The notes below the pieces were generated by a model, which was given only the letters and a program-made list of their open reading frames with translations, was not told the DNA's origin and ran no database searches. Shown in pieces: positions 1 through 64,000 of a DNA stretch of 64,000 bases. The stretch covers positions 56,706,785 through 56,770,784 of the forward strand of contig JASCQW010000098.1 in NCBI GenBank assembly GCA_030264375.1, in the 5' to 3' direction. The translations under genes and the position numbers were made by a program. The DNA comes from Carcharhinus longimanus. Lineage: Eukaryota. How positions within the stretch are numbered: position 1 is the first letter of the stretch; each line of letters starts with the position of its first letter.

Positions 1-51
1 AATCTGTCTGCATTAATCTTAAATATATTCAAAGTTGCAGAATCCACAACC

Positions 52-350
52 CATGGTGGCACAGTGGTTAGCACTGCTGCCTCACAATGCCAGAGACCTG
101 GGTTCGATTCTGGCTTGGATCACTGTATGTCTGGAGTCTGCATGTTCTCCCCATGTTTGTGTGGGTTTCTTCCAGGTGTTCCGGTTTTCTCCCACACTCC
201 AAAATATGTGCTGGTTAGATGAATTGGTTGTGCCAAATTTTCCCTCAATGTACTCAAACAGGTACTGGTGTGTGGTGACTAGGGATTTCCACAGTAACTT
301 CCTTGCAGTATTAATGTAAGCCTACTCGTGATACTAATAAATCAAATCAA
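52..350 (+). mobile_element. HE1/V-SINE (tRNA head), tail type II
   Basis: A-box GGTGGCACAGTGG, B-box GGTTCGATTC, V-domain TTCTCCCC..GTGGGTTTC..CCGGTTTTCTCCCACA, tail CAGTAACTTC..TAATGTAAGCCTAC..TAATAAATCAAATCAA. Confidence 0.9.
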
Positions 351-351
351 T

Positions 352-860
352 CCTCTGTCATGGAGAATTCCAAAGATTCATACTTTTTAAATGACGTTAT
401 TTCTCGTAATCTCAGTCCAAATGATTAGCCCCATAACCTGATATTGTGCCCCTGGATTTTAGATTCCCCAACCAGTGGAAACAATCTCTCGGCATTCACC
501 CTAAGTTTCAGTGAGATCACCTCTCATTCTTCTAAACTCCAGAGAACAAAAGGTTCATTTACTCAGCCTCTCATCATGGGGCAACCCCATTATCCCAGGG
601 ATCAATTTAGTCAACTTTTGCTGTATCGTCTCCAATGAAAATATATTCTCTCTTAAATGTGAAGACCAAAACTTCACACAGTTTCACCAAAACTCTGTAC
701 AACTGTGGCAAGATGTGTTTTTCTCTTGTATGTGTTCCAATCTCCTTATAGTAAAGGCAATATATCATTTACCTTCCAAATTGCTTGCTATATATGCTAA
801 TTTTCTCAGTTCCTTTTATGAGAACACTCAAATCTCCAAGACATTTACACCCTTCCAATG
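352..860 (-). mobile_element. CR1 LINE 3' fragment, decayed
   Basis: Antisense CR1 ORF2-end motifs (GGAGAATTCCAAAGATTCA, CTCATTCTTCTAAACTCCAGAGAA, GACCAAAACTTCACACAG). Confidence 0.7.
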
Positions 861-894
861 TTGACCTCTTCAGCTTCCAGAACTTGTGACTTGT

Positions 895-1240
895 CTCCAG
901 CTGCCTAGGCCACATACTCCTGGAATTCCTTCCTAAAACATTCACCTGTCTACTTCGCTTTCCTCCTTTAAGACCAACAGGTTAAATTTTCCAGTCCTGT
1001 TCACTGCAGGAATCATCATGGGCAAGGTGGAAAATTTGACAGGTTCATTGACCTTGAACTGGAATTTCCAGTCTCGGGGCAGGTGAGCGGGAGAGGATCC
1101 TTTGACCAAGCATCTGTGCATCCACCCAAATATCACTTCATGTGACTCAGTACCTAATTGTTGCTTCCACAACTCTTCTGAGAAGCACCTTGGAATGTTT
1201 TATTATAAAAAGATGTGATATCAATGCAAGTTTTTGTTGA
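895..1240 (+). mobile_element. L2 LINE 3' end, interrupted by a MITE fragment at ~980-1098
   Basis: CTGGAATTCCTTCCTAAA..TCCTCCTTTAAGAC resumes as CTTTGACCAAGC..GAAGCACCTTGGAATG..ATGCAAGTTTTTGTTG; the insert resembles the small MITEs at 24703 and 59525. Confidence 0.7.
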
Positions 1241-1346
1241 TGTTCCAGTGGTTGACATGAACATGAAGAGCAAAGATCCTCCCTGGGGTCTGAGGCAATA
1301 TCCCTCCCTCAACCAATTCTAATCCCATCACAGACACAACACAAGC

Positions 1347-2525
1347 TTTTTTAAATTTTCACGGGATGTGGATGCCACTGGCTGGGCCAGCATTTTTATT
1401 GCCCATCCCTATTTGCCCTTGAAAAGATTGTGGTGAGCCACCTTCTTGAACTGTTGCTATCCATGTAGTATTGGTATACCCACAATGCTGTGCAGGAGGG
1501 AGTTCCAGGATTTTAATGCAGTGACAATGAAGGAACAGTGATACATGTCCAAGTCAAAATGGCAAGTGACTTGGACGGGAACTTGCAGATGGTGGTGTTC
1601 CCATGTATCTGCTACCCTGATCCTTCTAGGTAATAGAGACCGTGAATTTGGAAGGTGTTGTCAAATGAGCCTTGGTGAATTGCTGCAGCGCATTTTGTAG
1701 ATGCAACACACTGCTGCCACCGTGTGTCAATGGTAGAGGGAGTGGATGTTGAAGGTCCAGGATGGGGTGCCAGTCAAGCAGACTGCAGTGTCTTGGATGA
1801 TGTTGTGCTTAGTTTTGATGGAGATGCACTCATCCAGGCAAATGGAGAGTATTCCATCACACTTCCTAGTTTGTGCCTTGTAGATGGTGGACAGGTTTTG
1901 GGGAGTCAGTAGGTGAATTACTCAGCACAGAATTCTTAGCCTTTGACCTGCTCTTTGGCCACAATATTTATTTTACTGGTCCACTTCAGAATTCTGGCCA
2001 ATGATAACTCCTAGGATGTTGCTCATGGGGGATTCAGTGATGGTAATGCCATTGAGTTTCAAGGGGACTTAGTTCCATTCTCTCTTGTGGGCGATGGTCA
2101 TTGCCTGGCAATTATGTGACATAAATCTTACTTGCCACTTATCAACCGCTGAATGTTGTCCAGATCTTGCTGCACATGGGCACGGATATCTTCCAGTATC
2201 TATGGAGTCATGAATGGTCCCAAATATTATGCAATCATCAACGAATACCCTGACTTTGACCTTGCGATGGAGGAAAGGTCATTAATGAAGCAGCCGTAGA
2301 TGGTTTGGCCTAGGACACTACCTGGAACAACTCTGGCTGTGATGTCCTGAGACTGAGAAAATTGACCTCCACTTACAACTATCTTCCTTTGTGCTCGGTA
2401 TGACACCATCTGGTGAAGTATTTTCCCCTTGGTTCCCACTGACTCCAGTTTTGCCAGTGCTCGTTGATGATACGTATGATCAAATGGTGCCTTGATGTCA
2501 AGGACAGTTACTCTCACCTCACCTT
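1347..2525 (-). mobile_element. CR1-group LINE (family 2), RT domain to 3' end, decayed
   Basis: ORF 2227-2517 gives RT motifs LDIKAPFD..LAKLES.G..VVPGSVLG....CFINDL; 3' terminus TTCACGGGATGTGG..CTGGGCCAGCATT at 1358. Confidence 0.9.
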
Positions 2526-2769
2526 ATCTCCACCAGGCACCTACATTGGGCAAATGTTGCCAAGTTGTACTTATCAATTTAAAGCTCATCCCAAGTTGAG
2601 ACATGAAGCAGATTCAATCTGCTGTTTACACCTTGTTAGATTGCAATTGCCATAATGATAAGAGTCTGGATGTAATTGCTAACAATTAGGAGAGACAGTT
2701 GCTAAGTGACTTTCTGTTTTTCTAAATACATAGATTGGATTTGCTGCCCACTGTGTAAAGCAGATTTAA

Positions 2770-3280
2770 TGCATTAACATCAACACACCTGTTTAAAGCA
2801 ATAATGAAGCTCTCAACAAACATCAATGCTGATAGAGGGTGAGATACAACCACATTCCTTGGATGGATGATGGCTGTATACCCCATATACTTTCTATATG
2901 ATGAACCAGCCACTTGGTCATAACCTCCTCAGCATCTATACCTTTGCTCCAAGGACACCTGCAGGTGACATATTAAGTTGGCAGTCATTGATGCTGACAA
3001 CTGGAAGACAATTGTACACTACGATGGCCTCTGGTGGCTGACTGCTTGGAAAGGCATGGGAAGAGGTGAGCAGAAAGAACATATTCAGCTNNNNNNNNNN
3101 NNNNNNNNNNNNNNNNNNNNNNNCAGATTGTGTGCCTTTTCAACCCGCTATCCTTCTCTACAGAAAATGTGACAGAGACGGCCATTCCAGAGGGAGGCTC
3201 CTGAGCCACACCAGATGATGTTTAACATGGAATTGACCACCATGACATTAATCATCAACCTACGAGATGGAAGGATATTA
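2770..3280 (+). mobile_element. RTE-clade LINE ORF C-terminus, decayed
   Basis: Frameshifted translation MDDGCIP..LY.E.ATWS..KDTCR..IKLAVIDADNWKTIV...LW, then terminal zinc finger KCDRD.HSR..LLSHTR*C. Confidence 0.75.
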
Positions 3281-3289
3281 CAGAAGAAT

Positions 3290-3490
3290 GAGTGTTTGTT
3301 GCACCAAACACAGATTAACTGCTCATTTATCTTTGTGTTAATTGTGATGTCCTGCTTGTCAGCATGAGAAAAATGCTTCCAGCATTGAACAAAAACTGTC
3401 ACTGTCCTTCAAAGTAATCAGTTGAGTACAAATCCCTTTTAAGATATTTACAGGAAGTGATAATATATTATATGTGTTTGTCCTCATCTT
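3290..3490 (+). mobile_element. Deu-domain SINE 3' relic (SacSINE1/AmnSINE-like)
   Basis: ACAGATTAACTGCTCATTTATC...GTCACTGTCCTTCAAAGTAATC resembles the Deu domain plus L2-type tail; highly diverged. Confidence 0.5.
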
Positions 3491-3573
3491 TCTTTTTTTT
3501 ATTATTGGATAATGGTTTCAGATTCTAAACAAAGATTTGAACACTAGGGCCCAAACTCTGGTGTGATTTCTGG

Positions 3574-3792
3574 GAACAAAATAGAAAATGCTAGAAAATC
3601 TCAGCAGGTCTGACAGCATTGGTGGAGCAGAATACAATTAATGTTTCGAGTCTGGATGATTCTTCATCAGAAATTCTGGTGATGGGTCATCCAGTTTCAA
3701 AACATTAGCTCTGTTCTCTCTTCACAAATACTGTCAGACTTGCTGAGATTTTGTTTCAGATTTCAACATCCGCAGTAATTTGGTTTTACCTT
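3574..3792. mobile_element. Penelope-like palindromic insertion, family A, with hammerhead core
   Basis: Inverted arms centred on AGAAATTCT (3669-3677); minus strand reads CTGATGA-agaatc-atcca-gactc-GAAAC; flanking TGTGATTTCTGG (3562) and TGTGGTTTCTGG (3793). Confidence 0.8.
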
Positions 3793-4239
3793 TGTGGTTT
3801 CTGGTAAATTTGGGGTGCAGATCAAGGAGACTGTTATTATGGAGGTTGATTCAGCATTGAGGCCTAATCCTTTCCTGTTGTTTCCTTCAAGATCAGAGCC
3901 CTCTCAAAGTAGTTGTATCAATGTTTCAGGAAGATTATTAAAGATAATAATGAGGAGGAAATATATTAGAATGTCAAAAACCACAAATCATGTCCTCATT
4001 GCACTGTGGGTAACTGGTGATAAGTGAAACAATGTATATGTGGTACCAGTAATATGAGCAAAAATACTTTACTTTAGACCTGCAGTTTCATGACATTGAG
4101 GCATTATTGTTAAATTTATAGAAGGGTTTCATAGCATTTTGTTGTGCCATGCTAGAGTTTTCTTCCAAGAAACTGCCCGAGGCCCTTTCCAGTGGGAAAT
4201 CTTATGAAGGAAGTGCCCTGAAAAATCTTACCCATGCAA

Positions 4240-4870
4240 AGAATTTACAGGCCACATGATCCATTTGAAAATCTCAATAGAAACTCTAAGTGATTGTGCT
4301 TCACCAACTGTTGCATGAACACCTGTGGCATAAATTACCTCATCAGAGCACTCTGCCATGAAAATTCTCACCACACTCACTCTCAGTACCAGTGGCTTGT
4401 TTTGAACAGTCACAGGGAATCTAAGTAACATCTCTTAGGCTGCCATCCCAGCACATACTAGGTGGGTAACTGGCATGCTGGATAAAGAGCTGGAAATTTC
4501 GTACACTTTGGCATAACAGTTCGGCAGCATCATGACAGGGGTGTCCAGCTGCATTACATTACTGGATTTCCCAAAGTACAGGATGCAATTTAGCACTTGA
4601 ATCTTTTAAAGTTAGTTCTTCAATGTTCTTAATAGAAAGGGATAGGATTTGCTGAATATCCAAATTGTGTGTGACCGAATGCAAAGGTTCTGCCATATCA
4701 ATGCCAAATTTGCTGAAAAATTCTGTAATCTCTCTGAGTTGCCAGGGACATGAGGAGCCTTAAAGCGGAAGTTTTACTGCTTTGAAAGATCAGGACACAT
4801 TATGCAATGTGCTTCACATTGTTGTGGCTTACAATGCCTGCATATCTTTACCATCCTACAAAGTGTGTGC
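4240..4870 (+). pseudogene. PIF/Harbinger DDE transposase relic (HARBI1-like)
   Basis: AMKILTTLTLSTSGLF*TVTGNLSNIS*AAI; FTGFPKVQDAI*H; LNRKG*DLLNIQIVCDRMQRFCHINAKF; KRKFYCFERSG. These match Harbinger motifs GFP.V.GAIDCTH, NRKG.HSLNVQ.VCD and LK.RFRCLD.SG, with stops and deletions. Confidence 0.85.
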
Positions 4871-5208
4871 TAGGAGGTCTCTGAGGTGAAGCCTCCAGTT
4901 GCTTTGCAGACAGGGAAGCAAGGCCTGGAACATCAGAAGGACCGTCATTCTGAGGAGTTCTCAATAATAACAGCAAGAGGCATCAGAGCTCAACTTAGAA
5001 ATTAAGCGCTCTCATCTGTTTTTCTTTGTCACCAGCCCCATTACTACTTATCGCATGCCTTCAGATAAGTTCTAAATCCTTCAGCTCTGTACCCATCCGA
5101 CAACATCTCATCACATCAAACCTTTTGGAGTTATGTGTGAATGTGCAGGTCAAAATAATATAAACGAATAACTGAATGAAATTTACTCTTCTTGTTTATT
5201 AAGAAGAG

Positions 5209-5532
5209 ATGGTGATGTAGTAATCCAGAGGTTCAAGCTAATGCTTTGGGGATGTGAGTTCAAATCCCACCATGCTGGCGGGATTTAAAATCAATGAATT
5301 CATAAATTAGAAATTGGAAGCCATGAAACTACCATTTTTATTATAAAAGCACATCTGGTTCACTAATGTCCTCTTGGGAAGAAAATCTGCCGTCCTTACC
5401 TGTTCTGGCCTACATGTGATTCCAGATCCATAGCAGTGTGGTTGTCTCTTAATTGCTCTCTGAAATGGCAAGTCACTCAGTAGGATGAGCGTGAAAGCTG
5501 GTGTTGCCAGTCAGCCCACATCCCATGAAAAA
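5209..5532 (+). mobile_element. tRNA-headed SINE (family 2) with CR1-family-2 tail
   Basis: B-box GAGTTCAAATCCCACC; core CTGGTTCACTAATGTCC..GAAAATCTGCCGTCCTTACC; tail GCCCACATCCCATGAA; homologous to 38178-38520. Confidence 0.8.
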
Positions 5533-6454
5533 TATGTAAAACCACCCTGTTCTTTTCCCAGATTCTGCTTCCCCTGGGTGACATTGCATGCCTTTCTTTC
5601 TCACCAACAGGCAGAAATGCAGTTCTGATTCTGTTTCAGGGGAAACTTTACCACAAATAAAAATGGAATCCTTTTAAAATTTGTTCACAAGCACGCAATT
5701 CATTTACATGGCCTTCATCACTATACCACTCACATGTGATATGGACCTGACAAAAGTGACAGGTGGATCTTAAAGATTCCTCCTTCTGAGTACATTATAA
5801 AACACTGAAACATACCTAAAGATGGTATTATTTCAAGTGTCAGTTTGGAACTCATTTTTGCATTCTATTATACCATGTCTCCACTGATGTCTTTTCAGAG
5901 CCAAAAATCAGTGTTAATGGTTGCAACAGTTAAAAGACGTATATAGCAGATTTTACAGCAGGTTTACTAAGACCAGGATTTCTTGCTCCCATTCGGTATG
6001 GCGTGTTTGGCGATGGGAGTGGAAAATATAGGGAGAAGTGCAAAGTCATGTTTGATTTTCAGGTGCTCAAGACAGAAGAATGTGAATGTGTTTCAAAGCT
6101 GTGAACAGCATTCGAGAAACACTGTTTGTGCGAGTTGAGATAAAAATACATCCTCATGTGAAATGATGCAGGATTAGCAAACACCATCTGATCATATTCT
6201 GAGAAGTGATGACAGCTTAGATATGTGTTTTATTACACAGTCAGACTTCTGCTCGCTTTTAAATTGGCATTATCATATTCTCCCTCAGAAAAGTTGTTCA
6301 GTTAGCTATTTTCTTTCCATTTATAAATATGGGATAAAATTCATTGATATTAAGTACACCACCTTATCATTGAAAAAAACATAATTGCATTTTTAAGTAT
6401 GGTGCTATTGTGGCAAAGGCTTATAAACTCATCTGGAGTATTCCTTTTTTCAAT

Positions 6455-6732
6455 TTGAGTGTCACAAATAGGCTTACATTAACACTGCAATGAAGTTATT
6501 GTGAAAATCCCCTAGTTGCCACATTCCAGTGTCTGTTCGGGTACACTGAGGGAGAATCTAGCATGGCCAATGCACTTATCGGGCACATCTTTCAGACTGT
6601 GGGAGGAAACCGGAGCACCCAGAGGAAACCCATGCAGACATTGGGAGTCCGTGAAGACTCCGCACAGACAATGACTGAGACTGGAATTGAACCCAGGTCC
6701 CTGGCAATGCGAGGCAACTGTGTTAACCATGC
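6455..6732 (-). mobile_element. HE1/V-SINE, tail type II
   Basis: Reverse complement of the 52-350 family (TGTGGGAGGAAACCGGAGCACCC..GAATTGAACCCAGGTCCCTGG). Confidence 0.9.
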
Positions 6733-7052
6733 CTACAGTCAACATTGAAGGCATACAGAGCAGCAATTCATAGTTGAATGCATACCAAGTTCTAAAAGAG
6801 GCTCAAAACTGCCTCAAAACTAAGCCTTTAACTGTAAAGGTTTTGAACAGCTGTTTCAGGTAGTGTCCCTGAAGACCCTGGCACCCCGAATGTTACACAG
6901 ATCAGGTGCAGAACATTGCATCAGAGATGAATCCATTTTGTTCCAAAACCAGGTGCAGCAGGAACCATTGCCAACCCCTTTAAGCATGAATATGGAAGGA
7001 TTATTTAACAATGTGGGCAGCAGCTAAGCAACCTTAAAATCCATATCTATGG

Positions 7053-8016
7053 AACAAAAACGGAGAATGCTGGAAATGCCCAGCAGATGAGACAGCATGC
7101 AGAGAGAGAAATAGAGTTAATGGTCAGAATTATCCCATGATCCTGCTGATGGGTTCAATTGAGGGAGTGGGATGGTGGGCAGGGGGAAGTACTGAGGGCT
7201 GNNNNNNNNNNAATTTAGCATAAGCCAAAAATCAATTTCACGCCAACATGAATTTCCAGTGAGTTCTTTCACTGATGTCTACCATGACAACTGGGAAACC
7301 CACTGGAGGAGGCTGATGTAAAACTGATTTGAGTCCCACGGATAGGATGCAAATGAAGGCCCTATTCCTAATTCTCCACGGTGTCAGCAGGAAACACACC
7401 AGTGCAAAACGTATCTGCAACTACATGGCATGCAGAAGTTGGATTCAACTGAACAATAGCTGGGGCTACCAGTACGTGAAGGGAGCCACCAGCAACCTTG
7501 GGCCCTTGAACACCACAGCAGCAGCAGGCCGGGGGGGGGAGGCATTTATAGGTGGGTCTTCCAGCTTCAGTGTCATTGAGGTGGTCCATTTGCCAGCCTC
7601 AGACTATTCCTGGAGATCCCTCTTCTTTTTCAGGGGTCGATGTTTTTTCTTCATAGTGGGTCAGTAATATTGGGCACCTTTTCAATATGGCGCCTGCATT
7701 TGACAATGGGACTTCCATCGTCATTCCCAGGCCACTGCAAAATGTAGCACCAAACCTCTGGGTGCATAATTCATAAGGTCGGTATCAAAAGGCATGGTGT
7801 TGTTTCCTGCCATCCTCCGCAGTGAGAAATACCTCACGTTCCCACCCCCTCAGCAGGACTTAATCAGCAGGATGGAAGAATTCTGCCCAATGTTTCAGGT
7901 CAGTGACTTTCCATCAGAACTGTTTCTCTCTCCATGCATGTTCCCTGAATTCCAAATATTTCCAACATTCCCTGTTTTTATTTTAGATTTTCAGCATCTG
8001 CAGAACTCTGCTTTTG
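7053..8016. mobile_element. Penelope-like family A insertion split by a MITE
   Basis: AAAACGGAGAATGCTGGAAATG..AGAGTTAAT resumes at 7889 as AATGTTTCAGGTC..CATCAGAACTG..CAGCATCTGCAG; flanking ATCCATAT..TGGA at 7039 and 8017. Confidence 0.7.
7122..7888. mobile_element. Harbinger-type MITE
   Basis: TIRs GGTCAGAATTATCC / GGAAGAATTCTGCCC, TSD AAT on both sides; removing it restores the host element. Confidence 0.8.
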
Positions 8017-8781
8017 ATCCATATGCTTGGACAGGAGAGTAAGTAAGCCGTGAGATAGTGCTCAAGAACAGGAACAGTTGCTATCACTCCTCCATCTGAA
8101 ATCTAAGACCTCTAATCAGGTATCAAATTGATAGTTTTTGATCCATCTCTCTCAGTGCTACACAACAAGGTCTTTTTACATTAAGTGATTAGGGGAGCCC
8201 ACTAAAATTTCCATTTAAATCAATATTGTTGCAAAACATTTCACCAGTGCAATGTTAAACCTTTAAAATGTGTGAAATCTAGAGCAGCATATTCTAAACT
8301 AGAATTACAAAGCATGATTTGATTTTTTGACTGTAGATTTTGACTGATTTTTTTTTTAACTGTAGAATAAACTTTCCCAGAAAAAAAAGGTTAACTTTCT
8401 GCAATGTTTACAGAGAGTATTCAAGGATGTATAAACTTTTTAGTACATTGATAAGTCCCATTTTGATTTGGGTTGAATTTTACTAGTGGAATTTTAGCCA
8501 TGGTCAACTGCATTCAAAGGTCGTGGCTGCCAAGGAATTCATTGCTGCCAAATGTGCTTGTTTCCATACTTTAAAGATTTCTGTTTATTCAGTGCAATTA
8601 AACTGATGCCCTCAAAAGCAAAATGATTTCCTTTTTTGTGTAAAAAGCTTTTCATGAATTTATTGTTTTCCTCACTGACAAAATGCATTTATTCTCTACC
8701 TGCAGTTCCATGGGTTCATCCTGAAAATAAGAGCTAAGTAGTAGCTCTTTGTTTAAATTGGGCTGAAGAAATTAGTTACAA

Positions 8782-8928
8782 TTTTTTTTCCAAAAATATA
8801 CTTTATTCATAAAAATCTCAAGTAATCTATTGCAAATGTACAGGGCTTTGCTAGCAAACAATGTGGAATCAAAACATTTTTACAGGTCTGTCCAAATTAC
8901 AGTGACTACATTTCAATACTTAAAAACT
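8782..8928 (-). mobile_element. Probable L1/Tx1-type LINE 3' end
   Basis: Minus strand ends ATGAATAAAGTATATTTTTGGAAAAAAAA (polyA signal plus A tail); the rest is lost in a gap. Confidence 0.45.
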
Positions 8929-9560
8929 NNNNNNNNNNNNNNNNNNNNNNNNNNNNNNNNNNNNNNNNNNNNNNNNNNNNNNNNNNNNNNNNNNNNNNNN
9001 NNNNNNNNNNNNNNNNNNNNNNNNNNNNNNNNNNNNNNNNNNNNNNNNNNNNNNNNNNNNNNNNNNNNNNNNNNNNNNNNNNNNNNNNNNNNNNNNNNNN
9101 NNNNNNNNNNNNNNNNNNNNNNNNNNNNNNNNNNNNNNNNNNNNNNNNNNNNNNNNNNNNNNNNNNNNNNNNNNNNNNNNNNNNNCTCTAGGAAAACCCG
9201 CAACGTGAAAGACAATTCTTGATTTAAACATTTCTAGGTGGGAAAGGAAAAGATTGGAAGGATATCCTCGGGAGCTGTGAATTATTTTAGACTCGCTCCA
9301 GGAGAACTGAATGTTCACTTAAAGGACAGTGTAACATTCACCTGATAGTGGGGTTTTTCAGTTGTGCTGAAATTTATTTTCCATAGCTTAAAGTACAAGT
9401 TGCCTAAAAAATATTGTTTAGTAAATAGGGCTTTTACTCTGGTTTTGGCAAATGTCTTAAAATGTGAAATCTTGTTGTGTTCTCCACTGCTTGATTTATC
9501 GAACTATGGTATTTGTGAATGTTATCATCTCTTCCTGTGAAGTATTTTATCCAAGCTAAT

Positions 9561-10528
9561 GGGCCCTATTTTAACATTTTGATTTTAAGCGCTAGGCAGA
9601 CTTGAAACTGGGAGTGTTTCAGATTCGACTTTTAGAGGCACCCCCATACACACTCTGCCTGCAAAAGTATCAGTCAGTCCGAATCACAAACCTGTGGGCA
9701 GGGCTAAATGCATCCAAAACCATGCAGCTTTGACCGGCTTCCAACTGTGCATGAGCAGATAAAAAAATGATAGAATTCTGCTCCCCTGCCACCCCCCTCC
9801 CGGACCCCCATTGACATTGTCCCATCCCCCCCAACATTACTCACCCCCTTATCCCCCACACCCCTGCCACCCAGACTGATCATGGGCCCCTCCCTCCTGC
9901 TGATCTCGGGCAGAGTGACAGTGGACCCCCCTTCACCCCTGCTGATCTCAGGCAGAGTGCCCCACCCTCTCCCTTCCCTCCCCACTGATCACAGGTAGAG
10001 TGGCAGTGGACCCCCTTTAACCTCCACTGATATCAGAGAGCGTGGCAGCAGACTCACTTACCACCCCATCAATCGTAAGCAGAGTGGCAGTGGACCCCCT
10101 TTCACTGCCACTCATCATAGACAGTGTGGCAGCAGATCCCCCCTTTCCCCCATTGATCTCAAGCAGAGTGGCAGTGGATCCACCTTCTCCCCACCCGTTC
10201 CCCCACCGATCTCAAGCAGAGAGCCATCAGAAGCTAGGCACCTACCTTCACACTAACCCTCACTGATGGGGCACCTGAGTCAGATGTATATGNNNNNNNN
10301 NNNNNNNNNNNNNNNNNNNNNNNNNNNNNNNNNNNNNNNNNNNNNNNNNNNNNNNNNNNNNNNNNNNNNNNNNNNNNNNNNNNATCAGTAAAGTTGGGCG
10401 TACAGCCCATTAAGTCAATTTAAATGCCGGTGCGGAGGCGGGCCTGGATCGTGCTACTTACTTCATGGACGACTTTACCAAGTTTTCACGCCCAAAAACA
10501 GGTGCAGTGCGATGGTAAAATCAGGCCC
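9561..10528. mobile_element. Harbinger-type non-autonomous element
   Basis: TIRs GGGCCCTATTTTAACAT / ATGGTAAAATCAGGCCC, TSD AAT; both termini homologous to 34072-35105. Confidence 0.85.
9870..10225 (+). repeat. GC-skewed minisatellite (~43-46 bp unit) inside the MITE
   Basis: About 8 degenerate repeats of CTGATCTCAGGCAGAGTGGCAGTGGACCCCCC-(pyrimidine tract). Confidence 0.85.
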
Positions 10529-12041
10529 AATGTGTCCATGTGGTATTTTTCAAGCTGAGCCAGGTATTTCTTTTTATCTGGCCCCTTTTTATCTGCTCAT
10601 CTTTTGCATATGATGGGGTATTGTTGTGTTGCCAGATTTGAACAGAAACCCTGAACATTAATCTCACTCAAAATTATGGTAGCGATATTCTTGCCATACA
10701 TGCCTGGCACTGAACGCGTTAGAGCAGTGCAGGGACAGAGAATCGCAGGTGAGTGTTTCAGCACATTCTGCACCAGCACAAAACTTTGTCAGTATCTTCC
10801 AACCCTACACTTCAAGATGTAATCCGCTTCCCACCCAGTAAGTTCATGGCTGGATTTTCCCTGCTCCTGGGATATTTTGACCTTTGGTCACAACTGGAAT
10901 CCTGTGTGAATCACTAGTGGTCTCTGCAAGTGGAGACCAGGTGTGATGGCCACAGCGGGTTGGCTTGGAGGCCATTCAGTTCCTTGGTGTTTGGGGACAT
11001 GACTGGGCATTGCCCATTTGGCAGTGCCAAGGAGGCTGGGGCATGAGGGGAGTGGAGCCTGAGGGGGCTGTGATATCAGGGTGCTGGGGCATGAGGGAGT
11101 TTCAAAGGTGGGGCATGAAGTGGGAGGGGTTTATGAGGGGGGCATGAAGTGNNNNNNNNNNNNNNNNNNNNNNNNNNNNNNNNNNNNNNNNNNNNNNNNN
11201 NNNNNNNNNNNNNNNNNNNNNNNNNNNNNNNNNNNNNNNNNNNNNNNNNNNNNNNNNNNNNNNNNNNNNNNNNNNNNNNNNNNNNNNNNNNNNNNNNNNN
11301 NNNNNNNNNNNNNNNNNNNNNNNNNNNNNNNNNNNNNNNNNNNNNNNNNNNNNNNNNNNNNNNNNNNNNNNNNNNNNNNNNNNNNNNNNNNNNNNNNNNN
11401 NNNNNNNNNNNNNNNNNNNNNNNNNNNNNNNNNNNNNNNNNNNNNNNNNNNNNNNNNNNNNNNNNNNNNNNNNNNNNNNNNNNNNNNNNNNNNNNNNNNN
11501 NNNNNNNNNNNNNNNNNNNNNNNNNNNNNNNNNNNNNNNNNNNNNNNNNNNNNNNNNNNNNNNNNNNNNNNNNNNNNNNNNNNNNNNNNNNNNNNNNNNN
11601 NNNNNNNNNNNNNNNNNNNNNNNNNNNNNNNNNNNNNNNNNNNNNNNNNNNNNNNNNNNNNNNNNNNNNNNNNNNNNNNNNNNNNNNNNNNNNNNNNNNN
11701 NNNNNNNNNNNNNNNNNNNNNNNNNNNNNNNNNNNNNNNNNNNNNNNNNNNNNNNNNNNNNNNNNNNNNNNNNNNNNNNNNNNNNNNNNNNNNNNNNNNN
11801 NNNNNNNNNNNNNNNNNNNNNNNNNNNNNNNNNNNNNNNNNNNNNNNNNNNNNNNNNNNNNNNNNNNNNNNNNNNNNNNNNNNNNNNNNNNNNNNNNNNN
11901 NNNNNNNNNNNNNNNNNNNNNNNNNNNNNNNNNNNNNNNNNNNNNNNNNNNNNNNNNNNNNNNNNNNNNNNNNNNNNNNNNNNNNNNNNNNNNNNNNNNN
12001 NNNNNNNNNNNNNNNNNNNNNNNNNNNNNNNNNNNNNNNNN

Positions 12042-12110
12042 TTGGACTTTAAGCTGGTGTTGTGGGATTTCTTTCTGTTTTACCCCAGTCTAATGCCAGC
12101 ATCTACACAT
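12042..12110 (+). mobile_element. Penelope-like family B 3' terminus
   Basis: TTGGACTTTAAGCTGGTGTTGTGGGATTTC..ACCCCAGTCTAATGCCAGCATCTACACATG matches the copies at 23522, 43254 and 59105. Confidence 0.7.
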
Positions 12111-12205
12111 GCCTCTTTGCCATCCAGATTACTTTAAGGAGCTGATTACAGCACCATATTTCAAATAATTTGATGTTTTATTTATTGCTAATACTCAATG
12201 TACAG

Positions 12206-12657
12206 CAATGCTTCCCAACCTTATGTATGTCATGGCACACTCTATACTGTAAAAAGAAATTGAGGCATAGGTTCTATTTTCTCTGTCTCCTTTCCTAACT
12301 GGGAGCTTGTTTTAACCTCTCCCTGTCTCTCTTGCTTTTTTCAGGGTTTTTGCACCCTTTATGAATTTGCGCTTTTTGTGGGTGCGCATGGGACTTTTTG
12401 TCTTCAGCTCAAAGTCCCATTGGTACATGGGCCCAACCAACATAAAAATCTAAACCATGCTGTTTCCCATTTACTGCGTGCACGGGAGGCCCAAGATTTT
12501 TCAGGTCTTGGAGGTGCCAACCTTAGAGGTGGAGATGAAGATTAGTGTTAGTTTAATTACATGAATTTTGAATCATGTTGAATCTTTTTTTCGCCACACA
12601 CTTGGGGGTGCTTCACAGCACATCTGTGTGCCACGGCACATTGGTTGGGAATTACTG
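12206..12657. mobile_element. hAT (Charlie-type) MITE
   Basis: TIRs CAATGCTTCCCAACC / GGTTGGGAATTACTG; subterminal GGCACAC motifs; degenerate 8-bp flanks ATGTACAG / CTCTACAC resemble the NTCTAGAN target. Confidence 0.65.
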
Positions 12658-13750
12658 CTCTACACCATGCAGGAGGGTAACCTTTATTAACAATTATTAT
12701 TAAAAATGCTTTACTTCATGTTTACTTCTGTCCATCCTGATGGCATTTAAATTTGTGGAAGCTTATTTTTATTATCCCAGTGGATTTTCAGTGGTCCAAA
12801 GCTCGCAACAAAATTAAACATTTTTCATTTTGTCAAAATGCTCTGTAATTTGTCACCATTGTGCACTTGCATAACTTACGTGTTCTCAATTGGCTCCCAA
12901 TTCTCCCACATTCTGTCTGACAGTAGTTTCTGCTTTATTATTGCCAATGAAATGTTCATCAATGGCTTGCTGTAGATTATTGACTTGTCTTCCTGCAAAG
13001 CTGGTTCAATTGAAGTTCATCTGTATCAATATCACATTGTGTGTCCCTGTTTGCCTATTAAAAGGATTATCCGAGCAGTAGGAGGATTCTGTCCTGAGCG
13101 GGAAAACAAAAATGAAAGGAACAGTTTTACTCTGCAAAAGCCTTCTTCTGGATATGAATCGCTGCCAATCAGAGCAAAGTTAGCAAGAGTCATTGTGAAT
13201 GTGTAGTCCACACCATCCCGGCTCTCAGAGACTGGATCATGTCATGAGGATTAAAATATTCAAAACTGAGGACAGAGGGGAATTCAGTTTTGAATCTCTG
13301 CTCTTCTGCAGCTTTACTGCACAACTTTAGCAGAGGACATCTCTCTCTTGTGCTAAATTGATCACCAACCATAACAGAGAATTTTATGACTAAGAGTTGA
13401 TTGTCGGCTGAATAGCTGTTGTTCCCTAAAAAAACAGTTAGTGATCTTGATAAACTCAAAGTCTGGTAGGAAGAGAGAGCTCCATAATACACTCGGGTGC
13501 AACCAGCACAGTAACGGTGACAAATTGCATCATATTTGGTTCATTGATTTTTTTTAAGTCTGACACAGCAATACTGAGATAGAATAGAGTCAGTAAAAGA
13601 CCAGAAATAATTTACCATCAAAAGAAGCTGTTGCTTTCACTCAAATTAAATCCAACAGGATGAAAAAATGGCTTTCTGCTGAGATTCGTTATTATCTATT
13701 CAGGTGCGGTTGAGATAGTAACTTCAACAGAGACAAAACAGCGTTTTATA

Positions 13751-14792
13751 AATAAAAACAGAAAATGCTGGATTAACACAACCGGTCTGGTAGTATCTGT
13801 GGAGAGAGAAACAGAATTAAGGTTTTGAGTCCACTGACCCTTCTACAGAACTGAAAAGAGATAGAAATTATATACTGGATGAAGTGGATAGAGTAGAATG
13901 GTACGTCAGTGATGAATTGGAGGTAAAGAGAGATTGACAAAGTCATCATGGAACATGCGACAGAGGGACTGCTAATGGTGCCATTACAGACTGAAGAATG
14001 TTAATAGTGGTAAAGGTAGGCTAGCAGAAAGTGCTAATAGGAAATAGGAGTCAGTGGAAGCAAAACCGAACAACAAGGGACAGTGACCGCATGGGGGAGG
14101 AGGGGGAGCGTGCTTGTGTTGGGACAGCCAGGGGAACCAAAAACAGAAAGCAAAAGGAGGCAATCAACAAGGATCAGAAAGTTTGCAACCTAAAATTGTT
14201 GAACTCAATATTGAGACCAAAAAGCTATAATGTGACGAGTCAGGAGGAGGCATAGTTCTTCCAGTTTATGTTCACTGGAGCATTACAACAGGCCAAGGAC
14301 AGACATGTAGGCATGAGAGTAATTTGAAAAGTCAAGTGGCCGGAAGGTTGGAATTATGCTTGCAGATGGAGCTTCCAATTTCCTCCCCTCTCCTGTCAGT
14401 TTCCCAGGCTTGTCCCAACACGATCTACCCCTCCCCGTTGTGAGCACTTGTTGTTCAGTTTTGCTCCCACTGAGCACTGCCTTTATTCCTATTAACAAAT
14501 TCTGCTATCCTACCTTCGCCAATATTAACATTCTTCAGCCTCTACCATTATTACAGTCCCTTTGTCTCATGTCAGTGACATCTTTGTCAATCTTGCCTTA
14601 GCTCCCACTTATCACTGACTTTCCATTCTGCCCACCCTCCTTTTCAAGTATATCACCTTTCAATCCCTTTTCAATTCTGTAGAAGGGCCAATTAACTCAT
14701 AATGCTAACTGTGTTTTTCTCCACAGGTGCTGCCAGACCTGTTGAGTATTTCCAGCACTTTTTGTTTTTATTTCAGATTTCCAGTATCTGCT
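13751..14792. mobile_element. Penelope-like element, family A: truncated, inverted copy with GIY-YIG endonuclease C-terminus
   Basis: Minus strand 14370-14190 gives SICKHNSNLPAT*LF / SHAYMSVLGLL*CSSEHKLEE / GLNIEFNNF; both ends are inverted family A termini. Confidence 0.8.
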
Positions 14793-15309
14793 TTCATTAA
14801 ATGCATCTATTTATATTATGTCTCTGCTTCTTGTATTGCAATTTAGTAGCTTAGATCTCTATGACCGAAATATAGCACATTGCTGCATTCCAAATTCATG
14901 ATTGTTTTCAAATATTGATTTTGGGCAGTCTGCAATATTGATCTGAAAAAAACCATTATTATCTGACGTGCAAGTAACTGACAAAATTATTTCTCAAGAA
15001 AAGAAAGTCAACTTTGCCATAACAGATTTTTGGTTGTGAGACCAAGTGTCAGACATCATATTCCTGGAGTACGGCAGTAATTGCATTTCTCAAGTACTGA
15101 ATTGGTTGTAAATCACTTTGGAACATTCTGGAAAACATTATATAATGCAAATTCATCCATCCTTTGAAGTGTATGAGTGTCGATAACTGGTAAAGGATCA
15201 TTTGGAATTTTGTTACTGTTCCATTTTCAATATCTGTTCATTTGTGAAGGGTCACATTCAACCATTAATATTGCTTATTTAAGTAACAGGTGGATTCTGT
15301 CATTATTAT

Positions 15310-15510
15310 ATACTGACATCTGGAACGCACTGCCCAGGAAGGTGATGGAAAGATGCAATAGCAAATTTCAAAAGGGAATTGGATTCAGACTTGAAAGGGA
15401 GAATTTTTTTTTCACGGGACGGAGAAAGGAAATGGCAGTAAAGGAGAATGGGACCAATTGGACATTGATGGGCTGAATGGCCTCCTTGTATTTTATATGA
15501 TTCTATACCA
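15310..15510 (+). mobile_element. CR1 3' end fragment
   Basis: TGGAACGCACTGCC..GATGGGCTGAATGGCCTCCTT..TATGATTCTAT. Confidence 0.7.
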
Positions 15511-15959
15511 CTTCCTCAGCTCTTTTTGAAACCAAGAGATTGAAAGGTGGTGTTCCCTGAAGGATGTGTACAGCTGCACTCTCACATAGGTTTTCTTTCT
15601 TTTAAATGGGACTTTTCAATCCTATAGACATTACTGCTAAGTCAATTTGAATGAAATTGCCGCACCATGAAAGCTAATAGTGAACATATCTCCATAATGC
15701 TGCCTTTAGGACCTATACAAATAAAAAAAACTACCATTTTATCAGAAGGATGCAATTTGTTTCTCTTTGAGTAGAAACCATAAATGAATTGTAAATCAGA
15801 GCTGGTGGATTATTGAATGTGCTGGCTTGAGGAGTGGCTTTTTGTTGTAGAATATACACAAATCCACAGCAGGCAGGTTTCCAGAAATGCAGATTTCTTT
15901 CAACCAGTTCTTCCATTTGTAGCACTCTGGATGCTTATGCTACCCTTGAGAACGTAGCT

Positions 15960-16256
15960 CCACAGTCGCACAGTGGCTAGCACTGCTGCCTCACAACACC
16001 AGAATCTAGGTTCAGATCCAGCTCGGGTGACTGTCTGTGTGGAGTTTGTACATTGTCTGCGTGGATTTTTCCGGGTGCTCCAGTTTCCTCCCACAGTTCA
16101 AAGGTGTGCAGGTTAGTGGCCAAGGTAAATTTTCCCTTAGGACTAGCAGGGTAAATATGTGGGGTTATGAGAATAGGGCCTGCCTGGAATTGTGGTCGGT
16201 GCAGACTTGATGGGCCAAATGGCCTCCTTCTTCACTGTAGGAATTCTGTGATTCTA
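15960..16256 (+). mobile_element. HE1/V-SINE, CR1-type tail (type I)
   Basis: tRNA head, V-domain, tail GATGGGCCAAATGGCCTCCTTC..CTGTAGGAATTCTGTGATTCTA. Confidence 0.9.
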
Positions 16257-16599
16257 CAAACTACTCAGGTAACAATTTTCATATGATGCAATGGTACAAC
16301 AGGATAAGGCAGGCATCCTTTTTCTATTATTAGTAGAAATATTGCAAAAGCCATATGGATCATGGAATTTCCCAAATCTTCTATTGTGACTTATCTCCTG
16401 TCACACCTCCACTCATTAGAAGCTCTTGTTACTATCAACATCATATGCCCGCAGAAAAAAGGGCAAGCACACACTCACAGCCAAAATCAACACTGGAGTA
16501 AACGTGACTGTACTACCAGCCAAGAATCCTGAAGGATATGTATCTGGATCATTGGCAGTCAATGACAGAATCTATGACAGATAAATTGGTACAATGGGT

Positions 16600-17212
16600 C
16601 ACTCATTGATTGCATAGGTATAATGGTATTGAAATGCTGCCATGGTAAGTCCGTGCACATGGAAACCACAAGTATTCAACTTGATGGACTCAAGTGGATC
16701 AGCAGTAGCAACATTACCCACATGTCTGGAACTCAGCATTGTGACCATATACAAGATCACCAAGTTCCCAATTGCAGCTGAAAAGACGAAGAATAAGCAC
16801 AATGAATAATTAGACCATAGTTGATAATAGATGTAGCCAGACAGATTCAATGCCATAGGGAGCTTCAGGGATGATGTAGTATTACACCTCAGAGATTATG
16901 CAATGTGGTTGATCAACCCTCCGAAAAAGTGCAGTGTCCATGTACAGGAGAAGCAACTGAGTGAATTGGATGACGTGGAGTAGTTCCATCATATGCACTA
17001 AAAAACAATGGTACCATTCGGGAATGTCTGAACTCAAAATGCCTAAATCTCACTCTGAAGAAGGACACACTTAAGATTTCAACATCAGAGGAATTACATC
17101 CCAAATTCATTGAAGCAAGGTTTTTCTCCCACATGGATGCCAAACAAGGATATTGATGATTTCACTTGGCAAATGGATCTGAAAAAATCATTACTTTCAG
17201 GATGTCATTCAT
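16600..17212 (+). pseudogene. Ty3/Gypsy pol relic (protease end to RT start)
   Basis: PDRFNAIGSFRDDVVLHLRD..INPPKKCSVHVQEK; SSIIYALKNNGTIRECLNSKCLNLTLK..EELHPKFIEARFFSHMDAKQGY**FHLA..ITFRMSF, matching Gypsy RT motifs IR.CLD.K.LN and FS.LDAK.GYW. Confidence 0.85.
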
Positions 17213-17449
17213 ACAACACACAACATACTCTTTATGAGGATATTGTAAGCTGAGGTGGAGTCACCTGACACACTGGTCAGAATCTTCTAGGTCCCATGGA
17301 CGCAGGGCTGAGCAGGAGCAAACTTAGAGCTTAGGGCATTCAGTAGATAGGGTAATGCTTTTCTGTATTCGTGACTTATCCAGAGTCACTGATCAGTGGT
17401 AGCGACTCCTCTCCAGGCAACGATAGGTAGTCAATAATGAGCAATTAAG

Positions 17450-18200
17450 ATCCAAATGAAGTGAACAGATTGCTGAGCCCAACAGTTCTATGGAGGGAAT
17501 CTCCCAGTAGCAGGCCAAAGGCTGTAATCTCCAATAATAGAACTGCAGATTATAAAACTGTACAAATAATTCCCCTGGAGAGGTTTCACCTCTGCTAATG
17601 TGGGCTTCATCTCTCTTCATTTTGTCAATTGTATGCATGATTCATAGGGTGCCTCCATTCTGAGGTGCCTTCATGCTTTCTTTGCTGCCTTAACAGTGCC
17701 CACCTTCTCTGATGAGGTGATGGCCTTCCTGTAACTGGATCTGCAGCTTTAGAATGACAGATGTGCCCAACTCCTGAAAATAAACAGAATATTTCACATA
17801 AGGTTCTCTGTTGAGGTTCAGGTGGAGCATTACTCCCTGAAAACCGTGGCAAATATGGCCTCCTATTGAGAAATCATCCCACTCTTCCATCAGCTTGTCC
17901 TGCTCTGTGTTACCTCTACTCACTCTCCCTGTCAAGCAGCAATTCAAGAGAGATGCAAACTATCGCAGCCATACCCGGCAACATGTGATTTGTACAGAAT
18001 CCTTGGAATCAGAACAAAGTCCGATAGCATGAGTCTTATCTTACTGTTGCTGAATTCATATTCAGCAGTACAAGTTTCAGAGAGGGTGGAAGATGAAGTA
18101 TTCAGCTGCAGTGCTGGCATCACTGACGTCACAATCCGTCCACCTCAGCACACTTAGGGCGGAAACACCTTGCGCACGTGCCAGCACCCTCAGTGAAATG
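17450..18200 (-). pseudogene. Probable Harbinger transposase relic, heavily decayed
   Basis: Scattered motifs in the expected order: RCFRPK..RQ*C, FQG, GFQGV, EAHIS; many frameshifts. Confidence 0.45.
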
Positions 18201-20029
18201 GCATCCAGTGGGGCTTGCTCCAGAGATGTGCATGTGGGCATCAGATCCTGTTACAGATGCAAAAAGGCACTGGCAGCATTGAAAAACTAAGCACCATAGA
18301 GCCAAATGTTGTGACAATAGAGTGAATGGAGTAGCCAGTTCTCCAACTCATTTGAAAAATCTACATTTTTCCACAAAAAGGATAACCAAAGAGCTAAATA
18401 GATTTAGCAAAGTGTTAGAAATCAGAGAAAATTTAAAAAAAAATACACCAAGCCATCATATCTTCCAGTGGGGGACAGACAGAAATGCAGCCAAGTGCTT
18501 AAATCACTGTCTCAGTGCAGCCATCTCAGCACAAGTTAATTACACCGCCTGGCTGAAGGAGGGAAAATGCTGCCAATATAAATGAAAAGCCTTTGCCTTG
18601 CATTTGGACTGAGGACAATGTTAGTCCCAATTCTGAAGGAATATGCTTCCCTCAGCCAGAACTGTCAATTGGTAGGAATTCGAGCAATTCCATTTATTGC
18701 ACTGAACTGAGGAGAAAAATGCAGAAAAACAACTCCGCTGAAACAGATGTGTGCAAAGGGCCATTCCAACATCATAGCAGATGGCATGAGAAGGATGCTG
18801 TCTGGAAGCCATTAATTAAGAATGAGATTAAGGTTATAGTCACCACAGATACTCATAAATTTTTAACAAATTTTCAACTGCAATCTACCTTTAAATGACA
18901 AATATTGGAAATTTGTTCCATTTCACATGTTTACATATATATCAAACTGGAGAACTGTTGTTTTGACTTGAAATGGCCTGAATGGGTCTTTTTGAGTTCT
19001 GAAAGCTGTGGTAGCACCCATTTCACTTCAGGTTCACCACATTCAGTGTAGCTACACATGTGGGCTGGAATTTTGGGTGGTGGGGCAGGGGTGGACATTT
19101 GAAATTCTGCTCTATAACTTCCTCCTGCCTCCGAGCACTTTCTCCCAGAGGTGGGGGGGCTTCTCGCAGCAGCAGCTACCTGCACAGTATCATCAGGTAG
19201 ACAATGAAGGCACTTACGGGGCAAACTGGATCCTATTTTTGGACAGAGTTGAGACTTGCATGATGGGTGTCTGGCTGTGTCCACTCTCCGATAAGTGAGA
19301 AGAGGTGGCCTCACATCAGGAGGTTCTGAACCTCTCAGGCTTTTGAAGACCATGTCAACAGCAAATAGCAAGGTTGCTCTCTGCCTGAATCACAGCTTTG
19401 CCATTGAGTTCTGAGTTGAGCAGAAATGGAATCGCTCTATGATTTCAGATGCTCCAGAAGTGCTCATTGCAGCCACAGTACCCCTCTGTCACACCATCAA
19501 CCCTCAGTGGCACTCCCACGGGGCTCACTGTGAGGGGCTGCCTACCTTCAGTGGAGTGGGCTGTAATGTTGTATGGTCTACTTGCAGCACCCTCCCACCA
19601 TCCCCAATTAGATGCTGAATTGGCCAACTTCTGTAAGATCACACTGGGGCACAGACATGACATACCATTGGGATCGATACTCAGTATTGGTCCTGATGTT
19701 GAATTCTCAGTGCTTGCAGGAAAATTCAGTCCCAGTGCAGCCTTTCAGCTATTTTGAATCTAGCATCAATGCCAAAGAGCAGAGAGCCATTTTGTACTAT
19801 TGTCCTACAAATGATATACTCACATTAATGATCGTATTTATCACTATCTTTCCTCTGTTGTAGCAGGTAGACAGCCCTGTGACTTCATTGCATAACGTTC
19901 ATGTTGCCGTAAGTGATTCACAGAATATGGAAAAAGGGTCCATTTTAATGTTATGTAAGTCAACATAAACAGATATACAACCAAATTAAACTCTTAAAGG
20001 TGGTGTCCACTTACAAAGTTAGATATAGA

Positions 20030-21351
20030 GGCTGCGATTCTCCCAAAAGTGCTGAATTAGCAGAAAAATTGTTCTAAATCCCAACTGTTTTGTCGGTTCA
20101 GCTTCTCACCTGAATCTCCGCATTCTGTGCACTGGAGAGGTCATGATGTGGAGATGCCGGTGTTAAACTAGGGTAAACACAGTAAGAAGTCTCACAACGC
20201 TACGTTAGTCCCAGTCGTGAATCTCATTAAAAACCCAGAAGGCTGGAGGCNNNNNNNNNNNNNNNNNNNNNNNNNNNNNNNNNNNNNNNNNNNNNNNNNN
20301 NNNNNNNNNNNNNNNNNNNNNNNNNNNNNNNNNNNNNNNNNNNNNNNNNNNNNNNNNNNNNNNNNNNNNNNNNNNNNNNNNNNNNNNNNNNNNNNNNNNN
20401 NNNNNNNNNNNNNNNNNNNNNNNNNNNNNNNNNNNNNNNNNNNNNNNNNNNNNNNNNNNNNNNNNNNNNNNNNNNNNNNNNNNNNNNNNNNNNNNNNNNN
20501 NNNNNNNNNNNNNNNNNNNNNNNNNNNNNNNNNNNNNNNNNNNNNNNNNNNNNNNNNNNNNNNNNNNNNNNNNNNNNNNNNNNNNNNNNNNNNNNNNNNN
20601 NNNNNNNNNNNNNNNNNNNNNNNNNNNNNNNNNNNNNNNNNNNNNNNNNNNNNNNNNNNNNNNNNNNNNNNNNNNNNNNNNNNNNNNNNNNNNNNNNNNN
20701 NNNNNNNNNNNNNNNNNNNNNNNNNNNNNNNNNNNNNNNNNNNNNNNNNNNNNNNNNNNNNNNNNNNNNNNNNNNNNNNNNNNNNNNNNNNNNNNNNNNN
20801 NNNNNNNNNNNNNNNNNNNATTGACCCAAGCCCCACCCACAATAGGCCCCCATCTCCACTGCTCGATGCCCAGTGGGCAGGGCCAAGTTGCCCCCTGGAC
20901 CTGGGCACATTGACTCTTGGGCAGTGCCAAGAGGCTGGCACTGCCAGAGTGCCCATGCCTAGGGGCACCACCCACCACCTGACCCCCTGGGGGGGCCCTG
21001 ATTGCCCCCTTCAGTCCAGTGAGGTCCCCCATTAGTTCCCCAAATGTGGGGAGCTAGTGTAAACCCCGCCAGAATGAAGTACTCCTGGAGGGGTGGGAGA
21101 TTAAATCGGGACTGGTAAGTTCCCAATAATTACCTCTAAAATACATTTAAAACATATTAAAAAAAGATTCAAATGACTTACCTGCCTTCCCGCCAGTTTC
21201 CAGTGTAGTCTGGCCTGCAAGTGTTCACCGGCTCTGGGAAATGCTCATGCGTTCCTGAGACATGCGCAAATCCCGAAACAAGGCCGGCGACGCACATCTC
21301 CCACCACGACCCACCAGAAAAGTTGCAGGTTGCGATGGGAGAATCGCAGCC
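20030..21351. mobile_element. Harbinger-type non-autonomous element with perfect 16-bp TIRs
   Basis: GGCTGCGATTCTCCCA / TGGGAGAATCGCAGCC, TSD AGA; homologous to 40577-41609. Confidence 0.9.
20143..20208 (-). mobile_element. Penelope-like family B terminus nested in the MITE
   Basis: ATGATGTGGAGATGCCGG..AAGAAGTCTCACAAC is absent from the paralogous MITE position at ~40640. Confidence 0.75.
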
Positions 21352-23607
21352 AGAATCAGGCCATCACTGCATTCACTGTACAAACCTATTCAATATAACA
21401 AAACTGTTTGGTACCTATTTCAACATCCTGATAAACTGAGTTCAGTTATCACACAAAAAATGACCTATTTTTAATCTGATGTTTTTTGAAAATCTCCATG
21501 TGGATCAGGAAGAGCAGAAGTGTTTCTTCTGGTTGGACAATAAAACCTTACACTATCACTGCACCATTCTGTTCTCCTAACCTCCCCCAGTTACGAATAG
21601 CCTCGACCACCGCATACCTTATCCAGCCAGGGATCATTTTCATCAGTCCCTACTGGTGTCTGACAATCGCTCAAATTCCCACTCCCACTCATTGGCCATG
21701 CTGAGCGATGGAAAACATAATGCTGCTTTATTTTGTCTGATGTATCTTCAATGTGAAGTGCTAAAATGCAAAATAAAATGTTCCCTGGAGCAAAAGATTG
21801 CCCATCTGATACTTTGAACATATACTACACAAATTCAGTATCTGTCCTGTTTTCCACATTTCTGTCATATCACCGTGCCACAGCTTTGACTATGCATGTT
21901 TCATACATACATGCTGTGTCTCATGGTTAAGTCCCACAGCCAGAATATTAACCAGAGATGAGGAAGTAGATGGTCACTTCATGCACTGTCTGTGTCTAAG
22001 AAGAAGGTTAAGTATATCCAATATAGTCACTGCAGGAATTCTCTATTCAATTGTCAAATTCAGAGAAGATGGGAAATGCATGGGTAAATTAGTGAGAGTT
22101 GCTGGGAATTGCTCTCTCCTGAATTAACTGATTATTCTCCAGAACACTGCACAGTGTCTGAATGTATTGATTGAGACCACCCTGGAGGGTAGTGAATCAC
22201 AATGGAATACAGTATAAAGAGCTTGTCTATTTACAGCATAACAGATTGGAATTAAAGAAACTTTGATCTCCTCTAGTCATCTTGCACAAAGGGGATTTAA
22301 AGAGACTGTACTCCTTTTATCTAATGAGTCTGTGAGTCCGTTTTGCTTGTTCTGAAAATCTGGTTAACCAGTCAGAACAGCGGGAGCTATTGCTTTAGAT
22401 ACATTAGTGATGGATAAGGTTTAAGAAATGATGATCAGGGAAAAAACTAACAGGCACTTAGAGAGATTTGAGTTAATTAGGGAAGGCCAGCATGGATTTG
22501 TAAATGGCAGATCATGTTTGGCTAATCTAATTGAATTTTTTGATTAAGTAACAGAGGAAGTTAATGAAGGGAATGCAATGGACAGTGCCTGTATGGATTT
22601 TTAAAAAAGTGCCAAAGTGTCACATAAATAGCTGGTTAACACAATCAAGGCTTGTGGAATACAAGTGTTAGTGTCAGCTTGGATAAATGGATTAGGGACA
22701 GAACTGAGCCAAGGTAAATGTTTTTTCCTGAAACAGGAGGCTGGTTGACAGTAGTGCTCACTGCTCGGATCAGTGCTTCATATGTATACATATATAGGTG
22801 TGTGTAACTTGGATTTTGGAATGCAAAGCAAAATTTGTTGATGGCGCCAAACTCAGGAGTATGACAAACAGTGTGGGTGATACCAATCAATAGGACAAAG
22901 GCAAGCTAGCAGAATGGACAGATAAACAGCAGATAGATTTTAATAAAGAGAAATGTGAGGATATGTGTTTTGGCAGAAAGGATAGGGAAATGCAATATGT
23001 ACTTAATGGCACAGGTTACACTTCTCAAGGACAGATAGACCTGGGGGTCCATGTGCATAGATCGAGAGAGTGGTTAGCAAAGCATATGACATCTTGAGTT
23101 TCACAAACAGAAACACTGAGAAGAAAAGCAGGAGGGGTTAATCAGAACATTTATAAAGCTCTGACTGAGCTACAATTGCAACATTTTGCCCAGCATAGTC
23201 AACACACTTCATTCAGCAGCCTTGAGAGGGTGTAGAGGAGATTTATGTGGATTATTCCGAGGATTAATTTAGCTTCAATGTAATGTTGGGAGAATCTAGG
23301 ATTGTCCTTCTTGGAGTAAAGAAGGGGAGCTTTAATAGTGGTGTACAAGATAATGACAGATTTAGATAAGATAGCTAAAGAAAAGCTGTCCCAATTAGCA
23401 AATTGTAGAAGTATAACACGGCACAGATTTCAGGTTTTGGGCAGTAGATATAGGTGGGACAAAAGGAAGAACCTTCTTTACACAGGTAATGGGCTGAGAC
23501 TTTCTGTTTAAGTGATTTGTGATACGGAGATGCTGACATTGAACTGGGGTGGGCACAGCAAGAAATCTCACAACACCAGGTTAAAGTCCAATAGGTTTAT
23601 TCGGCAG

Positions 23608-23639
23608 CACAAGCTTTCGGAACGCTCCTTCATCAGATG
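23608..23639 (-). ncRNA. Minimal type I hammerhead ribozyme motif
   Basis: cau CUGAUGA a gga-gcgu-ucc GAAA g CUU gug; palindromic AGCU stem III. Confidence 0.65.
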
Positions 23640-23642
23640 AGT

Positions 23643-23677
23643 CACCTGATGAAGGAGCAGTGCTCTGAAAGTTCATG
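23643..23677 (+). ncRNA. Minimal type I hammerhead ribozyme motif, partly decayed
   Basis: cac CUGAUGA a ggagc-agu-gcucu GAAA g UUC aug; core intact, stem I has a mismatch. Confidence 0.55.
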
Positions 23678-23861
23678 CTACCAAATAAATCTGTTGGACT
23701 TTAACCTGGTGTTGTAAGTGATTTGTGGAAATGGAAATAATTAATGATTTCTAAACAATACTGGAAAGGAATTTGGAGGGATGAAATTTGCAGGGCAACA
23801 GAATTGAGTGAGGAAATGGGACTGACTGGATTATTCTGCAGAGAGTCAGTACAGACTCAAT

Positions 23862-23990
23862 GGGCAGAATCTTACAACTGTTCACACTGACGGGATTTTT
23901 CCATCCAGCTGCAATGAATGGAGATTTGGTTGGCCTCCAAATTCTCTGACCTCAAGGCAGCAGGAGTGAATGGGTTGCACAATCACATCC
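23862..23990. mobile_element. Small Harbinger-type MITE
   Basis: GGGCAGAATCTTAC ... GCACAATCACATCC with TSD AAT, inserted in the CR1 tail. Confidence 0.65.
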
Positions 23991-24702
23991 AATAGATGCA
24001 ATCAGTAGCATCCTCCTGTGTCGTAGTGACTTTATACCAGCCACCCAAAGCAGGAAAAGAACCATTAATCTAGTTTTGACCATAAAAAAGATGTTATTAG
24101 CTGTTGGTATGAATGATTCCAATGTTTCATGTCTGCACAGTTACAGACCATTGAACCTGTCCAAAACCTATAATTAGATGAAGAAAGGTTCAAATGTCTT
24201 CTTAAAATTTCACTGTTCCCTATTCAGCCATCCTCTGTGTGCATCCTCACCAAATCCTCTACAAGTTCTTAAATATTCTTCTGAAACATCCTGCTGTATA
24301 ACTCACTCCACCCAAACGCTACAATATCACCTCCATCCACTGTCACCGACCTGCAAACCCACCACCCCAGTATAACTGCCAAACAAATCCCCTGCATTGT
24401 TACCTATCAATCCCCACACTTCCATTGAAATCACCAGAGTAACTGACACTTGTTTCCTGGCTTGAGTGGTCTATCCATCATCTGTCCTGCTGTATTTTAG
24501 ATGACTTCCCACACACTTTTAATCCTTACCTCCTCCCCAAAAGCTTCTTTGATCCAGCTTTAGTTCCCTGCCTCCAATGCCTCACCTTCCACATTGCCTC
24601 CTTCTTGAAACCCTGGCCACTAGTCACACATAGTTAGTAAGACATCATTTGTTCTAAAACTTGTGCATCAACATAAGCAATGTCACAGGAGCAATAGTAT
24701 AT

Positions 24703-24841
24703 GGGGAATATTCTTGCCCCACCCAGCACAGCTATCGCAGTGGGTGGGGCGAGGGGGGAAGGCGGACTATTCAAAGGTCCGTTGGTTGACCTTGGATGGG
24801 AGTTTCCAGTTGTGGGACGAGCGCGCCGGAAAATCCCACCT
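24703..24841. mobile_element. Small Harbinger-type MITE (~130 bp family)
   Basis: AAAGGTCCGTTG..GACCT..GGAAAATCCCACC shared with 53130, 59525 and 61670. Confidence 0.75.
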
Positions 24842-25014
24842 AAAAAAGTATATTTGAGTTTATCTCTTACAAACTTGTCCATTATGTATTCTTATTTATA
24901 AAGGAATTATGCTTCTGTACACAGTAATTACACTGTGCCACCAATGATGGGCTGTAACACCATAACTACTGGAATGTCATAATTGCAACATGACAATTTT
25001 ACATAAACAATTGC

Positions 25015-25290
25015 CTTTGCAGATGACACCAAGATTAGTGGCAAAGTGGATAGTGAAGATGGTTATCTAGGATTACAATGGAACCTTGATCAATTGGGCC
25101 AGTGGGCTGATGAATGGCAGATGGAGTTTAATTTAGATAAAGCAAGGTGATGCATTTTGGTAGATCAAACCAGGGCAGGACTTATTCAGTTAATGGTAGG
25201 GTGTTGTGGCGAGTTATAGAATAAAGAGATCTAGGGTACAGGTTCATAGTTCCTTGAAAGTGAAGTCACAGGTGGACAGAGTGGTGAAGA
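25015..25290 (+). mobile_element. CR1 RT fragment
   Basis: FADDTKISGKVDSEDGYLGLQWNLDQLGQWADEWQMEFN. Confidence 0.9.
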
Positions 25291-25390
25291 NNNNNNNNNN
25301 NNNNNNNNNNNNNNNNNNNNNNNNNNNNNNNNNNNNNNNNNNNNNNNNNNNNNNNNNNNNNNNNNNNNNNNNNNNNNNNNNNNNNNNNNN

Positions 25391-25943
25391 GCCCATCCTG
25401 CCTTCACCAACAACAATGTCACCCGGGCCCTATCTCCATAACCCCACGTACTTACCCTGTTAATTTACCCTGAAACTTAGAGGCAATTTAGCATGGCCAA
25501 TCAACCTACGAGTAGCATAGTGGCACAGTGGTTAGCACAAATGCCTCACAGTGCCAGGGACCCGGATTCAATTCCCAGATCCTGTATGGAGTTTTCATTT
25601 TCTTTCCGTGTCTGTATGGGTTTCCTCCCACAGTGTGAACAACTGGGTTACGTGCATTGGCCATGCTAAATTCTCCCTCAACGTATCCTAATAGATGTTG
25701 GAGTGCGGCGACTCAGGAATTTTCACAGTAGCTTCACTGCAGTGTTAATGTCAGCCTATGTGTGACATGAATTAATGAACTTTAAACTGCACCTCTTTGG
25801 AGTGTGGGAGGAAAGCGACGCACTCAGAGGAAATCCACGCAGATGTGGGGAGAACGTGCAAACCCAGTTACCCGAGGCCGGAATTGAACCCGGGTCCCTG
25901 GTGCTGTGAGGCAGCGGCGATCCCCACTGTGCCACTGTGCCAT
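25391..25943 (-). mobile_element. HE1/V-SINE split by an antiparallel SINE
   Basis: GCATGGCCAATCAACCTA (to ~25509) resumes at ~25787 as CTGCACCTCTTTGGAGTGTGGGAGG..CCACTGTGCCAC. Confidence 0.85.
25511..25786 (+). mobile_element. HE1/V-SINE, tail type II, nested
   Basis: GTGGCACAGTGGTTAGCAC head and CAGTAGCTTCACTGCAGTGTTAATG tail. Confidence 0.85.
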
Positions 25944-26264
25944 CTGTTTAAGCTTGTTTTCCAGTAGGTTTACACTCCACTTTCCAGACATCACTACTCC
26001 TGTAAGCTATTCGCATCCTGGAATCACCATCATTTAACATGCTTCACTTTGATATTACCATTCTTTAATGGGAAAAAAAAAACAGGAGTTGAGTTGGATT
26101 TGCTCAGTGCTTGTGAAGCATTCCAGTGGGAGAGTTGGAGAAGAATTGGCCTGAATCTGGGTTATCCTGTGTCTGAGTGTGTGCTGGGAGTTCCCGTTAT
26201 TCCTACAACTTCATTGATAGCAAGGGGTTGGAGCTGGCTAGGGGCAGAGCCACAGCAGAACTGA

Positions 26265-26617
26265 GCAGCACAGTGGCACAGTGGTTAGCACTGCTGCCTC
26301 ACAGTGCCAGCGACCTGGGTTCGATTCCCAACTTGGGTCACTGTGTGGAGTTTTGCACATTCGCCCTGTGTCTGCGTGGGTTTCTTCCGGGTGCTCTGGT
26401 TTTTTTTGCCACAGTCCTAAAGATGTGTTGGTTGGGTGCATTGGCCATGCTAAGTTGATGCTTAGTGTGCCAAGTTATGTTGGTTAGGGGGCATTAGGGG
26501 TTATGGAGATTGGGCGGGCAGGTTGGTCTGTGTGTAGGCCTGGGTAAGGCGCTGAGTTGGTGCAGGCTTGAGGGGCTGAATAGCCTCCTTATGTACTGTA
26601 GGGATTCTATGATTCTA
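26265..26617 (+). mobile_element. HE1/V-SINE, tail type I
   Basis: Full head, V-domain, CTGTAGGGATTCTATGATTCTA end. Confidence 0.9.
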
Positions 26618-27095
26618 GCTGCATGCATATTATGTGCTAACCCTAGCAATATCTGATCAGGTCATTGTTGGAAGTTCCCTGATGACTCAAGCCCAGTGCT
26701 GAACGCCAGGATATCAATCCAAGGAATTCCCCAGTTCAGGGAAAGGTTGCCCATGTTTCATAGTAACTATATTGACAATGGATAGTGAGTCAATTTTCGA
26801 AAGTGCTTATGAACAAAACACTTACTGTGGAAACCTAGCAGCACAGAGGCACCCAAATATATCTCAGACCACAAGAGTTTGCACATTGAAAGGTGATACT
26901 TTACATTTTTTGGGCTGAAACCTCAAGAAAGTTCACCACATCATCTCAGCAATGACTCACAAACAACAAAACTCACAGGAAAGCTGTGTCTCACATGTGT
27001 AACACATTTGCTGCACTCATTGAACCACAAAATTAAAATTAGATTCCAACAAGTCAGTTTCATCAAAGCAATTGAAACAGCTTGATTTTAAAAAG

Positions 27096-27313
27096 TTTTT
27101 ACTCCATTCTTAAAGTTACAAAGCCAAAGTGCAGAGCGGACCAGGCAAGACTTCAATCCAAGTCCTTGTTTGCTCCAAAAATCAACTCAAATTCGACCCA
27201 ATTCATGGTGCCCACATGAGACACAACAAGATCTGAGCTGACAAGATAAGGCATTGCACGCGATCTTGGTCTTAATCTGATGCTTGATCTTAGTCAAAAG
27301 GCTGACAAGCGAT
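27096..27313 (-). mobile_element. Short retroposon with U2 snRNA-derived 5' end
   Basis: Minus strand starts ATCGCTTGTCAGCCTTTTGACTAAGATCAAG (28/31 identical to U2 nt 1-31), then ~185 nt non-U2 body ending GGAGTAAAAA. Confidence 0.75.
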
Positions 27314-27384
27314 TTAACAAATTAGCACTTCAAAAATATGCAACCTTGACACAACGGGCAGGCATGCTGGCTAATTTCCACCTT

Positions 27385-28245
27385 ATAGTTAAGAAAGCCC
27401 ACCAACACCTCTACTTTCTCAGAAGGCGAAAGAAATTTGGCATGCACCACAGTGGTTAGCACTGCTGCTTCACAGCGCCAGAGCCCTAGTTTCGATTCCT
27501 GGCTTGGGTCACTGACTGTGTGGAGTTGCATGTTCTCCCTGCGTCTGCATGGGTTTCCTCTGGGTGCTCTGGTTTCCTCCCACAGGTTGATTGGCATGCT
27601 AAAATTGCCCCTTAGTGTCCTGAGATGTGTAGATTAGACAGATTAGCGGGTGTGTAAGGGTAAGGGGTAGGGCGTGGATGGGATTGTGATTGGTGCAGAC
27701 TTGATGGGCCAGATGGCCTCTTTCCGCACTGTAGGGTTTCTATGTCCGCTACAACTCTCATCAACTTTTACAGATGCACCCACAGAAGGCATTCTTTCTG
27801 GCTGTATCACAAGTTGGTATGGCTCCTGCTCTGCCCAAGACTGCAAGGAACCACAAAGGGTTGTGAATGTAGCCCAGTCCATCGGTCAAACCAGCCTCCC
27901 ATCCATTAACTCTGTCAACATTTCCCACTGCCTTGGAAAAACAGTCAGCATAATTAAGAATATTCTCTCTTCCACCTTCTTCCTTCAGGAAAAAGATACA
28001 AAAGTCTGAGATCACGTGCCAACCGACTCAAGAATGGTTTCTTCCCTGCTGCCCTCAGACTTTTGAATGGACTTACTTTGCATTAAGCTGATCTTTCTCT
28101 ACACCCTAGCTATGACTGTAACACTACATTCCACACTCTCTTGTTTCCTTCTCTATGAACGATATGTTTTGTCTGTATAGCGTGCAAGAAACAATATTTT
28201 TTACTGTATATTAGTATATGTGACAATAATAAATCAAATCAAAAA
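27385..28245 (+). mobile_element. Rex1/Babar LINE 3' part, interrupted by a SINE
   Basis: IVKKAHQHLYFLRR.KKFGM | SATTLINFYRC..EGILSGCITSWYGSCSAQDCKEPQRVV; ends GTGACAATAATAAATCAAATC. Confidence 0.85.
27446..27744 (+). mobile_element. HE1/V-SINE, tail type I, nested in Rex1
   Basis: CAGTGGTTAGCACTGCTGC..CTGTAGGGTTTCTATG; interrupts the FGM|S codons. Confidence 0.9.
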
Positions 28246-28257
28246 AAAGTACTGTTT

Positions 28258-28780
28258 GTAGTACTGGTCACCCTATTATAGAAACAATATTATTAAACTC
28301 AAAAGATTCACTAGGATGCTACCAGGACTTTATGGTTTGAGTTATAAGGAGAGGCTGGACAAATGGGACTTTTTTTCCTTGGCGTGTAGGAGACTTAGGG
28401 GTGATCTTTTAAAAATCTATTAAATAATGAGAGGCATTGATAAGGTAGATAGTCAACATCTTTTCACAAATGTAGGGGAGTCTAAAACTCGAGGGTACTG
28501 GTTCAAGTTGAGGGGGGAGCAATACTAAAGGGTCCAGAGGGGTAACTTTTTCGCACACAGAGTGGTGAGCATCTGGAACAAGCTGCCAGAGATAATAGTA
28601 GAGGTGGTATAATTTTGTCTTTTAAAAAGCATTTAGACAATTACGTAGGTAAGATAGGTATAGAGGAATGTGGGCCAAACATGGGCAGTTCAGACCACCT
28701 AGCTTAGTGGTTTAAAAAAAAGACAGCATGAACAAGTTGGGCCGAAGGGCCTGTTTGCATGCTGTAAACCTCTATGACCC
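28258..28780 (+). mobile_element. CR1 3' end
   Basis: WSPYYR..RFTRMLPG..SYKERL..RLRGDL; tail GGGCCGAAGGGCCTGTT..CTCTATGAC. Confidence 0.9.
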
Positions 28781-29004
28781 TTTATAACTTTGGTCATAAC
28801 ATTTTACGTTGGCTGTATATGTACATATATAAATAAAAGGAATGAAACCAGAATGGATAACCTTACACATGGAAACTGAATTACATTGTGCACCCTATTA
28901 TTATTATCCCTGCCCCTCGTACCTTACTTACGTTAAAAAATAGATTTTGCCTTTGCTCACTGACTGCAGTGGTCCAGCTGTTTGTTTATTGGTTAAAACG
29001 CTAT

Positions 29005-29625
29005 CAAGATTGTAAATATAATTGCAATGGGACTCAAGGGAAAGTAGCACAATTGGAGTTTCTCATCAGCCATGAAAAATTTAATGTTATTATAGGAACT
29101 GAATCCAAATTTCACAAATATATTCACACTGTGAAAATATTTCCAACGGTTTCAAAGTAGATCATAAAGATAGATCAACGAAAGACAGAAGAGTCTTTAT
29201 CGCAGTCAAGAACTCAATTCCCAGTCTCACAAGACATGATTTGTCCTCAACCTTGAGTATGGAGTAGCCACTTGGGACCCATATATTGCTAAAAACATTA
29301 CCCTCCTTGAGAAAGTTCAATGCCAGGTAGCTCGCTTTATTATAAACAATTCCTCGTGAGATACCAGTGCCTCCCAGTTGGTCATGTTACGAGGCTGGCA
29401 CAATCTCCAGAACTGAAGAAAAGCCCCGAGGTTGACATGCCTCCATAAAATTTTGAATGAACAATGAAATATTTCTAAGCAGTAGAGAAAGCTCAAGAAT
29501 GACCTAACTTGCAGGGTTTACTACCAATCTCCCCCATCTCTATACATCCCAAAGTACCTTTTTTTGCTAATTCCTTTTTCCCCAAGAAAATTAAGGACTG
29601 CCACAACCTTGATTTCCAGGCCCTC
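29005..29625 (+). mobile_element. Internally deleted CR1-group LINE (APE endonuclease start joined to ORF2 C-terminus)
   Basis: NCNG..GKVAQLEFLISHEKFNVIIGTESK..IFP / NGFKVDHKDR....VFIAVKN, then directly LEYGVATWDPYIAKNITLLEKVQCQVARFI..GW.NLQN*RK..L.KILN and NSFFP. Confidence 0.8.
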
Positions 29626-30052
29626 TAAGGACTAATTTAAGGAAGACTTGTTGAACTTTTTAAATTTAATGTGACCATCGATTGCACTCATTGTGAACCT
29701 CCTGTGAAAATTCCCAGATGGAAGATTATAGAGGGAAACCTTACCAAATCCCAAGAATCGCCAAGAACAGCTTCCTTTCATACATGATAGCCAGCAGACT
29801 ATTACTTAATCAAAATATCGCATGGAGAGGACCAAACACATTCATCCGGATGCTTTCCATTTGTTACAAAATAGCTTTTTCTAGAGACTGGTAACTTTGA
29901 TTTTTTTTTTAAAATTGGAAATGCAATGCAGCTTTCTTTAAACAAAAAGTGAAAATCTAATTTGTAGCTTCAAATCAAAATGAAGTTCAAAAGATACTTT
30001 AGTATCAAGCCTGTGTCACTAACAGCCTTGGTGCTTAATATGACAACAATGT

Positions 30053-30252
30053 GGGCCAGGAGGTTTTGGTTGTTCACAGATGGATTCTTCTGGTCCTGCC
30101 GATGGTGTATTCCCATCATGGGTTTCCTGACAGAATGGGGTGGAGTTGATGGAAAATCCCTTTGACGACAGCAGGACCAGAAAATCCCGCCACTGGTCAA
30201 TATGCGCCACCTCCCGCCGCAAGAAACATGCTGTGGGGAAGCCAGAAAATTG
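30053..30252. mobile_element. Small Harbinger-type MITE
   Basis: Internal inverted TTCTGGTCCTGCCG / CAGCAGGACCAGAA and GAAAATCCCGCC motif shared with other MITEs. Confidence 0.55.
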
Positions 30253-30395
30253 TTAATGTTACTTGAAGGCTTCTGGGAATGCCTAGCTAGATGGTAACAT
30301 CTGGGCACCAAAAAGGTGGAGTAATTCTTGAGGCAGGTATCGTTGTCTTCCTCTTTCAAAAAATTATTTTCTTTATTTAACTCATGTTTTATTTA

Positions 30396-30680
30396 CATAA
30401 GAACATAAGAAATAGGAGCAGGAGTAGGCCATCTAGCCCTTCGAGCCTGCCCTGCCATTCAATAAGATNNNNNNNNNNNNNNNNNNNNNNNNNNNNNNNN
30501 NNNNNNNNNNNNNNNNNNNNNNNNNNNNNNNNNNNNNNNNNNNNNNNNNNNNNNNNNNNNNNNNNNNNCCGTCGCCTGCTGCAGTTTTTCGCCACGTAAG
30601 TAATAGTCCTTCCTACCATTATTCCTACCAAAGTGGACCACCTCGTACTTGCCAACATTAAATTCCATTTGCCAGTTTAC
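30396..30680 (-). mobile_element. CR1 fragment (tail plus RT end, across a gap)
   Basis: CATAAGAACATAAGAAATAGGAGCAGGAGTAGGCC tail; WQMEFNVGKYEVVHFGRNN. Confidence 0.9.
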
Positions 30681-31695
30681 AATATCAACACAATAAGAAA
30701 GGCTTGTTCCAGCAAGGCAGAACAAAAGTGATATACATAGCTTAGGAATGCCGAAACAAAGAATGTGACCACATTTCTGTTTTGTACCAACAGAGCAAGA
30801 AAGCACAAAAAAGAGCCAGCACTGGCTATGAGCGCAGCTTATTATTTATAGTGCAGAAGCAGTTTGCTGCAGACTGAGTTATCCCTGCTGACCATTTAAA
30901 ATCACATTTATCAATAAAAATAAATTACAGTCTGACACCAGTGGATACAGCATTCATTCCTTTTTTTGCTAATTAATCTGAGAGGAGGGTAGACTTTGAT
31001 CAGTCCTGTCTGTAGTGTGAATTTTGTCTCAAATGGGATTTTCAGAATTAAAATTCATTAGAGCAGCTGACATGTTCATCAACTTCAACTCAATGCTGTA
31101 TGTCTCAATTCAAGTGGAGTTTCAATGTAACTGATAGAGTTGTAGGCTTTTGAGATGCTTCTCTTTTGCAGGGAAACTACTGGATGTTATTGAGTGTTTT
31201 GTTTTATTGGTGTAAATGCAGTGGAAATGCAGACATTCGACTGGGGAGACTTGTTACTGGTATAAATGAAGAGGACCGTTTTATTCAAAGTGTAACTCCT
31301 TGAAATCGCAAAATAAATGTGAGAAAATGAAGGATGTAAGCCTTGTAATTGAAAGAAATTCCTTGAATGAAGAAGTAATCATAGCTCAAATACAAATATA
31401 TCTTAAGAGAGTTACAAGATATATAATACAGACACATCAACCATATATATTCGGATTTTACATTTTGATGAGTTTTTGGTGATTCCTGGAAAAATAAATG
31501 TGTATTTGAAAAGCATTTTGGTGCAGTATGACAGTCTTCTTGTTGAGTATTACAAAGGAGCATGCTTGGGGCAGGCATTATCATGCTGCTATTTAGTATC
31601 ATAATATGAGTTTGCTATTGAAAAGGATGGAATGGTAATATGAGTGACTGCAAGGCACCTTAGGTTCAATCTTACTTCAGAGTGGTTTGTAAAGT

Positions 31696-31942
31696 AGAAC
31701 ATAGAACATAGAACATAGAACATTACAGCGCAGAACAGGCCCTTCGGCCCACGATGTTGCGCCGACCANNNNNNNNNNNNNNNNNNNNNNNNNNNNNNNN
31801 NNNNNNNNNNNNNNNNNNNNNNNNNNNNNNNNNNNNNNNNNNNNNNNNNNNNNNNNNNNNNNNNNNNNATGTACACACACACCTAGATCCCTCTGTTCAT
31901 CCACACTATTCAAAGTCCTCCCGTTAGCCCTATACTCCACAC
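31696..31942 (-). mobile_element. CR1 fragment with (AGAACAT)n tail
   Basis: AGAACAT repeats plus GAACAGGCCCTTCGGCCCAC; YRANGRTLNSVDEQRDLGVCVH. Confidence 0.9.
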
Positions 31943-34071
31943 ATCACAAGTAAGTTTTGCTTGTTGCTTATGAGGTAGCAGTGATTTGTTTTTTTTTCCG
32001 TATGGTATTCCAGAATGTTTTAGAATTATGATGATTCATTTAGTTTTCATAGATTCTAGCTTTCAGTTGCTAGCAATGTAAGTGAGTGAGCACACAATTA
32101 TTTGCCTGATTTGTCTTCTGAAACTCCAAGTGACAAATGGAAAATTGGTTCTGATTGTATAATTTATAAGGATTAAGTTGTGTAATTAATGGTCTAAGGA
32201 GCATGTACCAAGCAAGTGTTTGTCTGGGCCAAGTGCATTTTATGCCATTTCTTATTGAGATACATAACTATGTGCTGCATAGCTTGCTTTAAAAATTTGC
32301 GTTCCACTCCTTTCTTCCTTCAATGGGAGCCTATTTTCAAAGCACAATAAGGGTCGTTAGCTATTATGCCAGTTATTTTTCTCCCCATTAAACCCATTCA
32401 TGTTGTATTTGAATTGTCAATGTCCTGTCACTGACTTTGAAACCTTAGTGAAATAAATTTCACCGTGAATGCATTTATGTCCTGGGAAATCCAGTTTAAG
32501 TGCTCAGAGAAAAAAATAATCGAGGCTTCAGAGCAATTTGAAAATTTGGCCAATCTTTCATCTCAACAATTGTCGAGTGTGAACATTAGGAATACTATCC
32601 AACATCATTATGCAAATACAGTAAATTCTTTTATTGCGCTATTCCTGGGTCCCATACAAAAAGAATGCTGTGAGGTGGATCAACTTCTAAGGAATACTCT
32701 ATGTGGGTTTCCTATTGATAGAGGACTTCTAAACAATATGTTACATGGTCATGGCATATCAGAGAGCCCTATAAAGGGGTTGGTTGTATTACCAGAGTTT
32801 TACGACAGTAATTTCATTGCAATGTGAATAGGGCCATTCTCTTCTTTATCTTTTAAAAGTTGCAGTCTGTGCACTCAGCACCATCCATCATTTTCTCGTC
32901 AGGAGGTCAGGGCATTACAGGCTCCTCAATGAAGTGCAATTAATGCTGCGCCATGGTCCGATGGCAAGAGCTGTGATACAGGTCGAGCTATTCAGTCAGT
33001 GGCCTTTTTTTTGTTTTTTGCCTCAAGACAGAGTGTTACTATCATATGGCACAGCAGCCAACAACCTGGCTTGAGGAATTGTAGTCCTCAGCTAGCTGAG
33101 GTAAATCTGAGAGATGGGCATCCTCTTAGCACTCTGTCATTGAACAACAAGATTGGACACTCAAGGCATTCATTCTATTTTCTGCCTGCATTTGTGTAAT
33201 CCATATAGACAGTTCATCATCATTTTGAATGGTATCCAGATCCAAATTGGCTGGATTTGGATTAATTGGAATGGTCCTGATTCATTCCATTTAAACTCAT
33301 TCGATTCTAAATAATCTTGTGTCCGATATTGATAATGGTGGTTTTAGGCTTTCTAAATAGTATTGTTGTTACTCCAAAAATCTACAGTTAATTTGTAAGC
33401 TTGATCTGCATAAGACGTTCAAGCATGCAGATTGATGAATTGCATATCCAATGTGTCAGTAACCTAAAGGCAATGTTTTTCAAATGCAGCATTTTGACAG
33501 GAAGAATCTCAGACTTACAATTTTCAGGAGTAAGAATGTGCCATTGCTTTAAGCTCTGAAATGAAAGTGCTGGAACTATAATATGTGCAAATGGTATTTT
33601 TTGAACTCCAGCAATGTTCTTGGTACATATCCACAAGCCTTATTTTCAAAATGTATTCTTTTCACCCCAAAAGAAACAAAGTAATGAAATACAGACAGCA
33701 CATGAAGGTAGAAATTCTATCTTCTCAGGTGTGCAGGTGTGCAGTATTTTGTTACCCCTGTTACAAGTTGGGTCAGAAATCTAGATCTATAGGGATACCA
33801 CTGGAACAACAGCACCCACCACTTCAACCAAGGGCATCTTGTATTCAAGGATAATGTTCAGTCAAGATGTACTTTGTATATTAAATACTGTGGCATTTAT
33901 TTACTTGCCAATTACAAGGATTTACGGTCTCACGGGTTCTTTCCCTATTTCTGCACTACTATCAAATAAAACTTCAGAATCTGTCAGTAGGTGCCAAAGG
34001 ATAACACTAACGGTATGGGCCCACCTTGAATAAACAAATATTTACTTTTTGAATCTCATCCTAAAAAGGTA

Positions 34072-35105
34072 GGGGGCAATTTTACCATATTTGTCTAAGT
34101 GCTGGGCAGACTTGAAACTGGGAGAGTTTCAGATCTGTCTTTTGGGCATGTTTTTTACCCCCCTACTCCACCTGCAGAGGGAGGTAGTGTGGGCCTCTGA
34201 TGCTGCACATGCACATTAGCAGTGGCAGGGCTCTGACTGACAAAGAAAGAGCTGTCAGGCCACTGCTAATGCAGACAGCCTGAAGCAGCTCCCCCTCTGC
34301 AATCAAGGAGGCCCGTGGCCTGAGATACAGTCACCGCCGACTCCCCCATCACCCAAACTAATTGTGGACCACCTCCCTCCCCCACCAATCATGGCCCAAC
34401 TGCCCTGCCCACCACCGATNNNNNNNNNNNNNNNNNNNNNNNNNNNNNNNNNNNNNNNNNNNNNNNNNNNNNNNNNNNNNNNNNNNNNNNNNNNNNNNNN
34501 NNNNNNNNNNNNNTGAATGGCGGGGCAGGCTCGAAGGGCTAGATGGCCTACTCCTGCTCCTATTTCTTATGCTCTTATGTTCTTATGCCCCCTATTGGCC
34601 CCCATTCCCACTTGCCCATCCCCCATAAGACCCACCTCCACTGACCCCTCCCCCACTAGCCCCACCCTGACATTGGCCAGTGGGCATTGCCCAGGTGCCA
34701 GGGTGGCACTGCCTAAGGGGCATCCACCTTGCCCTCGGCATCCCCAGGGAGTCCTCAATGGCCTCCGACTCCACCGGCAAGGCCAAGTTGACTGCTCCCT
34801 GCTCGTGGGGAGCATGTCTATTCCTCACTGGTGAGGACCTTTTCTAGCGAGGTCATGAAGGAGGCGAGTCTGGACGATTGAGGCAGGCTCGCTAATGACG
34901 TATAAATGCTTCCTTACATAAATTTCAATACATTAACCTGCCTGTCATCCATTTCAGGCAAGAGGCTGACCCCGCCGGAAATCTGGCACTCGTAAAATGG
35001 CGTCAGTATTGAAAACTGGCGCCAATCACACTAATCGCTTTATGCCCCACTTTACGACCATGTCGCGCCCGAAAACGGGTGTAATGCGATGGTAAAATCA
35101 CTTCC
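34072..35105. mobile_element. Harbinger-type non-autonomous element (9561 family) containing a CR1 tail at 34514-34586
   Basis: GGGGGCAATTTTACCAT / ATGGTAAAATCACTTCC; GGCAGACTTGAAACTGGGAG shared with 9595. Confidence 0.8.
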
Positions 35106-35109
35106 ATAA

Positions 35110-35330
35110 TCATGGGATATGGGAGTTGCTGGGAAAGCCAATGGATCGTGCCCATCCGTAGTTGCTTTTGAAAAGACGGTGGGAGCTTTCTTCCTGAACT
35201 GCTGCAGTCCATATGGTGAAGATGTTGTCACAATTCTGTTAGGTAAGAAATTCTACGAGTTTGACCCAGCAATGATGAAGTTGTAGCAATTTATCCCCTG
35301 TGATCACATGAAGGACCTGGAGATGAAAAT
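35110..35330 (-). mobile_element. CR1 family 2 3' end
   Basis: TCATGGGATATGGG..GCCCATCC..CTTCCTGAACTGCTGCAGTCC, homologous to 1358-1540. Confidence 0.7.
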
Positions 35331-35625
35331 GATTTGAATGTTTACTGGGTCAGGTAGACAGCAAGGGAGGTGCAAAACTTCAAATGGGCATGTAGGTTCC
35401 CTGCATTCTCTGGAGTGTTAATTCCACTGTTATAACTTCTGGTTCTGACAGGGTGCCATTCAAAACTTAATCTGATTGACAGGCTTGACCTCTGATGGGG
35501 TTGGGAGCACTCCAGAGCAGACTGCATGTCTAGTGAGAATCAATTGTGAGATGGTGGGAATCTAATTTCACACTGGAGGGATGGGGGTTGGGGTATCTTA
35601 TTCTGCACAGCAGAGGTGTGGCAGA

Positions 35626-36010
35626 GGGCAGAATCTACCCTCCAGAGCCAGTTAAATTTATATTGGTGAGGGTGGGGGTGGGGATGTGATGGGGTGAGCT
35701 TCTCCTGGGGGGAGCTTCTCCTAACTTACACGTGGTGATGTAAAGACACTTTGTTGTCGGCGTTCCAATGCCCGTTCGACCACTATAAAATCTGGAATGC
35801 AGGTTAAATCCGAGGCTGACAGACTTATTAACATATTGAAAATGCCACCCGCCTCCTGGGAGCTGGTTGGCTTTTCATCTCTTATCCCTTTCAGTAGAAG
35901 CCAGACATCGGCTGGTTGGAGCCAATTTCCTGACACCCTTGGAATTTTTCCCAATTTAACCGCCCACCCGTTCCCAATCCCATGCTTTCATCCATGTTAA
36001 AATTCCTCCA
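35626..36010. mobile_element. Probable Harbinger-type MITE
   Basis: Starts GGGCAGAATCTACC and ends GTTAAAATTCCTCC; GC-rich interior. Confidence 0.45.
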
Positions 36011-37559
36011 CTCTGCACCTGCTGCTCTTGTGCTTCTTAGTTGTTGGCTGTTTTAAGATGCCAGGCTGCACTGTTTCAGCTAGTTGATTCTGTCGGTATT
36101 ATGTGCACAATGGAGGGGATCCCAAATCTTTGGATAGTTATCAAACTGTGCCTAAGCTTTCTGAATTTAACTAAGTGGCCATGCTCCTACAAAAGGGCCT
36201 TTACTCCACACCATGCAAACTGACAGCTCAGCTAGTGAATTTCTCAGTAAGTTAGGATGGAGATTTTTCAGAACAGCAACTGGTACATTATGTGGCAGGC
36301 ACACAGTTGACAAGAAGCGAAGTTATTTAATCCTGGCATACTCTCTGTTATTCATCTGAAGGAAAGTTCACTGATTTGTATCATTGCACTGTTAGACTGG
36401 TTTCTGATATCTATGCTTGCCAGCATACACTATAAACTAAAGAAGATCTTTATCTGGATTATTTTATATCGAACGACAAGTTTGCCACAATGAGTATGAA
36501 CCTTGTCTCTTGTGTGTCTGTGTAGCCCAAGTGTCTGTATAACCTAAATAATACAAGCATTAGACAGAAATGATCATGGTACAATGTAATAATTGCACAG
36601 CTGGGTGTAATTCCACGCTAGAAAAGAACAGTTTGCCTCAATACAGATACAGAAAGGCAAATAGTAACCTTATGATCTGCATGAAAATAAGTGGAAATGT
36701 GATGCACTGTCCAAATGAGCATGTTGCCAGCTCCACAAAGAGGCAGACAGATTCCTGAAATCAGTTCCATTTAATGTACGAGGGACAAAGCACAAGTGAG
36801 ATAATGGGTTACAGCCAAGTCTGTCATGCAGCAGCTGAAGGGAATCTAAATTTAAGGGAATCTAAACATCAGCCAGTAGCTTATAACTAAAATATTGTAG
36901 CTTCATGTGATCTCCTCTTAAAGCACTATCAGAAATGGCTGAAGATAAAGTGAGAAATCAGTTATATGCTCAAGGACAACACCAGTGGATTGTTTGAAGG
37001 TTGTTTTCACTGATTTGCACAACATTAATTTCCATTTGCAATTTCTCAAATAATGTCGGAGTCTGCACATTGACCCTGCAGGGGATGTGCATAGCATGGC
37101 CAAACAAACTATCAGTCTGGAAATCTTTCCACTACACGTAATGGCAGGTGGTAAAATGCAGGAGAGTTTATTGGTCAGCCATATTGCAGAAGGCAATTGC
37201 AAATCACTGCGGTACTACAGTGTTCAGAGAGTGTTGGCTGCAGAATGGTTTGTGGTAAAGGGGTCTTTGTAGTCTTCTTTGGGTTAACTGTAAGTCTTTA
37301 TTAACGACTAGAGCTATTTGCACATGTACAGTAAAGGGTTAGGATAGGTGTGATCTCCATGTTTAGATCTTTACACATCTCTGCTCAACATCTCGGATCA
37401 TGTGCCTTCATACATCAATATGTGGGCAATACTGTACTCAGTTCCACTTTAACCCTGTATGTGCCAGACATTTACACCACATGCAGTACTTCAGTACTTA
37501 GCTAAATATAATCATGGACCAATTCAATGAAACTCCATGGTCGTCAATGCCTTCTTCCA

Positions 37560-37865
37560 GGGATGGCACGGTGGCACAGTGGTTAGCACTGCTGCCTCAT
37601 AGCGCCAGGCATCCAGATTCGATTCCTGGCTTGGATCACTGTCTGCCCAGAGTCTGTATGTTCTCCCCGTGTCTGTGTGGGTTTCCTCCGGTGCTCCGGT
37701 TTCATCCCACAGTCTGAAAGACATGTTGGTTTGGTGTGTTTGCCATGCTCAATTCTCCCTCAGTGTACCCAAACCAGTGCCAGAGTGTGACGACTAAGGG
37801 ATTTTCACAGTAACTTCATTGCAGTGTTAATGTAAGCCTATTTGTGACACTAATAAATAAACTTA
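37560..37865 (+). mobile_element. HE1/V-SINE, tail type II
   Basis: Full-length head, V-domain and tail GTGACACTAATAAATAAAC. Confidence 0.9.
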
Positions 37866-38177
37866 ACATTGTACCTGAAGGAGGAAGAACTTTCTGGGCA
37901 ATATTAGCTTTCATTTGCCCTGCAGATTCTGAGTGTTTTGTGGCCAATGATATTTCTCAGGTATTCTCTATGTGTTAATTTGCTCTCTTCCATAACTGCT
38001 AGTTTGATGGTAACTGCTATGAAGATGTGTGCACAGTCCTATCAGTAACTGGTATATGTCTACACAGTCCTATCAGTAACTATTTTAGAGGATATAGACT
38101 CAACCCTTTCATTAACTAGTACAATTTATTGTTTCATTTGTTGCAGGGTTGACTTGGCCAAAACTCATTATTCTACC

Positions 38178-38520
38178 AGGCAGTGGCATAGTGGTATTGT
38201 CACTGGGCTGGTAATCCAGAGACCCAAAGTAATGATCTGGGGACCTTGGTTTGAATCTCACCATGGCAGATGGTGAAATTTGAATTCAATAAAAATCTCT
38301 AAATTAAGCTTCATGACAACCATGAAATCACTGTTGATTGTCGTAAATACCCAACTGCTTCACTAATGTCCTTTAGGGAAGGAAATCAGCCATCCTTACC
38401 CAATCTGGCCTAAATGTGATTCCAGACCCAAAGCATTGTCGTTGATTCTCAAATGCCCTCTGAAATTTAGGGCAGTTAGCCCTGCCAGTGATGCCCACAT
38501 CCCGTTAATGAATAAAAAAA
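38178..38520 (+). mobile_element. tRNA-headed SINE family 2
   Basis: GGCAGTGGCATAGTGGTA head; TTCACTAATGTCCTTTAGGGAAGGAAATC core; GCCCACATCCCGTTAATGAATAAAAAAA tail. Confidence 0.85.
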
Positions 38521-40576
38521 CAAAGGTGACATGCTTAAGTACACTAAATGATTGAGGGAATCTGTCTGCTTCTATATGGGAGGAGCAACAGTTTTTAAAT
38601 TAATACAATATGTTTAGAAATTTGGTTTTGGACAGCACAACATACATTTCCCCTTAATTTCTGTGTATCTTCCAAGCCAGTCCTGAGAGAGCCATGCAAA
38701 CATTGTCTGTATTGAATAAAAGATAATCACACAGGTTTATTAATAAATAGATGGAAAATGTCCAGGCTGCTCCATCGGGTCATTTTAGAAAGAATAATTC
38801 ATTAGAAATCGATGAATTGTGAAAAATGTAATCTAATTCATTTGAAACATAAACTTTGTTTGGAACAAATTGTTCATTTTTCTTCCTTGTGATATCGAAG
38901 TAGATGAAGTTTCTTCATTTTCTCATTTCATTTGGAGCACAAGAAACTGAAAGGAATAAAATAATTCAGTTGCCTTTAGTCCTGAAGTTGCCAAATATGT
39001 CCACACTTGAATATAACATTACTAAAACATTTGCTAAGGAAAAAAAGACAAATAGGCACTAAATTATTTTTGCGTATTTTGTGATGCTTTAATATTGAAA
39101 ATTCTATTTGCTTGGTTATTGCTGGGAGGTATCAATGCAAAATCAATAACCACACTGTGACCTTCATACTGGTACTGAAACGTAGGAATCATTTATTTTG
39201 ACAAACCTAAGACTTGACCCAATGATATACAGCATCAAAATCATTTTCATCAGTGTAGCTGGCTTTGCATCACGTGTGAAAATCCGAGTTCTTGGTAGCA
39301 TTCATTTGAATATTTTCCCCAAAGGCACCACCACTTGAGAGGTTAAATAGGAGGAAGAACATCTGGCAAAGTACTTTGTATCGCTCCAGAGTTGGAATTT
39401 TCTGTTTCTCCAAGGGAAGATTCATGGGTTTGCACATAAAATTTCCATATGGTTGGATCCTTACCTCAGTTGTGCCAATAAGAGACATCAGGTGGATCCA
39501 GTCAACTGCCAAATTGGTGCAGCAAGTTTATTTATTGAGACTCTGAGCCCAATGGATAAGGACGGTTCCAAGTTTGATTCATGTGATGAGTAACAGCAAT
39601 CTCAGCTAGAATGACTAAGGATTGAACAATTGACCTGTGCATTGCCTGTTGGGCAAGGGGTTGAGGAGTTGCAAAATTGGCAATTCCTGATTGCTATTAA
39701 TTGACCTCTAGTGATTGTACTTTGGTCAGGACAGAAGCTGTGGTCAACTTGTTTGCACACAGGAAGCTGTCACAAAAACATTCTACAATTTCATCTGCCA
39801 GATTATGCCCCAACAAGTAAGGGAGTCATAAAATCGGTAAGGAAGAGAAAAATAAATCAAGTGGCGGCTGGTCAGGGAATATCTGTAAGAGTCCACTTGG
39901 ACAGCTGGCTTTGCCAAGATAAAGACAGGGGATGGAATTTAATGCCCTTCCCCATGGCAAGTTTGGTGCCAGGTCCATTTATTAATGCAGGAGGCTGGCA
40001 GTTGGGGACCTCACCCCAGATCCCGTCTGCCCTGTTTAAGTCCATGGTGGGAAGATCCATGGACAGCCTTCCCAGCTCACTGCCAATTAAAGATCACTTA
40101 AGGGCCACGTTCTGTCAACATTTGGGATGGTCTAGGACAAAGGGGCATCACCAAAAAACAAGAGCGAGAGAGAGGGAGATCTGCCACAGAGGTCTGCATA
40201 TGTGTAATAGCTTCCTCTGCTGCAAGAACAAGCTGGCTGGTGAATTAAGCCTCACCCACTATCTCTAATGACTGGAAACAGCCTTGCCTGTTTTTTTTCA
40301 TGTTGTAAGTGCATAAGATTGGATGTAAAGACTCACCCAGAAAATGGAGCTGAAACTCTCCTGATTTCACGCTAGCAGGACACTTTGGATTTTTCTCATA
40401 AAATCCAGCCCATGTGTTTTGCATGCATACTGCTGGCACTTAGAATTTTAATTATAATCCTGTGGGAAAGGGTAAGAGGAGAAAATGCGGAAATGCCTCA
40501 GTCCTTGTTGAAGTGTTGGGAAAGACATGCAAATCACAAAATCTCAACCCTATCTTTATTGCTGAGATGTCTGCCT

Positions 40577-41609
40577 CATCACAACTGTTTTCTCAGTGCA
40601 ACTTCAGACCCAAACCTCCCCACTCTGTGCAATGCGGAGGTCACAATCATGAATATCATTAAAAACCCGGGGGATGGGACCTATCCATGCCAGAATCTGA
40701 CAGTTCCAGAACTCTGCGCATGCGCAGTGGCTCTGATCTGTCAGTCTCCTCATTTGCGGGCTAGCTCAATCAGTGGCCAACCCGGGAGATCCGTAATGCT
40801 GCCCCTCCAGCAGCCCCCATGGCCCAATTGTGGGCCTCATGAGAATTCCCGGGCCAGCCCCTCCCCTGCTACCCCCCACCTCCCACCCCCCCCCCAGGGT
40901 CATACCCCCCTNNNNNNNNNNNNNNNNNNNNNNNNNNNNNNNNNNNNNNNNNNNNNNNNNNNNNNNNNNNNNNNNNNNNNNNNNNNNNNNNNNNNNNNNN
41001 NNNNNNNNNNNNNNNNNNNNNNNNNNCCCAGATTGATGCAGAGTGGCAGCAGCACCCTCCAACCTCACCAATCGCCCCTACGCCCTGCCCCCTTTGCCCC
41101 ATCCCCTTCGCACTCCCCATTGCTTGGTGGGCTGTGCCAAGGTGCCCCCTGGGCATGAGCACTTTGCTCCTTGCACAGGCTGGCACTGCCAGGGTGCCCA
41201 TGCCCAGGGGGCATCATCCCCACCACCCAACCCCCTGGAGGACACCAATTGCCCCCACTTCACTCCAGCAGGGTCTCTCACTAGCTCCCTGAACGTGGGG
41301 AGTTACTCTATACCCTTCCAGAGTGAAGTACTCCTGGCGGGGTGGGAGATGTTATTGGGCCCAGCTAGTTCCATGCCAGGCTCAATAACCACATGTAAAA
41401 TAGATTTAAAATACTTTTAAAAAAGATTTAAATCACTTAGCTGTCTTCCTGCCAGTTTCCAGCGCAGTTCCGACTACAACTGTTCCCTGGCTCTGAGGGA
41501 TGCGTTTGCATCAGGAATGCATATGCAAATCCTGTGAAATGGCCAACACGTGATTCTCCCAATCGGACTTGCCAGAAAATCTGTGGGTCATGGTGGGAGA
41601 ATCGCCCCC
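40577..41609. mobile_element. Harbinger-type element (20030 family), left TIR missing
   Basis: Colinear with 20078-21351; right TIR GTGGGAGAATCGCCCCC. Confidence 0.8.
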
Positions 41610-41698
41610 TCAGTTTCTATCTTCATATGGAATGGGAATTAGTTCTCTTCTAATTAATTATCAAAATTTGGTGCCAACTGATCCCTCACTTGGCTTGA

Positions 41699-42000
41699 GA
41701 GTGGCAGAGTGGTTAACAGTGCTGCCTCACAGCGCCAGGGACCTGGGTTCGATTTCTAGCTTGGACCAGTGTTTGTGCGGAATCTGTATGTTCTCCCCAT
41801 GTCTGCATGGGTTTCCTCCGAGTGCTCTGGTATCCTCCCACAGTCCGAAAGACGTGCTGGTTAGGTACATCCAGCCGTGCTAAGTTCCCCTTCAGTGTAC
41901 CCGAACAGGCACCAGAGTGTGGCGACAAGGAGATTTTCACAGTAACTTCATTGCAGTGTTAATGTAAGCCTACTAGTGACACTAATAAGCAAACTAAACC
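41699..42000 (+). mobile_element. HE1/V-SINE, tail type II
   Basis: Head, V-domain and type II tail. Confidence 0.9.
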
Positions 42001-43253
42001 TTACTCTATTGTTCTCAACCTAGCCTCAATTTTGCATGATAGACCTTAGAGCTTTTACTTTGGTTTCTCGATTTCTTTTTTCTTGAATCAAGTTATTTTT
42101 TAACCTTTACTATGAATCTGAAGATATCTTTATTCCCTGCCCCAACTAGCTATGACTGTTTTTCATTGACATGTATTTTCTGTAATCATGTCAGTTGTTT
42201 GCTTTGTCACACCCCTCGCCCACCTTACTCACCTCTCATCTTTTGGTCAGTGATGTATAGCTCTCAAGTGTTGCAATCTTTCTCAGATATTTTAATGGGA
42301 GTAGTCTGCGCTTACTTCCATTGTGAACTACAAAGGTCCCTGTTGTGCAGTTATTTTATGATGGGAGAGGTTCTCTAACTACAGTAATGAATTGTCTCAT
42401 GATTTAGGCAGTCAGTAACTAAACTTTATACTTTTTTATCTTGTGATGTCTCCTATTAAATATCCATTGCTAAAATAACAAGCTCACAGTAAAAACCTGA
42501 GAAAGACTGATGTTTCAATTGAATTCAGCAGTTGCCAATTTATTTATAATCCATTTCCTACTGGGCTTTGTGTTATTGTTTTTTGTGTGTGTGTTTTGTT
42601 TTGTAAACAGTCTGGATCATTTCTGAGGTTGGACCATTTAGAAAGTCAAATAAAAAGTTTCCCCACATAACGTGGCAAAAGTCCTGCCAACAATAGTTCT
42701 TAACAAGTACTGTTCTTCAGAATCGTTGGCTCACTTGCTCCTAATGAATGAATGTAAGGAATAAATGATACAAAACGGCAGTTACTAAAAACATATCTTA
42801 CTAATACAGCTATCATCAATTGCCATAGCAACATCACAGCGAACCAGATTATATGGTTGCACTAAAAGAAAAAATGTTGCTATCGATTTGGGAATCAACT
42901 TCCACTTATAACTTAAATTAAATCAATCAGAACATGACTTTGATGGAAACCTGGTGTTAAAATATTTAAGAGATAGCTTTCCAACCTGAGGGAGTTGCCC
43001 ATTCTGTTATTCTTTCAGTATAGGGGGTCTGAAGTACAAGGAGGTTAAGCACTCTGGACTNNNNNNNNNNNNNNNNNNNNNNNNNNNNNNNNNNNGTCAA
43101 TTTGAGTGCCTGCAATCTGTGTTACTCATGTTGTCTCGCCATCATCACTCAAGTTTCATCAGTTAATTGAAGCAGAGTAGTTGGGTCACAGAAATGTTTC
43201 CAATAGCCATTTAAAATATCTGTTAATTTGTACGCATTGTATGGAAACAAGGC

Positions 43254-43301
43254 TTCTTACCTTGTTTACCCCAGTCCAACGCCGGCATCTCCATATCATA
43301 A
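43254..43301 (+). mobile_element. 48-bp Penelope-like family B terminus
   Basis: ACCCCAGTCCAACGCCGGCATCTCCATATCAT flanked by 9-bp TSD AAACAAGGC (43245, 43302). Confidence 0.8.
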
Positions 43302-43599
43302 AAACAAGGCACCAGGCAAATGGTGGTATTTGCTTTTAATTCAGGGTGGATTTTAGCCTGATGGAAACAGCAGGTATCCACAGTAGCGACAACTGCCAGA
43401 GCTTATATTAATATGTTGTCAGCGTACTTCCTGTTAGAATTGAATACTGCTCACAGGTAAAGATCAACAAATCTCCAGAGGAAGGTTGTTAGAGGTGCTT
43501 ATGGGAGGAAAGAGCTCAGGGCAGAGGAGGAATTTTACTTTGAATTCTGCAATAAACTATGTTTCTCTCCAGTTGGGCTTTCTGAGCCATTACAATTGT

Positions 43600-43755
43600 G
43601 CTTTTCGCAGAATGTGGACATTGCTTGCAAGGCCAGCTGATTCCTAATTGTCCCTCCAGATTTATTAACTAAATTGAAATTCTAAAGCTGCCATGGGGGA
43701 ATTTGAACCTTTGTCCCAAGAGCATTAGCCTGGGCAACATGACCACTACATCATC
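43600..43755 (-). mobile_element. SINE family 2, internally deleted
   Basis: Antisense tail GAATGTGGACATTGCTTGCAAGGCCAGC and head GAATTTGAACC..CATTAGCCTGGG. Confidence 0.55.
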
Positions 43756-44943
43756 ATTTCCCCATGTGCAGTACCACCACTGGAAGCATAATACAAGACA
43801 AGCTAGTTAACAGAACAAAACACGAGTGTGAAAGCAAGGTAGAGCAGATGACAGGGGTAAGGGAATGAATGACCTGCCAATGAGTGGGCGCAGACAGTAA
43901 ATGTGGAAACATTACTACTTGCATACAATGGGAAATTTTCATACACTGATCCCATCCGTGCCCGCCCGTTGCCAACAAGAACCGAGAATTTGCTGCTCAG
44001 CCAAAACTCCATTCGCTGCCACGACACCGGAGAATCCCAGCCACGGATGAGGGCAGAGGTCTTGGCAATTGTCTCTGTGAAGCAAAGGAGATGGGCTGCA
44101 GTGAGGATCATTGAGTCCTGGGCCCTGCAAGGGTACATGGAAAACGTCTGAGAACAGAGTAGAAAACAAGTCTAAACCTTCTAGCTAGCAGAAAGTTGGT
44201 GGACATATTAAAGAACAGGGTGGATTTTTCTTTTGCATGGAATAAATTTTGTTGGCATTTTTCTGTTCATTTTAGGATAAATATTATTTCTTAACATTTT
44301 GGAAGGTAGGTGGAAAACAAGGGTGCCTGCTCAATAGGCTGAAAAACCATAACCTCAATGTTTGCAGACAACACTGAGTTGGTATTGTTAAATCAAGGAG
44401 AACTGTGACAAAATGCAGGAAGGATAAACCTGCAGAAATGGTGTGTAGTTGACAAAAGAATTTCAGTATCAGTAGATGTATGGTGGTGTGCTTTAACAGC
44501 AAAATAAGAAGGCCACATACTGCTTGGAAAATAAATGTCAAAATGGAGTAGAAAAGAAAGAGTTTGGGGCTACAAATAAATAAGTTACTAAAATCATGGA
44601 TGCAGGTTCATAAGTCAGTTTTCAAGAACTGATTAATGCACTAGCATTCATTTCTAAAGGAATGGAACTGTGAAAGGCAGAAGTTATGTTAAACTTGTTC
44701 AGAACCATAGTTAGTCCATGCTATGAACAAGTCTCGACTCCATATTAGAAAAAGGATATGGAGAAGACACAGGAAAGGATTTACTAGACTTGCACCAAAA
44801 TCAAGATGTTATACCTCTATCAGGAAAGATTAAACAGTTTGTGGCACTTTTTTCTAGAAAGGACATGATAGAAATCTTTATTATTATGAGCCGGTTTGAT
44901 AGGATTAACTTGAAGAACACGTTTCCGCTTGTGGGGAGACTAT

Positions 44944-46593
44944 AGGCCAGATTTTTATTGGATCAGGAAGACTCTGCAAACCTTTAAAAATAGCAGGTGG
45001 GGCCTGGATGCCAAAGTCCTGCCTTCGTTCTGACAGACCTAAGTTTGCTGTTGGGGAAAGGAATGCATCAGGAATGGGACCAAGTTCTCACAATTGGGAA
45101 ATCTGAACACAGCAAAGCCATTTTAACTCAATCTTGAACTCCAACACATCCCATTTTAGCTGTTGCAAGGGCCTTAACCTGCAGTGTAAGAGCCACAATT
45201 GATGCAGTACACATAAACACTCTTGGAGGATGTCTATGCTAGGTGCCTCCACTGATAATGTCTATATAATCACTGTTATCTAATGTTATTTAAATGCCCT
45301 GCTTTGTAATGTTAATAAATACAAGCTGCAGTTGTCGCTGAGTTTATAAAAGAAGGTCCTTCTGGTGCACTGCTTTAATTGACAGTCCAATTGCTGTAAG
45401 TTAGAAGAAAACACAAGCATCTCATTGTACAATTTGAATTGTTCCTTGTTGATATTTCCTCAAGAGCTATTATCATGTCTTCACGAATGCTTGAAAAGCT
45501 ATAATTATCTCAGCAAAAAATTCTGAATTCAGATATTGACAGTTTAAAGAAGCCATTAAAGGATTAGCTGTCATTGATATGGGATGTGAAGAAGTTTATT
45601 CATTTTTATAACAGATTAAACTGCTGGAGTTTTAAATGGGTTCTATGAATGGGAGTTTTTCCACTATCTAATATGCATGAACGATTACTGTTTTAGATTG
45701 CTGGAAGTACAATGTCACATGGCTCCTGGAGTCTGGCCATGGTGGATACTGACTGAGTGGCTAAGGAAATGCCATATATGGTACAAGTAGCCATGGGGTT
45801 GGTTAGGGGCATTGAGTTGATATGGAAGGTATAAAGGATGTTGGGTGTTTGTTGGTAGGCATGATCCAATAGCACAGTAGTTGGCACTGCTGCCTCACAG
45901 CGTTATGGGCATGGGATCAATTCCAGCCTTGGGTGACTGTGTTGCTTTCACACATTCTCTCTGTGGCTGTGTGTGTTTCCTCCAGTTGCTCTGATCTCCT
46001 CCCACAGTCCAAAGATGTGCATGTTAAGGATTGGCCATGCTAAATTGCCCCTTCGTGTTCAGGGATGCATTGCTTGGGTGCATTAGCCGTGGTAAATGTG
46101 CAGGTTTGTTAGGATAGGATGGAGGGGAGGGCCAGGATGGGATACTCTTTCAGAGAGTCACTGTGCTCCAGATGGGCTGAATGGCCTGTTTCTGCACTGT
46201 AAGGTTCTATGGTTCATGATTGGGCATGGAGGGTCTGAGGTACCATGGGATGGTGAACTGGGGTACATAAGCTAATGTTGAGTTGGCATGGAGGGTATGA
46301 ATGTCTGTTGGGGGTGTGGGTGAGCAGTTGTGAGGTGTGGAAGCTAGAGGATCTAACAGTTTTTGAAAGAACTGGGATAATGTCCCAGAGAAACAAGGCA
46401 GGCCTTCTGAACTGCCCGCTTTGCCACTCATGCTCTGCTTCTGGGATCAGAGATGCCATGTCCATCTTGAACTCACACACCACATTCCCTTGCACAGAGG
46501 AAAATAGTCATTCGATTCAGAGCACATTTTAACTAAGGCAAGTCTGGCAAGTCAAAAAATGAGCCAGCAGTTTCAGCAGTGAAAATCCAGCCC
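44944..46593. mobile_element. Harbinger-type non-autonomous element
   Basis: AGGCCAGATTTT / AAAATCCAGCCC, TSD TAT; interrupts CR1. Confidence 0.7.
45870..46212 (+). mobile_element. HE1/V-SINE, tail type I, nested
   Basis: Head, V-domain, GATGGGCTGAATGGCC..CTGTAAGGTTCTATG. Confidence 0.85.
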
Positions 46594-47394
46594 TATATTT
46601 AAGGGTCATGAATAGAAGATGCACATTCATAAATTCAACAGGAGTTCAGGACAATATCCTTACCTGGAGAGCAGTTAGAGTATGAAACTCATTACCATAA
46701 GAAACAGTGGAGGCATCCAGCATAGATGCACTTAAGTGAAATCTAGATAAGCACTTGATGAAGAAAAGAGTAGGATTCATTGATAGTTCTGATGAAGAAT
46801 GGTGAATGCATTTAGGGCAAATCAGTGACATGGATCCAGTGGGCAGAACAGCTTGTTTCTGTATTATAAATGCTATCTAATATTGTGTGAAATATGTTAC
46901 GATGGTGTGATTGGATATTATTTTCTGAGACAAATTAGTGGGATTTTCCTATGGGCTTTGGACTGTAATGACAGAAGAAAACAGCGATCCCAAGTCCAGC
47001 CACCTGGGAGCTAGACTGACAGAGCTACATCCCTTCAAGTAGCCTCCCTTAATTGGGTGACAAACAAGCTTCAGAAGCTGCCAATCCAACTAGAGGCTCA
47101 ACAGTAGTAGGGCATTAGCAGCCATATAAGGAGAGGTGGGAGCTTCTGAGACAGGTCCAAGAATGAGAGTGAACTTTGTGCTGAAAAATTGGTCCCAATC
47201 CCAACCTGATGCAGCTTCCCACTATTTTCCGATTTCTACTCCTGCCACCATGGGAAAACATAGGTCACTGTGTACTTTTGAGTGCCTAATTAATTTCTGA
47301 AGCTTTAACTTTCATGTTCACTAAAGATGAGTCCTAAGTATTGACAATGGGGACTTTTCTAGCATTTTCAAATCTTTTCTATTCCCAATTCAAT

Positions 47395-47551
47395 TCTCTA
47401 TAGACGGTTGCATGGATAAGATGGGTATAGAGGGCTATGGGCCAAATGCGGGCAATTGTGATTAGCTTAGGGGTTTTAAAAAAAGGGTGGCATGGACATG
47501 TTGGGACAAAGGGCTTGTTTCCATGCTGTAAACCTTTATGACTCTGTGACT
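47395..47551 (+). mobile_element. CR1 3' tail
   Basis: Homologous to 28640-28780; ends TATGACTCTGTGACTC. Confidence 0.8.
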
Positions 47552-48368
47552 CCAACTTTCTTGATTCAATGAGCATAATTAGCATATTTTTTGAAGGAAA
47601 AGTGATATTGTGCAAAAATGTGCTGTGCTGCAGAGTTTAATTGCAAACAGACTCAGACCAACGACAATCCTTGTCTAAGAACACCACTGTAATCAGTTTA
47701 ATCTTCCCTATTTGTTGATGTTATCAATATCTAATAATCAGGTTCAACAGCAATAAATATGATGGGTATGCTTGAGTCTAATCAGTTTAATATGGAATAA
47801 AACACACTAGCTATGCAGCAAAGACACAACCATGACAAGTAGCGAGAATCTGTCCAGTTGGCAGGAGAGAACTGACATGCACCAATAGCTTTCTTTCTCT
47901 TCTTTCTCTCTCAGTGCCTCATGTCTTCATGAATTCTACAACTACCCAAGAGGTTTGGGTCGACCCTCAGGAGAGGTTTTCCACTGTCTACTGCACTGAG
48001 GCCTCCTGAAATCTCTTACCTTATACTCTTTCTCCAGGTAGACCTGAATAGATTATTGGCAACTACCCAATAATTAATTAGGTCTTTGTTCAAACACTAG
48101 GGTGAAAACCCACTTTGAATGTCTCCATCTGACATTACATTCCTGAGCCTTTACATATACTTTTGGCCCTTGATCAATCCAGCCTTGCATCATCCTCTTC
48201 TCAACTCACCCTAGGCTGTCGCTATGACTGGATTTATAACTCCCTTCCATCTCATCTCTGGAATAATTTAAGTAGCTCCATTCTTTGCATTGACCTGTTA
48301 ATGAGATATTCAAAACAGCCCTCCAGTCTAAGTGGTGTAATTCCTCATCAGACTATTGAATCATAGTT

Positions 48369-48719
48369 ACAAAAACAGAAAATGCTGGAAAATCTCAGCA
48401 GGTCTGACAGCATCTGTGGAGAGAGAATAGAGCTAATATTGGAGCATGCATTGTCAATGTTNNNNNNNNNNNNNNNNNNNNNNNNNNNNNNNNNNNNNNN
48501 NNNNNNNNNNNNNNNNNNNNNNNNNNNNNNNNNNNNNNNNNNNNNNNNNNNNNNNNNNNNNGTTTCAAGTCTAGATGACACTTTGCCAGAGCTTTGATGA
48601 CGAGTCATCCAGACCTGAAATCTTGACTCTATTCTCTCTCCACAGTTGCTGTCAGACCTGCTGAGATTTCCCAGCATTTTCCATGTTTATTTTAGATTCC
48701 ACAGTATTTTGCTTTTATC
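48369..48719. mobile_element. Penelope-like family A palindromic insertion (gap inside)
   Basis: Inverted arms around AGAGCT; decayed hammerhead TTGATGAcgagtc-atcca-gacctGAAA; flanking CTATTGAATC at 48353 and 48720. Confidence 0.8.
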
Positions 48720-51700
48720 CTATTGAATCCATGGTGTCGCTCACTAAAATAACTTGTATTCTACTTCCACAAACTAACTATATTATGTATTTAATTAAGC
48801 AAGGTTAAATGGAAAGCCCCAAGTAGTTTGTTGTATAGCTATTTGTTTTAAATATCTACCCAGTTGCCCTCCCACTATAACAGAGTCCTCTTCTAACCAT
48901 CTCCCCTTTCCAGGCCAGTTACAGCTCTTGTCACCTCAGAATAATCATTACATTGATTTGTATTTTTTTAAAAAAATTCAGCATCTTCCAATAAAACTAA
49001 ACTTAGAGCACTATTATAGTTCCAATTTCAGGCCGACTACTAAATGTATGTTTATTCTCACTGCATTTCTGATTGTTAACACTGCTGACAACGTATGGCA
49101 TACTTTGCAGTGTGTTCCTTTTATAATTTTCCCTCCATTTTTCATTGATATTAATATCTGCACAAGTTCACTTACACCTAATCATATGGCCACCGTGCAT
49201 TGAGCTAATTTTGTTTTCTCTCCACCAAAGGAACAAAGGAATCCTGTTGGAAAATGAAATCATTGAACATTAATATTATTGTTCAATACTGAGAGAGCAA
49301 TGGATATCAAAGAAATAAGTTTACTTGGATCTGTAACTTCGTTCATGGAGTTCCAATGTTAGCCCCACACAATCAGAGGCAACATGGTGTGCATAGGTTG
49401 GAGTGATGGGGGGTAGGGGGCGGGGGGGATGATGGGGATATGGAGACCTTGAAGTATAAAAAAAGGGGCTGAGTGTTTACCTCCCCACTCACACAAGTTG
49501 CAGTTTTAATTCCCAGATTTCAGGAACTGTGTGAATTCTTTACTGCAACAAGGCAAGAACCTCATTAACATTCATAAGTGGAGTTCCGATGGCATAAATC
49601 AGAGCCCAATAGAAATATCTGACAGTTGCTGAGTGCTAAATGTTCTCACCTCTTGACATCCCCAACCCTCTCAGCACTTGGGACATATCATTCAGGTTCC
49701 TGGCAGTGGACTCCTGCCCACCTGAAATGCCATTCCTTCCATCCAATCCCTTACTATTCCCAACCAGGGAGTTGGCCCTGGAAATTGGTTAAGATAACGA
49801 GGCAACCATACAAGCCTGCCATTTGCCCTGCCCACACTCGCATCTCACTCGTTCCTGGAATTGAAATCAGGGCTTACAAGTTGCACTCATTTTACCTAAA
49901 TACATCATAGCATCATTCGCTTAAATGTAACTTTATCCATTGTGAAGTTGTTGTTCAAACCTATACCTAAATTTATGTTTGTGAAAAGATTCAACTGACA
50001 CTGTTGTCAAAATTCAATTTATCAACTTACAGCAAATACTCTTAGGTCCAAAACCTTTACACCAACATGATATTGCTACCTGCATAAGAAAGCAGTACCA
50101 TTTTATTATCTGTGTTCTCTGACAGTACATTTCTAATAACAGTCTGCCAGGATTTCACTTAGAAGACAGCTAAGTCTTGCTGCAACCATATAGCTTCAGT
50201 CCCCAGCCTAAATGTCACTACATTTTCATTAGTACTTTAAGTCTCTGAAAATCTGTGTCTTTGGAAGCATGCAAAGGAATGTCTAATGCTGCAAACCTGA
50301 TGGTGTAGTGCATTGTTATGCTACGGCAGTGTGAAATGGATTGTTGGAACATGGCTTTCACGTTTCACTGCGTGATCTTTTTTTCCAATCTCAATCAGCT
50401 GGTTTGGTGGGGTGCGGAGTAAATATACTCCACATAACAAGAGTGGAAGGTAAAGGGCAGCACGTGTACGTACCCGAGTCTGAGTAACATTTCACACACA
50501 GCAGTTTACATGATGGAGGTGTAGAAGCAGGATTCCTCTCTGCATTCTGAGTTGAAGAATGGTGCTGTAGAAAAATGTAAAGGTGAAGAGAAGAGTACTT
50601 CTTTTTTGTTTCTGGTGAGTGAGGTCACACCAAATAGCTCAATGGTGCTGCTTTGAACCAGAACACACAAGTCAACAATTTTGATTCCACATCTCAATTA
50701 AGTTTAATGTCAATTGAGCCAATAGTGAGGTCATTATTGAACCACATAACACCAATAAACTGAGAAGGAAAAATACCAACCTGGATTCATGCACCTGATC
50801 ATTAATCCAGTGACCCTTTCTGGAAAGTGCACTTCTGCTGGCAGAATGATGTCTCTTGATGATGCACTCTTTGTTAGTAGTAATTAGCTAAGCTCACACA
50901 AAATGAATAACATTTTAGAAAGGTATCAGAGGAGAGGGCTGCAGGTGCCTGTGGCATGATTCCCATCATGAGTCACCTACAGGGTATTTATTACTTTAAT
51001 AACTAGTTATGGAGAAGAGAGATGACTGAGACTACAATATGGTGAATATTGCTTTTGGAATAGCTTGCCGATCATAACTGTCTAATTATGTGTGACGATT
51101 GGCTTGTTTTGTTCGTTATCCTTTTTTGTGTCAATAAGAATTGTTTTTGCTTAGGAAAACAACAAGGAAAAAGAAAGTCACAATGATGTCACATGCAAAT
51201 AATCTAACAAGGCACTCTGATGTGATTTCTGTGCTTGTGAAGAAGTTAGAAATCTCCTCAATACTTAGTTAAAAGGTTACTGGTAGGGATCCTTTCATCT
51301 GAATGGTACCAACGCATTTCATTAGCCCTTCTGCAAGTCTTTCCAACTCCATATTTCCCCAAGGATCAATTATTTTGTTGAAATGTTGTATCTTTTTGCA
51401 GCTAATCCCATCTGATATGACACATTGTTTATTTCAAGAAATAAAACATTAAGACATTGTTTCTTTTAAAGGAACGCTCATGCTGTGATACAGTATTTTG
51501 CAATCTTATTGACAGAAAAATGATATTACAGGATTGTATGTGCTACTAAAATTTATCAGAGGTGAAAATCAGTAGGACTGCATCCCAGTAGAAGTGTTGT
51601 AGTGGGTAAATTGAAGTGGGAACTACGGCCTTCAAAGTAGGCTGCATACTGTGCTGAAGGTGTGTTGAGTCTTTAAAGGGAACGCAGAGGCCAATTTACC

Positions 51701-52308
51701 ACTAGGCCGAATAATAAATCCAGGAATTTGGTGAGTGAGGGAGTTTGGCACAATGCGGGAAGAAGTATAGTACTGGTCCCTTACAAAGAAGGATACAATC
51801 TGCATAGCAATCTTTTACTTGTGATTCTGAAGCAAGCATTGCTTTTTCATTGGTGAAACCTGCCAACAGCTAACGATGCTAGAGCTATGGATAAGCTATA
51901 AAATAGCCTTCTGGTCAATTAGGGAGAGATTCTGCCTCACAGCCACAAATTTCCAACTCAAATCCATTTCCATTAATATAAGATTTGAGACCACAAATGT
52001 GGCACAGGTGTTTTCCAAATTAAAATTCACTTGTAGGTATTTCACATTATATTAGACTCACTTCATTCAGGTGTACATCATCATTATTTGCTCAGATTAG
52101 CCTAGTCAAAGAGCGAAATGTGCTGGCACACCTCATGATTGGCACACAATGATGGTTGCAAGGGAGTTAGGGGCATTTCCTTTATTGTGGAACCAACAAT
52201 GTTGTGTTTTTTGTTCACTTTTTATTGAATGTTCATGTTAGTGTCCAGTGCTGTACTTACCATTCTGAGAACATTGCAGAATTTGCAGGCTTAGCTGGCT
52301 CTTAGGTG

Positions 52309-52615
52309 GGGCAGCACATCAGCACAGTGGTTAGCACTGCTGCCTTACAGCGCCAGGGACCTGGGTTCGATTCCTGGTTTGGGTCACTGTCTGTGTGGAA
52401 TTTGCACATTCTCCCTGTGTCCGCACGGGTTTCCTGTGGATGCTCTGGTTTCCTCCCACAGTCCAAAAGATGTGCTGGTTAGGTCCATTGGCCATGCTAA
52501 ATTCTTCCTCAGTATACCCAAACAGGAACCAGAGTGTGGCGTCTAGGGGATTTTCACAATGACTTCATTGCAGTGTTAATGTAAGCCTATTTGTGATGCT
52601 AATAAATAAGCTTAA
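52309..52615 (+). mobile_element. HE1/V-SINE, tail type II
   Basis: Full-length, GTGATGCTAATAAATAAGC end. Confidence 0.9.
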
Positions 52616-53129
52616 ACATAAAACTTTTCCTGTGCATTGTAACGGATGTTGTCTGAGATCGTTCTCAATAGAGATGACTGAAATGGTGTGGGTGAGTTCA
52701 AAGCCCTGGAAGAACTCTGCCAGCCAATGCCCTGAGATAGAGTCACATGTGGACAGTACAGGCCCTATTAGGCCTCTTATTTTCTTAGTTTGTTTGACTG
52801 GCAGCATGTCCTGTGCTCCCACCACCCCCAGGACGTCAGATCCTTCTCACTTCAATCCTCAATAGCCCCAACCCCATCCTCTCTCCTTCCTTGGGTCCTA
52901 ATTCCATTCCTCCATACTCCTGACCCCAGACCAACATACCACCTCACCGATAACTCACCCTCGCTAGTCTTGGACCTCCATGCAGGTTGCCATTCTTCTG
53001 CTCCCCTCTCTTGTGTCACAGAGTTCAATAAGGAAACTTGCTGACCTCAAACACAATTGCACAAAGCTGATTGGTGCATATTGCCTTTAAACAAACATGA
53101 ACCAGCTGTGATGGGCGGGGGCGTGGTGG

Positions 53130-53256
53130 TGCGGGATTTCCAGGCTACGCTTGCCCAAAACCAGAAAATCCCACCTGAGGTCATTGGACCTTTGCATGGC
53201 CCACTCCCTTCCCATTGCGATTCCCACGGTGGGTGGGATGGGAAACTACCCCGCCT
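53130..53256. mobile_element. Small Harbinger-type MITE (~130 bp family)
   Basis: GAAAATCCCACCTGAGGTCATTGGACCTTTGCATGG shared with 59525 (reverse) and 61670. Confidence 0.75.
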
Positions 53257-53796
53257 CCCCCAAGATATTTGTGTGCCGTTGACTTTACCTTGAAGGTAGA
53301 ACTTTATTTTTTTTAAATTTTACTCTAATGAGTATTCATGGCATGCAAGTGTATTGCAAATACAAATCCACCACATGCTACTGAGGCCCGTCACACTACA
53401 AGCACACAGTTGACTTTTCCTCTGCATCTCAACCTTCCATTGGGAAATCATTTCTGGTTCTTGTGGGCTCCAGTTTGTGTCTTCATCCCCATGGATTATT
53501 TTTGAACCAAGGGGCAATGGGCAGCAATGATGGCCCTTAATTGAGCCTCAAAGAGTGATTACTTCAGATAATCCAGCCTCTAGTATCCCAGTGACGACAG
53601 TGGATTTATTAGGAGCAGAGTATAACATCGGCTCCTTGATTTAGTGCTGCAATACTGTCAGTAAGTTCCTTCCGACCTTCCTAAGGAAACTCCTGAACTA
53701 GGGCACTTATCAGCATGCAGATCTCCGAGAGGATGATATCAATAAATAAGAAACATTTCTGGTATCATCAAATAGATGAAAGTAAAAATTTGACAA

Positions 53797-54118
53797 ATGG
53801 CACGGTGGTTAGCACTGCTGCTTCACAACAGCAGGAACCCAGGTTCAATTCTGACCTTGGGTAACTATCTGTGTGGAGCTTGCACATTCTCCCCATGTAT
53901 GTGTGGGTTTTCTTCAGGGATCTGGTTATCTCCCATAGTCGAAGGATGTGTGGGATTAGGTGGATTGGCCATGATAAATTGCCCCTTAGTGTCCCAAGTT
54001 TTGTAGGTAAAGTGGATGAAGGGTTACGGGGATTGGGTGGGTAGGTCTGGCTAAGATGCTGAATCTGTGCAAACTTGATGGGCCAAATGGCCTCCTTCTG
54101 CACTGTAGGGATTCTATG
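53797..54118 (+). mobile_element. HE1/V-SINE, tail type I
   Basis: Head, V-domain, CTGTAGGGATTCTATG. Confidence 0.9.
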
Positions 54119-54199
54119 AAAATGCTTACAGCACGCATACATCTGCTGGCTCTCAGAAGGAGCAAGTCACCTATGGTGCCAGTCCTCCTGCCTTCTCCC

Positions 54200-55190
54200 C
54201 ATTGCCCTTCGCATTCTTCATTTTTAGATAGTTATTCATCTTTCTTGAATGCTTCAATTTAACTACCCTCCACCACATTCTCCAGCAGAGTGCATTCCCG
54301 ATCCTAACTATACACTGCGTGAAAAAACTTTTCCTCATGGCACCATTGCTATTTTTGGTAATCTTTGCCCCGTTGTTCTCGATCCTGGGATAAGTCTTTC
54401 CCTATCTACTCTGTCCAGACCCCTCATGGTTTTGAATATCTCTATCAAATCTTCTCTCAACCTTCTCTTTGTGAAGGAAAACAGTCCCAACTTCCCCAAT
54501 CTATCTACATAACCAAAGTTCCTCATCTCTGGAAGCATTCTCATTAATATTTTCTGCACATTCTCTACTGCCTTCCCAAAATGTGGCACACAAAAATGGA
54601 TGCAATATTCCATTTAAAGCCAAACCGTTGTCTGATACAAGTTTAACATAACTTCCTTGCTTTTGAACTCTAGTCCCCATTAATAAAACCTTGGATGTCG
54701 GATGCTTTATTACCACTCTTACAATCTGCCCCAGTGATTTAGACACATGTACAGCCAGGTCTATCTGCTCCTGCATGCCGTTTAGAATTGTGTCCTTTGT
54801 TTTATGTTGCCACTCCACATTCTTTCTCCCAAAATGAATCACTTCACACAGCTTGCATTAAATTTTATCTATCACTTGTGCGTCCATTCCACCAACCTGT
54901 CCATGTCTTAATGAGGTCCTGCGCTATCCTCCTCACAGTTCACCATGTTTCCACATTTTGCATCAACCACAAATGCTGAAATTGTGCCCTGTACATCATG
55001 GCTTAGGTCATTAATATATCTCAGGGACAACATGGGTCCAAAGTGACCCCTGCAGTACTCCAATACAAACATTTCTGCAGTCCAACAGACATTAGTTTAC
55101 CATTACTCTCCTGCCACTCAGCCAATTTAATATCCATATTGCTATTGTCCCTTTTATTCCATGAGTTCTAATTTTGCTCACAAGCCTTTT
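54200..55190 (-). mobile_element. CR1 LINE RT to 3' region
   Basis: RLVSKIRTHGIKG..WILNWLSGR; IHFGRKN; EYCIHFCVPH..RLGKLGLFSFTKRRLREDLIEIFK. Confidence 0.9.
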
Positions 55191-56082
55191 GTGTCTCTGC
55201 TCTGGAAAGATTAATATTTTCAAAATTAAATCCTCATGAGTTGCCATCAGGAGTACATTATTTTGCCAAACCCTGAAAAAGATGTAGCTCTTTAACTTTA
55301 GATGTAACCCCAATATTGAAAGAGATTTCATGATCATTTCCACTTCTTGACGAGTTTGTAAAAGAAAACACCAAAGAACAGAAGCAAATGAGGCATCTGA
55401 TTCAGTGCGCAAGCTGAGCATTGGGACTGTACTGTGTGCTTCACCCAAAACCCACATCCAATCCCTGCAATTATGAAAGTAAATGCACGATTTATAGAAC
55501 ATTCTTCAAGATACTCATGAATATTTTAGTGTGAAACAGATGGTGATGTTCTTCTTTACGACCCATTGAAGAAAATGGAGAATTCTAATTTATGTAATCA
55601 ATCTTGGCTGTGGTGTAAACTTGCAGTGGTAGCTTTTAAAGGGTTAATCTTCGAGGGGTTTGCTGACTTTATTTGCAGTTCAGCTGGACCATCATAAGAT
55701 ATATGATTGCTGTAACCCTAAATGTAATAACCTAAATTCCTAGAGGAATGGATTAACACAGAGCTGATATAATTTACCAGCTGAATCCACTGTTTTTCTG
55801 AATTGCTGACACAAAACAGTACAATATGAAATGTTGATCTTCCCATAAAAAGCCAAATCCCTGAGTGAAAATAACTGCAAAACAATGGCTGGAAGTTTCC
55901 TGGCACGCCCACCCTGATTCTGGGGGGCAGGTGAGGCTAGGAGAACAGCATTCTCCGTTAGCCACGGGCAGGATTGTATGAACCTCGCGTGGGCGTGCTG
56001 GTAAAATTCTGACTGAAGTGTTGATAATTTGGTGATTGAAAACTTTTTCAGTCACAGATACAACCAAGAATTCTGTAAGCAA

Positions 56083-56749
56083 TTCAGGAAAATGTTACTT
56101 TGTCAGGGCTGAAAGCAAGGCAGTCGTGGAGGAGGAGAGAATATAAAGTTAGAGGCCAAGACTCGGAAATGCTCACTGCTGTCACACAAATGAGGTAATG
56201 GATTGAGTAGGCATTCATTGTGTTAATAACACTCACTAAGGATAGCAGTTATACATTATTAGAAAAATCTGTCTCAAACCAATTGCATTCAGTTTGGAGT
56301 TTATGCCATTACTGTGCCTTATAGTGTAGTTGGCCCAACTACAGTAATCAGTACTGGCTTACTTTGTCAATATTTTCAAGTTTTGTTTGATTGTTTAAAA
56401 CAAGGAGAAATATTGCCGTACCACACATAGTGGACAGGTTAAATGTTAATGGAGTGAAAGAAAATGTTCTAATATCCAGTCAGAAAATATTGGAGGAGAT
56501 ACACTATAGTCACACCATTAAATATTATGGAAAAGTGAATTTTGGAAAATATAACAGAAAACAGAGAATACTGTAAATACATACAATGTCCATTAGCTAT
56601 TGTGAAGAAAGTTGATTTTTCAGGAAAAGATTACTTTGTCAGGGCTGAAAGCAAGGCAGTAGTGGAGGAGGAAAGAATAGGAAGTTAGAGGCCAAGAGTC
56701 GGAAATGCTCACTGCTGTCACACAAATGAGTTAATGGATTGAGTAGGCA
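56083..56749 (+). repeat. 131-bp direct repeat pair (56083-56213, 56619-56749)
   Basis: Ungapped alignment by eye, 8 mismatches in 131 bp, 405-bp spacer. Confidence 0.9.
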
Positions 56750-57025
56750 GCAAACCAATGTCTTAAAGAGATGGGAAGACATTGCTACAAATTTGGGTCT
56801 TCCATAGATCCTCTCAGCTCAGTAACAACAGATAATCCATCAATTAGCCTGAGTGGTTCACGTTTATGGGAGTTGGCCGATTCTGTCCTATATCCCTTTG
56901 TGGTCTGAACCAATTATCCATACATTTAGTATGCATATTTCTTCAATATCTTTGATTTTAACTTGAATTAACATGAGATGAGGTAAGGTTTGAATCAAAT
57001 CACTACGCTGTATCATTCAGATAGT

Positions 57026-57095
57026 GAATCGTAGTCGTGATGTGGATATGCCGGCGTTGGACTGGCCCAACGCCGGCATATCCACATCATGACTA
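57026..57095. mobile_element. Fold-back micro-insertion of Penelope-like family B terminus
   Basis: 30-bp arms (57031-57060, 57067-57096; 1 mismatch), 6-nt loop; 12-bp TSD CATTCAGATAGT (57014, 57096). Confidence 0.85.
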
Positions 57096-59104
57096 CATTC
57101 AGATAGTCACCCAGAGTTAGTTTTGAACAGATTCACTTGTTTCAATTTACCTTTGCGTAATTACATAAAATTATTTATAACTGATGCAAAAATCTGATAC
57201 AATGCAAATATCTTAAAAACACAGAAGTTGTTATCTATTGATAATTTTGTGTTGCAATGAGAAGCTAGTTAAGCGTAAACAACTAATTACATAAATATAT
57301 AATATTGCAGCTATTATTACTGTTTAGAAGTTCTTTGCTAGTTAAAGCTTAAAATGAAAGTTAGCTATAATATCTGTCTATTGTTCTCAGAGATCCCTAA
57401 TTCAGCGGTACTTAACTGATATCAACCTCTCTGCAATTTGTATTACAACCCAGGCTGGACCTATCTCCCTTGTTGTGCACTTCTCTCAGCACTTCACGCC
57501 TATCTCCAGTTTCAGCTTTTAGCGACCGTGCCCTCTGCATACCACTCTCCTGAGGGAAATCCATTGGACTAATATGGTAATGACCCTGCTGAGTCATTAG
57601 TTAAAAGGATGGCGCAGTAGCCATGAATGTGGACAGCTGCTTGAGAATCAAATTATCTTTCATTGTTTAAAGGACATTAGTTCAGACACTTCATCTGAAA
57701 CATAAACACCTCTCAGCCTGACCGTCCTGTTAATATAGTCCCTTTAGAATGACAGTGCAACGGTAGCATTTGTAACCTAATTTAGGACAAGGCTTCCCCA
57801 CTGTGTGGGAGCCTAGTCTGAAATTTCAAAACATGACTGAAATTAATACTGCAGAATGATATTTAAAGATTTATCTCTGTGATGCAGGGCAAAGATGATA
57901 ACAGAGCAAAGCCATGGGAGAGATATACTTGAAATCCTTAAGAAGATGTAATAAATAAACATGGCACACAAATGCTGAAAATATGCATGAAAAGAGAAAA
58001 TGCCAGAATTATATGGGAATTCTGCCAGTAACCAAAAGATTTATTTGTGAGTTGTCAACTCTGCATCCTTGAATAGTGTTCAAAGCTTTCTCCTGGACAT
58101 TCTGCAATACATTGAACCAGAGACTGGCCCTAACAGCACCAGACTATACACATCTCCGTCATTCTCTTTTCAAACAGAGGTTCTGGGGATACATTAAAAG
58201 ACAATGAACATCTGGGGAGATGAGTGCTACTTTTTTACAGCTGGTTTTACATTTTTCATTACTTAAAATATTTATGGCTGATGTGTTTCACGGTACTATA
58301 ATGTGTAAACCTCAGCTCCCGATATATTCACTTGCCTTAGTGTAAAGCTAGCATTTATAACGCAGTCAGTTACCAAAGAATCCTTTTCAGATCACACCAA
58401 TCCTTTGTGTAATGATATTCTTTCACAAGATCCTTCTTGTCAATGAAGGCAGTGGGAAAACATTACTGCTGACTTTCATTTTAGTTTTTAAGTGGCAAAA
58501 AACTTCTAAACGGTAATAATAGCTGTAATATCATACATTTGTGTAATCAGTTGTTTACCCTNNNNNNNNNNNNNNNNNNNNNNNNNNNNNNNNNNNNNNN
58601 NNNNNNNNNNNNNNNNNNNNNNNNNNNNNNNNNNNNNNNNNNNNNNNNNNNNNNNNNNNNNNNNNNNNNNNNNNNNNNNNNNNNNNNNNNNNNNNNNNNN
58701 NNNNNNNNNNNNNNNNNNNNNNNNNNNNNNNNNNNNNNNNNNNNNNNNNNNNNNNNNNNNNNNNNNNNNNNNNNNNNNNNNNNNNNNNNNNNNNNNNNNN
58801 NNNNNNNNNNNNNNNNNNNNNNNNNNNNNNNNNNNNNNNNNNNNNNNNNNNNNNNNNNNNNNNNNNNNNNNNNNNNNNNNNNNNNNNNNNNNNNNNNNNN
58901 NNNNNNNNNNNNNNNNNNNNNNNNNNNNNNNNNNNNNNNNNNNNNNNNNNNNNNNNNNNNNNNNNNNNNNNNNNNNNNNNNNNNNNNNNNNNNNNNNNNN
59001 NNNNNNNNNNNNNNNNNNNNNNNNNNNNNNNNNNNNNNNNNNNNNNNNNNNNNNNNNNNNNNNNNNNNNNNNNNNNNNNNNNNNNNNNNNNNNNNNNNNN
59101 NNNN

Positions 59105-59268
59105 GTTGGACTGAGGTAAAACACAAAGAAATCCCACAACACCAGTTTAAAGTCCAAACAGGTTTATTTGTAGCAAAAGCCACAAGCTTTCGGGACAGCT
59201 TGGCCCTTCGTCAGGCGGTTGGGAGTTCAGAACTTTAAACTGGTGTTATGGGATTTCTTTGTGTTTTA
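59105..59268. mobile_element. Penelope-like family B variant, asymmetric inverted termini
   Basis: AAAACACAAAGAAATCCCACAACACCAGTTTAAAGT is inverted as ACTTTAAACTGGTGTTATGGGATTTCTTTGTGTTTT. Confidence 0.8.
59180..59218 (-). ncRNA. Minimal type I hammerhead ribozyme motif, apparently intact
   Basis: ccgc CUGACGA a ggg-ccaagcugu-ccc GAAA g CUU gugg. Confidence 0.7.
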
Positions 59269-59524
59269 GAAGCACCAGGACAGACAAAAGCACATTGAAG
59301 ACAGACACTAAAGGAATGCAGAAAAGTGATTAGTTGACTTTTTCATGCTTTATGGCATGGGTTAATTTATAAATTTGGTTTGGAATGTTTATTTTGTGGT
59401 GGCTTTTGATTTTGCCTCATGATGAGTCAAATGCTGTGATGGTCAGAACTAGAGGAATGATGAAGCATTAAACCTGTTGGTGAATGGGGAAATTTGGACT
59501 GCAGGTGCTGATATTGCACTTAGA

Positions 59525-59650
59525 GAGTGTAATTTTCCTGTCCCGCCCACCACAGGTATCGTAGTGGGTGGGACAAGACCATGCAAAGGTCCATTGACCT
59601 CGGGTGGGATTTTCCAGTCTTCGGGCGAGTATCGCTGGAAAATCCCACCC
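59525..59650. mobile_element. Small Harbinger-type MITE
   Basis: GAGTGTAATTTTCC / GGAAAATCCCACCC, TSD AGA. Confidence 0.8.
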
Positions 59651-59659
59651 AGAGAGTTT

Positions 59660-59975
59660 TTCACCTGTTTGAAAAGAATTTTTCAGCTTACCGCCTCCTT
59701 TCCTCTTCCTCATGCTCCTCCTTATGAGCTGCTTATCGTAGAGCCAGTGGAAAGGGCTCCCTTTACACGATGGCAAGCACAGTTGTACAACAATGCCCCA
59801 GAACACCAGGAATCTTGCACCCTCTCAGTATTACGGGGCCCTGAAGAGTTGTTTTTTCAACCTTCAGATGGACTGTTCTATCGCATTCCATGCGGCAGCA
59901 CATCTTTCATACACAAGTGTACATACTGGCTGGCACTGTACCACCTTGCCCGCCATGAAATCGGTGCGGGTGAGG
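59660..59975 (-). pseudogene. Harbinger transposase C-terminal relic
   Basis: YERCAAAWNAIEQSI*RLK (cf. YN..H..TR..IE.T.G.LK) and LAIV*REPFPLALR*AAHKEEHEEEE acidic tail. Confidence 0.6.
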
Positions 59976-61213
59976 ATAATACAATGGAAATCTCTGTTGA
60001 TCTTGGGTGGGGATGTCATGGTTTGGGGGAGGGGGCAAGGCCATCAGTGTTTGTCACCCAGTAGCTACCCTTTGGTTTGCTCTGGTGGTTCAAATGCAGC
60101 TGACACAATAGACCGCCACAGAGTGAAAGCATCATGACTGCCACTTTAATCTGAATAAGATGAATAATGGCTGTGCACCAGCTCATGTGCACGCAGTCAA
60201 TGGCGCTTTGTCTCATGGGGATATTTCCAATCTGGACAAAGCTGTTTGCTCACTCTTTCTGCTTATCTCTGGCAAGACTGGTTATAATACTTTGAGCTGC
60301 CCATTGAAACAGAGGGCATCAGAGAGAGCTCTCTTATGGAACAGTGGATGGCAATAAGAAGATTTCTCCACCTTCAACCTGGAAGAAGCCAAACGTCTAA
60401 AAGTTCACGACTGGCATCAATTTTATAGCGGCTGGTTTTCATTGTGTGCATGCTGTGGTATCACCTTTCTCATAATATTTTAAACCAATTTCTAATGAGT
60501 CCATGTATCACAGAGAAGATGTCCAACTGGACACATTATCAGTGGGGAATGCAGGGTGGTGATCAGGAGGGCTATGGTTTGTATTTCCCTCGAGCTTTCC
60601 TGAACTCTCTGATATTGAAGCCAGATATTGGTCAAGAAAATCAATTAAGCTGTGTTCCACTGAGATTTGTGTCCTTGGTTGGCACTAATTTTATAATGTG
60701 AACGATAATTATCTTGCTTTTGAACAGAAATCTATCATTTTCCAGATTGCTGTGCAGTGGGGTAATGGAGGGATAATGGAGAGGTGATGGTGTGTGTGCC
60801 AAAAATAAAACCATGTGTCAAGTTAACATGTCAAAAGCTTTTGATTCCTTGCATCCATTCTGAGGGAACAGACAGAACTGGAGGTAAATTCCAGGCTCAT
60901 CTCCTGGAATATTATTTTCTACACATCAGAACAAACTGCTTGCTCTCGGGTGATTNNNNNNNNNNNNNNNNNNNNNNNNNNNNNNNNNNNNNNNNNNNNN
61001 NNNNNNNNNNNNNNNNNNNNNNNNNNNNNNNNNNNNNNNNNNNNNNNNNNNNNNNNNNNNNNNNNNNNNNNNNNNNNNNNNNNNNNNNNNNNNNNNNNNN
61101 NNNNNNNNNNNNNNNNNNNNNNNNNNNNNNNNNNNNNNNNNNNNNNNNNNNNNNNNNNNNNNNNNNNNNNNNNNNNNNNNNNNNNNNNNNNNNNNNNNNN
61201 NNNNNNNNNNNNN

Positions 61214-61348
61214 CTAAATTGTCTCTCAGTGTCAGGGGGATTAGCAGAGTAAATACTTGGATTACGGAGATAAGACCTGTGTGGCATTGTTGTCGGTGCA
61301 GGCTCAATGGGCTAACTAGCCTCTTCTGCACTGTAGGGATTCAATGAG
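61214..61348 (+). mobile_element. HE1/V-SINE 3' half, tail type I
   Basis: CTAAATTGTCTCTCAGTGTC..CTGCACTGTAGGGATTCAATGA; head lies in the gap. Confidence 0.8.
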
Positions 61349-61544
61349 TCTACTGATGGGAATGTTTACAATTAACTGAAAATTTAGGTTAAAAATGGGT
61401 TTTAAGAAACTTTGACCATGGAGGAATTTGAAGATGAAGGCAAGGATTTTAAAATCAACTCATGATCCCAAAGCATTACTTGAAGAAGTGGAAGGAGGCC
61501 TCCCAGTGTGAGGGAAATGCCTTCCCTCCTTCATTAGCATTAAA

Positions 61545-61860
61545 AGCAAATCAGTGGTGATTCATTTCATTGTTGTTTGGTGATTTTGATGTACATTAAA
61601 TGGCTGCAGCATTTATTGATAGAAATAGCAACTACATTGCAAAGGAATCCTTTGTATATGGAACACCTTGGGCAGGACTTTATGGTCTCGCTCATCCCGA
61701 AACTGTAAAATCTCGCCTGTGGTCAATGGACCTTTCCATGATCCACCCCTCGCCGGCTCCAATTCTCATGGCAGGCAGGACGATAAAATTGTGGTGTTTA
61801 AGTAATTTCTGTGATGTAATAAAAAATGAATCTTTCTACAGCAATGAAATAACTATTGTC
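61545..61860 (+). mobile_element. Deu-SINE relic interrupted by a small MITE (~61670-61793)
   Basis: CATTGTTGTTTG..AAATGGCTGCAGCATTT..AGCAACTACATTGCAAAG..ACACCTTGGG; MITE core GTCAATGGACCTTTCCATG. Confidence 0.6.
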
Positions 61861-62279
61861 ATTGCTTATTGTTAAAAGTGAGTTCATTCTGTGTTTCACT
61901 TTGCAGGGTATTTTGTATTTATTTTTGTCCAGAATGCTGTTATTTTTCTCCAATGAAAGCTCAACAGTTTCCTTAGTGCAACTATTTGTGGGCAACGTTT
62001 TCTTTGGGTCCTGTTAAATTAATATTTAATGCCGATGTTTTATTTACCTACGAGCAACAACTGAAAATTCCTTGACCCACAATGGAGTATAGTGTGGTGA
62101 GCCTAGGGGTAGGGCAGAGTAACTGCAGCAGGGCAAATTAGTAGAAAGTCATGAAGCAGAAATCACTAAAGATGTGAAGTGACAGTTATACAATAAAATC
62201 ACTTTTGTGCCCTGCAGTTTTAACCTTTTTGCCTTTCACATATCCTGCCCAGTCTCGGGATAAAGAATCAATCACTGAT

Positions 62280-62460
62280 GACTGAGATGAGAAGAAATTT
62301 CTGCACTCAAAGGGTGGTGAATCTTTGAAATTCTTTACCCAGAGGGTTGTGGATACAAAATGGAATGGAAACCCAAGATCAGCCATGGTCGTATTGAATG
62401 GTGGAGCAGGCTCAATGGACCTAGTGGTCTCCACCTGCCCCTATTTTCTATTGTTCTTAC
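62280..62460 (+). mobile_element. CR1 3' end with internal deletion
   Basis: GAGATGAGAAGAAATTTC..GATCAGCCATGGTCGTATTGAATGGTGGAGCAGGCTC. Confidence 0.8.
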
Positions 62461-62954
62461 ATTTGATCCAAGCTATTAGGGGAGAAAATGAAATGAAAGC
62501 ACCCATTGACCCTGTCAGATACGGTGTATAAAATCTTTCTCATCTTGTATACAGAGTAATTTGATTTTTAATGCATTTTTCAAAATTTATTATGGAACCA
62601 GTAATTGCCTGTGTCAATGGGTTCCAGGAACTCTCATCACTATATTTGTAATGTATTGGTAGTCTTTCCTGCAAGCCTCGTTATACAGCTTCAGCAAGTG
62701 AAGACTTCAAAGGGCAATCAAATCAGAAGAGCAGCAATTGCCCCCCTTCAAAATATAGCCAAAGACTTTTTTGTCTATTTTTTTTCATCAATATGGCTTG
62801 ATGTGAGTATAGATTTGGAGAACTCTTAATGTGATACTGACAAGGATTGTGATGATAATACTAAATGTAAGTGAATTAGTTCATAGTTCCCTCAGAATAA
62901 TGCTTCACACGGATTTTGGCATCAATCATGTGTTTATTTATTATTTAAAACATT

Positions 62955-63120
62955 TTAACTGGTTATTCATCTAACTGCTGTTTGTGAATTTGCTGTCTGC
63001 AAAATGGCTACATTTTTGCCCATACAGTAACAGTCATAGACTTTAAATTATTGAGTGTATGTATGTTTTTTTCAGCTGATTCTGAAAAATTTCTCCCCAT
63101 GCTATACAAATATAAGTTTC
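62955..63120 (+). mobile_element. Deu-SINE relic
   Basis: CTGGTTATTCATC..TGCTGTTTGTG..TTGCTGTCTGCAAAATGGCTAC..AACAGT..GCTATACAAATATAAGT. Confidence 0.6.
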
Positions 63121-63774
63121 CCAATTCCTTATATAAGGATTTTGGTTAGAAATGCACATATTTAGGATTTAAAAAGGAAGAAGAAACATCTTAGGTATTG
63201 ACAGCAATTGGATAGCTATATTTTAAGAAATTGACCCAAACACCAGTAAAGTTATTGGAAGATAACATGATTTAGATATTTTCTAAATTAAGAAGGAATG
63301 TGCTAAAGTAGCCCATGCAGTGTATTTATAGTGCAGAGTGACATCAATTGCCTATTTGTTAAGGAAAATGTTCTCCCTTTATTAACAGCTCATAGGAATA
63401 TATCCCACATATTAAATTAAAAATAATTCAACTATGAAATGAAATCAAACCATTCATTTGGCTAGTTTCTGATCTAATGTTGTGCACTTGATATCCCTGC
63501 TTAAAATTGAGCTATTAAAACCACATTTTTTGTCTTATTTTAAGAAGGGCCAAATGCATGTATTTGCAAATGGCAATTTCTTTTTCCTTATGCTGTTATT
63601 GAAGGACATGCATGCAGGTGTCTTTGCAAATTAACTTTGGATCAGTGACAAAGATAAGTGCGTAGTCCTCCACTCGACCGTAATTCAAATAGTGAAATTA
63701 AGATTCCCATTCCCTGTACCTCTGCAAAAAGAAAAATGCAAGCCCAACTTTGCAAATGCGAAGGATAAACTTAC

Positions 63775-63898
63775 CTAAAGTTGAAGAAAAGGCATTTGAG
63801 TGGCAAGTAGCATTCACCCAGATGTTGTCCATAATGCCCACCTGATTTTCTCTCATAGATGGGATGAATGATGCATGTCAGGGGCTTCTTTGTACTGA
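63775..63898 (-). other. Candidate spliced exon (unknown gene or lncRNA)
   Basis: Acceptor ccctctctcccctcatag, donor AG|gtaagt, one open frame STKKPLTCIIHPIYERKSGGHYGQHLGECYLPLKCLFFNF; no homology recognised. Confidence 0.25.
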
Positions 63899-64000
63899 CT
63901 ATGAGGGGAGAGAGGGTGACTCGATGTGAAATGTTTCTGGATCTGGCCCAGTTATATGTGAACCTGCCCCTAGATTTATTGATTGTAAATCTGATGTAAA

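What the first reader, a model, noticed from the sequence alone, without database searches (positions are those of the whole stretch)
23522..23714. Twin divergent hammerhead ribozymes in a 193-bp retro-insertion with a perfect 13-bp TSD
Seen: CUGAUGA/GAAA cores on both strands, with their stem I 5' arms only 3 nt apart across the axis TGAGTCA. Each core is followed by a (near-)AATAAA signal and the family B terminus, and the unit is inserted into a CR1. Either transcription direction yields one hammerhead embedded in a ~72-bp hairpin. Known: minimal PLE hammerheads with palindromic stem III, and retrozymes as non-coding hammerhead retroelements. Inference: a bidirectional self-cleaving or dsRNA-forming mobile cassette that could act on host pre-mRNA. 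Its architecture parallels family A, whose sequence is unrelated. I do not know whether this shark family has been described.
Basis: partly seen in the sequence, partly recalled or inferred. Interest (0 to 1): 0.7.

Follow-up and report, generated by a model that had tools for sequence, protein, structure and literature searches.

The report
Twin Penelope leader copies in shark
This 193-base hairpin is an old insertion of two back-to-back copies of the front end of a Penelope-type jumping gene, a layout already known for this group; its two ribozymes are predicted to be locked in the hairpin, but the ends of such copies likely record where the element's RNA starts and how it is copied into both sides of a DNA cut.

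Summary
In detail: 13-bp TSD, two minimal type-I hammerhead cores head to head, AATAAA on both arms, inside an older CR1-like LINE. The reading as a bidirectional self-cleaving cassette is not supported. The arms are two copies of the ~125-nt mRNA leader of an abundant Neptune-like Penelope element (RT, CxxC linker, GIY-YIG); the long arm ends at its start codon. 1,105 loci carry exact twin cores, with spacers of 4-28 nt (9 nt, as here, in 5 of 49), so the axis recurs but is not fixed. Arms decay independently; forcing the hammerhead fold costs 30-38 kcal/mol; the plus-strand copy has lost the pair at its cleavage site. Inverted truncated copy, one-sided tail and TSD are published, and this scan noted the layout in at least 13 other genomes. 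Possibly new: arm 5' ends pile up at an initiator-like A about 30 nt below a TATA-like box, not at the cleavage site, and often carry an extra G (56 of 77). This suggests run-off copying of capped, uncut RNA from two start sites (34 of 38 pairs long+short), then end-joining. No RNA data tested this.

The parts
23509..23521 (.). left copy of the 13-bp target-site duplication
   Evidence: exact direct repeat
23715..23727 (.). right copy of the 13-bp target-site duplication
23522..23643 (-). long arm: copy of the Penelope-like mRNA leader from the predicted transcription start (A at 23642; 23643 is either the extra G or part of the other arm) to just before the ORF start codon
   Evidence: profile match -5 to +49; tail-ATG-ORF junctions
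23522..23570 (-). one-sided extension (includes the 'tail' between the short and long 3' ends)
   Evidence: tail concept PMC8557442, PMC11167929
23608..23639 (-). minimal type-I hammerhead motif, core intact, stem I 3 bp with U-G, stem II shortened; predicted cleavage after 23611
23638..23644 (.). junction of the two arms (centre 23641), with 1-3 nt of microhomology
23642..23714 (+). short arm: second copy of the leader, without tail
23643..23677 (+). minimal type-I hammerhead motif, damaged at stem I base pair 1, G10.1-C11.1 and the stem III palindrome; predicted cleavage after 23674
23684..23689 (+). AATAAA in the short arm (mirror copy 23596-23601 on -); part of the parent sequence, no poly(A)
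   Evidence: alignment
22500..23508 (+). host: degraded LINE ORF2 3' part (CR1-like by recalled motifs), continuing at 23728 to about 23870

Best explanation
The insert is a decayed head-to-head pair of copies of the leader of a Neptune-like Penelope retrotransposon, likely made in one event in which both ends of a staggered DNA cut primed reverse transcription on uncut, likely capped element RNA, one from the start codon and one from a nearer site, with both copies likely running to the RNA's 5' end and then being joined. Shown: parent anatomy (TATA-like box, initiator-like A, hammerhead, short end, tail, ATG, RT-CxxC-GIY-YIG ORF); TSD; long+short pairing; 5' ends clustered just upstream of the hammerhead core; excess G one base before the initiator-like A; variable spacers with fillers. 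Inferred: that this A is the transcription start, that the G comes from copying the cap (or untemplated addition at the RNA end), two-sided priming, and end-joining. Two ends that stop at the start site can pair through the interrupted palindrome at the axis, which would give the 9-nt spacer seen here. The hammerheads are passengers, predicted inactive in this hairpin. Identity as a Penelope-like insertion about 0.95; the full mechanism about 0.6.
For: Parent: L180 joins RT, linker and endonuclease remnants to the same hammerhead end; RVT_1 E 4e-10, GIY-YIG E 0.012, below cut-off; closest proteins from two sharks at 78 and 74%. The tail runs straight into the ORF's ATG in 10 of 25 N-terminal loci. 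Pairing: 34 long+short, 4 short+short, 0 long+long of 38 readable pairs among 90 anchors, Fisher p 2e-7. 5' ends: 26 of 76 at -12..+1 from C3, 8 of 76 around the cleavage site; stop rate 0.040 per nt there against 0.005-0.008 downstream and under 0.001 beyond -55. TATA-like motif 29-30 nt above the A at -5 in 18 of 34 parent-linked arms; base -6 is C in 33 of 34. Non-C at -6: G 66, T 19, A 15 of the first 100 of 1,706 matches; control at -2: G 47, A 53 of the first 100 of 590, Fisher p 1.6e-6; among 77 arms truncated there 56 G; 18 G of 24 after removing every case that partner or TSD could explain. TSD in 17 of 37 pairs against 5 of 155 random. PMC11167929: a PLE protein nicks and extends both strands, has two internal start sites that bound the tail, and does not need hammerhead cleavage.
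Against: No RNA evidence for the start site or cap. A second control at -5 also had G as commonest letter (46 of 100), though A-to-G transitions inflate it. 37 of 56 G cases could come from the partner arm by a lenient test. One long+long pair lies in this window (57034-57094). 27 of 70 evaluable anchors have no nearby partner. Arms usually share the subfamily tag (30 of 33) and share more rare variants than chance (24 against 9), which fold-back copying also predicts. This copy's short arm ends about 15 nt before the modal short end. Profile boundaries are uncertain by a few bases, and assembly gaps remove the youngest palindromes.
Confidence: 0.6

Rival explanations
1. Fold-back or self-priming on one template (as proposed for rotifer Penelope elements, on an antisense RNA) makes the second arm as a copy of the first.
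For: Subfamily tags agree in 30 of 33 pairs; 24 shared rare variants against 9.2 expected, in 18 of 79 pairs; some junctions are clean palindromes; PMC3846280 argues for self-priming from junction palindromes.
Against: Spacers run 4-28 nt, often with filler; each arm ends at one of two sense-strand start sites; 3 of 33 pairs differ at a two-base, non-CpG tag; the extra G marks a sense-RNA 5' end.
Confidence: 0.18
2. Same element and two-sided priming, but the 5' ends reflect the reverse transcriptase stalling at the folded hammerhead, and the G reflects end-joining that favours G, not a capped RNA end.
For: Stops are spread over about -20..+15, not one base; G also leads at -5; many G are explainable by the partner arm.
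Against: The G excess is position-specific (66:15 against 47:53 for A) and persists in unexplained cases (18 of 24); TATA-to-A spacing of about 30 nt fits a start site; stop rate falls to near zero beyond -55.
Confidence: 0.17
3. The twin unit is itself a mobile, non-coding, bidirectional ribozyme cassette (retrozyme- or MITE-like) copied from a master with this axis.
For: 40 of 40 scored look-alikes share the overall layout (chosen by likeness to this copy); 18 loci carry the exact 33-nt consensus axis; 9 nt is one of the modal spacers.
Against: 9-nt spacer in only 5 of 49 unbiased twin-core loci; short ends vary from copy to copy; same-side arms of different loci are barely more alike than opposite arms (0.847, 0.842 against 0.839); no tandem units; hammerhead fold 30-38 kcal/mol above the hairpin.
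Confidence: 0.05

Closest known systems
Endonuclease-bearing Penelope-like element insertions with an inverted 5'-truncated copy, one-sided 30-40 bp tail and TSD (PMC8557442, PMC3846280, PMC2377424; passages read)
   Same: Head-to-head inverted copy, tail on one end that extends into the ORF start, TSD of about 7-15 bp, TATA- and initiator-like motifs in the pseudo-LTR.
   Different: Here both arms are only the leader (70-125 nt), in very high copy; the passages read do not report 5' ends clustered at the initiator or an extra G.
Anole Poseidon element in vitro (PMC11167929; main text read)
   Same: Two internal start sites bounding the tail, both target strands extended, hammerhead cleavage dispensable.
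   Different: There the ORF starts inside the hammerhead and the start sites lie 111-118 nt into the ORF; here the hammerhead is in the 5' leader and the long start site is at the ATG. Parent has the CxxC linker of Neptune/Nematis.
Minimal PLE hammerheads (PMC4209133; results and discussion read)
   Same: Type I core, extra base after position 9, near-absent palindromic stem III, short stem I; opposite-strand pairs 100-700 bp apart were noted in a schistosome; single motifs were inactive in vitro.
   Different: Cores here are 9 nt apart and base-pair with each other.
Non-LTR retrozymes (10.64898/2026.07.22.740005; part 1 of 5 and passages read)
   Same: Non-coding, PLE-derived, type I hammerhead.
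   Different: Retrozymes are head-to-tail tandem units with two same-strand ribozymes; this is an inverted pair with one ribozyme per strand.

Membership tests
Endonuclease-bearing Penelope-like element | Parent ORF with PLE-type RT and C-terminal GIY-YIG endonuclease linked to this sequence | tested here: met
   (RVT_1 above cut-off; GIY-YIG E 0.012 below cut-off, above cut-off in relative P0004)
Endonuclease-bearing Penelope-like element | Pseudo-LTR sequence found both after the stop codon and before the start codon | tested here: met
   hammerhead core 165-343 nt after the stop in 15 of 32 loci; directly before the ATG in 10 of 25 loci
Endonuclease-bearing Penelope-like element | Inverted 5'-truncated copy with one-sided tail and TSD | tested here: met
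Neptune clade | Zn-finger-like linker between RT and endonuclease | tested here: met
   C-x4-CxxC seen in translations; feature per PMC8557442, shared with Nematis
Neptune clade | Phylogenetic placement with named Neptune elements | not tested
   no named reference sequences on hand
Minimal type-I hammerhead ribozyme | Conserved core, stems I and II, palindromic stem III remnant | tested here: inconclusive
   met in the parent, with stem II covariation; in this copy the minus arm is marginal and the plus arm damaged
Minimal type-I hammerhead ribozyme | Self-cleavage | not testable with these tools
   folding predicts sequestration
Non-LTR retrozyme | Tandem head-to-tail units with at least two same-strand hammerheads | tested here: not met
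   inverted, one per strand
Non-LTR retrozyme | Circular RNA intermediate | not testable with these tools
   no RNA run available
Self-propagating non-autonomous unit (MITE/SINE-like) | Fixed internal junction and both ends shared among copies | tested here: not met

The most novel reading that the evidence does not exclude
Shark genomes hold on the order of 10^5 base-resolution fossils of the Penelope insertion reaction: a two-headed enzyme primes both target strands on the capped, uncut mRNA leader, one at the start codon and one about 35 nt upstream, runs each to the cap (leaving an extra G) and the two cDNA ends are joined, so that twin hammerheads are the expected short product and the inverted pseudo-LTR needs no antisense template.
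Probability: 0.5. Interest if true: 0.6.

Novelty: new member of a known kind. Interest (0 to 1): 0.36.

Why it matters
The locus itself is ordinary. The family statistics bear on an open question: how Penelope-like elements make inverted pseudo-LTRs and tails (called undefined in PMC8557442; antisense self-priming was proposed in PMC3846280). A start-site pile-up with an extra G, none at the ribozyme cut site, and long+short pairing give sharp predictions for an existing in vitro system. They also agree with the finding that hammerhead cleavage is not part of insertion, although the ribozyme's stem II covaries in the parent and so likely has another role.

Tried and rejected
Rfam found no hammerhead family match. 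Long 'open frames' listed by the genome search were assembly gaps. No RNA holder listed for the locus; this says nothing on expression. DNA contigs break inside the repeat, so conservation of the insert between species could not be measured. Replication of the extra-G signal in the other species was not obtained. A pile-up of 5' ends at the cleavage site was looked for and not found as a main peak (8 of 76), though a few arms do start there. Selection against the antisense splice-donor-like sequence over the ribozyme start was considered and dropped untested: the same C-to-T change is common elsewhere in the arm. A G-bearing parent subfamily was rejected as source of the extra G: only 2 of 58 G cases continue into parent sequence. 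Literature searches for an extra G or cap signature in Penelope elements found nothing, nor a paper on this shark family; two scan look-ups on it were empty. PMC7353768 held no usable passage, so cap copying as a source of a 5' G is recalled knowledge. Repbase, Dfam and paper supplements were not seen and may already list the family.

Full report
Observation. The RNA of either strand folds into one long hairpin, z -13 and -15. The inverted repeat covers 23571-23714; 23522-23570 is a one-sided extension. Related repeat copies run collinear across the site without the insert, and the flank translates to a decayed LINE ORF2 end ('CR1' is by recalled motifs). A contig of organism B crosses the left junction by 34 letters with 13 differences in 329; contigs of B and C cross the right junction by only 24-26 letters. 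The insertion is therefore older than the split from B.

The family. A 31-nt piece of the arm has 17,351 exact matches in the genome, reversed control 0. A blind sample gave 39 arms in 478 kb of called bases, control 0, many beside assembly gaps (20 of the 60 stretches came from a region that looked dense), roughly 10^5 arms. Arms that extend further upstream share a 3' UTR and an endonuclease C-terminus. L180 and others link RT, a C-x4-CxxC linker and GIY-YIG motifs to the hammerhead end; RVT_1 passes its cut-off, GIY-YIG is weak; nearest proteins are from two sharks. In 10 of 25 loci found with the ORF's N-terminus the whole arm lies directly before the ATG, and in about 9 more the last bases of the tail do. 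The arm is thus the element's 5' leader, repeated at its 3' end as pseudo-LTR: a Neptune-like Penelope element.

Is the axis special? The 40 best look-alikes share the layout, but they were chosen for likeness; in the 29 distinct ones aligned the long end is fixed and the short end and junction vary. Unbiased: 1,105 loci have two exact cores within 30 nt; in the first 49 the spacer is 4-28 nt, 9 nt in 5 (the longer of two nested matches at one locus was dropped). The exact 33-nt consensus axis occurs at 18 loci. Many spacers hold short fillers copied from nearby sequence. Of 90 anchors taken in contig order, 43 have a nearby inverted partner, 27 none, 12 abut gaps, 8 have long arms. Of 38 pairs with both ends readable, 34 are long+short, 4 short+short (some are decayed tails), none long+long; one long+long pair does lie in this window at 57034-57094. 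TSDs of 7-15 nt: 17 of 37 pairs, 6 of 28 solos, 5 of 155 random.

Are the ribozymes or the hairpin maintained? In parent-linked arms stem II covaries between subfamilies (30 of 53 arms parsed), so the motif mattered to the parent. In this copy the plus motif has a mismatch at the cleavage-site pair, a G-U closing stem II and a broken stem III palindrome; the minus motif has an intact core with short stems. Forcing the ribozyme fold costs 29.9 and 38.3 kcal/mol, and transcript prefixes already hold the core in duplex. PMC4209133 found single minimal motifs inactive. Arms of one locus are 85.6% alike against 83.9% between loci (29 loci); of 618 rare non-CpG variants in 79 pairs only 24 sites are shared (9.2 expected); a subfamily tag agrees in 30 of 33 pairs. 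Arms usually come from one donor type and then decay separately. Same-side arms of different loci are hardly closer than opposite arms, which argues against a twin master.

Where arms stop. Relative to C3, 26 of 76 anchors without upstream gaps end at -12..+1, 8 near the cleavage site, 8 run past -55. The parent has an initiator-like A at -5 with a TATA-like motif 29-30 nt above it in 18 of 34 readable arms, and C at -6 in 33 of 34 (the set holds a few duplicates). Among matches with a non-C at -6, the first 100 of 1,706 read G 66, T 19, A 15 (counted by eye); at -2, also C before A, G 47 and A 53 of the first 100 of 590. Of 90 of those 100 loci fetched, 13 continue into parent sequence (10 T); the 77 truncated read 56 G, 14 A, 7 T; after removing all that partner or TSD might explain, 18 G of 24, against 0.28 background. 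Against: at -5 G also leads, 46 of 100, partly through A-to-G transitions, and the partner test removes 37 G cases. In this copy the long arm reaches -5 and is followed by G, but that base can equally belong to the other arm.

Mechanism. Inferred: a capped, uncut leader is the template; both target ends prime, one at the ATG-proximal site and one at the nearer site; both cDNAs run off the 5' end, often gaining a C opposite the cap (recalled for other reverse transcriptases; no paper found); the ends are trimmed or filled and joined. This fits PMC11167929 (both strands extended, two start sites, cleavage dispensable, predicted dimer) and differs from the antisense self-priming of PMC3846280. 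Fold-back and stalling remain rivals.

What is known. Inverted truncated copy, tail and TSD: PMC8557442, PMC3846280, PMC2377424 (passages). Minimal hammerheads and opposite-strand pairs: PMC4209133 (parts 1-2 of 4). In vitro mechanism: PMC11167929 (parts 1-2 of 4). Retrozymes: 10.64898/2026.07.22.740005 (part 1 of 5, passages). PMC6155905 seen in a listing only. No supplements were read. This scan holds 138 notes on the same layout in at least 13 genomes; two look-ups for the start-site or cap reading were empty.

Verdict. The family-level start-site and extra-G signature is the part worth following. Interest 0.36.

Noticed in passing
window 57034-57094: Near-perfect 61-nt palindrome of two tail ends of a related subfamily, both long, with a 12-nt direct repeat in the flanks; an exception to long+short pairing.
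   Followed up: partly
window 59104-59259: Second inverted pair of a related subfamily with one hammerhead (core at 59214, minus strand), beside an assembly gap.
   Followed up: partly
window 12042-12110, 20145-20211, 43250-43296: Further short tail-end fragments of the same family.
   Followed up: no
L180:130-415 and 1630-1970: Inverted pair whose two ends continue for about 30 nt into the same non-element sequence in mirror image; possibly both arms primed in a read-through flank of one donor.
   Followed up: no
L358, L360, L364, L365, L368, L371, L372, L373, L375 (before the ATG): Copies with the ORF start often begin only 8-40 nt upstream of the ATG, inside the tail, without hammerhead.
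   Followed up: no
window 23634-23642 and family consensus: The antisense strand over stem I and the first core bases reads as a consensus 5' splice site in the family; it is mutated in this copy's long arm.
   Followed up: no
L022, L028, L117: Pairs whose arms carry different subfamily tags at two non-CpG bases; candidates for two-template insertions.
   Followed up: partly
window 27094-27313 (-): Weak Rfam U2 snRNA match (E 0.58, below gathering score); probably a U2 pseudogene fragment.
   Followed up: no
G000:C122:38284105-38284314 and L284: Twin units repeated in tandem about 180-200 nt apart; local duplication or assembly artefact.
   Followed up: no

Follow-up and report, generated by a model that had tools for sequence, protein, structure and literature searches.

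The minus strand of the window (the whole 64-kb stretch of shark DNA analyzed here) carries at positions 27086..27313 a full-length copy of a short retroposon derived from U2 small nuclear RNA, with 87% identity to the consensus of its family, designated family A. It represents an old member of a dispersed, U2-derived SINE family, and we consider it likely that members of this family were moved by a LINE of the Keno/Tx1 type and were transcribed from source copies under an outside promoter, probably that of a U2 gene.

Results

Anatomy of the window copy

Family A elements are ~215 bp in length and consist of U2 nt 1–31, a 15-nt insert, a diverged copy of U2 from nt 23 to ~160, and a tail of ~30 nt; alignment to U2 also shows the sequence around the Sm site to be slightly expanded in two places. 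The initial annotation had placed the minus-strand start of the element at U2 nt 1, and this position is indeed 27313. The head (27283..27313) corresponds to U2 nt 1–31 (stem-loop I) and matches the best U2 gene of this genome (L031) at 28 of 31 positions, with the family consensus matching at 30 of 31. The second copy of the AGATCAAG motif that had been noted after the head is also present; it lies in the 15-nt insert (27268..27282), which forms the 5' arm of a new outer stem. This stem is part of a 49-nt hairpin (27230..27278) that is common to a sister family, with its inner stem being homologous to U2 nt 23–47 and its outer stem being made of former stem IIa sequence. The site of the U2 branch-point recognition motif was located by alignment at 27252..27257, where GTAGTA has changed to GCAATG.

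Further along the minus strand, a homologue of U2 stem IIb was located at 27209..27223 by alignment and pairing count, a retained Sm site–like motif at 27175..27182 with the Rfam U2 model and alignment, and a homologue of U2 stem-loop III at 27133..27165 with the Rfam U2 model, alignment, and pairing. The place of U2 stem-loop IV is taken by the tail (27086..27114), which ends in A5-T5-A4 and for which a LINE-like end was the best match, a resemblance that is suggestive. The A-rich end described earlier (A5-C-T5-A4) was found to extend to ~27086, 10 nt beyond the end then proposed, and the rest of U2 is absent as had been claimed, with no intact U2 nt 39–191 downstream of the element. Two copies of another SINE-like repeat, which we take to be of the tRNA type, lie close to the element (26270–26610 and 27450–27760). 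No host gene was recognized in the 64-kb window from open reading frames of at least 110 amino acids.

U2 origin of the body

The element had been described as a U2 head joined to a LINE-derived tail unit, with a body of ~170 nt of non-U2 sequence. The U2 head stands, whereas the body proved to be diverged U2 sequence according to the Rfam model, a shuffle test, and a consensus alignment, and only the last ~30 nt are LINE-like. The Rfam U2 model spanned model positions 1–192 on the window copy with a score of 25 bits (E = 0.063; gathering score, 46), and a better-preserved copy, L002, scored 41.4 bits (E = 2e-5). Alignment of the window body (element nt 47–218) with U2 nt 32–191 gave a score of 53, compared with a mean of 19.5 and a maximum of 37 for 1000 shuffles; the substretch 56–110 by itself scored 26 against a shuffle maximum of 29 and is not clearly above shuffles. 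The family A consensus was identical to U2 nt 23–160 at 96 of 154 positions (62%, E = 8e-10). The body of family A is thus derived from U2, not from a LINE.

Features of a functional U2 gene that are missing from family A include the branch-point motif, stems IIa and IV, and the upstream promoter. A functional U2 snRNA gene was ruled out for the locus, given that the branch-point motif is lost, stem IIa is broken, stem IV is replaced, and the score is 25 rather than 46 bits.

Dispersal and age of family A

Searches of the shark's own genome yielded 3,227 and 5,080 first-look candidates, with 40 being scored in each search. A 19-mer from the tail had 656 exact genome matches (reversed control, 0), and all 30 sampled loci were family A members, some of them truncated or interrupted; 5'-truncated copies occur among these tail-selected loci. 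In 30 aligned copies, both ends were common and the flanks were unrelated. Division of the 656 matches by the survival of a 19-mer at 84–90% identity gives a rough copy number of ~5,000–18,000, with capture-recapture overlaps of 0/30 and 0/9 yielding no point estimate. The copies were 84.8–94.5% identical to the family A consensus, and the closest match to the most consensus-like copy was 91%; given that no copy is more similar than this, family A is old. It contains subfamilies with diagnostic changes and indels, one of which is nearer to U2 at the branch-point region and stem III.

Target-site duplication (TSD) scores of at least 11 were obtained for 10 of 93 copies, compared with 0.5% of shuffled flank pairings, and scores of at least 9 for 21 of 93, compared with 7.2% of shuffled pairings. 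The other 83 copies were without a strong TSD, among them the window copy, in which no TSD was recognizable (best score, 7). Most of the 93 copies end in an A-rich stretch, which frequently takes the form A5-T5-A5 instead of a pure poly-A tail. The initial annotation had proposed that many dispersed copies with the same U2 junction and TSDs would support a SINE; the junction was consistent and TSDs were above control, and the existence of this dispersed family therefore refutes a one-off template-switch chimera. A single repeat as target was considered and rejected, with 19 of 186 flanks matching another copy's flank and these matches being spread over several repeats.

Contigs of three organisms match the element (970, 1,429, and 1,877 contigs). 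For one of the organisms, contigs were identical to the window flank; for the other two, contigs starting in the diverged 3' flank overlap the element by 30 and 25 letters, just under the 31-letter threshold of the comparison, which suggests that the insertion is shared among these organisms.

A younger sister family

A 19-mer from the head had 1,769 exact genome matches (control, 0). The first 30 loci comprised nine copies of family A, 20 of a sister family (family B), and one unclear case, with none being U2, so that searches for U2 in such genomes mostly find these elements. Family B (L140, L154, L167–L196; about two thirds of exact head matches) is ~300 nt in length, with 3,456 candidates and 94.7% identity to consensus in the best 30 matches. 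Its members consist of a U2 1–39 head, a spacer that is predicted to fold back on this head, a decayed second head, two family A hairpins, and an A tail, and they show 76–78% identity to family A over both units. Family B is younger than family A (about 95% versus about 87% identity to consensus), and L139 and L153 look intermediate between the two. A U4 piece (5' stem-loop) in a family B–type spacer (L153:1445–1477) was considered but not established, with an E value of 0.85 and no match in a second scan.

RNA folding and loss of the branch-point motif

Pairing in U2 stems I, IIb, and III was retained at 76–91% across 40 family A copies, compared with 16–73% for slid controls, whereas stem IIa is disrupted and other sequence occupies the place of stem IV. 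In the outer stem of the new hairpin, the duplicated motif pairs with sequence that once belonged to stem IIa. The hairpin comprises 18 pairs, with 88% of cells paired in 41 distinct units of families A and B; the alignment was made from 43 of 47 units, those excluded being an insertion-bearing unit, a deletion-bearing unit, and a pair belonging to a second element in L171. Hairpin cells changed on both sides numbered 57, compared with 15.5 after shuffling (0 of 500 shuffles as high), and seven pairs carried two-sided changes, compared with 5.3 (53 of 500 shuffles), these counts being inflated by relatedness in that a few lineage-level changes are each counted many times.

The U2 segment to which the inner stem corresponds (nt 23–47) is that of the branchpoint-interacting stem-loop. 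The excerpted description of this stem-loop in U2 places its first pair at G25 and portrays it as weak and mutually exclusive with an extended stem I (PMC13019295). The hairpin of families A and B may have been selected to render the RNA inert in splicing.

The U2 nt-39 site and a candidate LINE partner

Keno and Utopia insert immediately before U2 nt 39, according to the excerpted source (PMC4640811). In the shark genome, U2 nt 39 onward is preceded by noncanonical letters at eight loci: a family B tail is found at two, a LINE-like end at three (in one case with a short spacer), and another A-tailed element at one (L162, around 1500), and the remaining two resemble plain U2 pseudogenes. At L164 and L165 (around 1500), the family B tail is followed without a gap by U2 from nt 39, with the U2 part being 3'-truncated and lacking an upstream U2 promoter. 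Family A was not found at this site, with one pattern match not being a member and none of 93 flanks showing the arrangement. Three family A copies (L027, L237, and L238) are preceded by newly added U2 5' pieces that terminate around nt 43–47.

The LINE-like end, which is present at the nt-39 site in L159, L163, and L166 as well as at other loci (L207–L236), had 342 exact genome matches, most of them dispersed. None of 30 sampled matches was followed by U2 nt 39 onward, and target choice of the LINE is therefore loose; one of the 30 lay inside a family B copy (L224) and one after a U2 5' piece. Such dispersal fits with that of the SINE copies. Upstream of one LINE-like end is a fragment with reverse-transcriptase motifs that we take to be of the Tx1/L1 type. 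The insertion site, together with the motifs in this one fragment, suggests that the candidate LINE belongs to Tx1/Keno. The connection with Keno and Utopia that was initially proposed thus gains support from family B at nt 39 and the likeness of the tail, but not from the head, which ends at nt 31 rather than at nt 38/39.

Origin of the tail

The terminal 32 nt of family A matched the LINE end at 25 positions without gaps, a value reached by none of 2000 shuffles. This match is AT-rich; without the poly-A stretch, it dropped to 16 of 22 positions, a value reached by 5.5% of shuffles, and the likeness is therefore suggestive only. The tail scored 39.5 against the LINE end, compared with 20 and 11 for U2-derived candidates, the LINE end being a better match than either the U2 3' flank or stem IV. 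Votes for individual copies (n = 93) went to the LINE in 58, the U2 3' flank in 30, and stem IV in five, with two of the four tail candidates being LINE ends. The motif GAATAAA was present in 23 of 30 family B copies and a longer LINE motif in two of 30. On the basis of such sequence resemblance, derivation of the family A tail from a LINE-like 3' end is suggestive. A LINE with the whole family A tail motif was sought and rejected, with none of 30 tail-selected loci continuing into a LINE.

Three young U2 copies (L046–L048) have the same GTAACTT junction, produced in them by a deletion that extends into the U2 3' flank, and the tail may therefore be derived from a U2 locus. They are found on small contigs with common flanks, skip stem IV, and are 92–95% like U2. 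As ancestors of family A they were rejected, given that only two loci carry the exact pattern (control, one) and that they are too close to U2.

Promoter and U2 loci

The initial annotation had proposed a search for master copies with upstream PSE/DSE promoter elements; among 58 copies with an intact 5' end, none carries U2 promoter sequence upstream, and the matches that one upstream probe gave lie in a repeat, away from the promoter match. No promoter-linked source locus was found in this genome, whose U2 arrays appear to be collapsed into small contigs, making this a weak test. We infer that source copies used a U2 promoter because the start is fixed at nt 1, a near-perfect head is combined with a body at 62% identity to U2, and family B occurs at the U2 site. 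Stem I and the Sm site of family A both contain T-runs. Among contigs of one presumed RNA run, 22 match the element, and 94% run on into unlike sequence, a result that speaks neither for nor against expression.

The promoter of L031 has one other promoter-proximal remnant (L206:1500–1900), in which the first U2 letters are followed by unrelated sequence; the latter resembles an antisense processed pseudogene. The genome contains at least four divergent types of full-length U2 gene (L031, L032, L033, and L034; 80–89% identity to L031). L032 and L034 have in common an upstream block, which presumably resembles U5, and L034 is a tandem unit of ~1 kb. Dispersed U2 retrocopies that extend beyond the mature end by at least ~35 nt of 3' flank were also observed (L036–L039, L041–L044, and L049); they all stop at the same point and lack poly-A, apparent TSDs accompany several of them, and they appear to be retroposed U2 precursors.

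Discussion

The preferred reading, an old SINE copy derived from U2 and moved by a Keno/Tx1-type LINE, would operate as follows. Source RNAs that keep stem I, stem IIb, the Sm site, and stem III would gain snRNA-like stability, and the locked hairpin would leave them inert in splicing. A Keno/Tx1-type LINE would recognize the tail and reverse-transcribe the element in trans, and occasional landing in U2 or template switching to U2 would provide a new head together with the promoter that the element lacks.

Movement of a U2-derived element by a poly-A–recognizing L1-type or other LINE, with a tail obtained from stem IV or the 3' flank of a U2 locus, is a serious but unlikely alternative. It is favored by the GTAACTT junction common to the deleted U2 copies, by the absence of family A from the Keno site (one pattern match and 93 flanks checked), and by the dispersal of canonical U2 read-through retrocopies in the genome. 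The tail nevertheless scores highest against the LINE end, family B occupies the Keno site, and the deleted copies, with 92–95% likeness to U2, are too young to have given rise to a body with 62% likeness.

An origin of the copies as processed pseudogenes from a variant U2-like snRNA gene, once or still functional, with its own promoter and a cellular role, seems improbable. In its favor, the Sm site and stems I, IIb, and III persist although divergence from U2 has reached 38%, the hairpin covaries, and the genome has both variant U2 genes and U2 retrocopies. However, the branch-point motif and stem IV are gone, exact head matches belong mostly to families A and B, with none of the 30 sampled being U2, and none of the 58 intact copies checked was a near-consensus, promoter-linked one. 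Furthermore, the existence of several subfamilies with diagnostic indels and of a derived, dimer-like sister family points to successive source elements. A U2 head fused to a Keno- or Utopia-derived body (a nonautonomous Keno), or a one-off chimera, is very hard to credit: near-perfect U2 identity does end abruptly at nt 31, and the last ~30 nt are LINE-like, but the body is homologous to U2 nt 23–160, the junction is common to many copies, and 30 of 30 tail-selected loci failed to run into a LINE. Family A lacks the LINE-end body of nonautonomous Keno or Utopia elements and was not found before U2 nt 39, where these insert.

Returning to movement by Keno/Tx1, we raise, tentatively and with more doubt than conviction, the wider possibility that an independent and long-lasting radiation of U2-derived SINEs that parasitize Keno arose in cartilaginous fishes. 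Such elements would have a Keno-like tail, insert at nt 39 in U2 genes and thereby acquire the snRNA promoter and a new U2 head, retain the Sm-snRNP scaffold, and fix the branchpoint-interacting stem-loop in a stable hairpin that prevents the RNA from poisoning splicing. If true, this would name the promoter and the LINE partner that are still open for crocodilian SINEU. Two families of different age, intermediates, a candidate LINE, and nt-39 joins render the ideas of a borrowed U2 promoter and a Tx1 partner testable.

In the literature searched, SINEU is the only described class of snRNA-headed SINE and is reported from crocodilians alone; the excerpted defining paper records none outside this group and no LINE with the SINEU-1 tail, and treats SINEU transcription as an open question (Kojima 2015, PMC4494074). 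No snRNA-derived SINE from cartilaginous fishes was found in that literature, with Repbase, Dfam, and most subscription journals being outside its scope. The word "snRNA" is absent from the text of a paper on chondrichthyan SINEs (PMC5499810), and the excerpted text of another mentions SINEU only as a 2015 proposal (PMC5786205).

Family A resembles U2 processed pseudogenes in consisting of dispersed U2-derived copies with TSDs, which also exist in this genome. Such pseudogenes are 81–95% like U2 and lack private features, however, whereas family A copies share the duplication, hairpin, indels, and tail. Similarity to Keno and Utopia LINEs, as far as their excerpted description extends, lies in the use by family B and the LINE-like end of the site before U2 nt 39; unlike these LINEs, family A has no protein coding, has a U2 body, and was not found at this site. 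As in SINEU-1 and SINEU-2, U2 (or U1) 5' pieces have been added recurrently together with partial duplication, both in family B and in L027, L237, and L238, whose 5' pieces resemble the SINEU-2 5' extensions in the excerpted account. In contrast to these elements, family A showed no component derived from U1, and SINEU-1 has a non-snRNA 3' half.

The crocodilian element SINEU-3, as described in the same excerpts, is ~169 bp with an internal U2 deletion of ~50 bp and has about 1,600 copies, 90% of which reside in a single Mariner target, Mariner-N4_AMi (PMC4494074). Set beside this description, family A is similar in its short U2 5' piece (31 bp, compared with 32 bp in SINEU-3), internal U2 segment, non-U2 3' end of 30–40 nt, A tail, and old age; SINEU-3 has no internal promoter, and a Tx1-type mobilizer has been proposed for it. 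Family A differs in having an internal duplication rather than the ~50-bp deletion, a length of ~215 bp, a strongly diverged body, a new hairpin, a higher copy number, and no dominant target or preference for Mariner-N4_AMi (19 of 186 flanks matching another copy's flank). It shows the features of the SINEU class, namely an snRNA head, a short (<500 bp) noncoding multicopy unit, an A tail, and TSDs with 5' truncation. The initial label of "SINEU-like or Keno/Utopia-derived" is therefore retained in its first part and abandoned for the body, which is U2. The families may already be catalogued, and family A is best read as a SINEU-like element with a layout similar to that of SINEU-3 but distinct from SINEU-3 proper.
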